NCBI RefSeq assembly: GCF_030028105.1
Contig: NC_092383.1
Location: 99,161,604-99,218,636, forward strand
Source: Mobula birostris
Lineage: Eukaryota
DNA length: 57,033 nucleotides
Direction of reading: 5' to 3'
In this document: positions 1 to 57,033 of the stretch, piece by piece
How the letters are laid out: each line of letters begins with the position of its first letter
Position numbering within the stretch: position 1 is the first letter of the stretch
The notes under the pieces: generated by a model
What the model was told of the DNA's origin: nothing
Database searches by the model: none
Seen by the model: the letters and a program-made list of their open reading frames with translations, nothing else
Program-made: the position numbers and the translations under genes

Positions 1-150
1 TGTGATGGGACAGTGCAGAGGGAGTGTGTGATGGGACAGTGTAGAGGGAGTGTGTGATGGGACAGTGCAGAGGGAGTGTGTGATGGGACAGTGCAGAGGG
101 AGTGTGTGATGGGACGGTGCAGAGGGAACATCACTCTGTGTCTGACCCGT
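1..150 (+). repeat. 26-bp minisatellite (TGTGATGGGACAGTGCAGAGGGAGTG)n ending in CACTCTGTGTCTGACCC; same family as 18875-19210 and 35445-35580
   Basis: About 5 near-identical tandem units read directly. Confidence 0.9.
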
Positions 151-362
151 TTGTGCACTTCTCTTTCTTACTCAGCACCTTTGCCTTCAAATGGAACAGG
201 TGGACGGTGAGCTATCTCAACCTCACCGCCATGCATGATCCAACATGCACAGGGACGTCACGGGACCTGACTAATCAGAATTATGTTGTTTTTCTGTCCA
301 TTTGCCTGTCTGTTTCCTTCTTCCGGTCTCTCCATTTCTTCTCCCACTCAATAATCTGGATA

Positions 363-680
363 GGCTTTTTTCCATTGAGAGTGGGGGAGATTCAAACAAG
401 AGGACATGAGTTGAGAGTTAAAGGGCAAAAGTTTAGGGGTAACATGAGGGGGAACTTCTTTACTCACAGAGTGGTAGCTGTGTGGAACGAGCTTCCAGCA
501 GAAGTGGTTGAGGCAAGTTTGATGTTGTCGTGTAAAGTTAAATTGGGTAGATATATGGACAGGAAGGGAATGGAGGGTTATGGACCGAGTGCAGGTCGGT
601 GGGGCTAGGTGAGAGTAAGAGATCGGCACGGACTAGAAGGGCCGAGATAGCCTGTTTCTGTGCTGTAATTGTTATATGGT
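363..680 (+). mobile_element. CR1 LINE 3' fragment
   Basis: ORF reads TRGHELRVKGQKFRGNMRGNFFTHRVVAVWNELP, the CR1 ORF2 C-terminus, followed by a CR1-type 3' UTR. Confidence 0.85.
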
Positions 681-799
681 TATAATCTCCCTCTCCCCGT
701 TGTCTCGTACTTATCCACCCTTGTCTGTCCTCTTGATTCCACCTCCCAACCTTACCTCTCGTCTGCAAATTCCGCTCTCCCCTGCCTCCCCCTCCTCAA

Positions 800-1660
800 C
801 ACCTTTACGGCCCGTTGATCCTTACCTGACGGGACGAAGAGGAGGAACAGGACGGCTCTCAGCTGGTTCTCCATCCCTGAACAGAAGGGTAAGCGCTTCG
901 GACGGTCGCACTGCAAGTGTGTGGCTGACTGGCGGAGTAAGCGGCCGCCAGGGTTTACCCGTTTGCAACAGAGAGAGCGAGCTAGAGACAGACGGAGACG
1001 GGAAGAAAGTGAGAGAGGCTGACAGAGAGAGAGAGAGGGAGAGAGAGAGAGATATTGCGAGGACGAGAATGAGAGAAATAGAAAGGGGATGGGGTGGAGA
1101 GAGGGAGAGAAGACAGAATAAGAGAAAGGAAGGCGAGAAAGAAAAAGGGAAAGCGAGGAGAAAGAGGAGATGAAACAGAGAGAATGCGAGACAGGTAGTG
1201 GAGACGCTGGACACAGGTAGTTCTCGGATAGCGGGTCCCTGTCCCGGAGGCGATCCGCGGAAGAGGGTGGACGAGGTGTCGGAGCCGGAGCTGAGCGTGG
1301 GACCGATAGTTCCCGGTCGGTCGGTCGGTCGCTGTGTCAGTTGCGCTTGCCACTCAACTTTGGCATCCTTACTCGCCCAACCTGTTCGCCCTGGCCCCAG
1401 GCGATGGGCGGGCCGAGAGTGAGAGGGCAGGGACGGGGAGGTGCTTCACCTGCCACAGCAGGTGTCTGTTAACCCTTTCTCGCACCCGCAGATCCCAATC
1501 CACGTCCATCCCAGCGGAGGTTGGTATGGGAAGGGGTGAGGGACACACAGCCTTGTCTGACACCAGTCTTTCGATCGCGACTTGCACGTTTTCGGGAAGC
1601 CAACATGCGAACCCGCGGGACTTGGGCAGCGTGTCCCACAGCAGAGGCGTCTTCAATCAG
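800..1660. promoter_or_regulatory. CpG-rich island, probable promoter or 5' exons
   Basis: High CpG density relative to flanks; minus-strand donor-like sites near 1372 and 1448; internal GA-rich tract at 970-1190. Confidence 0.6.
826..874 (-). CDS. Putative signal-peptide exon (MENQLRAVLFLLFVPS-G, phase 1) of an unidentified secreted or membrane protein gene running off the left edge
   Basis: GGGATGG Kozak context at 874; hydrophobic core; strong CAG|GTAAGG donor at 826/825; upstream polypyrimidine acceptor at 982/981; lies in a CpG-rich island. No downstream exon identified in the window. Confidence 0.45.
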
Positions 1661-3986
1661 AAGGTATGGTTTAGGGGGCTGGGGTTAAAGTTTTGGAATG
1701 GGTACGGGGGGAATGTTTAAAAAGACTGGTAATTGAATTTATTATTGTCACATGTACCTAGATACCCTGATCCAGGATATCTTAGCTCCATCATGGGCAC
1801 TAGCCTCCGTAGTATCTAAGACCAGGCGGAGCGACGCCTCAGAAAGACGCCGTCTTTTAGGGACCCCCACCACCCAGGACATGCCCTCTTCTCATTGCTG
1901 TCATCAAGGAGGAAGTACATGAGCCTGAAGACACACTTAACCTTCTTCCCCTCCCCCATCAGAGTTCTGAATGGCCTTACGTAGGCTACACTAGACTACG
2001 TAAGACAACACAAAACTACACTAGACTACAGACCTACACAGGACTACATAAAGTGCACAAAACAGTGCAGAGCAGTGCAATAAATAATAAACAAGACAAT
2101 AGGCACAGTAGAGGACAAATTACAATATAATAATAAATGATGTAGATGTCAGTCTAGACTCTGGGTAATAAAGAGTCTGATGGCTTGGGGGAAGAAACTG
2201 TTGCACAGTCTGGTGCACCAGAGTGTAACAGACAGCGAGAAAGTGCAGTGCAGATAAACTAAAAGGTGCAAGATCATAACAAGATGGATTGGAAGCTGGA
2301 ACGCACTGCCTGAGGGGGTCTGATGGTGAGAACAGAGACTCTCACAACGCCGGAGTGTCTGGACCAGCGTGTGAATTACCAAAGTAAGAAGGTACGGACC
2401 GAGTGCTGGGAAAAGGGATTAGGAAAGATGGGGACAGCGGCCAGCATGGACACGACTGGCCAAAGGGCCGGTTTCTTTGCTGTAGATTGCTCGGTGGCTT
2501 CCCATCCTGGCTATGAGGCTGTGGGTGTCTTCTGCAATCCTCCCGGAGCTGTGGCACGATGCGGAGGACTGGGCCATGCCCACAGGGTTCCGGTGCTGAG
2601 GACCTCCACCCTGCTGCCTGTCGTTCCACTCGGAGGAAGGAACAGGACGAAAAGTCTCCAACTCTGGGGTTGGATGGGAGTGCCAGTCGAGGAAAGGTAG
2701 AGAGAAACTGCGGCTTGGACTGGCTGGGGGCGCGGACACACAGAGGCTGGAGTCACCAACTGCTGGGGAAACTCAGCGTCGTTTCGGGTCGACACCCTTG
2801 GTCGGGACTGGGACCGGGAAGCTCACTTTAGCGATGTATCGGGATTAGGATGGGCTGGGAAAGGGAAAGCCAGGTGTCACTGCAGGGGCAGTAGCAAATG
2901 GTCTGCCACCTTCCTAGTGGAAGGGCTCCACTGTCGGAGAAGGACTGCCTTGGCACTGGGTCACACTGTGACAATTTCTCCCTCATCAGAAGGAGATCCT
3001 CGCTGTACGGGGAGTTCGGCAAAGGTTCACCGGACCAGCCCCTCCTACGGCAGAAATGACGCGTGGAGATTTGAAGACCTGGATTTGTTTACACTTCCGG
3101 TTGCCGGGGCAAAGCAGCCAGCATAATCAAATACCCCACCCATCCCAGGCATTCTCTTTTCCCAACCCACAACCACCACCAAAAGACTGGTAGTATCCAT
3201 GGGTTCAATGGCCGTTCAGAACTCTGATGGGGGAGGGGAAGAAGGTGTTTCTGAAATGTTAAGTGGGCCTTCAGGCTGCTGTACCTCCTCCCTGATGGTA
3301 GCAATGAGAAGAGGGCATGTCCTGGACCCTCAGGTCCTTAAAAGACGCCGTCTTTCTGAGGCATCGCTCCTTGAAGACGTCCTAGGAACTACGGAGGTTA
3401 GTGCCCATGATGGAGCCCAATCAAGCAGAAGATACAAAGGTTTGAAAACAGGTGCCACCACTATGTTGAAGGATCTACTGCACCTTCTCTGTAACTGTAA
3501 CTCTTTATTCTGCACTGTGTTAACATTTTCCTGGTACCACCTGAAGCACTGATGCAATGAACCTGTTTGGAATGTGTGTAAAACAGTTTTTCACCGTGTC
3601 TCGGTACATGTGACAATAATATATAGATCTGCCAATTTACCCACTAGAGTTTAAACATACAGAATGCACGATGTACCAAATTCTGCCTTGCTGATTGGAT
3701 GTGGAAAAAATGGATATTCCTTACGGCCACTAGGTGTTGGAGCAGGTTCAGTAACCATAAGGGAAAAGCTGTTTAAGCCCGAGTCTAGAGGAATTTCCTT
3801 CCCAGAGCAAGTGGCCTTGATCATTGGAAGAGGTTGATGATATGTGCATTCTAGGAGTGAAACCTTGTTCTTCGGGGGGGGGGAGGGGTGCAAGGGATAT
3901 GAGGAGAAAGCAGGAACTATGATCAGGTTGAATGGGGAGCAGGTTTAGTTATTTAGCAATACCACACAGAGCTGGTTCTTCTGACT

Positions 3987-5039
3987 TGTCATGGTCCGGT
4001 CAGTGAAGTCCACATTCCGGTCCATCGATCCTTATTCCAGGTTTTCCGGTTTTCCCTTGTCCTGTTGTGTGCCTTAATTCAGGGACATGATTCTCCTTTT
4101 GGGCTGGCTACATAAACAGCTCCTGGGTTCAGCTTCAGTTGTTGGACTGCTCCCTCCCCTTCCCCTCCCTTCTGAAGCCTCACCTGCTACCTTCGCCTGT
4201 GTCCTCACCTGTAATGCCATCAGGTTCAACCGCCAGGGCACGATCAGGGCCTTGCTGTGTCTAGATAAGGAACTGTCTTTCATTGTTTGGAACTGTCCCT
4301 TTGTGTCCTCGCCTTCTCCAGGTAGGTCCGGGGCGTTTGCCACTACCTTGTGTTGGAAACCATCTCTTTATGCCCTCGCCTCTGCTGGGTAGGTCCGGCC
4401 GTTTGCCGCTACCTTGAGTGGAGATCAGTCTCTCAGTGTTCTGTGTATGAGTCCCGGCCCTACGTCCTGCTCCCTAGGAAGGGTCCTGATTCTGTGTAGA
4501 GCCCCGGCCCCAAGTCCTGTTCCCAAGGAGGGGTCCCGGCTCTATGTTGCATGTTCCTGTTCTCTCACGACCAAGGTTCTGCGCTCCTGTCTCCCTCAAC
4601 CAAGTCAAGACTCTGCATTCCTGTCTCCCTCGACCAAGTCAAGGCTTTGTGTTCTCGTCCTGTCCAAGTGCCTCGCCCTACCTGGTGCTGGGGTTCCCTT
4701 GTCCTGTCCAGGAGTCTCACGTCCAGTCCTGTGCCATTCCTCATCCTGTAGCCACGTCTTGTCCTCGCCTGGTTCTGGGGTCCGAGCCCGAGTCAAGACC
4801 CAGGTTCCAGGTCCCTGTCCAGTCTCTGGCTCGGAGTCCTTGTCCAGGTTCCAAGTTCCTAATTCCATGTCCAGGTCCCACTTTCCTAGTCTAGTCCTAG
4901 CCCAGGCCCTGTATCCCAGTGTCGTCCAGGGCCCGTGTTAATGTCCAGCATAGTTTCTTCCCCATTTCCCTTGCTTTCTTGACAAACCTAGACCTGTTCC
5001 TTGTACCTCAGTGTCTGTGTCTTGCCCCCGCTTATGACA
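3987..5039 (+). mobile_element. Solo LTR-like element (copy A), inserted into a SINE
   Basis: Termini TGTCAT...ATGACA; 4-bp target-site duplication (TSD) GACT at 3983-3986 and 5040-5043; ends homologous to the reverse complement of 11087-12241. Confidence 0.85.
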
Positions 5040-5290
5040 GACTCTTCAAGCCAAGCCGCCCCAGCAACCCCACAACCCCAATTAACCCTAACCTAATGAC
5101 GGAACAATTTACAATGACCAACTACCAACCCAATCAACACAGTCTTTGGACTGTGGGAGGAAACCGGAGCACATGGGAAACCCAAGCATTCCACGGGGAG
5201 GACGTATAAGCTCCTTACAGAGGGCACTGGAATTGAACCCTGAACCCTGGAATGTCCAGAGCTGTAATACCTACACTACCGTGGTACCTA
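5040..5290 (-). mobile_element. SINE (V-SINE/HE1-like), interrupted by LTR copy A; related copies near 25790-26070, 28390-28540, 33400-33590 and 48730-48870
   Basis: Shared core GTCTTTGGACTGTGGGAGGAAACCGGAGCAC recurring in the window. Confidence 0.65.
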
Positions 5291-5299
5291 AAAGTCAGA

Positions 5300-6870
5300 T
5301 GTTCCCATTCAGAATCAGGGTTAATATCACCAGCATATGTCGTAAAATTTGTTGACTTTGCAGCAGCAGTACAATGTAATACATAATATAGAGAGAAAAA
5401 ACTAAATTACACCATATGTAATAGTAGTGCAAAAATAGAAATTAAAAACTCATGAGGTGGTGTTCCTGGGTTCATTGTCCATTCAGAAATTGGATGACAA
5501 AAAGAAGCTGTTCCTGAATCGCTGAGTGTATGCCTTTACACTTCCTGATGGTAGCAGTAAGAACAGGGTACGACTCTGGTGATGCTGGTCCTTAATGTTG
5601 GACGCCACCTTTTCGAGGCACTGCTCCTGGATACTAGAGGTGAGTGCTCATGAAGGAGCTGACTAAGTTTACAAGTCTTTGCAGCTTACTTCGATCCTAT
5701 GCATTACACCACTTCCACCTGCCCATCAAACGGTGATGCAGCCAGTTAGAATGCTCTCCACATTACATCTGTAGAAATTTTCGAGTACTTTTGGTGACAT
5801 ACCAAATCTTCTCAAACTCCTGATGAAATATAGCTACTGTCATGCCTTCTTTGTAGCTTCATCGTTGTGTCGGGTCCATCTTAGACCCTCTGAGATATTG
5901 ACACACAGGAACTTAACCACCTCACTCTTTCCACCTCTGACCCCTCTATGAGGACTGGTGTGTGTTCCCTTATCTTACCCTTTCTGAAGTCCACAATCAA
6001 TTCCTTGGTGTTACTGACATTGAATGCAAGGTTGTTGCTGCGACACCACTCAATCAGCTGATAAATCTCACTCCCGCAAGCCCTCGCGTCACCATTTGTG
6101 ATTCTGCCAACAATGGTTATATTGTCAGCAAATTTATAGATGGTATTTGAGCTATGCCTAGCCACACAGTCATGGGTGTAGAGAGGGTAAAGAAGTGGGC
6201 TAAGCACACACCCCTAAGGTGCGCCAGTGTACAGTGTCAGCCAGGAGGAGATATTACTACCCATCCACACAGATAGTGGTCTTCCAGTTAAAAAGTTGAG
6301 GACTGAGGAGAGAGGTACAGAGGTTCTGATTCTGGAACTTCTTAATCAGAACTGTTAAATGCTGAGCTGTGGTCAATAAATAGCATCCTGACATAGGTAT
6401 TTGTATTGTCCCAATCCAAGGCCAAGTGAAAAGCCAATGAGTTTGTGTCTGCAGTAGACCTATTGTGGTGATAGACAAATTACGGGTATGTCCAGGTCCC
6501 TGCTGAGACCGGAGTTAATTCTAGCCATATCCAACCTCTCAAAGCACTTTGTGAGTGCTACTGGACAATAGTCATTAAGGCAGCTCTCACTGCTCTTCTT
6601 GGGCACTGGTATAATTGTTGTCCTTTTGAAGCAAATAGGAACTTCTGATTGTAGCAGTGGGAGATTGAAAATGTCTTTGAATACTCCTGCTCGTTGGCTG
6701 GTACAGGTTTTCAGAGCCTTACCAGCAGAATCCATTAGGGCTCCTCACCTTGTGAGGATACATCCTCTTGAAAGACAGCCAGACAGTGGTCTCTGAGACA
6801 GAGATCACAGAATCACCAGGTGCTGCAGGGATCCTCATAGCCAAAGTTTTCTCCTCTCTTTCAAAGCAAG
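5300..6870 (-). mobile_element. Rex1/Babar-like LINE, decayed reverse transcriptase (RT) region and 3' end
   Basis: Fragments FKRTTIIPVPKK, LSPLLYPLYTHDC, KFADNITIVG, TKELIVDFRK; multiple frameshifts. Confidence 0.85.
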
Positions 6871-7399
6871 CAGACATTTGTAACAAAATAGTGCCTCTTC
6901 AGGGAGAAAATCCACACTGAAATGTAGGGAGTCACTTAGGAGGAGGAGCTGGTGGTAACGGAGACACCTCTTTTTCCCTTATTAGGGACAGAGAGAGCCT
7001 GTGGAATGTCGAATTACCGGGTAAATGAGTAGTCTTTGGGGTACTGCAAGTCTGTGTTTTTATTGATGTTTTGCTGCACCCTTGAGTGCTTGGTGGGGGG
7101 CGTGATACTTTTTTTGCTGGTGGGGGAGGGGGATCGTTGCTTTGCTGCTACTTACAAGTGGGAGGGAGAGCTGGGGCGACTTTGGGGTTCTAACATTTAA
7201 CCGTCATTCATTCTTTGGGGTACTCCTCTGTTTTCGTGGATGGTTGCCAAGAAAACAAATTTCAGGATGTATATTGTATACATTTTTCTGACCTTAAATG
7301 TACTTTTGAAACCTTTCTCAAGGTAGACAGCAGAAAGGCTCCTCTGCTGATACCTCCATGACCAAGGTTACCCTGATGTCAGTTGTCCAGTTGCAGTGT

Positions 7400-8200
7400 G
7401 TAGTCACTGCTGGGCTTCAAGATCAGGAGCTTATTCAGTGAAGTGCAACAGAGTGGGCTCACTAACAATATTCAGCAACTTGTCACCACTATACATCAGG
7501 TCTAAGGTGAGACCCTGGGAAATGGACTACTTCTTAGGAGCTACCTCTTGTTGAAGGAGAACATTGATGGTGACTGTCATCATCACCTTCAGTTGATCAT
7601 GGAAAAGGGTGAAGACCTCTTTAGACAAGACATGGTCTAGTGGGCAACCCTGTCTCAGCAAGGGCCTGGACCCACTGCAATTTGGACCATCTACAGCAAG
7701 CTCCTCAAGGTATTGGAGGGATACAACATCAGCACTGTCCCCGCAAACCCTCCCAATCCACTGGAAGGATCAGTCAACCAGTATCGGTGACCTCTCCCAG
7801 CCCAACATCCCCAGCATGGAGGCCTCAGTCACACCCTGTCCATTGGATAGACCACGTCATTTCCAAGCTCAATACCAGACTCCCACACCTCACAGTCTGT
7901 TCCCAGATCCATCATGGGAAGAGATCACCAGGCTGACAGAGGGAACAACTCAAAGATGTGCTTAAAGTCTCTGTGAAGGGACACAACATTCCCACTGAAC
8001 CCTGGGAATCTCCAGCCCATGACTGTTCCATGTATAGAGGGAGTGTCTGAGACAGAACTGGGATTCTGGAACTGTGGATCGGTAGCACACAAGAGTGAGC
8101 AGCGGGAGGAGCCATTACCTCACAAATTCCTCACCCACCACCTGTCCCATCTGGGAAGGGTCTTTGGATCCCACACTGACTTCACTAAGACCTGTGTGGA
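7400..8200 (+). mobile_element. Highly decayed RTE-like LINE 3' fragment
   Basis: Patchy similarity to the RTE ORF C-terminal region; no intact ORF. Confidence 0.4.
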
Positions 8201-8219
8201 TGAGCAGGTGCCTACAAAA

Positions 8220-10032
8220 ACTTACCGTATTATACATTCCTAAACCAAAAGGCGTGGCTGAACCAGGAGGTTCACAGTCTGCTGAGGGCTAGACCTGTGG
8301 CATTTAAGTCTGGTGACCGAGGTCTGTCCAACAAAATCAGGAGGGCTATTTCAAGAGCAAAGAAACAATTCCAAGAGAGATTGGAGGAGACACTGGCTGC
8401 ACGTCAACTCTGGCAGGGTTTGCAAGACATTATTTCCTACAAAGTGAAACCCAACATCATGAGTGGCAGCAATGCTTCACTACCAGATGAACTCAAAGCC
8501 TACTCTGCTTATTTTGAAAGGGAGAATAAACATACATCTGTGAGGATCCCTGCAACATTTGATGACTCTATCTCAGAGGCCGATGTCAAGCAGTCTTTCA
8601 AGAGGGTGAATCCTTGCAAGGTGACAGGGCCTGATGAAGTACCTGGTAAGACTCTGAAGCCTGTGCCAACCAACTAGTGGGGGTATTCAAAGACATTTTA
8701 AATGTCTCACTGCTACATTCAGAAGTTCCCACCTGCTTCAAAAGGGCAACGATTATAACAGTGCCCAAGAAAAGCTGTCTTAACGACCATTGTCCAGTAG
8801 TGCTCACATCCTTGGCAACAAAATACTCTGAGAGTTTGGTCAAGTCTAGGATCAACACCTGTCTCAAGAAGGACCTAGACCCACTTCAATTTGCCTATTG
8901 CCACAAAAGGTCTACAGCAGATACATTCTGGATGGTTCTTCACGTGGCCTTGGATCACCTGGACAATGCAAATACTTATGTCAGGATGCTGTTTACAGTA
9001 TTGAATATAGCTCAGCGTTTAACACCATGATTCCTACAGTCCTGATTGAAAAGTCTCTCTACCTCCCCTCCGCAAATGAATCCTCACTTACTAACTGGAA
9101 GACCAACACTGCTCTGCTCTACTCTCGCTATATCAATGACTGGATGTGTCGTTAGGCATAGCTATACATTTGCTGATGACATAACCATTGCTGGCAGAAT
9201 TTCGGATGCTGATGAAAGTGCATACAGCAGTGGGATATACCTAGTTGAGTGGTGTCACAGCAAAAACCTTGCACTCAACGTCAGAAAGACCAAACAGCTG
9301 ATTGTGGACTTCAGAAAGGGTAAGATGAGGGAACACAAACCATCTTCATAGAGGGATCAGAAGTGGAGAGAGTGAGCAGTTTCAAGTTCCTGGGTGTGAA
9401 TATCGCTGAGGACCTAACCTGGACGCAACATATTGATGCAGCTATAAAGGCAAAACAGCAGCTATATTTCATTAGCGTCTGAGGTGACGTGGTTTGTCTT
9501 TGAAAACACTCAAAAACTTCTACAAATGTACCATGGACAGCATTCTGACTGGCTGCATCACTGTCTGGTATGGGAGGTGAGGCTACTGCATAAAATCAAA
9601 GTAAGTTGCAGAAACTTGTAAAGTTAGTCAGCTCTATCAAGGGTATCAGCCTCCGTAGTATCCAAGACACCTTTAAGGAGTGGTGCCCATCATTAAGGAT
9701 CCCCACCACCCAGGATATGCCTCTTCTCAATGTTATCGTCAGAAAGGAGGTTCAGAAGCCCGAAAGCAGACACTCAGTGATTCAGAAACAGCTTATTCCC
9801 CTCTGCCATCCAATTGCTAAATGGACATTGAACCCATGAACACTACCTCTCTATTTTTATTTCAGTATTTTTTGCACTACTCATTTTAACTATTTAATGG
9901 GCATATACATACTTATTGTAATTCAGTGTTTTTTCCTGTATATTTATCATGTATTTCATTGTACTGCTGCTGTAAAGTTCACAAATTTCACGACATATGC
10001 TGGTGATATTAAATCTGATTCTGAATCTGATT
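8220..10032 (+). mobile_element. Rex1/Babar-like LINE, decayed, with (ATTCTG)n-type tail
   Basis: VFKDILNVSL, LDPLQFAY, TFADDITIAG, TKQLIVDFRK; tail AAATCTGATTCTGAATCTGATT. Confidence 0.85.
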
Positions 10033-10854
10033 CATCAGTCACCTCAGGGCCCATAGAATTAGAAGGAAAAGGTCACTCTCATTCCTGAGAAAGAGAAAAG
10101 ATCAGGGATGAGACACCAAAGCTGTGTCCCACACCAGTTACACCCCAGCCTGACCACATTCCAGAAGAACTGTAGTTCCACTGGAGAGGAGTCGTCGATT
10201 TACAAGGACATTGGTGTGTCTGGAACACTGTCACTGTGAGGAGAGACGGGAACGGGAGAAGCTGAGGATGTTTCCTGTTAAACACAGGAGGCAGCAAGGA
10301 GATCATGGAGGGATGTGAAATGGTGAATGGTCTGGCCAAAGCAAATAGGAAGGAGCAAGTGCCCTGAGACCAGATGCAGAGGTTTACAGGAACAGGGACC
10401 TGGATAGAGGGGAGAGGAGGGAAGGCATTTCCCCAGATAGTGGGAGTCTGGAACGTTGCCTGACAGGAGAGACAGAGACCCTCCCCACAGTGGGTGATGT
10501 GCCATGACCCACAGTGGTACAGACCCAGTGTGGGAGGGTGTAGCTGCAGGGGGTACAGTATGAACTGGTTACATTGAAAGGCTACTCCTGTATTGTGAAC
10601 TTTCTGAGATTTTAGGATTCCCACTCTTCTTCTCACTCTGTCTTTTTAAAACTCTCTCACCCTCTGTCTCTCTCCCACCTCCTTCTCACTCTCCCTTCCC
10701 TTCACTCTCTGGCTTCGGCCTCACTTGCTCTTTCCATCCATTTGTCATTCTACCTCATTTATCTCTCTCTCCCCATCTCTTTCTCTTTCTCTCTCCCACT
10801 CTGTCCATTCCCCTGCCCTCTCCCTTAAAGTTATTTGGTGAAGTGGGGAAATAG

Positions 10855-11086
10855 CCAACAAAAGAGGACATGGCTTTAAGCTAAGGGGTGGGAAGTTCAA
10901 AGGGGATATTAGAGGAAGGTTTTTTACTCAAAGAGTGGTTGGTGCGTGGAATGCACTGCCTGAGTCAGTGGTGGAGGCAGATACACTAGTGAAGTTTAAG
11001 AGACTTCTAGACAGGTATATGGAGGAATTTAAGGTGGGGGCTTATATGGGAGGCAGGGTTTGAGGGTCGGCACAACATTGTGGGCC
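10855..11086 (+). mobile_element. CR1 LINE 3' fragment (continues 12242-12280 after an LTR insertion)
   Basis: RGHGFKLRGGKFKGDIRGRFFTQRVVGAWNALP; 3' UTR split at GGGCC. Confidence 0.85.
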
Positions 11087-12241
11087 TGTCATAAGGAGGT
11101 GGCTGGGAACGGACCCAAGTGCAAGACACAGACACTGAAGGACTAGGGACAGGACTAGGATACAGGGTGAGAGCAAGGACATGGACACAAAAATCAGGAA
11201 CCCGGAACAGGACTGGACAAGAGCTAGGAGCCCGGGCTTGGACTCCGAGCCAGAGACTGGACAAGGACCCAGTACCTGGGTCTTGCCTCTGGCTCAGACC
11301 CCTCAACTGGGCAAGGACGAGGCCTGGTTGGCAGGCAGGACGAGGCTGGAGTCTTAGAGACTTGAGGCAAGGCTTGGCAGGCGGCTGAAATCTTCAGGCT
11401 TGAGGCTAGAGGCTAGAGACTTGAGGCAAGGCTTGGCAGGAGGCAGAAGGCTGGAGTCTCCAGGCTTGAGGCTAGGCAGGAGGCTGGAGTCTCCAGGCTA
11501 GAAGCTAGAGACTTGGCTTGGCAGGAGGCAGGAGGCTGGAGACTTGAGGCCAGGCTTGGCAGGAGGCAGGAGGCTGGAGACTTGAGGCCAGGCTTGGCAG
11601 GAGGCAGGAGGCTAGAGACTCCTCCTGGGCAGGGTGCGGATCACCACCCGACAGAGGCAAGGGACAGGAAGAGACAGAACCAACCGCAGGTAACGGCAAG
11701 GCAGCCTGGCTTACCTGACAGAGGCAAGGGTTAGGAAGGGACAGAACCAACAGTAGGTAATGGCAATACGGCCTGGCTTACCCGACAGAGGCAAGGGACA
11801 GAACCAACCGCAGGTAACGGCAAGATGGCCTGGCTTACCCGATGGAGGCAAGGGGCAAGAAGGGAGCTAGGTACAAGGTGGCTCCAGGACAAGACTGCAG
11901 GCGAGACGAGGCGAGAGATACCAGCAAGACCAGGCAAGGCTTCAGGCAATGCAAGGCGAAACGAGAACTTCAGGCGAGGCGAGAGTTACTGGCAAAACAA
12001 GGCAAGGCTTCAGGCAAGGAAACAGAAGGCAGAGGAAGGCATACAAGGAGTAAGGACAAGACCAATCCAGCAGCCATGCCCTGGTCTCTGAAGGTATTTA
12101 TGCAGCCAGCCCCAACGAGCATCAGCTGGCTCAATTAGAGCTCAACAAGGACAGAAACAGGGTAGACAGGAAAACCTGGAGCAAAGGTCGATGGACCGGA
12201 CCGTGAACTAGAATACGGACTTCATGGACTGGACCATGACA
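11087..12241 (-). mobile_element. Solo LTR-like element (copy B) with internal tandem expansions
   Basis: TGTCAT...ATGACA termini; 5-bp TSD GGGCC at 11082-11086 and 12242-12246; same family as 3987-5039 in opposite orientation. Confidence 0.85.
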
Positions 12242-12894
12242 GGGCCAAAGGGCCTGTACTGTGCTGTACTATTCTATGTTAATTCAAATAAACTTTTGTT
12301 TTTTGTAAGATTTGAAGTGAAAATTGAAGAAGCAAAAAAACTCTCAGAAATTGAGGAAGTATCAATAGAATTACAGAGGTTCAACGAATATCTTACGCCT
12401 GCCTTTCACACAGGGGGACACAGAAAACCTCCCAGAAACAATGCAGTCCACTGGATTGAGAGTGAGTGAGCAGTGGAAATTATTGATAGGATAACATTTA
12501 TTGCTGGTGAAATGAGTGAGAATGGAAGGCAATAAGCTGCAGGACTAGATGGCATGCAGCCCAGGATTTGAAGGAGGGAGGGGATGGAAAGCAGCAAAGC
12601 AGGGATCAGTTGCAGTGAAAAGGCTAGAAAGTGGCAAGTTGGAATGGGACAGGGCAGAGCCAGTGCAGAATGATCAAAGGGAAATCACAGCTGGCCAACT
12701 CTCTGCCGATTGCTCAGGTTGTAACCATTAACAGATAAGGCTGATGTGGTGTGTTTGAACTTTTGGCATTTTTTTGATAAGGTGCAGGCAATGACAATTA
12801 AACAAAAGTTCAACACAGGGTATTGACGGCAATAGACCAGTGTGGACCTTGGACTGCCGAAGAGACAGGAAACAGCAGTAATAAACTTCATACA

Positions 12895-13130
12895 CTAAAT
12901 GATGGAAGAACTCAGCAGGTCAGGCAGCATCTATCGAAATGAATAAACAGTTGACACTTCGGGCCAAGACTCTTCTTCAGGACTGGAAACGAAGGGTCTC
13001 AGCATGCAATGAAATGCCGTCTGTTTATTCCTCTCCATAGATGCTGCCTGACCTGCTGAATTCCTCCAGCATTTTTTGTATGTTGTTTTGGATTCAGGAG
13101 AGACTTAGCATCTGCAGATCTCTCCTGTTC
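12895..13130. mobile_element. Palindromic Penelope-derived short element with a degenerate hammerhead motif
   Basis: Inverted arms CTCAGCAGGTCAGGCAGCATCTAT...ATAGATGCTGCCTGACCTGCTGAA; same sequence as the Penelope terminus at 16680-16800. Confidence 0.7.
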
Positions 13131-13224
13131 AGGAATAATCATATCCAGACTGGGACCAGCCACAGGAATAAGTTCCAGGGTCCGGCTCTTCACTGTCTAC
13201 GTTACTGAAGCCCAACCATCTCGT

Positions 13225-13812
13225 AGAATCATAGTGTGTGGAAACAGGCCCTTCATCCCAAATGGTCTATACTAGCCAAAGTGCCTACCTAAGGTAGATC
13301 CATTTGCTTAGATTTGGCCAGAATTCCTCGAAAGCTTTCCTATCCAAATACCTTGCAAATGTTGTTAACATACCTGCCTCAACACTGCCTGTGGTAGCTT
13401 ACTCCAAATACTGACCAGCCTTGGTGTGAAAAAGTTGCCCAAAGGTCCTTATTAAATCTCTGCCCTTTCACTGTAAACTTCTGCCCTCTGGCTCGTCATT
13501 CCCAAACCATGGGGAGAAAATGAGTGCACTGACCCTATCCACGTCACTAAGAATTGTATACACCTCCATAAGATCACCTGTCCTTCTCCTAAGCTCAAGC
13601 GAGAACATTCCCAACATGTCCAGTCAGTCCGAGTCCTGGCAACATCATCAGTAATGTCCTCTGCACTCTTTCCAGCTTAATCACATCTTTCCTACAGCAG
13701 GATGACCAAAACTGAACACAGTCTTCCAAAAGTGGCCTCACCTACGTGCTGTACATCTGCAACGTAATGTCCCAGCTCCTGCAGTCAGTGCCCTTACGGA
13801 TGCAGGCCAGAA
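13225..13812 (-). mobile_element. CR1 LINE 3' fragment
   Basis: Reverse complement shows decayed CVQFWS and LERVQRT-like motifs and a CR1 3' UTR. Confidence 0.7.
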
Positions 13813-14039
13813 CTCTGTCTTATGTACAAATTTGATGGTGATCCAGAACTGCGTGGCAGAATCCAGAGAGACAGACACACACAGGGGTATTCATTTTGTG
13901 ACTACAAAAACTCTTGCAAGATCTTTCTCACATACACCAGCCCCCTCAACCATCTCTCACACATCCTGCTCCCGCCTTCGCCCGCAGTCCTTCACGCCCA
14001 CCTCATCCCCTTAAGCGGACAGCTCCTGGTAATATTTCC

Positions 14040-14045
14040 TTTATT
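14040..14045 (-). terminator. NIT1 polyadenylation signal AATAAA
   Basis: TTTATT on plus, about 80 nt after the NIT1 stop codon. Confidence 0.7.
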
Positions 14046-14127
14046 GACAGCAGCAGGGGTATAAGATGTGATGAACACAGAGAGTTCTGGTGCCTGATTA
14101 ACGATGGTGAGAGTGTGAGGAGAACAG

Positions 14128-14400
14128 TCAGCTTAGGGATGGAGGTTCACCCACACTCCCGTAGAGATCGTTCCGCCGGTGTTGGGTCACGGGCATCTGT
14201 TGGCGCACCTGACGCAGGTAGTCCAGGTCTACCTCAGCATAGCAGAGACCGGGGCCCTGTCCACACTGGGCCAACACACAGCCCCAGGGGTCCACCACCA
14301 TGGAGTGGCCAAAGGACAAGCGACGGTCATTGTGCCGGCCTGTCTGTGCAGCCGCAACCACATAGCACTGTGTCTCGATTGCCCGGCTCCGCAGGAGAGT
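14128..14400 (-). CDS. NIT1: Deaminated glutathione amidase NIT1, coding exon 6 (last)
   Basis: TLLRSRAIETQCYVVAAAQTGRHNDRRLSFGHSMVVDPWG...QHRRNDLYG*; acceptor ctctggcag at 14401; phase 0. Confidence 0.96.
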   Translation of the reverse strand, partial: TLLRSRAIETQCYVVAAAQTGRHNDRRLSFGHSMVVDPWGCVLAQCGQGPGLCYAEVDLDYLRQVRQQMPVTQHRRNDLYGSVGEPPSLS

Positions 14401-14519
14401 CTGCCAGAGAGAACAGGATGAGTGGCAGGGCAACAGTGGGTCACATTGTGGAAGTCCACACACTCAGTACACACACAGGATACACTACTAAAGGAACATT
14501 CCCTCACACCCGAGACACA

Positions 14520-16673
14520 CGCACACGCACGTCAATTACTCGTAGTCGAGTACAATTCCTTTCCTGGTGTTGATCTGGTCACTTGTGGGTCTTGAGATAA
14601 CTGAAGAGGCCGATCTGTGATCTACAAGTCCTTTGCAGTGTTGGCAGGTGTAGGCCATTGAGAGGGTGGTGGATGTAGCTGGTTGGACCTTTCCCAGTCT
14701 CTCTTTACGTTGAAGCCGCTTAGTCTCAGCGGCACAGTGGAGGTATTCTTTGAGCTGTGCAGTCCCCTCATAGACAGTCCTTCTCCAGCTTTCCCTATCC
14801 TGTGATAATTTCTCCCACCCATTCAGGTTGATGTAGTACTTCTTCAGGTGGGCCTTGATGTTGTCCTTGAGCTGCTTTTTCTGGCCTTCAGGAGTCGCTT
14901 TGCATCCTTGAGTTGGCTGAACAGGAGTCCTTTAGGGAGGCAGGAGTCAGGGATACGGATGATGTGGCCGACCCATCGCAATTGGTGTTGAGTGATGATT
15001 GTGGCTATGGGGTTAATGTTAGCTTCTAACAGGATGCTGGAGTTAGTATGCCCGTTCTTCAGCTCTCAGAGGAAACTTTGATGGTAAGTGGGATTTTATG
15101 TGCCTGCTGTATGTTGTCCATGACTCCACTCCATATAGTAAGTAGGTGAGGACTTTAACTTTATAGACCAGAAGCTTGAGTTGGTCTTGCTATTTTGATC
15201 TTCAAAAACCCTCTTTCTCAGGCTGGCAACAGCTCCACTCACACAACCTATTCTGTGAGTTATTTCAAGGTAATGTTGGCTCTTGAGGAAAGAAGGCTGC
15301 CCAAATACGAACAATGACAAGTGTCCTCCAGAGGGACGTTGTCAATTTGGATGGTTGGAGGTTTAGGAGCTTGATTTGGAGCAGTTTGGTGCAGGACTTG
15401 GGTTTTCTTGATGTTTAGATCAAGTCCCAGGAGCTTGTATGCTCTGGCAAAAGCATCCATTGTACACTGCAGATCCTCTTTACAGCAAGCTACTATGTTG
15501 TTGTCTGCATATTGGAGCTGCATGATAGAAATAGTTGACACCTTGCTCTTTGTCTTGAACCTGTTAAGGTCCTATAGAGAATCTAGACTCCTTATGGGAG
15601 GTCTTGGCCTGTGAGGTGAAGAATGGTTGCAATGAAATTGGCAAACAGAGTTGGGGCAACGATGCACCCCTGTTTAACCCTGGTCTCAACCTTAAAAGGA
15701 GCTGTTTCAGGGCTGCTGCTGCTAATGACTGTTGCACTCATATCACTGTGTAAGAGCTGCAGGACCTTGAGGTATTTCTCCGGGCACCTGATTTTGGACA
15801 GTACCTGCTAAAGGACAAGATGATTTACAGAGTCAAATGCTTCTGTAAAGTCTATGAAAGCCATATAAAGTGGGAGAGTTTGTTCCCGAGCTTGCTCCTG
15901 CAATTGATGTGCTGTAAATATCACATCAGGTACTCCTCTGGCTGGATGGAGGCCACACTGAGACTCAGGCAGGAGATCTTCTGCCAGAGGTGAAAACCAG
16001 TCACATAAGATTCAGGTGAGTATCTTTCCTGTTGTAGAGAGGAGAGAGATGCCACTATGGTTTCTGCAGTCAGCTTTATCACCCTTTTTGAAGAGTGTGA
16101 CAATCAGGGCATCCCTGAGTTTAGCCAGAATCTTCTCCTGGTCCCAGGTCATGAATAGGATTTAAAAGTTCTATGCCACCTTCCTCGAGAATTTCTGCTG
16201 GAATTCCATCAGGCCTGGTGGCCTTGTTGTTCCTCGATTTCTTGTAAGCTATCTGCACCTCTTTGATACTGGGAGGCTTACTCACATCCTCCTTCATGGG
16301 TCGTTGTGGGAACTTCAATATCAACAGTGGTGTTAGGATTAAGTAGCTCCTGAAAGTGTTCCTGCCATCAGAATTGATGGCATCATTGTCCTTTAGCAGC
16401 CTTTGTCCATCTTTGGTGAAGGAAGTTTAGGCCACGGCCTTGGTGGCAATAAAGAAACCCTGATATCACCAGAGTCAGCAGGCTGCCGTGTTTCTGGGGC
16501 CCTCTCAGTCCACCACTGATTCTTTATTCCCCTTACTCTAAACTAGACTAAAGCCTTTGCTTTGAAATGGGCTGCTTTTTTAGCCTTGTTATTAATGTCC
16601 TTCTGCCAGGCACAGAAAGCTTTCCTTTTTTGTTGATTAGCCCTTCTATTTCATTGTCATTTTCATCAAACCA
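14520..16673 (-). mobile_element. RTE-clade LINE, RT and C-terminal part, in the last NIT1 intron
   Basis: KATRPDGIPAEIL, RVKQGCIVAPTLF, QLQYADNN, WFDENDNEI; GT-repeat tail near 14520. Confidence 0.85.
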
Positions 16674-18268
16674 AAATGATCTGCAGATGCTGGGGTCAAA
16701 GCAACATGCACAACACGCTGGAGGAACTCAGCAGGTCGGGCAGCATCCGTGGAAACCATCAGTCAACGTTTTGGGCTGGAACCCTTCGTCAGGACTGTAG
16801 AGGGAGGGGGCAGGGGCCCTATAAAGAAGGTGGGGGGAGGGTGGGAAGGAGAGGCTGGTAGATTCCAGGTGAAAAACCAGTAAGGGGAAAGATAAAGGGG
16901 TGGGGGAGGGGAAGCAGGGAGGTGATAGGCAGGAAAGGTGAAGAAGGAATAAGGGAAAGCACAATGGGTAGTAGAAGGAGGGGGAACCATGAGGGAAGTG
17001 ATAGGCAGCTGGGGGAGGGTGCAGAGTGAAACTGGGATGGGGGAAGGGAGGGGGAGGGAATTATCGGAAGTTGGAGAATTTAATGTTTATGCCAAGTGGC
17101 TGGAGACTACCCAGACGGTGTATGAGGTGTTGCTCCTCCAACCTGAGTTTGGCCTCATTGTGGCAGTAGAGGAGGCCATGTATGGACATATCCAAATGGG
17201 AATGTGAAGCAGAGTTGGAGTGGGCAGCTACTGGGAGATCCTGTCTGTTGTGGCGAACGGAGCAGAGGTGCTCGACAAAGCGGTCCCCCAATCTGCGTTG
17301 GGAGCACCGGATGCAATCGATCACCCCAACAGACTCCCAAGTGAAGTGTTGCCTCACTTGGAAGGACTGTTTGTGGCCCGAATAGTGGTGAGAGAGGAGG
17401 TGTAGGGACAGGTGTAGCACTTATGCTTATAGGGATAAGTGCCGGGTGGGAGATCCGTGGGGAGGGATGTGTGGACCAGGGAGTCGCGGAGGGACCGATC
17501 CCTGCGGAAAGCGGAGAGGGGTAGAGAGGGAAAGATGTGCTTAGTGGTGGGGTCCTGTTGAAGGTGGCGGAAGTTGCAGAGGATAATGTGCTGGATTCGG
17601 AGGCTGGTGGGGTGGTAGGTGAGGACAAGGGGAACTGTCCCTGTTGTGGTGACGGGAGGATGGGGTGAGGGCCAAAGTGCAGGAAATGGAGGAGATGCAG
17701 GTGAGGGCATCATTGATGACGACAGAAAGGAAACCACGACCCTTAAAGAAAGAGGACATTTGAGATGTCCTGGAACGGAAAGCCTCATCCTGGGAGCAGA
17801 TGCAGCGGAGATGGAGGAACTGGGAATAAGGAATAGCATTTTTCCATGTGGCAGCGTGGGAAGAGGTATAGTCGAGGTAGTTATGAGAGTCAGTGGGCAT
17901 ATAGAAGATGTCAGTGGACAGTCTGTCTCCAGAGATGGAGACCGAGAGATCGAGAAAGGAGAGAGAAGTGTCCGAGATGGACCAAGTGAATCTGAGGGCT
18001 GGGTGGAAGCTAGAAGCAAAGTGGATGAAATTGACAAGCTCAGCATGGGTGCAGGAAGCAGCACCAATATAGTTGTCAATGTAGCGAACGAAAAGCTGGG
18101 GAGCAGTACCAGTATAGGTTTAGAGCATAGACTGTTCCACATAACCAACAAAGAGGCAGGCATAGCTGGGGCCCATGCGAGTGCCCATAGCTACACCCTT
18201 GGTCTGAAGAAAGTGGGAAGAGCCAAAAGAGAAGTTATTAAGTGTGAATACCAGTTCCGCCAAACGTA
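16674..18268 (-). mobile_element. Penelope-like retroelement (RT plus GIY-YIG endonuclease region, truncated), nested inside the RTE LINE
   Basis: LAELVFTLNNFSFGSSHFLQTKGVAMGTRMGPSYACLFVGYVE; PTDSHNYLDYTSSH; VRQHFT..CIRCS..RRLGDRFVEH; terminal repeat with hammerhead motif. Confidence 0.9.
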
Positions 18269-18640
18269 AAAACTCTGTTTTTTCAGGTCTTGTATCTAAT
18301 GATATTTTCAGAAGTATCAAGGATGGTGATCCTCAGTGTAGTCCAGTGTGCTTCAATGTCCTCCAGATACTGCTTTGGGAATCTTTCAGAAAGGGCAGCC
18401 TGGAGATAATTGTACCTTCACTGTGTCTTTTAGGCTCTCAATGTTGAACCCGGGACGGCTCACGTTCTTTTTCACTCCACTCCTCCACATGATTTTGATG
18501 GTCATTTGTGAGCAAGTAAGCCACTGGTCTGTCCAGCCATCATCAGCACTGATCATGGCTCTTGTATTCTTTACATCTCTGTGATCCCTCCTCTGAACGA
18601 TGATATAATCTAGAAGATGCCAAGTCTTTGAAGTTTTCAC
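18269..18640 (-). mobile_element. RTE-clade LINE, end of the endonuclease domain (5' part of the element split by Penelope)
   Basis: SKTWHLLDYIIVQRRDHRDVKNTRAMISADDGWTDQ. Confidence 0.85.
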
Positions 18641-18728
18641 CTTATTTCACACACACACAAATCACTATTAAGCACTTTTCTTCAAACCTGAAATTTGACA
18701 GAGTGAAATTACTTTCATGAAGCCTCAC

Positions 18729-18854
18729 CTCCCAATGTGCCATGCCAGTTGTTAACGTAAAAGCAGATGGGAATGTAAGAATTTCTGCTCCAGCATCAGC
18801 TAGAGTTCGAGATATTTCTGGGAATCGAAGATCATAACAAATAGCAAGTCCAAT
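18729..18854 (-). CDS. NIT1: NIT1 coding exon 5 (catalytic Cys, ICYDLRFPE)
   Basis: IGLAICYDLRFPEISRTLADAGAEILTFPSAFTLTTGMAHWE; 126 nt; cctaccacag acceptor, GAG|GTGAGG donor. Confidence 0.96.
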
Positions 18855-18874
18855 CTGTGGTAGGAAAGCACAAC

Positions 18875-19210
18875 ACAGGTCAGACACAGAGTGAATCTCC
18901 CTCTACCCTATCCATCACACACCCCCAGGGAATGGGTCAGACACAGAGTGAATCTCCCTCCAAATTGTCCCTTCACACACTCCCTCTACACTATCCCAAT
19001 ACGCACCCCCAGGACAGGGGTCAGACACAGAGTGAAGCTCCCTCTGCACTGTCCCATCACACACTCCCACGGCATGGCTCGGACACAGACTGAAGCTCCC
19101 TCTACACTGACCCATCACACACTCCCAGGGTCAGACACAGAGTGAAACTCACTCTACACTGTCCCATCACACACTCCTAGGACACTGGTCAGACACAGTC
19201 CCATCACATT
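18875..19210 (-). repeat. ~55-bp minisatellite (GGGTCAGACACAGAGTGAAGCTCCCTCTACACTGTCCCATCACACACTCCC on plus) filling NIT1 intron 4
   Basis: About 6 degenerate tandem units read directly. Confidence 0.85.
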
Positions 19211-19213
19211 TAC

Positions 19214-19347
19214 CTTGCCAACTGGAGTTGTAACCGGCAGCTCAATTCGTGGTCCCGGAATGGTGAAGCTGCTCTCCTTGAGTGAGACCTGACCCGGGAG
19301 ATCCACATCGAAGAGGTGGGTCTTTCGGTAGAGCCCCACAGTTTGTC
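19214..19347 (-). CDS. NIT1: NIT1 coding exon 4 (catalytic Lys, YRKTHL)
   Basis: GQTVGLYRKTHLFDVDLPGQVSLKESSFTIPGPRIELPVTTPVGK; 134 nt; tatttag acceptor, AAG|GTAAAT donor. Confidence 0.96.
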
Positions 19348-19577
19348 CTAAATACAACAGGATTAATATGCTTTGTAGCTCTGCCTCCTGGTTTTAATTC
19401 CATCTTCCTATGGTCACACCACCCCCAGTGACAGCAGACAGAAAACATCAATCTGGATTTGTCCTCACAATCAAATCTGTCCCAGACACAGGCCTGTTTC
19501 TCCCCGTCCTTCCCTGATCCGGGACCTCCTGCCCCCCACCAGCCCACACGGTTATTCCATCTGCCAATCCCTCTTAC

Positions 19578-19681
19578 CCGAGTCGTCAAGTAGCAGGTGG
19601 GTATTGTAGACTCGCCGGTCCTGATCCCAGCGTGGTCCTCGTTCGTGGAACCCACCCAGGGACAGCCAGAGCCTCGACTCC
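19578..19681 (-). CDS. NIT1: NIT1 coding exon 3
   Basis: ESRLWLSLGGFHERGPRWDQDRRVYNTHLLLDDS-G; 104 nt; ctgcag acceptor, G|GTAAGA donor. Confidence 0.96.
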
Positions 19682-20189
19682 CTGCAGACAGGTACAGGCC
19701 TTTGAGAGAGGGCAAAGGAGGCAAGAGGTGTGGGGAATCGAGGGAGAGATGATGCAGAGGGATGGGGGAGGTTGTTAATGGGAACTGAGGGATGAGGAGG
19801 GACAGAGGGGGACGAGGCTGACAGAGGCGACGATCGGGTCGGAGAGGAACGAGAGAGATGGAGGGACGAGTGAGACAGAGGAGAACGAGGGGACACTGTG
19901 TTGGGGGAAGAGGGATGGAGGGAATGAGGGATTGGAGAGGACAGTGAAGATGGTGAGGGACAGTGAGGACGAGGGCAAGGAAGGAATGAGGGGGTGGAGG
20001 GAATTAGGGGCTGGAGGAGGACAGTGGAGATGGAGAGGGACAGTGAGAATGAAGGGAAGGAGGGGATGAGGGGGATGGAGGGGAACATAGGGAATGAGGA
20101 GTACTGAGGGGACAAGGGGAATGAGGGAGATGGAGGGGGATTGGGGGAACGGAGATAAGTGGCAAATACAGAGGGTCAAGGAGGCCTAC

Positions 20190-20432
20190 CTGGCCAGCTG
20201 CCGGTATCTCTCTACCAGCTCCCCCTCAAGACCCTCGGCGAGGTGGAGGGTTTCCTCAGTGCTGGGTGCGATGTAATCGAAGGCCTCAGGCAGGAAGAGC
20301 ATGCGGACCCCACGGGCTGCCCCCACCCTCACCAGCTCCTGGCACTGATGGAAATTGTGCTCCTTGTCTGCGGAGGCGGTCATCTGGCCCACTCCAATCA
20401 GGGCCCTCCGTGAGCTGGACATGGCCAAGGTC
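20190..20432 (-). CDS. NIT1: NIT1 coding exon 2 (internal ATG at 20422; catalytic Glu, FLPEA)
   Basis: TLAMSSSRRALIGVGQMTASADKEHNF...LFLPEAFDYI...YRQLAR; ggggcag acceptor at 20433, AG|GTAGGC donor. Confidence 0.94.
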
Positions 20433-20600
20433 CTGCCCCAGGAGAGTTTGTCAGTAAACAGCCTCATCCTCCCTCCCTCTCTCCCACAGCCCTCACACAA
20501 ATACCACCATACTTTCAAATAATGTACATCCCTTATAAATAGACCCCAGCAAACTCAAAGCACACCACTTGCATCTAAATATCTCCGGCAAACTCAAACA

Positions 20601-22382
20601 CAGTGCCTATAAAAAGTAATCATCCCACCCCAGGAAGTTTTCATGTTTTATTGTTTTACAATTTTGAATCACAGTGGATTGAATTTGACTTTTTTTGATA
20701 CTGATCAACAGAAAAAGACTCTTGTGTCCAGGTGAAAACAGATCTGTACAAAGTGATCTAAACTGATTAGAAATATAAAACACAAAATAATTGATTGCTT
20801 AAGTACTCACCTCCTTTACTATGACACACCAGAAGATCACTGGTGCAGCCATTTGGTTTTATAAGTCATGTACGTAATTAATTAAATGGAGATCTGTTTT
20901 TGGAGTCAAGGTGTTTCAAGTGAATAGTGAAAACACACCTGTATCTGGAAGGTCCAATTACTGGAGAGTCAGTATCCTGGCAAAACCTACACCATGAAGA
21001 CAAAAGAACACTCCAAGCAACTCCGCCAAAAGGTTATTGAAAAGTACAAGTCAGGAGAAGGATACAAGAACATTTCCAAGTCACTGAGTATCCCTTGGTT
21101 AAGTCAATCATTAAGAAATGGAAAGAATATGACACAGCAGTAAATTTGCCTCGAGGAGACCATCCTCAAAAACTGAGTGACTGTGCAAGAAGGGGACGAG
21201 TGAGGGAGGCCACAGAGACCCATGACAACTCTGGAGGAGTTACGAGGTTCAGAGGCTGAGATGGGAGAGACTGTGCATACAATAACTGTTGCCCAAGTGC
21301 TTCAGTAGTCAGTTTTATGGAAGAGTGGCAAAGAAAAAGCCACTGTTGAAAAAAACCTACATGAAATCTCAGCTAGAGCTTACCAGAAGGCATTTGGGAG
21401 ACTCTGAAGTCAGCTTGAAGATGGTTCAATGGTCTGATGAAACCAAATTTGAGCTTTTTGACCATCGGGCTAAATGCTATGTTTGTCGTAAGCCAAACAT
21501 CGCACATCTTCAAAAATACCCCATCTCTGCTGTGAAGCATAGTGGTGGCTGTATCATGCTGTGGGAATGTTTCTCTGCAGTAGGCCCTACAAGGCTTGTG
21601 AAGGTACAGGGTAAAATGAATGCATCAAAATACAGGGAAATCCTAAAGGAAAACATGATGCAATCTGCAAGAGAACTGTGACTTGGGAGAAGATTTGTTT
21701 TCCAGCAAGACAATGACCCCAAGCGTAAAGTCAAAGCTACACAGTAATGGCTTATCAGCAACAAAGTTAATGTCCTGGAGTGGCCAAGTCAGAGTTGAGA
21801 CTTCAATCCAATGAAAATTTGTGGCTGGACTTGAAAAGGGCTGTTCACTCATGATCCCAATGCAATCTGACAGAGTTTGAGCAGTTTTGTAAAGAAGAAT
21901 GAGGAAAAATTGCAGTGTCCAGATGACCAAAGGTGATCGAGACCCATCCACACAGACTCAATGCTGTCATAAGTGCATCTAGTAAACACTGACTTGAATG
22001 GGGTGAATACTTATGCAATCAATTATTTTGTGTTTTATATTTGTAATTGATTTAGATCACATTGTAGAGATCTGTTTTCACTTTTACTTGAAAGAGTCCT
22101 CTTCTGTTGTTCAGTCTCAAAAAAAAAGTCAAACTAAATTCAGCAGGCCAGGCAGCATCTGTAGGAAGAGGTGCAGTCGACGTTTCAGGCCGAGACCCTT
22201 GAAGGTGCTGCCTGGCCTGCTGCGTTCACCAGCAACTTTGATGTGTGTTGCTTGAATTTCCAGCATCTGCAGAATTCCTGTTGTTTGCGTTTAAATCCAA
22301 ACTAAATTCACTGTGATTCAATGTTGTAAAACCATAAAACATGAAAACTTCAAAGGGGGTTGAATACTTTTTAGAGGCACTG
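20601..22382 (+). mobile_element. Tc1 DNA transposon with long terminal inverted repeats (TIRs) and a defective transposase (~20994-21990), in NIT1 intron 1
   Basis: TIRs CAGTGCCTATAAAAAGTA... and ...TACTTTTTAGAGGCACTG followed by TA; MKTKEHSKQLRQKVIEKYKSG, WSDETKFELF, VKHSGGCIMLW, FQQDNDPK; stops and frameshifts. Confidence 0.93.
22143..22297. mobile_element. Penelope-derived short element inserted in the Tc1 right TIR
   Basis: Flanked by direct repeat CAAACTAAATTCA (22130-22142 and 22298-22310); contains GCAGCATCT...GTCGACGTTTCAGGCCGAGACCCTT. Confidence 0.75.
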
Positions 22383-22784
22383 TATAGTGGGTCCCTCCCC
22401 ACCCCAAGCAAAGACCCTTCCCACACAGATGGGTCTGTCCCTGGGCACTGAGATCGTAGAGGGACCAAGCGAGGGACATACAGGACAGGATGTAACAGGG
22501 GAAGGGAGTGTGGTGATGGGAGAAGGTCAAGTGGGGAGGCAGTGGATCAGGGTAGGGCTAATAAGGGAGTGGGATCGGGAGAGAACCAGGGTAGGGGTGT
22601 TGAAAGTTTGAGTGATGGGTCAAAGTCCCGAGATGCTGGGGTCAGGGTCCAGGAGCAGGTGGTTACGGACCATGGGGCTGAATCAGTGTGATGGGCAAGT
22701 TGGTAGGAGTCTGAGGAAGGACTAGGAGCCATGGGTGGTACAGAGATGAGGGGCAGGCAGGGAAGGATTTCCCATCCTCGCCTT

Positions 22785-22930
22785 CTAATTGGCTGATTAT
22801 CAGCCTGAGCCCGCCCTCCTCGCTGATTGGCAGCGGCTGTATTAAAATCTCGCCCGTTCCTCTCCAACTATGGTGACGTCATCACAACCGCACTCGGCTG
22901 AGTCAGGGTCTTTTCCACAGAACCAATGCC
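22785..22930. promoter_or_regulatory. Transcription-factor motif cluster: CCAAT boxes (22788, 22826 reverse; 22923 forward), GC box (22810-22816), CRE TGACGTCA (22874-22881), AP-1/ARE GCTGAGTCA (22897-22905)
   Basis: Consensus motifs packed into 145 bp at the edge of the NIT1/PFDN2 CpG island. Confidence 0.7.
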
Positions 22931-23032
22931 TGACTTTTTAAAAAAAATCACTTTGCCACAATCAAACCCAGAGCTTCGACAGCATCCACTCAGAAAATAT
23001 TCTCTGGAATGCGACAGCGTTTCTGGAATTAC

Positions 23033-23067
23033 CCGCCGATTCTTCTTGCAACCCGCAGAAGGAGCAT
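23033..23067 (-). CDS. NIT1: NIT1 coding exon 1, putative mitochondrial presequence (MLLLRVARRIG-G)
   Basis: ATG at 23067; Arg-rich peptide with no acidic residues; GG|GTAATT phase-2 donor matches the phase-2 acceptor at 20432, giving one open 304-aa ORF. Confidence 0.72.
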
Positions 23068-23367
23068 TAGCGAGACGGGAAGATGGCTGCCCGACTCCGG
23101 GGCGACGGTTGGGGTCCTGGCGGGTTTAGCTGCCTAAAATCCTATCACCTTTACTTTTATTTATGAGGGTCGAAGGAAACGGGAGGCGGCGGACAGTTAG
23201 AATGAGATTATTTACCACTATGAAGCAGCGGCAGCTGTGTTTTTTCCCCCATCCTCGAACGGTCAGGTGGGAAAGCCCCAACAGGCGCTTGCAGGGGCTA
23301 CCTGCGGTGGGCGGAGGTCTATAAAAGGCGGCGCACGGCTGGCGCTGCCAGTCACCGCCTCCGCGGG
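23068..23367. promoter_or_regulatory. Bidirectional NIT1/PFDN2 promoter: YY1-like AAGATGGC (~23080), GC box (23309-23314), TATAAAA (23320-23326), Inr-like CCAGT (23348-23352)
   Basis: Divergent ATGs 300 bp apart in a CpG island; TATA lies 30 nt before the Inr A at 23350. Confidence 0.78.
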
Positions 23368-23564
23368 ATGGAGAGCGGAGCGGGTTTTGGTGGTGCTCGT
23401 ACTGCTGGGCCCGCGTCGGGAGGTCGGCCCCGAGCTCCGGGCACAGGCTCCGGCTCCGGGCCTACTCCCGAGCAGGTGCTGGCCGGCTTCAATCGTCTGC
23501 GACAGGAGCAGCGCAACCTGGTCGGGAAGGGAGCGGAGCTGGAGCAAGAAGTGGTGGAGCACGG
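23368..23564 (+). CDS. PFDN2: Prefoldin subunit 2, coding exon 1
   Basis: MESGAG...PEQVLAGFNRLRQEQRNLVGKGAELEQEVVEH-G; GG|GTGCGT phase-2 donor. Confidence 0.93.
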
Positions 23565-24383
23565 GTGCGTGTGGGCGGGGAGCAGAGGGTGGCTGAGCCA
23601 CATTCGTGCTATCTTGTACAGATCTGGCCATCCAGCAAAGTCACTGAGCTGGAGATGATACACAACAGATGAGCCTGGCTTAGGAGAAGAGACTGGGGCT
23701 CTTTGTTGGAAGGGTAGGAGACCCATGAGACCACGATGGGGACAGATAAAATGGATGCTCCCAGTAACTTTGGCTGGCTAGGGGAGGCCAAACGGTTTAA
23801 GGCGAGAGGGGAAAGATTGGAAGTGGGATTTCCACACCGGCTAGTGGGAATGTGGAATAAACTGGCAGACGAAGTGGTAGTTACAGCATTAAAGTTATTT
23901 GGCCAAATATACAGATAGGGGGATATGATACAGGCAAATGTGTTTTTCTTGGGTATCCATCTTGGTGAGTATGGACCGGATGGGCCAAAGGGTCTGTTTG
24001 CTGAGTGATTGACTTTAGGATTGGTGGGAGCGGAGATGGCAGAATGATCGGGGGTTTGTGTGTACTGGGGGAGGATATGGGGTGTCAGGTGTGTGTAGAG
24101 GGAGGGGTTTTATTTGAGGGGAATGGGGAGAGTGGGCATTAGAATCAGAGTGATTATCTCTTACGTATGTTGGGAAAATTATTGTGTGGTGCAAGACATC
24201 AAAAATTAATGTATCACAAAAGTAGTGCAAGAGTAGAACAGTGTGTTTGTATAAAGTTTAGAAATCTGACCACAAAGGGAAGAAGCTTCTTTTAAAACAA
24301 AGATGGGGGGAGGGGTTGAGTAGCTCATTTAAATGGTGACGGCAAGCAATCTCTCACTCCCTCCTCCTCTCTTCCCCACCCAG

Positions 24384-24507
24384 ACTTGTCATTGAAACTC
24401 TGGCAGAGGTGGATCCCAGCCGCAAGTGTTACCGTATGGTGGGGGGTGTGCTGGTGGAACGGACAGTGAAGGAGGTTCTCCCAGCCCTGGAGAACAACCG
24501 GCAGCAG
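24384..24507 (+). CDS. PFDN2: Prefoldin subunit 2, coding exon 2
   Basis: LVIETLAEVDPSRKCYRMVGGVLVERTVKEVLPALENNRQQ; 124 nt; polypyrimidine-cag acceptor, CAG|GTGAGG donor (not in the ORF track). Confidence 0.97.
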
Positions 24508-25234
24508 GTGAGGTGGTTGGGCACGTCCAGAGATGTACCGGGTAGGGTTAATTGGCCATTGTAAATTTTCCAGGATTAAGTTATGGTTAATTGGGGTTGC
24601 TGAGGCTCAAAGGGGCAACTCCACACTGTATTGCTAAATTAAATGAATGTAATGCCTTGTCTCAGATGAGCAATCTATGTTTGTAACCCACTATGTCGCT
24701 GTCCTGATCCTTTAGGGATCTGTGACTGCACCTTTTCACATCACCTCACATCCCTCTGCCTGTACTCCTCCTCCACCCAGTTCATTCATGTCCCACAGCA
24801 AACCACTTCACGCAGACCTCTAAACCATCCCTGTCTACAACGCAGTGAGGGATGGAGCACTGGCCCTGTGGATCAGATGGGTAACAGCTCCAGTCATACA
24901 AGCACCCATTCCCCATTCCCCCTCGCTTCCTCCCATGGGCTCTTGCTGTGTGCACTGACCGGTTCTGTTAGCAGGCTTACAGGTGAGTTGGAGGGGAAAC
25001 TGGCTCTGCATTGTCACCCCTCTATTTACTTGTTCTCAGCAAACAACATTCTCTAATTTTTCTTGTAAACAGTTGTGTGGACCAACCCTTGCTCTGACCA
25101 GGAAATTTTTACACAACCTGAAAACTGCACAAAATTTAAAATTTTTTTTTGTAATATTCATACTACCAATATTTAGAATGAGAATTGAAAACTTGCATAA
25201 TTGTATTTAATTTGAAGGGTATGATGAAATGGGT

Positions 25235-25530
25235 GGCGGAGTAGAAATGCACCTCTGCCAACAGCACTCCTTCCCTCTGCTAGGCTGCAGGTCACCCTTG
25301 GTCACGTGAAGCCTTGCGTACATCACAAGTCCTGGTTATGTGACCAGTGACGCCAGGCAGATAATCTCTGAAGAGTATTGATAATGGCTGGGGTCACCCA
25401 TCTTGTAAAGACACTGCCCAGAAGAAGGCAACGGCAAACCACTTCTGTGGGGAAAATTTGCCAAGAACAATCATGGTCATGGAACAACAATGATCAGTGG
25501 CGCTATACGACATGGCACATCAAACATATA
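25235..25530 (+). mobile_element. RTE-related SINE or short element in PFDN2 intron 2
   Basis: GAAGAAGGCAACGGCAAACCACT motif resembles BovB/RTE 3' ends. Confidence 0.55.
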
Positions 25531-26285
25531 ATGATGAAATGCAGTACAACGAAAAACTTCTTGTTTTGTGAACTTGTTCTTGTCTATCTTTGTTCCAGTT
25601 GTAGGGCAATAAAGGCTAAGTGCGGGAGCTTTTCAGCTGCTGCATGCCTGCGCAGCTTGCATGCGACAGTGCCAGCAACTCCACCTTGTGACATCAGTCA
25701 ATCTGGCTGCAGGGCCCTTTGGCTAAGCCGCTGATTGCCCTGTGCCCAGTGGCACCACAGTGGTCTTAAAGTGAATTGTGCATCTTGACGGTACGGTGCA
25801 GCAGCTAATCCTGTTGCCCCCAATTCCAGAGTCCTGGCTTCCGTGCTGATCTCTGGTGGAGTTTGCACGTTCCCCCTGTGGCTTCTGCCGAGATGCTCAG
25901 GATTTCCTCCCACATCGCAAAGGTTTCTGTCAGTGGCTGCTGTATATTGTCCCCTAGTGTACGGGTGAGGTGTCAAATCTGGGGGAATTTGAGAGGAATT
26001 GCATTGGTAAAAGATCCGTGTAAGTGGGTGATTGATAGCATAGACTCTGGGCTGAAGGGCCTGTTTGAGGTGTGTCTCTGCGGTTCTCCACCCATGTAAA
26101 ATGTTAACCCAGTCCTCTGAGCAGTGGCCTTGCACCAGAGCAGGAAACCCAAGTGGTCTCGGTCACCATCTCCCTCTGTGCTCACTTGGGTGTGGTTCCC
26201 CTGCTAGATCGGTGTCCTGGATCACTGGGGATTTGGGATGTCATTGTGTTGTGGACTGTGTTAACGCTACTCTCCCCTCCTGCAG

Positions 26286-26453
26286 CTGGTGAAGCTGATC
26301 GAATCGCTGAACGCCCAGATTCAGAGCAAGGGCCGAGAGCTGACAGAGTACCGGGAGAAGTACAACATCCGGCTGATGAACGAGGAGGAGAAGTCAGCTC
26401 GTGACAGTGACTCCAGCAGCAGGACTGGGGGCACCGGAGTCTTGGTTTCCTAG
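26286..26453 (+). CDS. PFDN2: Prefoldin subunit 2, coding exon 3 (last)
   Basis: LVKLIESLNAQIQSKGRELTEYREKYNIRLMNEEEK...GTGVLVS*; conserved GVLVS C-terminus; ctgcag acceptor. Confidence 0.97.
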   Translation: MVKLIESLNAQIQSKGRELTEYREKYNIRLMNEEEKSARDSDSSSRTGGTGVLVS

Positions 26454-26638
26454 CCCGGTCCCAGCCGGGCTGCTCAATCCCCGTTTTGTCTCAGCCCCAG
26501 CTGCTGCCCGACTGGGAAGGCATTGTGCTGTCACCCTTGGACACGGTTCGTGTAGTGGGTTATCCCCGGGAGCCAGTTATTTTGGTCCTGGGTCCTGAAT
26601 TAGACCTTTGTGTAACGTTTGTGACTGCTAATGTGATT

Positions 26639-26644
26639 ATTAAA
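26639..26644 (+). terminator. PFDN2 polyadenylation signal ATTAAA
   Basis: Variant hexamer about 185 nt after the stop codon. Confidence 0.6.
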
Positions 26645-27949
26645 CTGTATGGTTGTAAACAGGGGCTTCTGAGATTTCTCCCTCCTCCCACGACCCCCCA
26701 CGCTCATTGCCCCACCACAACTGGCCTGGAGCTGCTTTGTGACAGGCTGGGGAGGGGCTGAGGCATCTCTTGTCCCTGTCCAGCAGGGCTGAATGGGCCA
26801 GTGGACCCTGGCTGCTGCGCTGACGGACAGACAGTGGTGATCACACTCACCGCTGCTCTGGGTAGGGTCTGGGGTAAAATGTTGCAGTCAGTAAGTTGGA
26901 CACTTGCCAGTTCATCACTTGTGTGATGGGGGAGCAGCGGCCAAGTCTTTCCCCACCCTGGCTGAGTACGTAGCTCTGGAATGGAGGGGTCCATGTGTAC
27001 TCAGAGGCTTCAAGATCCCAGCCTCTCAGCTTGAGGGCCATGCCCAACTGACAGGAGCAAGGAGTGAATTGCAGAGGGAGCATGGGTGACCCCGGTGTAC
27101 GATGTGAGGGGGCGGGGGGGGGTGTTGCAACAGGGTTTATTGGTGGGTTAAATAGAATGAAAGGTGGGGAGATTGGGCTTCCGTCACCCTGGGCATTAAC
27201 CCGCATCTGGTGGTCAGTGTCTGTTGGAGAGGCCCTGACTGAGAGATCCAAGAGACACGGGGAAACATGTTTTGAGTTCTTTACCTTGGTTACTTCTGTA
27301 GAAGGAATAGGTGGATTTGTGATGGGTGAGGGAGAGACGTGGCAATGGTGTTCAGATGGATTTGTGAGTTCAGGTGTCCCAGCCACTGATGGCAGAGTAA
27401 TGGAGAAGAAAGAGGAATTGGAGGATGTTGAGATCCTGTTGTGTGTTTATGGAGCTGCCGGTAAACTTTAACAGAACAGAAGAGGGAGAGTCATCTCTGC
27501 ATTGCTTCTGGTGCCAGGAGCTCATCGGGCAGGTCGGGTGAATCTGTGGCTGCAGGAGGATAGGTTTTGGGTCTCCAGATCGCGGGAACCGTTTCGGGAG
27601 AAAGTGAGTTCAGTACAAATGGGATAGTTTGCAGCTTAGCCACAGTGAGATCAGCGTTTTTACTGGGAGAGTTACCAGTGCTGGGGAAAGATTAAAATAA
27701 GGTGGAAGCAGTTTGCTAAATTACAGCTATTTAGCTACCTGTCCCTTTGCAAGGAGTCGAGGGGTGCAAGTGAACCCAGAACTTTAATTATGATGTGGGA
27801 CTTGCTTTGTGACATAGCTGAAAGAGTGGCATTATTCCAGCGTGTAAAAGTTTTGACTGGGGTAGAAGCAATGTGAAAGACAAGGTCCCACATGGCAGGT
27901 TCAGACAAAACGAGAAGTTGCGGTCTCTTGAAATTGCAGTGGAGGTAGT

Positions 27950-29040
27950 AAATTAGATTTCCACGTTGACCTCGCATGAGAAGCCAGCGAAGAGTGGTCG
28001 ATGGTTGCCTCTGACTCGTGGTGTGCTGCAGGATCCATCGTTTGTCATCTGTATCAATGATGTGGGTGATAATGTGGTAAACTGGGTCAGTAAATTAGCA
28101 GGTGACCAGAATTGGCGTAGTGAAATGCAAGGAAGATTATCAAAGCTTGCAGCATGATCTGGACCAGCTGGAAAAATGACTTGGAATTTAATGCAGACAA
28201 ATGTGAGGTGTTGCACTTGGGGTTGATAAACCACGTTAAAACTTGCATAGTAAATGGGTACTGAGGAGTATAGCAGAACAGGAATCTAGGTGTACAGATC
28301 CATAATTCCTTGAAAGTGTTACAGGTGAATGGTTGTAGAGCTTTTGGCACATTGGCCTTCATAAATCAATATATTATTGACGTACAGCACAGAACAGGTT
28401 CCAGCCCTTCGAGCTGCGCCGCCCAGCAGTCACCCAGTTTAATCCTAGCCTAATCATGGGACTATTTACAGTGACCAATTAACCTACCAACTGGTACGTC
28501 TTTGTGAGTAAACCCACATAGTCACGGGGAGATATAAACTCCTTACAGTAGTCGTACAAGATGCTGGTGAGGCTGAATTTGGAGAATTATGTGCAGTTCT
28601 GGTTACCAATCTACAAGAAAGATATCAATAGGATCTGAAAGTGCAGAGAAAATCTACAAGGATGCTATTGGGATTTGACCTGAGATGTAGGGAAAGATTG
28701 AGTAAGTTGGGACTTTATTCCCTGGACCATAGGAGAATAAGGGGAGATTAGATAGAGATATAAAATTAGATAGCAGTCTTTTTCCACTGTTTAGGTGAAA
28801 CTAGAAGTCATGGGTTAAGCATGAAAGGTGAAATATTTAAGGGGATCCTGAGGAAGAACTTGACTCGGTGCTGTGAGAATGGAACAAGTGGAGGACGCAG
28901 GTTCAATTTCAACAGTTGAGAGAAGTTTGGGTGAGTACGTGGATGGCAGGGGCATGGAGGATTCTGGTCCCGGTGGGGGCAGATGGGACTAGTTTGACAT
29001 GGACTGAAGGATCTGCTCCTGTGCAGTATTGCTCTGTGAT
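27950..29040 (+). mobile_element. Decayed CR1 LINE RT and 3' region with a nested SINE (~28380-28550)
   Basis: FVICINDVGDNVVNWVSKLAGD; YVQFW-like segment; CR1 3' UTR. Confidence 0.75.
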
Positions 29041-29219
29041 TCCCGACCCTCAATCCACGGACCTGTTGCTTAACGGTATTCGTCCATGACATTTAAAAGC
29101 AATGCCTGGGAACTCCTACTCTAAAAGGAGGGGGCGTTGAGTTGCTAGTCAGGTCAGCCCCGTGCACCTGCATTACTTCTGTGTTCAGGATATCCTGAAA
29201 CAAATTAAACATGGTCACC

Positions 29220-29380
29220 TTGTCATTGAGTGCTTTGTCAACTTGTTGTGAGTCTATACGGAAGTCAGGCCTTTCTTCCACACAGATACTGCTGCTGCCT
29301 GAGCTGGGAGCTGGCCGGATTCGAACCCAGGACCATCTGCTGAAAATCCAGCGCTGGTGCCACTGCACCACCTATGGCCT
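29220..29380 (-). mobile_element. tRNA-derived SINE head with Pol III A and B boxes
   Basis: A box TGGTGCAGTGG (29370-29360); perfect B box GGTTCGAATCC (29327-29317). Confidence 0.7.
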
Positions 29381-29559
29381 ATGGTCACCTTACGAGGGTT
29401 GTGTTACAGACTCCAAACAATCAGCAGAGGAAACAGCTGTGCTTTCAGTTAAAAACGTGCAATTATTGAATCAGAATTGCAATCAAGTTTAATACTGCTG
29501 GCAACATGTCATGAAATCAGTTTTGTGGCCGCAATACATTTTAAAACTATCGATTACAA

Positions 29560-32240
29560 GAAGTATATAAGGCAGGAGCAGAATTGGGTCGTTCAGCCAT
29601 GGAGTCTGCTCCACCATTCCATCATGGTTGATCCTGGATCCCATTCAACCCCATACACCTGCCTTCTCCCAATATCCTTTGCCCTGACCAATGCTTTCAA
29701 TATACCCACGGACTTGGCCTCCACTGCAATCTGTGGCAAAGCATTCCACAGATTTCACCACTTTCTGGCTGGGGGAAAAAATCCTTTCCTCTGTTCTAAA
29801 GGGTTGCCCCTCAATTTTTGAGGCTCTGCCTTCTGGATACCCCTGCCAGAGGAAACATAGTGGATGTGGAGAGGATATCTATTCAATTTAGCATTCCATA
29901 GGTTTTAATGGGATCCACATGCATTCTAAATTCCAGTGAGTACGGGCCCAAAACTGCCAAAGCCTCCTCATGTTAACCCCTTCATTCCTGGAATCATCGT
30001 CGTGAACCTACTCTGGACAATCCCAACGATAAAACTTTGTTTCTGAGATAAGGGGCCCAAAACTGTTTATAATACTCCCAAGTGTGGCCAGGCTAGTGTC
30101 TTAAAGCTTCAGCGTTATCGCCTTGCTTTTATATTCTGTTTCCCTTGAAATGAATGCCAACATGCATTTGTCTTTTTTTTACCACAGGCTCAACCTGTAA
30201 ACTTGGAAGTCTTGCACGACTCCCTCTGCACCGCTGATGTTTGAATTTGTTCCCCATTTAGATAATAGTTCACACTATTCCTTTTTACCAAAATGCATTT
30301 TCATACATTTCCCAACACTATTACATCTGCCACTTTATTGCACATTTTTAGTGCTTCGTTATGCACTACCTACCCCTCCACCTAGCTCCGTATCATTTGC
30401 AAATTTTGCCACAAAGCCATCAATTCCACTATCTAAATCATTGGCAAACAATGTGAAAAGTTGCAGTCCCAATACCTGAGGAACACAGAGTCACTGGCAG
30501 CCATCCAGAAAAGGCCCCCTTTATTCCCACTTGCTGCTTCCTGCCTGTCAGCCATTCCTCTACCCATGGCAGTATCTTTCCTGTAATGCCATAGGATTTT
30601 ACCTTGTTAACAAGTCTTGTGTGGCACCTTACAAATGCCTTCTGAAAATCCAAATCAATGACACCCACTGCTTCCCCTTTGTCTACCCTGCTAGTTACTT
30701 CCTTAAAGAACTCGAACAGATTTGTCAGATTTCCCTTTACAGAAACCATGCTGACTTTGACTTGTGTCTCCAAATACCCCAAAACTTCATCCTTAATAAT
30801 AGACTCCAACACTTTCCCAACCACTGAGGTTAGGCTAACTGGCCTATAATTATCTTTCTTTTGCCTTCCTCCCTTCTTAAAGAGCGGAGTGACATTTGCA
30901 ATCTTCCAGTCCTTTCGGTCCATGCCAGAATCAAGTGATTCTTGAAAGATCATGACCACTGCATCTGTTATCTCTCTCAGGACTCTGGGATGTAGTCTAT
31001 CTGGTCCAGGTGACTTATCCACCTTAAGCCTTTGAGTTTGCCTAGCACTTTTTCCTTTGTAATGGCAATGGCACTGTTAGTCCCTGACACTCTGGCACAC
31101 TGCCAGTGTCTTTCACAGTGAAGACTGATGCAAAGTGCCCTTTAAGTTCATCTGCCATTTCTTGGTCCCCATTACTACCTCACTAGCATATTTTTCCAGA
31201 GGTCCAGTATCAACTCTCACCTCCCTTTATATATAACTGAAAAAGCTTTTGGTATCCTGCTTTATATTATTGGCTAGTTTGTCCTCATGTTTCATCTTTT
31301 CCATTGTACCTTTTTTAGTTACCTTTTGTTGGAATATAAAGCTTCCCAATCATACAACTTCCCATTCACTTTTGCTACCTTGTATGCCCTTTCCTTGGCT
31401 TTTATGCAGTCCTTAAACTCCCTTGTCAGCCATGGTTGCCTACCCCTGCCACTTTGAACCTTCTTCCTCTGTGGGACGTATTTATTCTGCACCTTTTGGA
31501 CTATTTTCAGAAACTTCAGCCATCTCTACTCTGCAGTCATCCTCGCCAGTACCCTCCTCCAATCCACCTGGACAAGTTCTTCTCTCGTGCCTCTGAATTC
31601 CCTTTATTCCATTGTGATACTGATACATGTGACTTATGCTTCTCCCTCTGAAATTGCAGTATAAATTCAATCATCTTATGATCACTGCCTCCTAAGGGTT
31701 CCTTTACTTTAAGCTTTCAGGATTATTGCACAACACCCAATCTACAATAGCCTTTTCCTGAGTAGGCTCAAGCACAAGCTGCTCTAAAAAACCATCTTGT
31801 AGGCACTTAAAAATGGCTTTTGCGATCTGACACCAACCTGATTTTCCCAATCCCCTTGCATTTTGAAGTCCTGCATTACAATTGTGACATTACCCTTGTT
31901 ACATGCCGTTTCCAGCTCCCTTTGCAATCTCAATGTCACATGTTGGCTGCTATTTGAAGGCCGATATACGATTTCCATAATTTTTTTTCATCCTTGCAAT
32001 TACTTCACTTCATCCACAAAGATTAACATTCTCTGACCCTATTGTTACCTCCTAAAAATTTAATTCCATCTCTTACCAACAGAGCCGCACCATCGCCTTT
32101 GCTTTCTTGCCTGTCCTTTCAGTACAAAGTATCCTTTGATAAGCTCGCAATTAAGGCCTTTCAGCCACAGCTCAGTAATGCCCACAATGTCATACTGCCC
32201 AATCTCTAATTGCACCATGAGTTTGTCCACTTTACTCCAA
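29560..32240 (-). mobile_element. CR1 LINE ORF2 (endonuclease plus RT), decayed
   Basis: DKSPGPDRLHPRVL, DWKIANVTPLFKKGGRQKKDNYRPVSLTSVVGK, DLDFQKAF; VYRPSNSS. Confidence 0.9.
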
Positions 32241-32949
32241 ATGTTATGCGCATTTAAATAAAGTACCTTCAGTCCTGTATTCTTTGTCCTTTTGAATTTT
32301 GTCTCTGGAACTATTTAACTCTTTGCTTTGTCTGCATTTGTACCCAATCATTGGCTTGTCTTTCCTTACAGTCATGTTACACCCATCATCTACTTGTAAA
32401 CCTGCTTGATCATCATCAGTTCTATCACAATGGTTCCCATAAGAAATATAAATCTTGTACTGGTTTGCATATAGACAAACAAATTTGATAAGTAGTAAAA
32501 ATATTGAAGTAGAGTACATGCGTTCATTATTTCACTTCCCCAAGTATTACCTGGGAGTCTTTGGACTGTGGGACTGAGTGTTCAAGACCCAGAGCCAGCT
32601 CTTTGAGATTGGATGTAGATAGACGGACAAGGGAGTGTTCAAGACCCAGAGACAGCTCTGTGAGATCGGATGTAGGTGGACAGACAAGGGAAGTGCATCA
32701 CTACACCTTGTCTTGGGCAATGTAGCTGGTCGGATGGAAGCAGTGATTCGCACTCTTCGTCTACTCCTAAGCACCAATTGGAAGTAATGGCCATAACTTT
32801 GTATATCTATGTGGTTTTTGAATAGAACAGGTGACATAGAATAAAGTGCTTAAACTGGGGGAAGCCTGATTTTCTCAAAATGATAGGACCGGAGAATAGT
32901 AGACTGGAAGCACCGACTTTTAGGTAAGGTGACATTACGCAGTGGGAAG

Positions 32950-34680
32950 CATTCAGAGTAAAAGCAGCAAGTTGAGGGCTGATGCAATCCTGTAAGGATA
33001 ACAAGTGCAGAACCTGGATCTAGAGTGATTTGGAGGGTTGGATAAAGAGGAAAAAGGAACCATGTGGGAGGTGTAGGGAACTAATGACAGGAGGAGACAA
33101 AATGTAGGGAGAGACTTGCAAAGGAAGTCAGGGAGGCAAAAAGAAATCAGAGGGTTGGCAGGTCTGAAGATGGAAGTATATTAAGGACAAAAGAATGCCC
33201 AGGAACAGAGCAAGTTCCATTAGGGACAATCTGTATGAAACCAGAAAGTGTAGGTGAGGGATTAAATGAATACTTTGGGCATTCACAAGGGGAACTGCTA
33301 AACTCGCTGAGAGGAAGATGAAAGTGTTCAGTTCTAAGCAAAGAGACGTGATGTCTGGGTGTGATTGTTTATTGAGATACAGATGTCTGGGTGGGATTGT
33401 TTATTGAGATACGGTGTGGAACTGGCCCTTTGAGCCTTGCCACCCAGCATCTCCTGATTTAACCCTAGCCTAATCACAGGACGATTTACAATGACAAATT
33501 AACCTATCAATCACTACATGTTTGGACTGTGGAGGGAAACCAGAGCACCCGGAGGAAATCCCACACGTTCCATGGGGAGAATGAACATACCCTATCCCAA
33601 GCTGCTGTGGAAGGTGAAAGAGATGGCTGGAGTCACGCAGATTTTGAAACCTTCCCGGAACGCCAGTGTGCTGCCAGATGGATAACTGGAGGATGATAAA
33701 TGTGCCCCCAATTCCTGTTCAAAGAGGGGAGTAGGGAACATACAGTGGGCCAAACATCTGAGACACAGGATCCATTTACAGTTGGAAAGGCACAGATTGA
33801 TATGGGATACGCAGCATAGCTCTGTTTGTGGAAAATCGTGGCTTACTAATTTGAATGAATCTATCTGAGGTAATGAAGTATATTGTTGATGTCTGTAAGA
33901 TCAGTAAAGCCTTTGACAAGGTCCTGAAGGGGAGACTGGACCATTAGATTAGAGCCCATGGGATTCAGGTCAAATGGGAAATGGAATTGTTAATGAGATG
34001 GTGGAGGGTGATTTGTGTTCTACAGGGATAGGTGCTGGGACCCATGCAGTTTGTAGTTCATGTCAATGACTCGAATGTAGATGTTGGAGGTTTGATGTGT
34101 AGGACAGAGACCATGAATGACAAGGTTGTATGGAGTATTGACAAACAGGGACCTTGCTGTGCAAGATAAAAGATCCCTGAAGGTGACAGCACGGGCAGGC
34201 AATGTCATTAAGCAGGCATGAGGGGTACTGATCGTGATTATTATGGCACGGAGTACAAGAGTAAAGAAGTTGTTTCAATTTCTAAAAACCTTGCTTAGTC
34301 CTCAGCTGGACTACTGCGTGCAGTTCTGGTCTGCAGGCCACAGGAAGGATGTGATCATCACTGAACAGTGCAGAGGGGAATTCACCAAGATGTTGCCTGG
34401 GACATTGGATTTCACTTCTGAGGAGAGGCTGGGTCTGTTCCCCCAGGAATGGAGGAAGTCAGGAGGGGTAAGACTGGGATATTTAAAATGAGACAGAACA
34501 GACTGCAGGAATTTTCCCCGTACCCTGAGGTAGATGAAATTTAAGGACACAGATCAGGGTGAGGAGGAAGCGGGGTAGGTACCTTTGTCACTCAGAGAGT
34601 GACGACTACCTGTGACACACAGCCGGACAGAGTCACTGACAGTTTAATGGCCTGTTTCCCTCCTGTCTGACTCTGTGACC
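32950..34680 (+). mobile_element. Old, fragmented CR1 LINE
   Basis: KTLLSPQLDYCVQFWS..HRKDVI..FTKMLPG; SKAFDKV segment near 33905. Confidence 0.65.
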
Positions 34681-35215
34681 CTCCTGCTCAGCCCAATGAG
34701 AAACACTGAGTGCTTGGCTGTTCGTGTGGATTGGGTTGCCTGTCTGGCTCAGTGCCGACATGAAGCAAGCTTCAACTTGCAGGAGGGGTGGGGTTTGGGG
34801 AGAGGCGTACAGAACAAAAGGGGAAGGTGTGGTGTGAGCAGGATTAAATATCAGAGGGCGGACTGACAGAGTTTTGACACCCTGCAGGGTTGGTAAAACT
34901 GGGATACACAAATTCGGGGTATGGGAGGAGGGATTCAGAGGGACATGTTTATCACCTGTATGAAGAAGTAGAAGTGTGGGGAGTACTTGGAACACAGCTG
35001 GAGAGAGTGGGAGAACTGGACCACTGACATTTAACCATCGTCCAGATGAGCACAAAGTCCCCTTGACAAGTGCTGGCGATGGGAGCAATACAGACGGTTA
35101 GCCGCTGGTCAGTGTGCACTTGATAGACTGGATGGCCTGATTCCATGTGTATAAACATAGGATAAATGAGCCCAGAACACAATAAGCATTCCACGTGAGT
35201 GGGGCAGACAGCATC

Positions 35216-35221
35216 TTTATT
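35216..35221 (-). terminator. KLHDC9 polyadenylation signal AATAAA
   Basis: TTTATT on plus, 27 nt after the stop codon. Confidence 0.65.
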
Positions 35222-35248
35222 TGAACCAAAGGGTTCCCACAGCCAGAG

Positions 35249-35415
35249 TCAGCAGTGGAGGTCCAGGGTGTAAATATCAGGGGGACAGTGCTTGCCGCCT
35301 GGTCCCAGACCTCCGATCACACACAGCTGCTCTCCGAGCACTACCATCCGATGTCCAACTCTCTTCAGCTCTACGTCAGAGGCGGGGAACCGGAACCACT
35401 GCCCGGCACAAGATC
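35249..35415 (-). CDS. KLHDC9: Kelch domain-containing protein 9, coding exon 5 (last)
   Basis: R-SCAGQWFRFPASDVELKRVGHRMVVLGEQLCVIGGLGPGGKHCPPDIYTLDLHC*; tttcctcag acceptor; phase consistent. Confidence 0.93.
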
Positions 35416-35581
35416 CTGAGGAAACAAGAGATTGGGATCAAATACTCACTGTGATCCCTGGCCTATCACACACTTCCAGCGCACGAGTCAGAGTGAAACT
35501 CTCTACACTGTCCCATCACACACTCCCAGGGCACGGGTTAGACATGCGGTGAAGCTCCCTGTCACGATATCTGACACTCAC

Positions 35582-35780
35582 GTGTGTCGTAGATGTAGAG
35601 GTCGCTGCAGATTGTGTCAATGGCCTTGTTGAATGACTCACCCCCATGCAACAGGGTGAAGGGTCCCACCTGCACCGTGGAGTGGTGTCGGCGAGGTGTT
35701 GGGCTGCCAGGAGTCACCACCTCGTCAGCGATGAGGGAGCTCAACTTCCCAACCAAGCCTTGGGGAGAGGGTTGCTGGGA
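35582..35780 (-). CDS. KLHDC9: KLHDC9 coding exon 4
   Basis: SQQPSPQGLVGKLSSLIA...RHHSTVQVGPFTLLHGGESFNKAIDTICSDLYIYDT; 199 nt; cccacag acceptor, C|GTGAGT donor. Confidence 0.94.
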
Positions 35781-36239
35781 CTGTGGGGCATCAGAGAGGT
35801 GGTTAGTATCAATGGGACTATCCTGTCATCCACCCTCCCGAGAGCCGCACTCTCCCTTCTTTCCTTCCCGTCTCCTCTCTCCCTCCTACTCTTTTGCACA
35901 CTTCCATCACGGCTTTCCACTTCCATTCTAAGGATTGTTTATTTCCCACATTCCCTGTCTCCTCACAGAACTCTGTCCTCTCCATTCTGCCATTCCATCC
36001 AATCCAGCAGGCTCCTTACTCCCACTGCTTATCCCTGCTGACCCTTCCAGGGTAATTCCCCCCACCACCACCACCATCTTCACACCTTCTTCCCAATCAC
36101 TCTTCCCTACCCCTCCTCATCCCCTTCCCCACCCCTCCTCATCCCCTTCCCCCTCTACTCACTGACCACAACGCCCTCCATCCTTCCTCCTCAACATCAC
36201 TGAGCAAGATCCCCTCCTTCCCAACTCTGATCTTCCTGA

Positions 36240-37190
36240 TCACTGACCATCACAAACCCCTCCCCATCACTGACCCTCACAAAATCCTCCCATCACTGAC
36301 CCTCACAAACCCCCTCCCCATCACTGACCCTCACAAACCCCCTCCCCATCACTGACCCACACAAACCCCTTCCCCATCACTGACCCTCACAAACCCCTCC
36401 CCATCACTGACCCTCACAAACCCCCTCCCCATCACTGACCCTCACAAACCCCCTCCCCATCACTGACCCTCACAAACCCCTCCCCATCACTGACCCTCAC
36501 AAACCCCCTCCCCATCACTGACCCTCACAAACCCCCTCCATCACTGACCCTCACAAACCCCATCCCCATCACTGACCCTCACAAACCCCCTCCCCATCAC
36601 TGACCCTCACAGACCCCCTTCCACATCACTGACCCTCACAAACCCCCTCCCCATCACTGACTCTCACAAACCCCGTCCCCATCACTGACCCTCACAAACC
36701 CCCTTCCCCATCACCGACCCTCACAAACCCCTCCCCATCACTGACCCTCACAAACCCCTCCCCTATCACTGACCCTCACAAACCCCTCCCCATCACTGAC
36801 CCTCACAAACCCCTCCCCCATCACTGACTCTCACAAACCCCGTCCCCATCACTGACCCTCACAAACCCCCTTCCCCATCACCGACCCTCACAAACCCCTC
36901 CCCATCACTGACCCTCACAAACCCCTCCCCTATCACTGACCCTCACAAACCCCTCCCCATCACTGACCCTCACAAACCCCCTCCCCATCACTGACCCTCA
37001 CAAACCCCTCCCCATCACTGACCCTCACAAACCCCTCCCCCATCACTGACCCTCACAAACCCCCTCCCCCCATCACTGACTCTCACAAACCCCGTCCCCA
37101 TCACTGACCCTCACAACCCCCTCCCCCATCACTGACCCTCACAAACCCCTCCCCATCACTGACCCTCACAAACCCCTTTCGCCATCACTG
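36240..37190. repeat. ~26-bp minisatellite (CCCCTCCCCATCACTGACCCTCACAAA)n, about 35 units, starting at the KLHDC9 exon-3 donor
   Basis: Direct tandem repeats with variable C-run lengths. Confidence 0.97.
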
Positions 37191-37192
37191 AC

Positions 37193-37355
37193 CTTCACGA
37201 CCCCTTCCTTCCAGTGCCCGGCCACCTCAAAGCCAGGTGTGTTGCGCCCTCCAAATAGCAGCAGCTGAAAGCTGGCCTTCCCTCGGCACCCTCTCCGACA
37301 CAGGGTGGCCGAGTGCCCAGAGCGCGAGGCTGTGCGTGAGGCCTGCTCCTCGTAC
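37193..37355 (-). CDS. KLHDC9: KLHDC9 coding exon 3
   Basis: YEEQASRTASRSGHSATL...QLLLFGGRNTPGFEVAGHWKEGVVK; 163 nt; ctccccag acceptor, AAG|GTCAGT donor. Confidence 0.94.
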
Positions 37356-38285
37356 CTGGGGAGGGACAGGCAGTCAGAGACCGCAAAGCCCACAGTCCCA
37401 TCACATGGTCGCTGCAAGATGTCATGGGGGAAGTGATGTGGCTCCACCCCACCCTATCCCCTCCCTTCTTACACTCCCACACCACTCGAATGGGAATCTA
37501 CAAAGCATGATTCGCAAGATGTGGATGGCATGAAAAGCAGGTGGTGTCTAATAGTGGAGATGTGTATAATGTCCTGGTTAAGATTTCTATTGCTGCGCTG
37601 TGAGGTATTTTATTTTAGCAGTTTCTGTAAAAACAGTCTGTCCTGCTGGTAAAAGATAAGGAGTCACACTGTCCAAGTTAAGAATGTCAGCTAATCAGGA
37701 TTGTGGGATGGTGAGGAGGTTCTGGAGAGCTGGGCTGGGTAAGATTTCTGAAGGACAGTAGTCTGGTTTGAGGTCTTTTTGGGGGGGGGGGGCATGGACA
37801 GAACAGCACCAGGGAAGACCCGATTGCAAGGAGTGCTTCACAAGGCAGAGAATTTCAAGAAGGGACGTTCTGCCTGTGCTTGGTGATGGGAATTCAGCGC
37901 TGTGAGTAAAGCAATACTCACAGCTACTACGGAAATGAGCTCCAACGTTTATGTGTAACTGTAATAGGCCCTTTTTTTCTTTTTGTTTCTCTGTTAGCTG
38001 TTTGATAAAGTTGAAATTTGGTAAATATACTTTCTTTATAGTTTTATGTTGGTGTGCAATCTGTCATTTCTGGACTACTGATAACTCTATGGGCAGTATT
38101 TACACAGCATTCACTCAAACCGAGGTTCCTTTAATTGGAACATCACAATGTTCCTGTTTAATTGAACTCCAAATCATACCAACGCTAGACATACATTACG
38201 TACGAAAGGTGGCCTCAGCACTGGGCCACATGGCTGTTAGCAGAGGTAGTCTTGTCATCTTCAGAAGTTTTCAGATGGCTCCATA

Positions 38286-39130
38286 GTTGGATGCATCAGC
38301 AAGGGAGATGAGGCTAAGTACAGGGCTACGGTAGGAAACTTTGTCACATAGTGTGAGCAGAATTATCTGCAGCTTAATGTGAAAAAGACTAAGGAGCTGG
38401 TGGTGGACCTGAGGAGAGCAAAGGTACCGGCGACCCCTGTTTCAATCCAGGGGGTCAGTGTGGACATGGTGGAGGATTACGTATACCTGGGGATACGAAT
38501 TGACAATAAACTGGATTGGTCAAAGAACACTGAGGCTGCCTACAAGAAGGGCCAGAGCCGTCTCTATTTCCTGAAGAGACTGAGGTCCTTTAAGATCTGC
38601 TGGACGATGCTGAGGATGTTCTATGAGTCTGTGGTGGCCAGTGCTATCATGTTTGCTGTTGTGTGCTGGGGCAGCAGGCTGAGGGTAGCAGACACCAACA
38701 GAATCAACAAACTCATTCGTAAGGCCAGTGATGTTGTGGGGATGGAACTGTACTCTCTGACGGTGGTGTCTGAAAAGAGGATGCTGTCTAAGTTGCATGC
38801 CATCTTGGTCAAATGTCTCCCATCCACTACATAATGTACTGGGTGGGCACAGGAGTACACTCAGCCAGAGACTCATTCCACCGAGATGCAGCACAGAGCG
38901 TCATAGGAAGTCATTCCTGCCTGTGGCCATCAAACTTTACAACTCTTCCCTTGGAGGGTCAGACACCTTGAGCGAATAGGCTGGTCCTGGACTAATTTCA
39001 TAATTTCCTGGCATAATTTACATATTACTATTTAGCTATTTATGGTTCTATTACTATTTATTATTTATGGAGCAACTGTAACGAAAACCAATTTCCCTTG
39101 GGATTAATAAAGTATGACTATGACTATGAG
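38286..39130 (+). mobile_element. Rex1/Babar-like LINE 3' part, relatively young, with (ATGACT)n tail
   Basis: KTKELVVDLRR, YLGIRIDNKLDWSKN, KKGQSRLYFLKRLRSF; AATAAA followed by GTATGACTATGACTATGA. Confidence 0.9.
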
Positions 39131-39449
39131 CTAACGATCTAAGTTTGTGTATGAGCCCCAGTGCTTGGAAATAGGTACCGAGGGGATGCCGGGGGTAAGT
39201 TTTTCACACTGGGAGTGGTGGGTGCGTGGAATGCACTGCCAGTGACGGTGGTAGAAGCGGATACAATAGGGCTTTTTGCAAGCCTCAAGATAGGTGCATG
39301 GAGCTTAGAAAAATAGAGGGCTATGCGCTAGGGAAATTCTAGGCAGTTTCTAGAGTAGGCTACATGGTCAGCACAATATTGTGGGCTGAAGGTCCTGTAA
39401 TGTGCTGTAGATTTCTATGTTCTCTGTTCAAAGGAGGGCTGGACTTTTC

Positions 39450-39725
39450 TAGTGAACGATAGGGCCCTGGGGAGTGTTGTAGAACATAGGGATCAGGGGA
39501 ATTTCCTCGTGAACTATAGGGCCCTGAGGAGTGTGGTAGAACAGAGGGATCAGGGGAATTTCCTCGTGAACTATAGGGCCCTGGGGAGTGTTGTAGAACA
39601 GAGGGATTCAGGGGACTTTTCTAGTGAATGGTAGGGCCCTGGGGAGTGTTGTTGAACAGAGGGATCAGGGAAATTTCCTCGTGAACTATAGGGCCCTGGG
39701 GAGTGTTGTGGAACAGAGGGATCCA
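39450..39725 (+). repeat. 57-bp tandem repeat (about 5 units) amplified from a CR1 ORF2 segment; CR1 continues to ~40240
   Basis: Unit CTATAGGGCCCTGGGGAGTGTTGTAGAACAGAGGGATCAGGGGAATTTCCTCGTGAA. Confidence 0.85.
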
Positions 39726-40268
39726 GGAATACAAGTGCATATTTCCCTGAAAGTGGAGTTACAGAAAGGGTGGTGAAAAGGGCTTCCGTCATGTTGGCCT
39801 TCATCAGTTACAGCACTGAGAGCAGAAGCTGAGATATGTTACCGTTGCACAGGACGTCGGTGAGCCTGCATCTGGAATACCGTGTGTCATTCACTTGCTG
39901 TAGGAAAGATGCCATTAAGCTGGAAAGAGTGCAGGGGAGGTTTCTGCAGACCCTGCTGGGATGCAGAGAGGCTGAGCAGGTAAGGACTGTTTTCACTGGA
40001 GCGTAGGAGAATGAAAGATGACCTTACAGAGGTATAGATAGGGTGAATGTGCATGGCCTTTTTCACACAGTTGGAGAACCAAGAAGCAGAGGACAGAGAT
40101 TTAATAGGAACCTGAGGCAACTTTTTCACCCAGAGGCTGGCCAGCATACAGAACAAGCTGCCGGGGGCTGTGTTGAGGCGGGTAAGTTAACAGCATTTAA
40201 AAGGCACTTGGACAAGTACGTGGATAGGAAAGGTTGAGAATGCTCAGGCCAGTGTCTGACTGACTCAC

Positions 40269-40801
40269 CGGTAGTGTCCATGCTGCATGTCCACTTGAAG
40301 CTGGAAGATGCTGGCAAACCTCCTCTGGGTGCGGACCCCTCCCTCGCGTCCCACCACCCAGAGCCGCTGCTCGCTCAGCTTGGTGACACTATGGCCACTC
40401 AGCCCCACGGGTGCCTGGCTGCGCTGCTCCTGCTTCAGCTGGCTCCAGAAGCCGGGCTCGGTCTCATACCCAGCCAGGTCGAGGGCCTGGAGCCCAGCCA
40501 GCCGCCTCTTGCCGTCCCACCCCCCCACCACCAGCAACCAGCGCTCCTGCAGCACGGCGGTGCCATGGTGGCTGCGGGCTGGCCCGCCCGACACCACCCC
40601 CTCCACTGCCAATGAGCCCGCCCCCAGGATCACCGCATCACCCAGCGGCCCTTCCCGGGGCTCTGTTGACCGCATCCCTCCGTAGACCACCAGCCTGTCT
40701 CCCACCAGGTCCGCACTGTGGAAGGCTCGGGCCAGGAGCACAGAGGAGCCCGTCTTCTTCCAGCTCCAGTGGACCTCAGGCCCCTCCGCTCCCGCTCCGC
40801 C
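40269..40801 (-). CDS. KLHDC9: KLHDC9 coding exon 2
   Basis: LLARAFHSA..VYGG..RSHH..RWLLVVGGWDGKRRLA..PVGLSGHSVT..VVGREGGVRTQRRFASIF; ctctctgttgcag phase-0 acceptor, CG|GTGAGT donor; no in-frame ATG before the conserved region. Confidence 0.94.
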
Positions 40802-40879
40802 CTGCAACAGAGAGGGAAGAGAGAACAGTGTCACTGACCAGGGAAGGAGCCATCTACAGCCAATGTGGACCACTGGGCA

Positions 40880-41590
40880 GCCCAACCATTCAGCATCAAT
40901 GGGCATTCTCAGTTTTACTTGCACTATTTCGGCCACCTCTCTTCCTTTCCTGGATCTCCTGGCCTCCATGACATGAAAAAAACTATCCACCAATACCTAC
41001 TACAAACCCAGAGGTTCCTCCATTACACTTCCATCCTGCATAGATGCCATCCACTGTATCTGCCCTCAGATCGAGGCTTTCTGCTCCAGGAATATCCTCC
41101 TTCGGAACGTGGTGCTCCCTGTCTCTGCCATAACTGGTAGTGCACTCGCCCACGTTTCCTCTGCTTCCTGCAGATCTGCTCTCACCCCCACCAGCCCAGA
41201 CAGAACAGAGATAGAGTTCCTGGTCCTCACCTTTCACTCCACCAGCCTTCACTTCCAGCACATCCACTTCCATATTTTCACCAGCTGCAATATGATCCCA
41301 CCACCAGTTACACCTCCCCCTCTCCACCCCTTTCTGCTTTCCCTGGGCACTCTCCTCTCTTCATTCACTCACCTCTCCGCACCCACCCTTCCCATCTTCT
41401 AGTACTTTCCATGCACCCATGGGAGATGCCAAGTGTCTCCACACCTCCTTCCTCAATGCTATCTGGCGACTTTAGACTTTCCAAGCGATGCACAGATTCA
41501 CATATACCTCCTCCAACCTTGCCTGCTGCATTTGGGGCTCCCGAAGTGGCCTCTTCTACACAGTGAGGCCAAGCACAGACCAGGCAAGCA
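40880..41590 (+). mobile_element. Decayed Penelope-like fragment
   Basis: Similar to the reverse complement of 17300-18000 (LVLTFHSTSL..QHI; GLFYTVRPS region). Confidence 0.6.
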
Positions 41591-41819
41591 TATGAATAAA
41601 TAGTTTGTCAAAAAACATAGAGCAGTTGGAAATTTGGACAGAGAACTGAAAGATGGAATTTGATCTAGGCAAGTATGAGATGTACTTTTGATTAAAGTTC
41701 ACAGTAAATTTATTATCAAAGTACATAGTATGTCACCATATACATCCCTGAGATTCATTTTTTGTGGGCATTCTCAATAAATCCAATGAAAATAATAGAA
41801 TTAATGAAAGGCCTCACAG

Positions 41820-43230
41820 AAGGATGCTTATGTGAGAATGCTGTTCTTGGACTACAGTTCATCATTCAACACCGTAATTCCCTCCAGTCTCAGCAAGAAG
41901 CTCAGAGACCTTGGCCTTCACCCTGCCTCGTGCAGCTGGATCCTGGATTTACAGTCAGGTCACCAGCAGGTGGTAAGAGTGGGCTCCCTCACCTCTGCCC
42001 TTCTGACCCTCAACACAGGTGCCCCTCTGGGCTGTGTCCTAAGCCCCTCCTTTACTCTCTGTACACCCATGACTGTGTCGCCACCCACAGCTCCAATCTG
42101 CTAATTAAATTAGCTGACGACACTACACCGATTGGCCTTATCTCAAATAATAATGAGGCAGCCTACAGAGAAGAAGTCATCACCCTGACACAGTGGTGTC
42201 AAGAAAACAATCTCTCCTCCGATGTTGCAAAAACAAAGGAGCTGGTTGTGTGGACTACAGGAGGAATGGAGACAGGCTAACAAACCCTACTGACATCTGG
42301 AGTTGAGAGGGTGAATAGCTTTAAGTTCCTCAGCATCCACATCACCGAGGATCTCACGTGGTCTGTACACACTGGCTGTGGGGTGAAAAAAGCACAAAAG
42401 CGCCTCTTTCAACTCAGTGAAGAAGTTTGGCATGGGCCCCCAAATCCTCAGAACTTTTTACAGGGGCACAATTGAGAGCATCCTGACTGGCTGCATCACT
42501 GCCTGGTATGGGAACTGTACCTCCCTCAATCGCAGGACTCTGCAGATGTGAACTTCCCACTATCCAGGACATTTACAAAGACAGGTGTGTAAAAAGGGCC
42601 CGTAGGATCATTGGGGACCGAGTCACCCCAGCCACAAACTGTTCCAGCTGCTACCATCTAGGAAATGGTACCACAGCATAAAAGCCAGGACCAACAGGCT
42701 CCGGGACAGCTTCTTCCACCAGGCCATCAGGCTGATAAAATCATGCTGGTACAATTGTATTTCTATGTTATATTGACTGTCCTGCGGTACATACTATTTA
42801 TTATAAATTACTATACGAGGGGTGATTGATAAGTTCGTGGCCTAAGGTAGAAGGAGATGAGTTATTAACCTCAAATTTTCTGCATAATCATTCAAAGAGT
42901 TGAACTGCATGTGCATGTAATGAGAGCTGTATAACTCATCTCCTTCTACCTTACCAATTACCCCTACTGTGGACACTTTCTGGAGGTCCAAGATCCGTAC
43001 GCTCCACAACTGCTGGACTAAGTGTAAATAAAGGAGGGGACTATGTTGAAAACTAAATGTGCTAGGTTTTCTAAAATTGACTCCTTCTACCTTAGGCCAC
43101 AAACTTATCAATTGTCCCTCGTAAATTGCACATTGCACGTTTAGACAGAGATGTAACGTAAAGATTTTTACTCCTCGTGTTTATGAAGGATGTAAGAAAT
43201 AAAGACAATGCAATACAATTCAATTCAACT
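41820..43230 (+). mobile_element. Rex1/Babar-like LINE RT and 3' fragment
   Basis: VRMLFLDYSSSFNTVIP, LYSLYTHDC, KLADDTT, KTKELVV; (AATTC)n-like tail. Confidence 0.88.
42816..43121. mobile_element. Non-autonomous mariner MITE (306 bp) inserted in the Rex 3' UTR
   Basis: ~40-bp TIRs CGAGGGGTGATTGATAAGTTCGTGGCCTAAGGTAGAAGGAG and CTCCTTCTACCTTAGGCCACAAACTTATCAATTGTCCCTCG; TA duplication on both sides. Confidence 0.9.
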
Positions 43231-43369
43231 CAACTTGTGCATTCAACCAGTGTGAAAAAGAAGACAAACTCTGCAAATAACAGAAGAAATAAATCATAAT
43301 AATTACAAATAAATAAGCAATAAATAGCAAGAACATGAGATGACATGTCCTTGAAGGTGACTCCACAGG

Positions 43370-43870
43370 TTGTGGAAACAGTTCAGTGATGGGGCAAGTG
43401 AAGTTATCCTCCTTGGTTCAAGAGCCTGATGGTTGAGGAGTTATAACTGTTCCTGAACGTGGTGGAGTGAGTCCTGAGGCTGCTGTACCTTCTTCCTCAT
43501 GGCAACAACAAGATGAGAGAATATTCTTGGTGGTGGGCATCCCTGATGATGGATGCTGCTTTCCTGTGACATTTCATTTAAATATGCTCAGAAATGGGGA
43601 GGCCTTTACCTGTGATGGACTGGGCTGTATCCACTACCTTTTGTAGGATTGTCTGTTCAAGGGCGTTGGTGTTTCCATACCAGGCTGTGATGCAGCCAGT
43701 CTATATACTCACTGCACATCTATAGCAGTTTATCAAAGTGTTAGATGTCATGCCGAATTTTCGCAAACTCCTAAGGAAGTAGAGATGCTTTCTTTCTAAT
43801 TGTACTTATATTCTGGACAGGTCCTCTGAAATGATAACACTTTGCTTTTACATTTGATCCTGGAGCGAAG
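43370..43870 (-). mobile_element. Rex1/Babar-like LINE 3' fragment
   Basis: Similar to 5480-5850 (GAGCCTGATGG...GCTGTGATGCAGCCAGT). Confidence 0.65.
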
Positions 43871-44759
43871 TACACTGCGTATGACAGGAACTTTGATGTG
43901 CAGAGGGAAGTTGTGGTGAAATTCCATTGCTTGTTGAAAACTCACCAGCTTCTCCTCTTCCTTATGAGGCTGAATACACTTGGCAGATACCCAATGACCC
44001 TCACCATTTTTTCTAGAAAGCATCCTATCTCGAGGCATCAAGACTTGGCATAGCAACCACTCTGCATATGACTCTTTCTATACCTCTCTGCCAATATGAC
44101 CCTGAACATCCTCTCTCCTCCCCGGTCCCACTGGGCAGAAGACGTAAAAGCCTGATAGTACGTACCACCGGGCTCAAGGGTGGCTTCTACTTCCTTGGTA
44201 TGCTAGGCTATTCTTGACCTCACCATCTGCTGCGTTATGGCCCTCGCAAGTTATTGTCAGCCTGCACTGCACTTTTTCTGGAACTGCAACACTTTATTCT
44301 GCATTCTGTTCTTGTTTTCACTCATACTATATCACGCACTGATGTAATGAAATGAACCATGGATAGCATACAAAACAAAAATGTCACTGCACCTCAGTAC
44401 ATGCCAATAGTAAACCAATTAATTATTAAATAGCAACAGATGGAGAGGTGGTAAAATTGGCTTACAGCATTGGTTGGTTGGGGCATTAAGCTAAAAATCC
44501 AATTGCAACACACAGTGAATAAAGGTGTAAGGTTGACGTGGTATGCGAGCGGAAACTTCTTCACTCAGGGCAGTGACAGTGTGCAACCAGCTGCCAGCAC
44601 AAGTGGTGCATGCCAGCTTCATTTCAGTGTTTAATAGCAGTTTGGATAGGTACAGGGATGGCAGGGGTATGGAGAGCAGTTTAAATGGTTTGGCATGGAC
44701 TAGATGGGCCGAAGGGCCAGTTTATGTGTTGACTCTATAAGTGCTGGATGAGCTCTTCA

Positions 44760-45670
44760 GAGAGTGTTGATTTCAGGTTGAGACCCATCATGACTGCGGA
44801 GATGGTCAGCATAAAAAAGTAGAGGGAAGGGATGGAGAAGACACGAGCAGCAGATGGCGGATCCAGGTGAGGTGGGGGACGGAGAGTAGGGATGATGTCT
44901 AAAGTTGCGAGCTGATGGGAGGAAGGAACAAAGGGCTGACAAGGTGGAATCCGATAAGACAGGACAGTGGACCTGCAGGCCAGGCAACATCTATGAAGGG
45001 GAATAAACAGTGGACCATAAAATAAAGGGAAGGAGCACCGGATGCAATTAAATGGTTAATTTATCAAAATATATATTACATATTAAAATATGATTTACTG
45101 TGCCCACTGCTCTCACACAGCCTCTTCTACATTGGTGAGTACATTCATCCGCCTTACTGGTTGTAATTTCCCACATTCCCACTTTTATTTTATTTTAGTG
45201 ATACGGCACGCTACAGTAGTGATTGACCACTCAGTTACACTTCCCATTCCCACAGGGACAGATGCTCTCTACTGCCACATAGAGGCCAGACACAGATTAG
45301 CAAAGCAGCACCTCATATTGTGTTCTGCTCATCTCCAACAGCGCACCGTGCGCATCATTCCCTCTAACTTCCAGTAACTGCTCACCCCGTCCCTTTTTTT
45401 TCCATATCTGATCACCCTGTATCATCCCACCTCTACTCCCCACCAGCCTCTTGACCTGCTCATCACCGACACATTCAATGGTCTACCGTCCTCTCCATCT
45501 TCCTCCTATCGCTTTTAGTATATATCACTTTCCAGTTCAGATGAAGGGTCTCAGCCTGAAATGTTGACTGTTTATTCCCCTTCATAGATGTTGCCTGGCC
45601 TGCTGAGTTCCTCCAGCATTGTGTACGCAGTCCCAGATTTCCAACACCTGCAGGCTCTTCTGTTTCCATT
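44760..45670. mobile_element. Decayed Penelope terminal fragments in both orientations
   Basis: EARHRLAKQHLI similar to EAKLRLEEQHLI; terminal motif GAAGGGTCTCAGCCTGAAATGTTGACTG. Confidence 0.6.
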
Positions 45671-45854
45671 CTAATGGTGCAAGTTGTATAAAGCTTTGAC
45701 TAGGCTGTATACGTGTATTGTGTGCCGTTCTGACACCCTGTTACAGGATGTGGATGCTTTGGAGAGGGTGCAGAAGAGGTTCACCTGGATGTTGATGGTG
45801 CTGAAGTGTGACAACGCACGAGCTGATCCCTGCAGATAACGTGTTACTTCTGTT

Positions 45855-48665
45855 ATAGAAACATAGAAAATCTACAGCACAATACAGGCCCTCTGGCCCA
45901 CAATGCTGTGCCGAACATGTACTTACTTTAGAAATCACCGAGGGTTACCCATAGCCCTCTATTTTTCGAAGCTCCATGTACCTGTCCAGGAGTCTCTTAA
46001 AAGATCCTATCGTTTCCACCTCCACCACCATCGCCGGCAGCCCATTCCACGTACTCACCACCTTCTGCGTTAAAAAACTTACCCGTGACATCTCCTCTCT
46101 AGCTACTTCCAGGCACCTTAAAACTGTGCCCTCTCACGATAACAATTTCAGCCCTGGGAAAAAGACTCTGACTATCCACACAATCAATGCCTCTCATCAT
46201 CTTATACACCTCTATCAGGTCACCTCTCATCTTCCGTTGCTCCAGGGCAAAAAGACCAAGTTCACTCAACCTATTCTCATAAGGCATGCTTGCCAATCCA
46301 GGCAACATCCTTGTAAATCTCCTTTGTACCCTTTCTACAGTTTCCACATCCTTCCTGTTGTGAGGTGACCAGAACTGAGCACAGTACTGCAACTGGGTTC
46401 TGACCAGTGTTACTAGTGTAACACTGTGTTACACTCAATCCCACAGTGATGAAGGCCAATACATCATATGCCTTCTTATCCACAGAGTCAACCTGCGCAG
46501 CAGCTTTGAGTGTCCTATGAACTCGGACCCCAAGATCCCTCTGATCCTCCACACTGCCAAGAGTCTTACCATTAATACCACATTCTGCCATCATATTTGA
46601 CCTACCAAAATGAACCACCTCACACTTATCTTAATTGAACTCCATCTGCCACTTCTCAGCCCAGTTTTGCATCCTATTGATGTCCCGCTGTAACCTCTGA
46701 CAGCCCTCCATACACTATCCACAACACACCCGACCTTTGTCTCATCAGCAAATTTACTAACCCATCCCTCCACTTCCTCATCCAGGTCATTTATAAAAAT
46801 CAGGAAGTGTAGGGCTCCCAGTACAGATCCCTGAGGCACACCACTGGTGACCAACCTCCATGCAGAAAATGACCTGTCTACAACCACTCTTCACCTTCTG
46901 TAGGCAAGCCAGTTCTGGATCCACAAAGCATTGTCCCTTGGATCCCACGCCTCCTTACTTTCCCAATGAGCCTTGCATGGGATACCTTATCAAATACCTT
47001 GCTGAAATCTATATACTCTACATCTACTGCTCTACCTTCATCAACGTGTTTAGTCACATCCTCAAAAAATTCAATCAGGCTCGTAAAGCACGACCTGCCT
47101 TTGACAAAGCCATGCTGACTATTCCTAATCATATTATGCCTCTCCAAATGTTCATAAATCCTGCCTCTCAGGATCTTTTCCATCAACTTACCAACCACTG
47201 AAGTAAGACTCACTGGTCTATAATTTCCTGGGCTATCTCTACTCCCTTTCTTGAATAATGGAACAACATCTGCAACTCTCCAATCCTCCAGAACCTCTCC
47301 TGTCCACATTGATGATGCAAAGATCATTGCCAGAGGCTCAGCAATCTCCTCCCTCGCCTCCCACAGCAGCCTGGAGCACATTTCATCCGGTCCCGGAGAG
47401 TTAACCAACTTGATGCTTTCCAAAAGCTCCAGCACATCTTCTTTCTTAATATCTACATGCTCAAGCTTTTCAATCTGCTGTAAGTCATCCCTATAATCGC
47501 CAAAATCCTTTTCCGTAGTGAATACTGAAGTAAAGTATTCATGAAATACCTCTGCAATCTCCTCCGGTTCCATACACACTTTTCCACTGTCACACATTGG
47601 TCCTATTCCCTCACGTCTTATCCTCTTGCTTTTAACATACTTGCAGAATGCCTTGGGGTTTGATCCTACTCGCCAAGGCCTTCTCATGGCCCCTTCTGGC
47701 TCTTCTAATTTTATTCTTAAGCTCCTTCCTGTTAGCCTTACAGTATAATCTTCTAGATTTCTATCATCGCCTAGCTTTTTGAACCTTTCGTAAGCTTTTC
47801 TTTTCTTTTTGACTAGATTTTCAACAGCCTTTGTACACCTCAGTTCCTGTATCCTACCATCCTTTCTCTGTCTCATTGGAACATACCTATGTAGAACACC
47901 ACGCAAATATCACCTGAACATTTGCCACATTTCTGCCATACATTTCCCTGAGAACATCTGTTCCCAATTTATGCTTCCAAGTTCCTGCCTGATAGCTTCA
48001 TATTTCCCCGTACTCCAGTTAAACACTTTCCTAACTTGTCTGTTCCTATCCCTCTCCAACGCTATGGTAAAGGAGATAGAATTGTGATTACTATCTCCAA
48101 ACTGCTCTCCCACTGAGAGACCTAACATCTGACCAGGTTCATTTCCCAATACCAGATCAAGTACAGTCTCTCCTCTTATCAGCTTATCTACATATTATGT
48201 CAGGAAAGCTTCCTGAACACACCTAACAAACTCTACCCCATCTAAACCCCTTGTTCTAGGGAGATGCCAATCAATATTTGGGAAATTAGAATCTGCCACC
48301 ATGACAACCCTGTTATTATTACACGTTTTTGGAATCTATCTCCCTATCTGCTCCTCAATATCCCTGTTACTATTGGGTGGTCGATAAAAAACACCCAGTA
48401 GAGTTATTGACCCCTTCCTGTTTCTAACTTCCACCCACACAGACTCCGTAGACAATCCCTCCATGACTTCCTCCTTTTCTGCAGCTGTGACACTATCTCT
48501 GATCAACAGTGCCACTCCCCCACCTCTTTCGCCTCCCTCCCTGTCCTTTCTGAAACATCTAAAGCCTGGCACTCAAAGTAACCATTCCTGCCCCTGAGCC
48601 ATGGCCACAACATCATAGCTCCAAATACTGATGGGCACTCTAAGGTCATCCGTTTTGTTCATGAT
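45855..48665 (-). mobile_element. CR1 LINE, near-complete ORF2 with frameshifts
   Basis: Endonuclease PGFRCFRKDREGG..GVFYRPPNS; RT NYRPVSLTSVVGK, GVPQGSVLG, SKFADETK; (TTCTATGT)-type tail. Confidence 0.93.
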
Positions 48666-49226
48666 GCTTATAAATCAATTATTCTTCTAAATCTAAATTC
48701 TCTAACTTTGAGACTTTTATTTTATTTTAGCGATACAGCATGCTAACAGACCCTCCCAACCCAACAAGTCCGTGCCACCCAATGACTAATTAAGCTGCTA
48801 ACCCATATGTCTTTGGAATGTATGAGAAAACCGGAGAAGATCCTCACGGTCACAGGGAGAATGTACAAACTCAAACTGGACAGCCCCGAGATTCTGCATT
48901 GTTACTGTTCTACCTCAATGCTCCGTGTAATGATCTGATCTGTATGAACAGAGTGCAAGACAAGCTTTTCACTGTATCACTGTACAAGTGACAAGAATAA
49001 ACCAATGCCAGTATGAGGGGAACCTGGACCAACTTGTGTTTATTTTTTTCTCTCTGGAATGCTGAAGGCTGAGGAGAGACCTGAGGGAAATGTAGATATG
49101 GTCAGAACCTTTATTCCAGGTTGGAAGTGCTAGAAAGTAGGGCATAGGTTTAAAGAGTGAGGGAGAAAGTTTAAAGATTCATGCAACATTGTGTCCCTTT
49201 CCCCTGCCACCCAACCACCCAGCTTC

Positions 49227-50130
49227 TGTGACGAAAGAGGGTTACAAAAAGTACACATAGACTAAGATGTTAACTGTCCTGTGCTGGCACCAGTGGGATC
49301 AACAGTTGATCTGCCACCTGTCTTCAGGAGAAAGAGAGATAAGGAAGACAATGGAGCAGCATTTGGAAATGTTAATGAAGAGACGAGAGAGTTTAATAGA
49401 AGGAGAACTGAGAACTGAGAAGATCTCAGAACTGTCAAGATCGGCTCCTGTTTGATCCCTGAACTGTTTGAAGTGTGATGGACAGGCGATACCCCAGCAG
49501 GGGGATAAAAAGGGACAGGTTCGCTAAGGCAGGACACACACGACACCACGAGGTAATGAGACCCTGGAAGCGGTGCATCTCCCACAAGTCGGTGGGAGTT
49601 TTTGGAGGGCTGGTCGCGGGACCAAGCCATAGACGCACAGGGTGGAAAGGTACGATTGGCAGGAACCTGGTGTGTGTCCGCCCTTGCCTGGGTGCCAGGT
49701 TCACTGCAGAGGAACAATCGTATCTGAAACGGAGGGGTCACAGTCAGTGACCTCAGAAGACATTACAAAGGGCTCGCCCGAAAGCTGACTGTGAGGAATA
49801 TCGAAGGTCTGTTTGAAATCCGATTTGAATATTCATTCACTCTCTCTCTCTCCCTCCCACGGCGACGGCGATTACTGCGAACTGAACTTTGCGTCACTTT
49901 GAAACTGGTCATTTACCCCTAGACGACGATTAGAGCTTGATTGATCCTATTATCCTAGTTCTGTGTACATGTGTGTTTATCATTGCTGAACTGTTGTATT
50001 TATTATCCTTTTGATTGGAGTACTGTGTTGCTTATTTCTTTAATAAAACTTTCTTAGTTCCAGTAATCCACACTCCAACTGAGTGATCTATTTCTGCTGG
50101 TTTGGCAACCCAGTTACGGGGTACGTAACA
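49227..50130 (+). mobile_element. Solo LTR (904 bp), Gypsy-like
   Basis: TGTGACG...CGTAACA termini; 4-bp TSD CTTC; TATA-like GATAAAAG near 49504; AATAAA at 50042. Confidence 0.9.
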
Positions 50131-50424
50131 CTTCATTCTCACATTCTATTCTTCCCTTTCCCATATCCAGCCTCATCCCCCCTCTCCCACCTGTCTCCAT
50201 CTTCACATCACCCTATCTGCCACCTCCCCCAACACCAACCAGATCCTACCTCACCTCTCACTCAAATCTCTGCACACTGACTAACACTCTTCTGTACTCT
50301 CAGTAATCTGAAACACTGATCATCCCTTTTCCTGACCCACTGAATTCTTCCGAAACTTTGTTCAGGCATTATCATTGCCCAAGTCTGTACAACCAATCAG
50401 AATCAGGTTTATTATCACCAGCAT

Positions 50425-50645
50425 CCTCAACCAATCACAACCATTGGCCATCTAACCAGTGCTGGGCATTCAGCCAATCAATATCAGTCATTCAACCAGT
50501 CATCAGCATCGACCAATCACAACCATCGGCCATCTGTCCAGTGATGGGCATTCAGCCAATCAATATCAGTCATTCAACCAGTCATCAGCATCGACCAATC
50601 ACAACCATCGGCCATCTGTCCAGTGATGGGCATTCAGCCAATCAG
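50425..50645 (+). repeat. 82-bp tandem repeat (about 2.6 units), CCAAT-rich
   Basis: Unit ACCAATCACAACCATCGGCCATCTGTCCAGTGATGGGCATTCAGCCAATCAATATCAGTCATTCAACCAGTCATCAGCATCG. Confidence 0.85.
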
Positions 50646-50899
50646 GACCATGGCCATCCATTTAATTACCATTACTAGCCATCAAGCAATCCACATGCCC
50701 AACCATTTAACCAATTGCAACCTCAACTCTTTTCAACTCCCTAACATTCGACTAATCACTGTGATTCTCCAATCACAGTTTGACTTCCCCACAGCTGACC
50801 ACTGAATTAATTACAATCACTGGCCAGTTGACCATCAGTCCAGCCAATCATGTTGGTCGGAGCACTCAATCCATCAGTTCACATCCAACGAATCTCAAC

Positions 50900-53800
50900 A
50901 CCTGAGTGCTCTTCATCCCTCCACTTCTCCTTCAACACCACTTCCCCACCCATCCCCTGTTGCTCACGCTTCTGTTCACCCTCCATTCCACATCTCTTCC
51001 TTCTCCCTGCCCCTCCAACCTTCAGAGCCCACACTGCCCCTCTCTCCTTCCTCCCTCTCTCCCTCCCTCCTGCTCTCTGTCTTCCCCTCTACTACTCTTC
51101 CCTCCCTCCCTCCCCTTCTATCCCTACATCTCTCTCCCCCTTTCTCTCCGGCTCTTTTTCTCCACTCCTTCTGCCCTTCCTCTCACCTCCCTCCTCACTA
51201 CCCCCTCTCCCCTCCATGCCCCTGCTCACTCCCCCCTCCCTCTCTCCCCCTCCACCGCCCTCTCGCTCCTCTCCCACCCTTCCTCCTTCACTCTCTTTCT
51301 CCTTCCTCCCCTCTTCCTCTCTCCAACTCCCTCTCTCCCCTCACTCACCCCCTCTCTCACCATCTTCTCCCCTCTCTCTCCACACCCCACTCTTTCTCCT
51401 CCCCTCACTCTCTCCTCCCCTTCTCACCCTTTTGCCCCCTGCACCCTCTCCTCTCCCCCTCCCTCCCTCCCCTTCTCCCATCCCTCCCTCTCACATTTCT
51501 CTCCCTCCACCTCTCTCTCTGTCTCTCTCTCCCTCCCTAACTCCCCTTCCTTGCCCTTCTCTGCCCTTCTCTGCCTTCCATCTCTCTCTCTCTCTCACCC
51601 GTCTCTGCCTCTGTCCCCTTCCTACCCCTCCCTACTTCCTTCTCCCCCTCTACTCCACCACTCTCTCCCTCCCCTCCTCTTCCCGAACCGTCCCACCCTC
51701 TCCATCTCACCTTTCCCTCCCCATCTCCGGCTCCCCCTCTCCATCCCCCCTCCCTCCCTTCCTCCCTCCCTTTTTTTATCGTGCCCATGGACTGATCTTC
51801 ATCAAGTTACAGTATTGCTTCCACTGTTGTAACTATATGTTTATAATTATGTGGTTTTTGTCAGTTTTTCAGTCTTGGTCTGTCCTGTGTTTCTGTCATA
51901 TCACACCGGAGGAATATTGTATCATTTCTTAATGCATGCATTACTAAACGATAATAAAAGAGAACTGCGTGTCCTCATAATCTAATCTATCTTCCCTCCC
52001 TCCCACCCTCTCTCCATCCCCCCTCCCTCCCTCTCTCCATCTCCTCTCCCTCTCTCTCCATCTGTTCCTCCCTCCATCACTCTCTCCATCCCCCTCCTTC
52101 TCTTCCCTCCCTCCCCCTCCCTCTGTCCCCTCCCTCCCTCTATCTCCCCTCCCCTCCCTCTCTCCATCCCCCTCTCTCCTCTCCCTCCCCTCCCTCCTTC
52201 TCTCCACTCCCTCCCTCTCTCCATCCCCCTCCCCCTCCCTCCCTCCATCCCCTCCCTCCCTCTCTCCATCTCCCCTCCCCTCCCTCCCTCCATCCCCCCT
52301 CCCTCTCTCCCCTCCCTCCATCCCCCTCCCTCCTTCTCTCCATTCCCCTCCCCCTCCCTCCCTCCCTCTCTCCATCCCCTCCCTCCCTCTCCTGCTCCCT
52401 CTCTCTCTCCATCTGTTCCTCCCTCCCTCCCTTTCTCCCCTCCTTCCTTCCCTCCCTTTCTCCCCTCCCTCCCTTCTCCCCTCTCCCTCCCTCCCTTTCT
52501 CCCCGCTCCCTCCCTCCCTTTCTCCCCCCTTTTCTCCCCCCTCCTCCCTCCCTTNNNNNNNNNNNNNNNNNNNNNNNNNNNNNNNNNNNNNNNNNNNNNN
52601 NNNNNNNNNNNNNNNNNNNNNNNNNNNNNNNNNNNNNNNNNNNNNNNNNNNNNNNNNNNNNNNNNNNNNNNNNNNNNNNNNNNNNNNNNNNNNNNNNNNN
52701 NNNNNNNNNNNNNNNNNNNNNNNNNNNNNNNNNNNNNNNNNNNNNNNNNNNNNNNNNNNNNNNNNNNNNNNNNNNNNNNNNNNNNNNNNNNNNNNNNNNN
52801 NNNNNNNNNNNNNNNNNNNNNNNNNNNNNNNNNNNNNNNNNNNNNNNNNNNNNNNNNNNNNNNNNNNNNNNNNNNNNNNNNNNNNNNNNNNNNNNNNNNN
52901 NNNNNNNNNNNNNNNNNNNNNNNNNNNNNNNNNNNNNNNNNNNNNNNNNNNNNNNNNNNNNNNNNNNNNNNNNNNNNNNNNNNNNNNNNNNNNNNNNNNN
53001 NNNNNNNNNNNNNNNNNNNNNNNNNNNNNNNNNNNNNNNNNNNNNNNNNNNNNNNNNNNNNNNNNNNNNNNNNNNNNNNNCCTNNNNNNNNNNNNNNNNN
53101 NNNNNNNNNNNNNNNNNNNNNNNNNNNNNNNNNNNNNNNNNNNNNNNNNNNNNNNNNNNNNNNNNNNNNNNNNNNNNNNNNNNNNNNNNNNNNNNNNNNN
53201 NNNNNNNNNNNNNTTTNNNNNNNNNNNNNNNNNNNNNNNNNNNNNNNNNNNNNNNNNNNNNNNNNNNNNNNNNNNNNNNNNNNNNNNNNNNNNNNNNNNN
53301 NNNNNNNNNNNNNNNNNNNNNNNNNNNNNNNNNNNNNNNNNNNNNNNNNNNNNNNNNNNNNNNNNNNNNNNNNNNNNNNNNNNNNNNNNNNNNNNNNNNN
53401 NNNNNNNNNNNNNNNNNNNNNNNNNNNNNNNNNNNNNNNNNNNNNNNNNNNNNNNNNNNNNNNNNNNNNNNNNNNNNNNNNNNNNNNNNNNNNNNNNNNN
53501 NNNNNNNNNNNNNNNNNNNNNNNNNNNNNNNNNNNNNNNNNNNNNNNNNNNNNNNNNNNNNNNNNNNNNNNNNNNNNNNNNNNNNNNNNNNNNNNNNNNN
53601 NNNNNNNNNNNNNNNNNNNNNNNNNNNNNNNNNNNNNNNNNNNNNNNNNNNNNNNNNNNNNNNNNNNNNNNNNNNNNNNNNNNNNNNNNNNNNNNNNNNN
53701 NNNNNNNNNNNNNNNNNNNNNNNNNNNNNNNNNNNNNNNNNNNNNNNNNNNNNNNNNNNNNNNNNNNNNNNNNNNNNNNNNNNNNNNNNNNNNNNNNNNN

Positions 53801-54050
53801 NNNNNNNNNNNNNNNNNNNNNNNNNNNNNNNNNNNNNNNNNNNNNNNNNNNNNNNNNNNNNNNNNNNNNNNNNNNNNNNNNNNNNNNNNNNNNNNNNNNN
53901 CCATCTCCCCTCCTCCCTTCCTCCCTCCATCTCCCCTCCTCCCTTCCTCCCTCCATCTCCCCTCCTCCCTCCATCTCCCCTCCTCCCTCCATCTCCCCTC
54001 CTCCCTCCCTCCCTCCCTTTCTCCATCTCCCCTCCTCCCTCTGTCTATCT
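50900..54050. repeat. CT-rich polypyrimidine low-complexity tract containing an N gap (52555-53900)
   Basis: Almost purely C/T on plus; Ns with stray bases at 53081-53083 and 53214-53215. Confidence 0.95.
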
Positions 54051-54063
54051 CTCGAAGTTTCAC

Positions 54064-54069
54064 CTGCAT
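54064..54069 (-). CDS. KLHDC9: KLHDC9 coding exon 1 (ATG CAG = Met-Gln)
   Basis: GAAATGCAG|GTGAAA phase-0 donor in a CpG-rich patch; supplies the missing start for the phase-0 acceptor at 40801, giving 355 aa. Confidence 0.72.
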
Positions 54070-54086
54070 TTCCCGCAGCCGCTCTC

Positions 54087-54099
54087 GTTGCCTGGCAAC
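54087..54099. promoter_or_regulatory. RFX X-box GTTGCCTGGCAAC at the KLHDC9 5' end
   Basis: Palindromic X-box consensus; weaker second site GTTCCCCTGGAAAAC at 54101-54115. Confidence 0.8.
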
Positions 54100-54659
54100 C
54101 GTTCCCCTGGAAAACGCGTCGCTGCTTTACGGCAGTGTCGCCGAGACTCTGCGCGCTTCTCCTGGGGATGGCGACGGGACGTTCGCACTCAGCCGGGGAA
54201 TTGGTCCCGTGTGCTCGGGGACGGGGCGTCCGGTCCGGGGTGAGAGGGTTAATCCCACCAGTATCCCCCTCCCCCGCAAAATAGATTGTTTGTGGGCAAA
54301 GGGAGGCTTTGAACAGTGGGACCTGGAGATCTGCACTGAAAGGCAAGGCGGGCATTACTGGGGGAACCGAGGGAGACGAAAATTATTGATGCTCTGGTTG
54401 AAAAGCAGGAGGCTTGGGTCAGGTACAGGCAGCTGGGACTTTGGGGCACGTCCAGCTGGTTCATGTGGAGCATGAGGCAGAGAGAACAGCATCATCGATG
54501 TGGGCAGAGTGAGGGTTGTCACTGAGACGTGGGGGGGTCCGGAGATACACTGGCCGCTGTGAAGAAGGGAGTAGAGGGGAGGCCATTTGGTTGAAGGGGT
54601 ATTCTAGCTGGTTTGGGCCAGTTCTACCTTCCGCACTGCGCCCTGAGCTGAGAGATTTA

Positions 54660-55820
54660 CAATTCCACAGCACTGTTTTCCCCCCTCAGATCGGTCTCAG
54701 ACAAGCATGTCCTCATTCCAGACCTACTGGAAGTGTACAATGCTATGCTTCTGGCTGGCAGCATGTCACACTCCATGAGGAAGGGCATCCTTACCCTCGT
54801 CTACAAGTAGAAGCGGGAGAGAGATGACATCAGTATTTGGAGACCCATTTCACTGCTGAATGTAGATTACAGTATGCTATCCAAGGCCACTGCCAACAGA
54901 GTCAGGTCTGTTGTAGGACAGGTGACCCACCTGGACCAAACCTATGCTGTACCTGGCAGGAAGCTCTTTGACAGCCTGGTGCTGCTCACGGATACCATCG
55001 CCTGCACGCAGGTCAGAGGAGTGGATGCCCGGCTGGTCATCTTCGGAGCAGGAAAAAGCCTTTGACAGCATGCTACACAGGTATACGTATGATGGACGCT
55101 CCAAAATGGGTTTTGGGGAGGGAATCAGAAATTGGATCCAGCAGCTCTCCACAGAGATCTATATTGCAGTCCAAATCAATGGTTGGGAGATAGCTTCCCC
55201 TTCAAGTCTAGAGTCAGGCAGGGCTGCCCTCTCTCCCCTGCCTTGTCTGTGTGCTGTATAGAACTCTTTGTCGAAGGACGAGAGCATAAGAGGGGTGATG
55301 CTGCTGGGCAATGGGGGGGGACCCAGGTGAAAACCTCCCTGTACATGGTCGATGTCAATGTCTCCTGCTCGGATCGGAGGCCAGTCCATAGATAGATCTG
55401 CAACCAGTCTGAATTGCCATCAGGGAAGCCACGCTCTTCGGCAACTGGCCCAACCCACCCAGTGTCCTTTTATCTGTCCGGTCCAATTACATGAAGGTGC
55501 TGGGGATCAAAAATTGGGATTTCCCTCTGGATAACTGGGAAGAACCTGGCCATCAGCTCTCCACTGCAGTACTAGGTGCAGGTGTGGCCCTTCTATCCCC
55601 TTCTCCAGCTTGGGAATCACCCGAGACATCTTCAGGTTCATCTGGGGATTGAAGATGGAGTGGGTCAGATGGGTCACAACGCACAACTCCCTGGACAATG
55701 GGAGCAAATCCATACCTAATGTCACCCTCATCCTGTTAATCACCTTTGTATGTAGCTGCATCAGGTTGTGTGTGGAACCTAAATCCATGGACACCTAGTA
55801 CCACTACATGGCGAGGTTCT
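54660..55820 (+). mobile_element. Tx1-clade LINE RT fragment, decayed
   Basis: WRPISLLNVDY, SKATANRVRSVVGQVTHLDQTYAVPGR, EQEKAFD, RVRQGCPLSPAL. Confidence 0.85.
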
Positions 55821-56213
55821 CATTAACACTCAAACAACAAAGGCAAGATTTTCTTTTGCTTCTTCAACTTTACTCTCTCCGTTCAAATTTTGTACACTAG
55901 GCTGCCATTTTCTTACCAACCATCCTCCCACCACTTTCATGCACATGCCCATAACAGGGAAAGTGAACATCATAACTAAATGTCGACATAACCCAAATGA
56001 ACATAACTCAACAATCTCCCATCCTCTTTATGTACATAAAATAATCTTAAATGTCCATTGGTTTAGATGTATTACTTTTAACTCTTCTTGTTAGGTTTAA
56101 TAAATTTCTTAAGATTCCCTATACCCTCACTTAATGCTTTCACAGTACTACAAAAATAAAAAAATACATATATATATCAACTCAAATGTCCATTAGGATA
56201 TGGGGATTGGTTC

Positions 56214-57033
56214 TAACTCTTGACGTTGATACAGTTCTTAAGGTACCAAATGCCTTCACGAAAGGCCTTTAGCAGCACAAGAGCTGGAGCTCCCTTCTCT
56301 GTCAGACTGTCAGCTAGTTGTTCCTTTCTAGTTGACCACAGCACATGATAAATTTTCTGTGCTTGGACAAGATCTTATCACTAGATGAAGCCTCTCCTCT
56401 GTAACTGACTTGGTGGATTTGATGGCATCAACCAAAGACCAGTTGTTTGTGACACAAGTTATTTGTTGACTGTCCTTTGGGTCACCATGGAAAAGCTCGG
56501 AATAGAGTGTGGCCAGAAAAACAGTATTGTCAATACCTTCAGACATTGCAAGGGTTTCTCCTGCCTGCGTACTCCATACAACCCCTCAGATCCTTTTTGA
56601 TTGCCAACAGAGAGGTGAAAATCTTCTCTCTTCTCCCAGCAGTACAATAAAATGGAGTCCTTCCATCAGGGACATTACCATGTGAGGCATCACCGAAGAT
56701 AAGGAGCCTCAGCGAGCTATCTTTTCCAAGCTGTTGAAACTGCAAAACTACTTTTTTCAGATTGAATTCTGCACACTATCTTGTCTGCCTCATCTAAAGT
56801 TTGTACTGTGGCATTTTTTTGTGCTGGATGTCAAGTTTGCAAGCATCAAACATGATATCAGGTCTGCCCTGCCTTGCCATCCATAGAATCTGACCTATCT
56901 TTGGCTCAAGTTGCTCCGCTTCAGCTTCACTGAGGGGTGCGTCCCACTGTGTGACACGTGGGGATTCCATGTGGATTGTCTGAAGATTCCTGATGTAGCT
57001 TTCTTGGTGCAGTTGTGCTGTTCCATCAACAGC
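56214..57033 (-). mobile_element. Ty1/copia LTR retrotransposon pol fragment (RT C-terminus plus RNase H), runs off the right edge
   Basis: LHQESYIRNL, IGQILWMARQGRPDIMFD, FGDASHGN, NNWSLVDAIKSTKSVTEERL, KEQLADSLTEKG; frameshifted. Confidence 0.85.

What the first reader, a model, noticed from the sequence alone, without database searches (positions are those of the whole stretch)
18729..18854. NIT1 catalytic-Cys exon has alien, AT-rich codon usage within a GC3-rich gene
Seen, by hand count: only 7 of 42 codons (17%) end in G or C, and two of those are forced (ATG, TGG). The other large NIT1 exons are about 78% (exon 2), 71% (exon 3), 61% (exon 4) and roughly two-thirds (exon 6); PFDN2 and KLHDC9 exons are also GC3-rich. 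The peptide is intact and in frame with good splice sites. The AT-rich character continues into the next intron, which is occupied by an RTE LINE. Established: RTE is a clade known for horizontal transfer. Inference: the exon may have been replaced by a homologous exon from another source (foreign or parasite DNA, or a paralog from an AT-rich compartment), or it marks a very local mutational or gene-conversion anomaly.
Basis: partly seen in the sequence, partly recalled or inferred. Interest (0 to 1): 0.78.

Follow-up and report, generated by a model that had tools for sequence, protein, structure and literature searches.

The report
Old AT-rich exon in ray NIT1
One exon of an ordinary enzyme gene in rays uses A/T-ending codons far more than its neighbours; it is correctly spliced, shared by other rays and closest to skate and shark versions, so it is likely an old local quirk of DNA substitution, not foreign DNA.

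Summary
Observation confirmed. NIT1 exon 5 (minus strand, 18729-18854) has G/C at 5 of 40 synonymous third positions, against 165 of 237 in the other four exons (Fisher p 7e-12). It is lower than all 77 control exon segments from five other genes of this genome. It is no assembly error and no recent import. All 8 laid runs hold it with 0-4 differences, in six other organisms too, and five contigs splice it to both neighbouring exons. Its peptide follows the species tree: rays 41-42 of 42, skates 37-39, sharks 33-37, invertebrates 32-34. No donor copy was found in the genome. The LINE starts about 80 nt downstream, belongs to a resident multi-copy family and shows no AT bias. The AT shift spills into the flanking intron and the end of exon 4. 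Best reading: an old, few-hundred-base AT-shifted patch in a native gene. Selection on codons and conversion from a lost duplicate remain open.

The parts
18729..18854 (-). NIT1 exon 5 (42 codons, holds the CYD cysteine); 5 of 40 synonymous third positions G/C
   Evidence: Pfam CN_hydrolase positions 144-188; spliced to exons 4 and 6 in contigs
18649..18728 (-). Unique 5' part of intron 5, AT-rich (19 of 62 G/C in 18661-18722), ending in a short TG repeat
   Evidence: conserved with 5 substitutions and a 12-nt insertion in organism E
19214..19347 (-). NIT1 exon 4 (27/44 G/C); its last 14 codons (19214-19255) are 5/14 against 22/30 before them
   Evidence: p 0.024, chosen after seeing the data
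19578..19681 (-). NIT1 exon 3 (22/32 G/C)
20190..20422 (-). NIT1 exon 2, counted from the Met of MSSS (57/74 G/C)
14131..14400 (-). NIT1 exon 6, coding part (59/87 G/C)
18897..19198 (.). Degenerate 52-84 nt minisatellite filling intron 4 (55% G+C)
18270..18648 (-). 5'-truncated end of a LINE (RTE-like by recalled motifs), resident family; lower bound approximate
   Evidence: 40 of 40 scored candidates match, the other copies at 81-88%; boundary
14550..16680 (-). Body of the same LINE, degenerate reverse transcriptase; bounds approximate
   Evidence: copies at 77-85%; weak RVT_1 hits, E 0.0009 and 0.0015
16680..18270 (-). Second element nested in the LINE (Penelope-like by recalled motifs); bounds approximate
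   Evidence: ORF fragments; no Pfam hit for 3 of 3 fragments scanned

Best explanation
This is the native, spliced catalytic exon of a single-copy ray NIT1 gene, and its A/T-ending codons are likely the fossil of an old, very local substitution regime. Inferred: a patch of about 250 bases of old sequence (end of exon 4, exon 5, first 60-80 nt of intron 5) likely escaped the GC-biased gene conversion that raised the neighbouring exons to about 70%, or went through an AT-biased phase. Protein selection kept first and second positions unchanged. The patch is older than the split of the rays sampled (shown) and likely older than the LINE beside it (inferred). It likely persists because these genomes change slowly. 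No function of the codon choice is required.
For: Shown: same exon with 0-4 differences in 8 of 8 laid runs, all 4 listed exon differences synonymous. Peptide identity follows the species tree. No second copy: 1 match of 2, 1 of 1, and 5 own exons plus one NIT2-like exon of 11 candidates. The AT shift crosses the exon edge into intron 5 (31% against 53%, p 0.0014) and the end of exon 4 (p 0.024), both post hoc. Third positions are not frozen: 3 of 40 differ from organism E against 9 of 165 intron bases. The two differences that can be polarised by majority go A/T to G/C. LINE copies give a neutral equilibrium of 0.34-0.44 G+C, so 70% is the pushed state. Exon-specific gBGC episodes are known in rodents (PMC12290510, abstract); shark chromosome ends are GC-rich (PMC10620051, passages).
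Against: The exon lies below neutral expectation too: P(5 or fewer of 40) is 0.013 with LINE-based rates plus an assumed CpG term, and 3e-4 to 7e-4 against an AT-rich gene. Mere absence of gBGC is therefore barely enough. The LINE 100-450 nt away shows no AT bias (10 S>W against 9 W>S; p 0.001 against a lasting regime at 12%), so the patch must be older than the LINE or very narrow. The LINE copy is only about 7% diverged from its family, while the gap to the neighbouring exons needs about 0.55 net changes per site. That is a long time at ray rates, and a one-step replacement would avoid it. No molecular cause for an AT-biased phase was identified.
Confidence: 0.42

Rival explanations
1. Exon-specific selection keeps A/T at third positions, for splicing, for slower translation across the catalytic strand, or for an overlapping DNA element.
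For: The value lies below the neutral and AT-rich-gene expectations. The effect is strongest inside the exon and absent from the LINE. Weak selection would barely lower divergence, so ordinary divergence does not exclude it (inference).
Against: No RNA structure (z 0.49). No long inverted partner in 14000-20500; the only arm touching the exon among the 25 of 45 pairs shown is 15 nt. No Rfam hit in the exon. The exon is T-rich, unlike purine-rich splice enhancers (enhancer composition recalled). The teleost-like homologue is 24/41 G/C against 23/46 and 62/82 in its neighbours, and none of the other 6 metagenome loci shows a dip.
Confidence: 0.28
2. The exon was overwritten once, early in batoid or shark history, by conversion from a working duplicate or retrogene that sat in an AT-rich region and was later lost.
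For: A one-step event avoids the long time needed at ray substitution rates. Exon 5 is the most conserved exon, hence the easiest target for conversion. The polarised changes since then go back towards G/C (2 of 2).
Against: No duplicate or processed copy found. Exons of an AT-rich gene of this genome average 39% and none is under 25%. The AT shift runs into the intron, which a cDNA donor would not cause.
Confidence: 0.18
3. The exon came from a foreign AT-rich organism (parasite or bacterium), with or without the LINE.
For: In a 42-column tree with four bacterial proteins the four rays join the bacteria (98/91), through residues R16 and D20 that 20 other hits also carry. RTE elements are known to move between species (PMC5381603, passage).
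Against: That grouping vanishes when the two columns are dropped; batoid monophyly is not rejected (p-AU 0.21), and with animals only the 7 batoids form one side of a branch, weakly (43/69). The bacteria were picked as best hits to the ray peptide. Best non-chondrichthyan identity among 120 listed hits is 35/42 against 39/42 for a skate. No long DNA match above 70% in 127 fetched loci. Intron positions match the teleost-like gene. The LINE family is resident.
Confidence: 0.04
4. Assembly error or contamination.
For: Repeat-rich surroundings near a chromosome end.
Against: A genomic contig of another organism spans the whole stretch (X16); spliced contigs of five studies join it to exons 4 and 6; four annotated ray species carry the peptide at 41-42 of 42.
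Confidence: 0.005

Closest known systems
Vertebrate NIT1 (deaminated glutathione amidase; Pfam PF00795; nearest structure worm NitFhit 1EMS)
   Same: All five exons match the annotated Mobula birostris protein at every residue; CN_hydrolase E 6e-71; 1EMS E 2.5e-94.
   Different: Nothing at the protein level, apart from R16 and D20 of exon 5, which are limited to rays and sawfish among the animals compared. The oddity is silent.
Exon-specific GC-biased gene conversion episodes (PMC12290510, abstract and outline; 10.1101/2021.05.05.442789, passages)
   Same: Base composition at silent sites can differ exon by exon within one gene and one lineage.
   Different: Those episodes raise GC in single exons. 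Here one exon is far below its gene and slightly below neutral equilibrium.
Synonymous constraint elements and exonic enhancers (PMC4014394, PMC3371700; search listing and abstract start only)
   Same: A coding exon whose silent sites look non-random.
   Different: They are defined by very low synonymous rates; here third positions change about as fast as the adjacent intron, on few counts.
Horizontally transferred RTE LINEs (BovB, AviRTE; PMC5381603, passages)
   Same: An RTE-like LINE lies beside the exon.
   Different: It is an old multi-copy family of this genome, shared in place with another organism, and carries no sign of a captured exon in the 11 other copies aligned.

Membership tests
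NIT1 | Carbon-nitrogen hydrolase domain | tested here: met
NIT1 | Glu-Lys-Cys triad (FLPE, RK, CYD; motifs recalled) | tested here: met
   present and aligned with 1EMS
NIT1 | Orthology with annotated NIT1 and position beside PFDN2 and KLHDC9 (gene order and the two names recalled) | tested here: met
   Kelch hits
NIT1 | Hydrolyses deaminated glutathione | not testable with these tools
   needs an assay
Horizontally acquired exon | Closer to a foreign donor than to sister species | tested here: not met
Horizontally acquired exon | Tree position conflicts with the species tree | tested here: inconclusive
   ray+bacteria grouping rests on 2 columns; batoid clade not rejected, p-AU 0.21; 42 columns resolve little
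Horizontally acquired exon | Patchy or recent distribution | tested here: not met
   8 of 8 laid runs, 7 organisms; these runs were chosen because they hold the exon, so only its age is shown
Ectopic conversion from a paralog | Donor copy in the genome | tested here: not met
   the searches score only the best candidates
Ectopic conversion from a paralog | Tract bounded by homology, with a burst of silent change on one branch | not testable with these tools
   no skate or shark DNA obtained; the AT shift passes the exon edge
gBGC episode exon | Cluster of AT-to-GC silent changes giving a GC-rich exon | tested here: not met
   opposite sign
Synonymous constraint element | Synonymous rate well below neutral | tested here: inconclusive
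   3 of 40 third positions against 9 of 165 intron bases for organism E
Synonymous constraint element | Overlapping RNA structure or RNA gene | tested here: not met
RTE clade LINE | Non-LTR reverse transcriptase | tested here: inconclusive
   RVT_1 hits below the curated cut-off in 2 of 5 fragments of this element; multi-copy
RTE clade LINE | Groups with RTE elements in an RT tree | not tested

The most novel reading that the evidence does not exclude
The catalytic exon of a single-copy housekeeping gene was swapped in one step, early in ray or shark history, for the homologous exon of an AT-rich donor, and the silent sites still record it. The donor was most likely a duplicate that has since been lost; a foreign donor accounts for about 0.04 of the probability.
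Probability: 0.22. Interest if true: 0.7.

Novelty: new member of a known kind. Interest (0 to 1): 0.33.

Why it matters
It is an unusually clean natural case of one exon at 12% GC3 inside a 70% gene, in slowly evolving genomes that keep old signals. If neutral, it shows that substitution regimes can differ over a few hundred bases and stay visible for a very long time, and it warns that 'alien codon usage' alone is not evidence of transfer. If skates and sharks show a sudden switch, or recoding has an effect, it becomes a test case for exon replacement or for selection on silent sites in a vertebrate. The protein itself is ordinary.

Tried and rejected
Foreign donor, misassembly, CpG decay alone, RNA structure, an editing partner and an overlapping RNA gene were tested and rejected as described. 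The opposite strand in the codon-aligned frame has stops. No second, degenerate exon 5 in the window. Skate and shark DNA was not obtained. The metagenome scan gave 7 loci, one teleost-like and six invertebrate-like. The prokaryote scan gave 120 stretches, the 80 listed all with bacterial titles. The viral scan gave 0. Per-exon synonymous divergence of exons 2-4 and 6 across rays was not obtained. Only a hand count on the 30-nt loose ends exists: 9 silent differences in 90 third positions over five organisms, not independent, similar to exon 5. No RNA holder is on record; RNA status is guessed, and splicing is read from the contigs. 8 of 24 listed runs were laid; organism B was not. A motif scan for more genes in 114 kb left of NIT1 found none, so nearby controls are PFDN2, KLHDC9 and NDUFS2 (six segments at 50-69%). 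One search used wrong frames for exon 3 and PFDN2 and is superseded. In one search, hits under 55% identity, overlapping hits and 4 segments under 20 codons were dropped, and about 4 kept segments include intron codons. Eight literature searches listed no paper on this exon or on AT3-island exons in elasmobranchs; only listings were seen for most, and no supplements were read. Searches of earlier findings by sequence and by words returned nothing.

Full report
Gene and observation. The window holds NIT1 on the minus strand, head to head with PFDN2 and followed by a Kelch gene (KLHDC9; the two names are recalled, Kelch hits). It lies about 0.6 Mb from the end of a 99.8-Mb contig. The five large exons translate to the annotated Mobula birostris NIT1 at every residue. 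Exon 5 (18729-18854) has canonical splice sites and 7 of 42 codons ending in G/C, or 5 of 40 synonymous ones, against 165 of 237 in the other exons (Fisher p 7e-12; amino-acid-conditioned p 9e-12). First and second positions are ordinary (GC12 0.54). The deficit holds at sites not prone to CpG loss (4/25 against 145/182).

How unusual. I mapped 77 exon-sized segments of four P-type ATPase genes and COPA from this genome. In the four GC3-rich genes (58 segments, gene means 69-78%) the lowest was 42%. In the AT-rich gene (19 segments, mean 39%) the lowest was 25%. Scatter exceeds binomial (z SD 1.57, minimum -4.9), but exon 5 sits at z -7.9. NDUFS2 on the same contig arm is 50-69% over six segments; PFDN2 and KLHDC9 are 60-82%. 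The exon is a true outlier, although 77 segments only bound its frequency to a few percent.

Real and old. Of 24 listed runs I laid 8, from 8 studies (one may be the source of this DNA). All hold the exon with 0-4 differences. The four listed exon differences are synonymous; a few were not listed by the tool. Even if all unlisted ones were to G/C, none of the fully covered exons would exceed 9 of 42. Contigs from five studies end exactly at the exon edges and continue into exons 4 and 6; one more continues into exon 4. A genomic contig of organism E spans exon, intron flank and LINE start in one piece. Misassembly is excluded, and the AT-rich state predates the split of these seven organisms.

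Native, not foreign. Searched alone, the peptide's best hits are rays, sawfish, skates and sharks (247 hits of 272 candidates, 120 listed). Identities of 42 are 41-42 for rays and sawfish, 37-39 for skates, 36 for the electric ray, 33-37 for sharks, 32-34 for the bony vertebrates and invertebrates tabulated, and at most 35 for any non-chondrichthyan among the 120. One result points the other way: with four bacterial proteins in a 42-column tree, rays join the bacteria at 98/91. This rests on R16 and D20 and disappears when those columns are dropped. Batoid monophyly is not rejected (p-AU 0.21), and with animals alone batoids form one weakly supported side (43/69). Outside those two positions the sawfish and skate peptides are identical. 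The AT3 signal covers codons 1-36, where the residues are skate-like, so a bacterial tract would need many reversions (inference). No long DNA match above 70% was found in 127 fetched loci. No duplicate or processed copy was found in the genome.

The LINE. Homology to the repeat family starts at 18648, 80 nt past the donor site, after a TG repeat. The family has at least 40 copies at 81-88%, and the insertion is shared with organism E. I used it as a recorder of local substitution. Against the majority state of 31, 19 and 14 other copies, the part nearest the exon has 10 of 145 S>W and 9 of 191 W>S changes (equilibrium 0.41). The distal parts give 0.44 and 0.36, and the other copies 0.34-0.38. 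There is no AT bias beside the exon since the insertion (p 0.001 against a regime at 12%). The copy is about 7% diverged at non-CpG sites, against about 5.5% total intron divergence from organism E, so it is roughly 2.5 times older than that split (rough inference). The RTE label rests on recalled motifs; Pfam gave only weak RT hits.

Extent. The unique intron flank is 19 of 62 G/C against 53% for other unique introns (p 0.0014), and the last 14 codons of exon 4 are 5/14 against 22/30 (p 0.024); both were chosen after seeing the data. Intron 4 is filled by a minisatellite and is uninformative. The anomaly therefore looks like a patch of about 250 bases of old sequence centred on exon 5. It is not a general property of this exon: a teleost-like homologue has 24/41, with neighbours at 23/46 and 62/82, and the six invertebrate-like loci show no dip.

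Mechanism. Neutral equilibrium here is near 0.4, so the 70% of the neighbouring exons is the pushed state. This fits GC-rich chromosome ends in sharks (PMC10620051, passages) and exon-level gBGC in mammals (PMC12290510, abstract; 10.1101/2021.05.05.442789, passages). PMC4316630 (passages) had nothing on sharks. I commit to an old, local, neutral AT-shifted patch (0.42): it explains the spill into the intron, the ordinary divergence of third positions (3 of 40 against 9 of 165 intron bases) and the two polarised changes towards G/C. Its weak points are real. The exon is below neutral expectation (p 0.013; 3e-4 to 7e-4 against the AT-rich gene), and a 55-point gap needs far more change than the 7% seen since the LINE inserted. 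Selection on silent sites (0.28) would explain the depth, but I found no structure, partner or RNA gene. One-step conversion from a lost duplicate (0.18) would explain the timing, but has no donor and not the intron shift. Foreign origin is at 0.04. The remainder is plain tail chance.

Verdict. A real, conserved compositional outlier in an ordinary gene. The horizontal-transfer reading is not supported. Skate and shark coding sequences, which I could not obtain, would separate the remaining readings. Eight literature searches listed no description of this exon; supplements were not read and are unlikely to bear on the counts.

Noticed in passing
window 18795-18809 (exon 5 codons 16 and 20): Rays and sawfish carry R16 and D20 near the active site; the other 25 animals compared lack R16 and D20, while 20 other hits among the 120 listed (bacterial where named) have both. 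Likely convergence.
   Followed up: partly
window 14550-18648: LINE copies across this genome drift to a G+C equilibrium of about 0.34-0.44, even inside a 70% GC3 gene, so GC3-rich ray exons lie well above present neutral equilibrium.
   Followed up: partly
window 16680-18270: A second element, Penelope-like by recalled motifs, is nested inside the RTE-like LINE.
   Followed up: partly
window 14510-14535 and 18649-18660: CA-type repeats flank both ends of the LINE, suggesting insertion into a microsatellite of an intron once about 215 nt long; organism E has 12 more bases in the repeat.
   Followed up: no
L233-L234 region and L246 (P-type ATPase genes on C4539 and C9): Milder exon-level GC3 dips occur in controls: 17/40 in a 69% gene (in L232) and 34/61 in a 78% gene (in L246).
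   Followed up: no
window 36239-37208: A 28-nt minisatellite of about 35 copies (91% matches) fills a KLHDC9 intron.
   Followed up: no
window 23000-23370: NIT1 and PFDN2 are head to head around a short CpG-rich stretch, a likely shared promoter.
   Followed up: no
P0163: A white shark protein named coatomer subunit alpha carries a Na/K-ATPase piece, probably a fused gene model.
   Followed up: no
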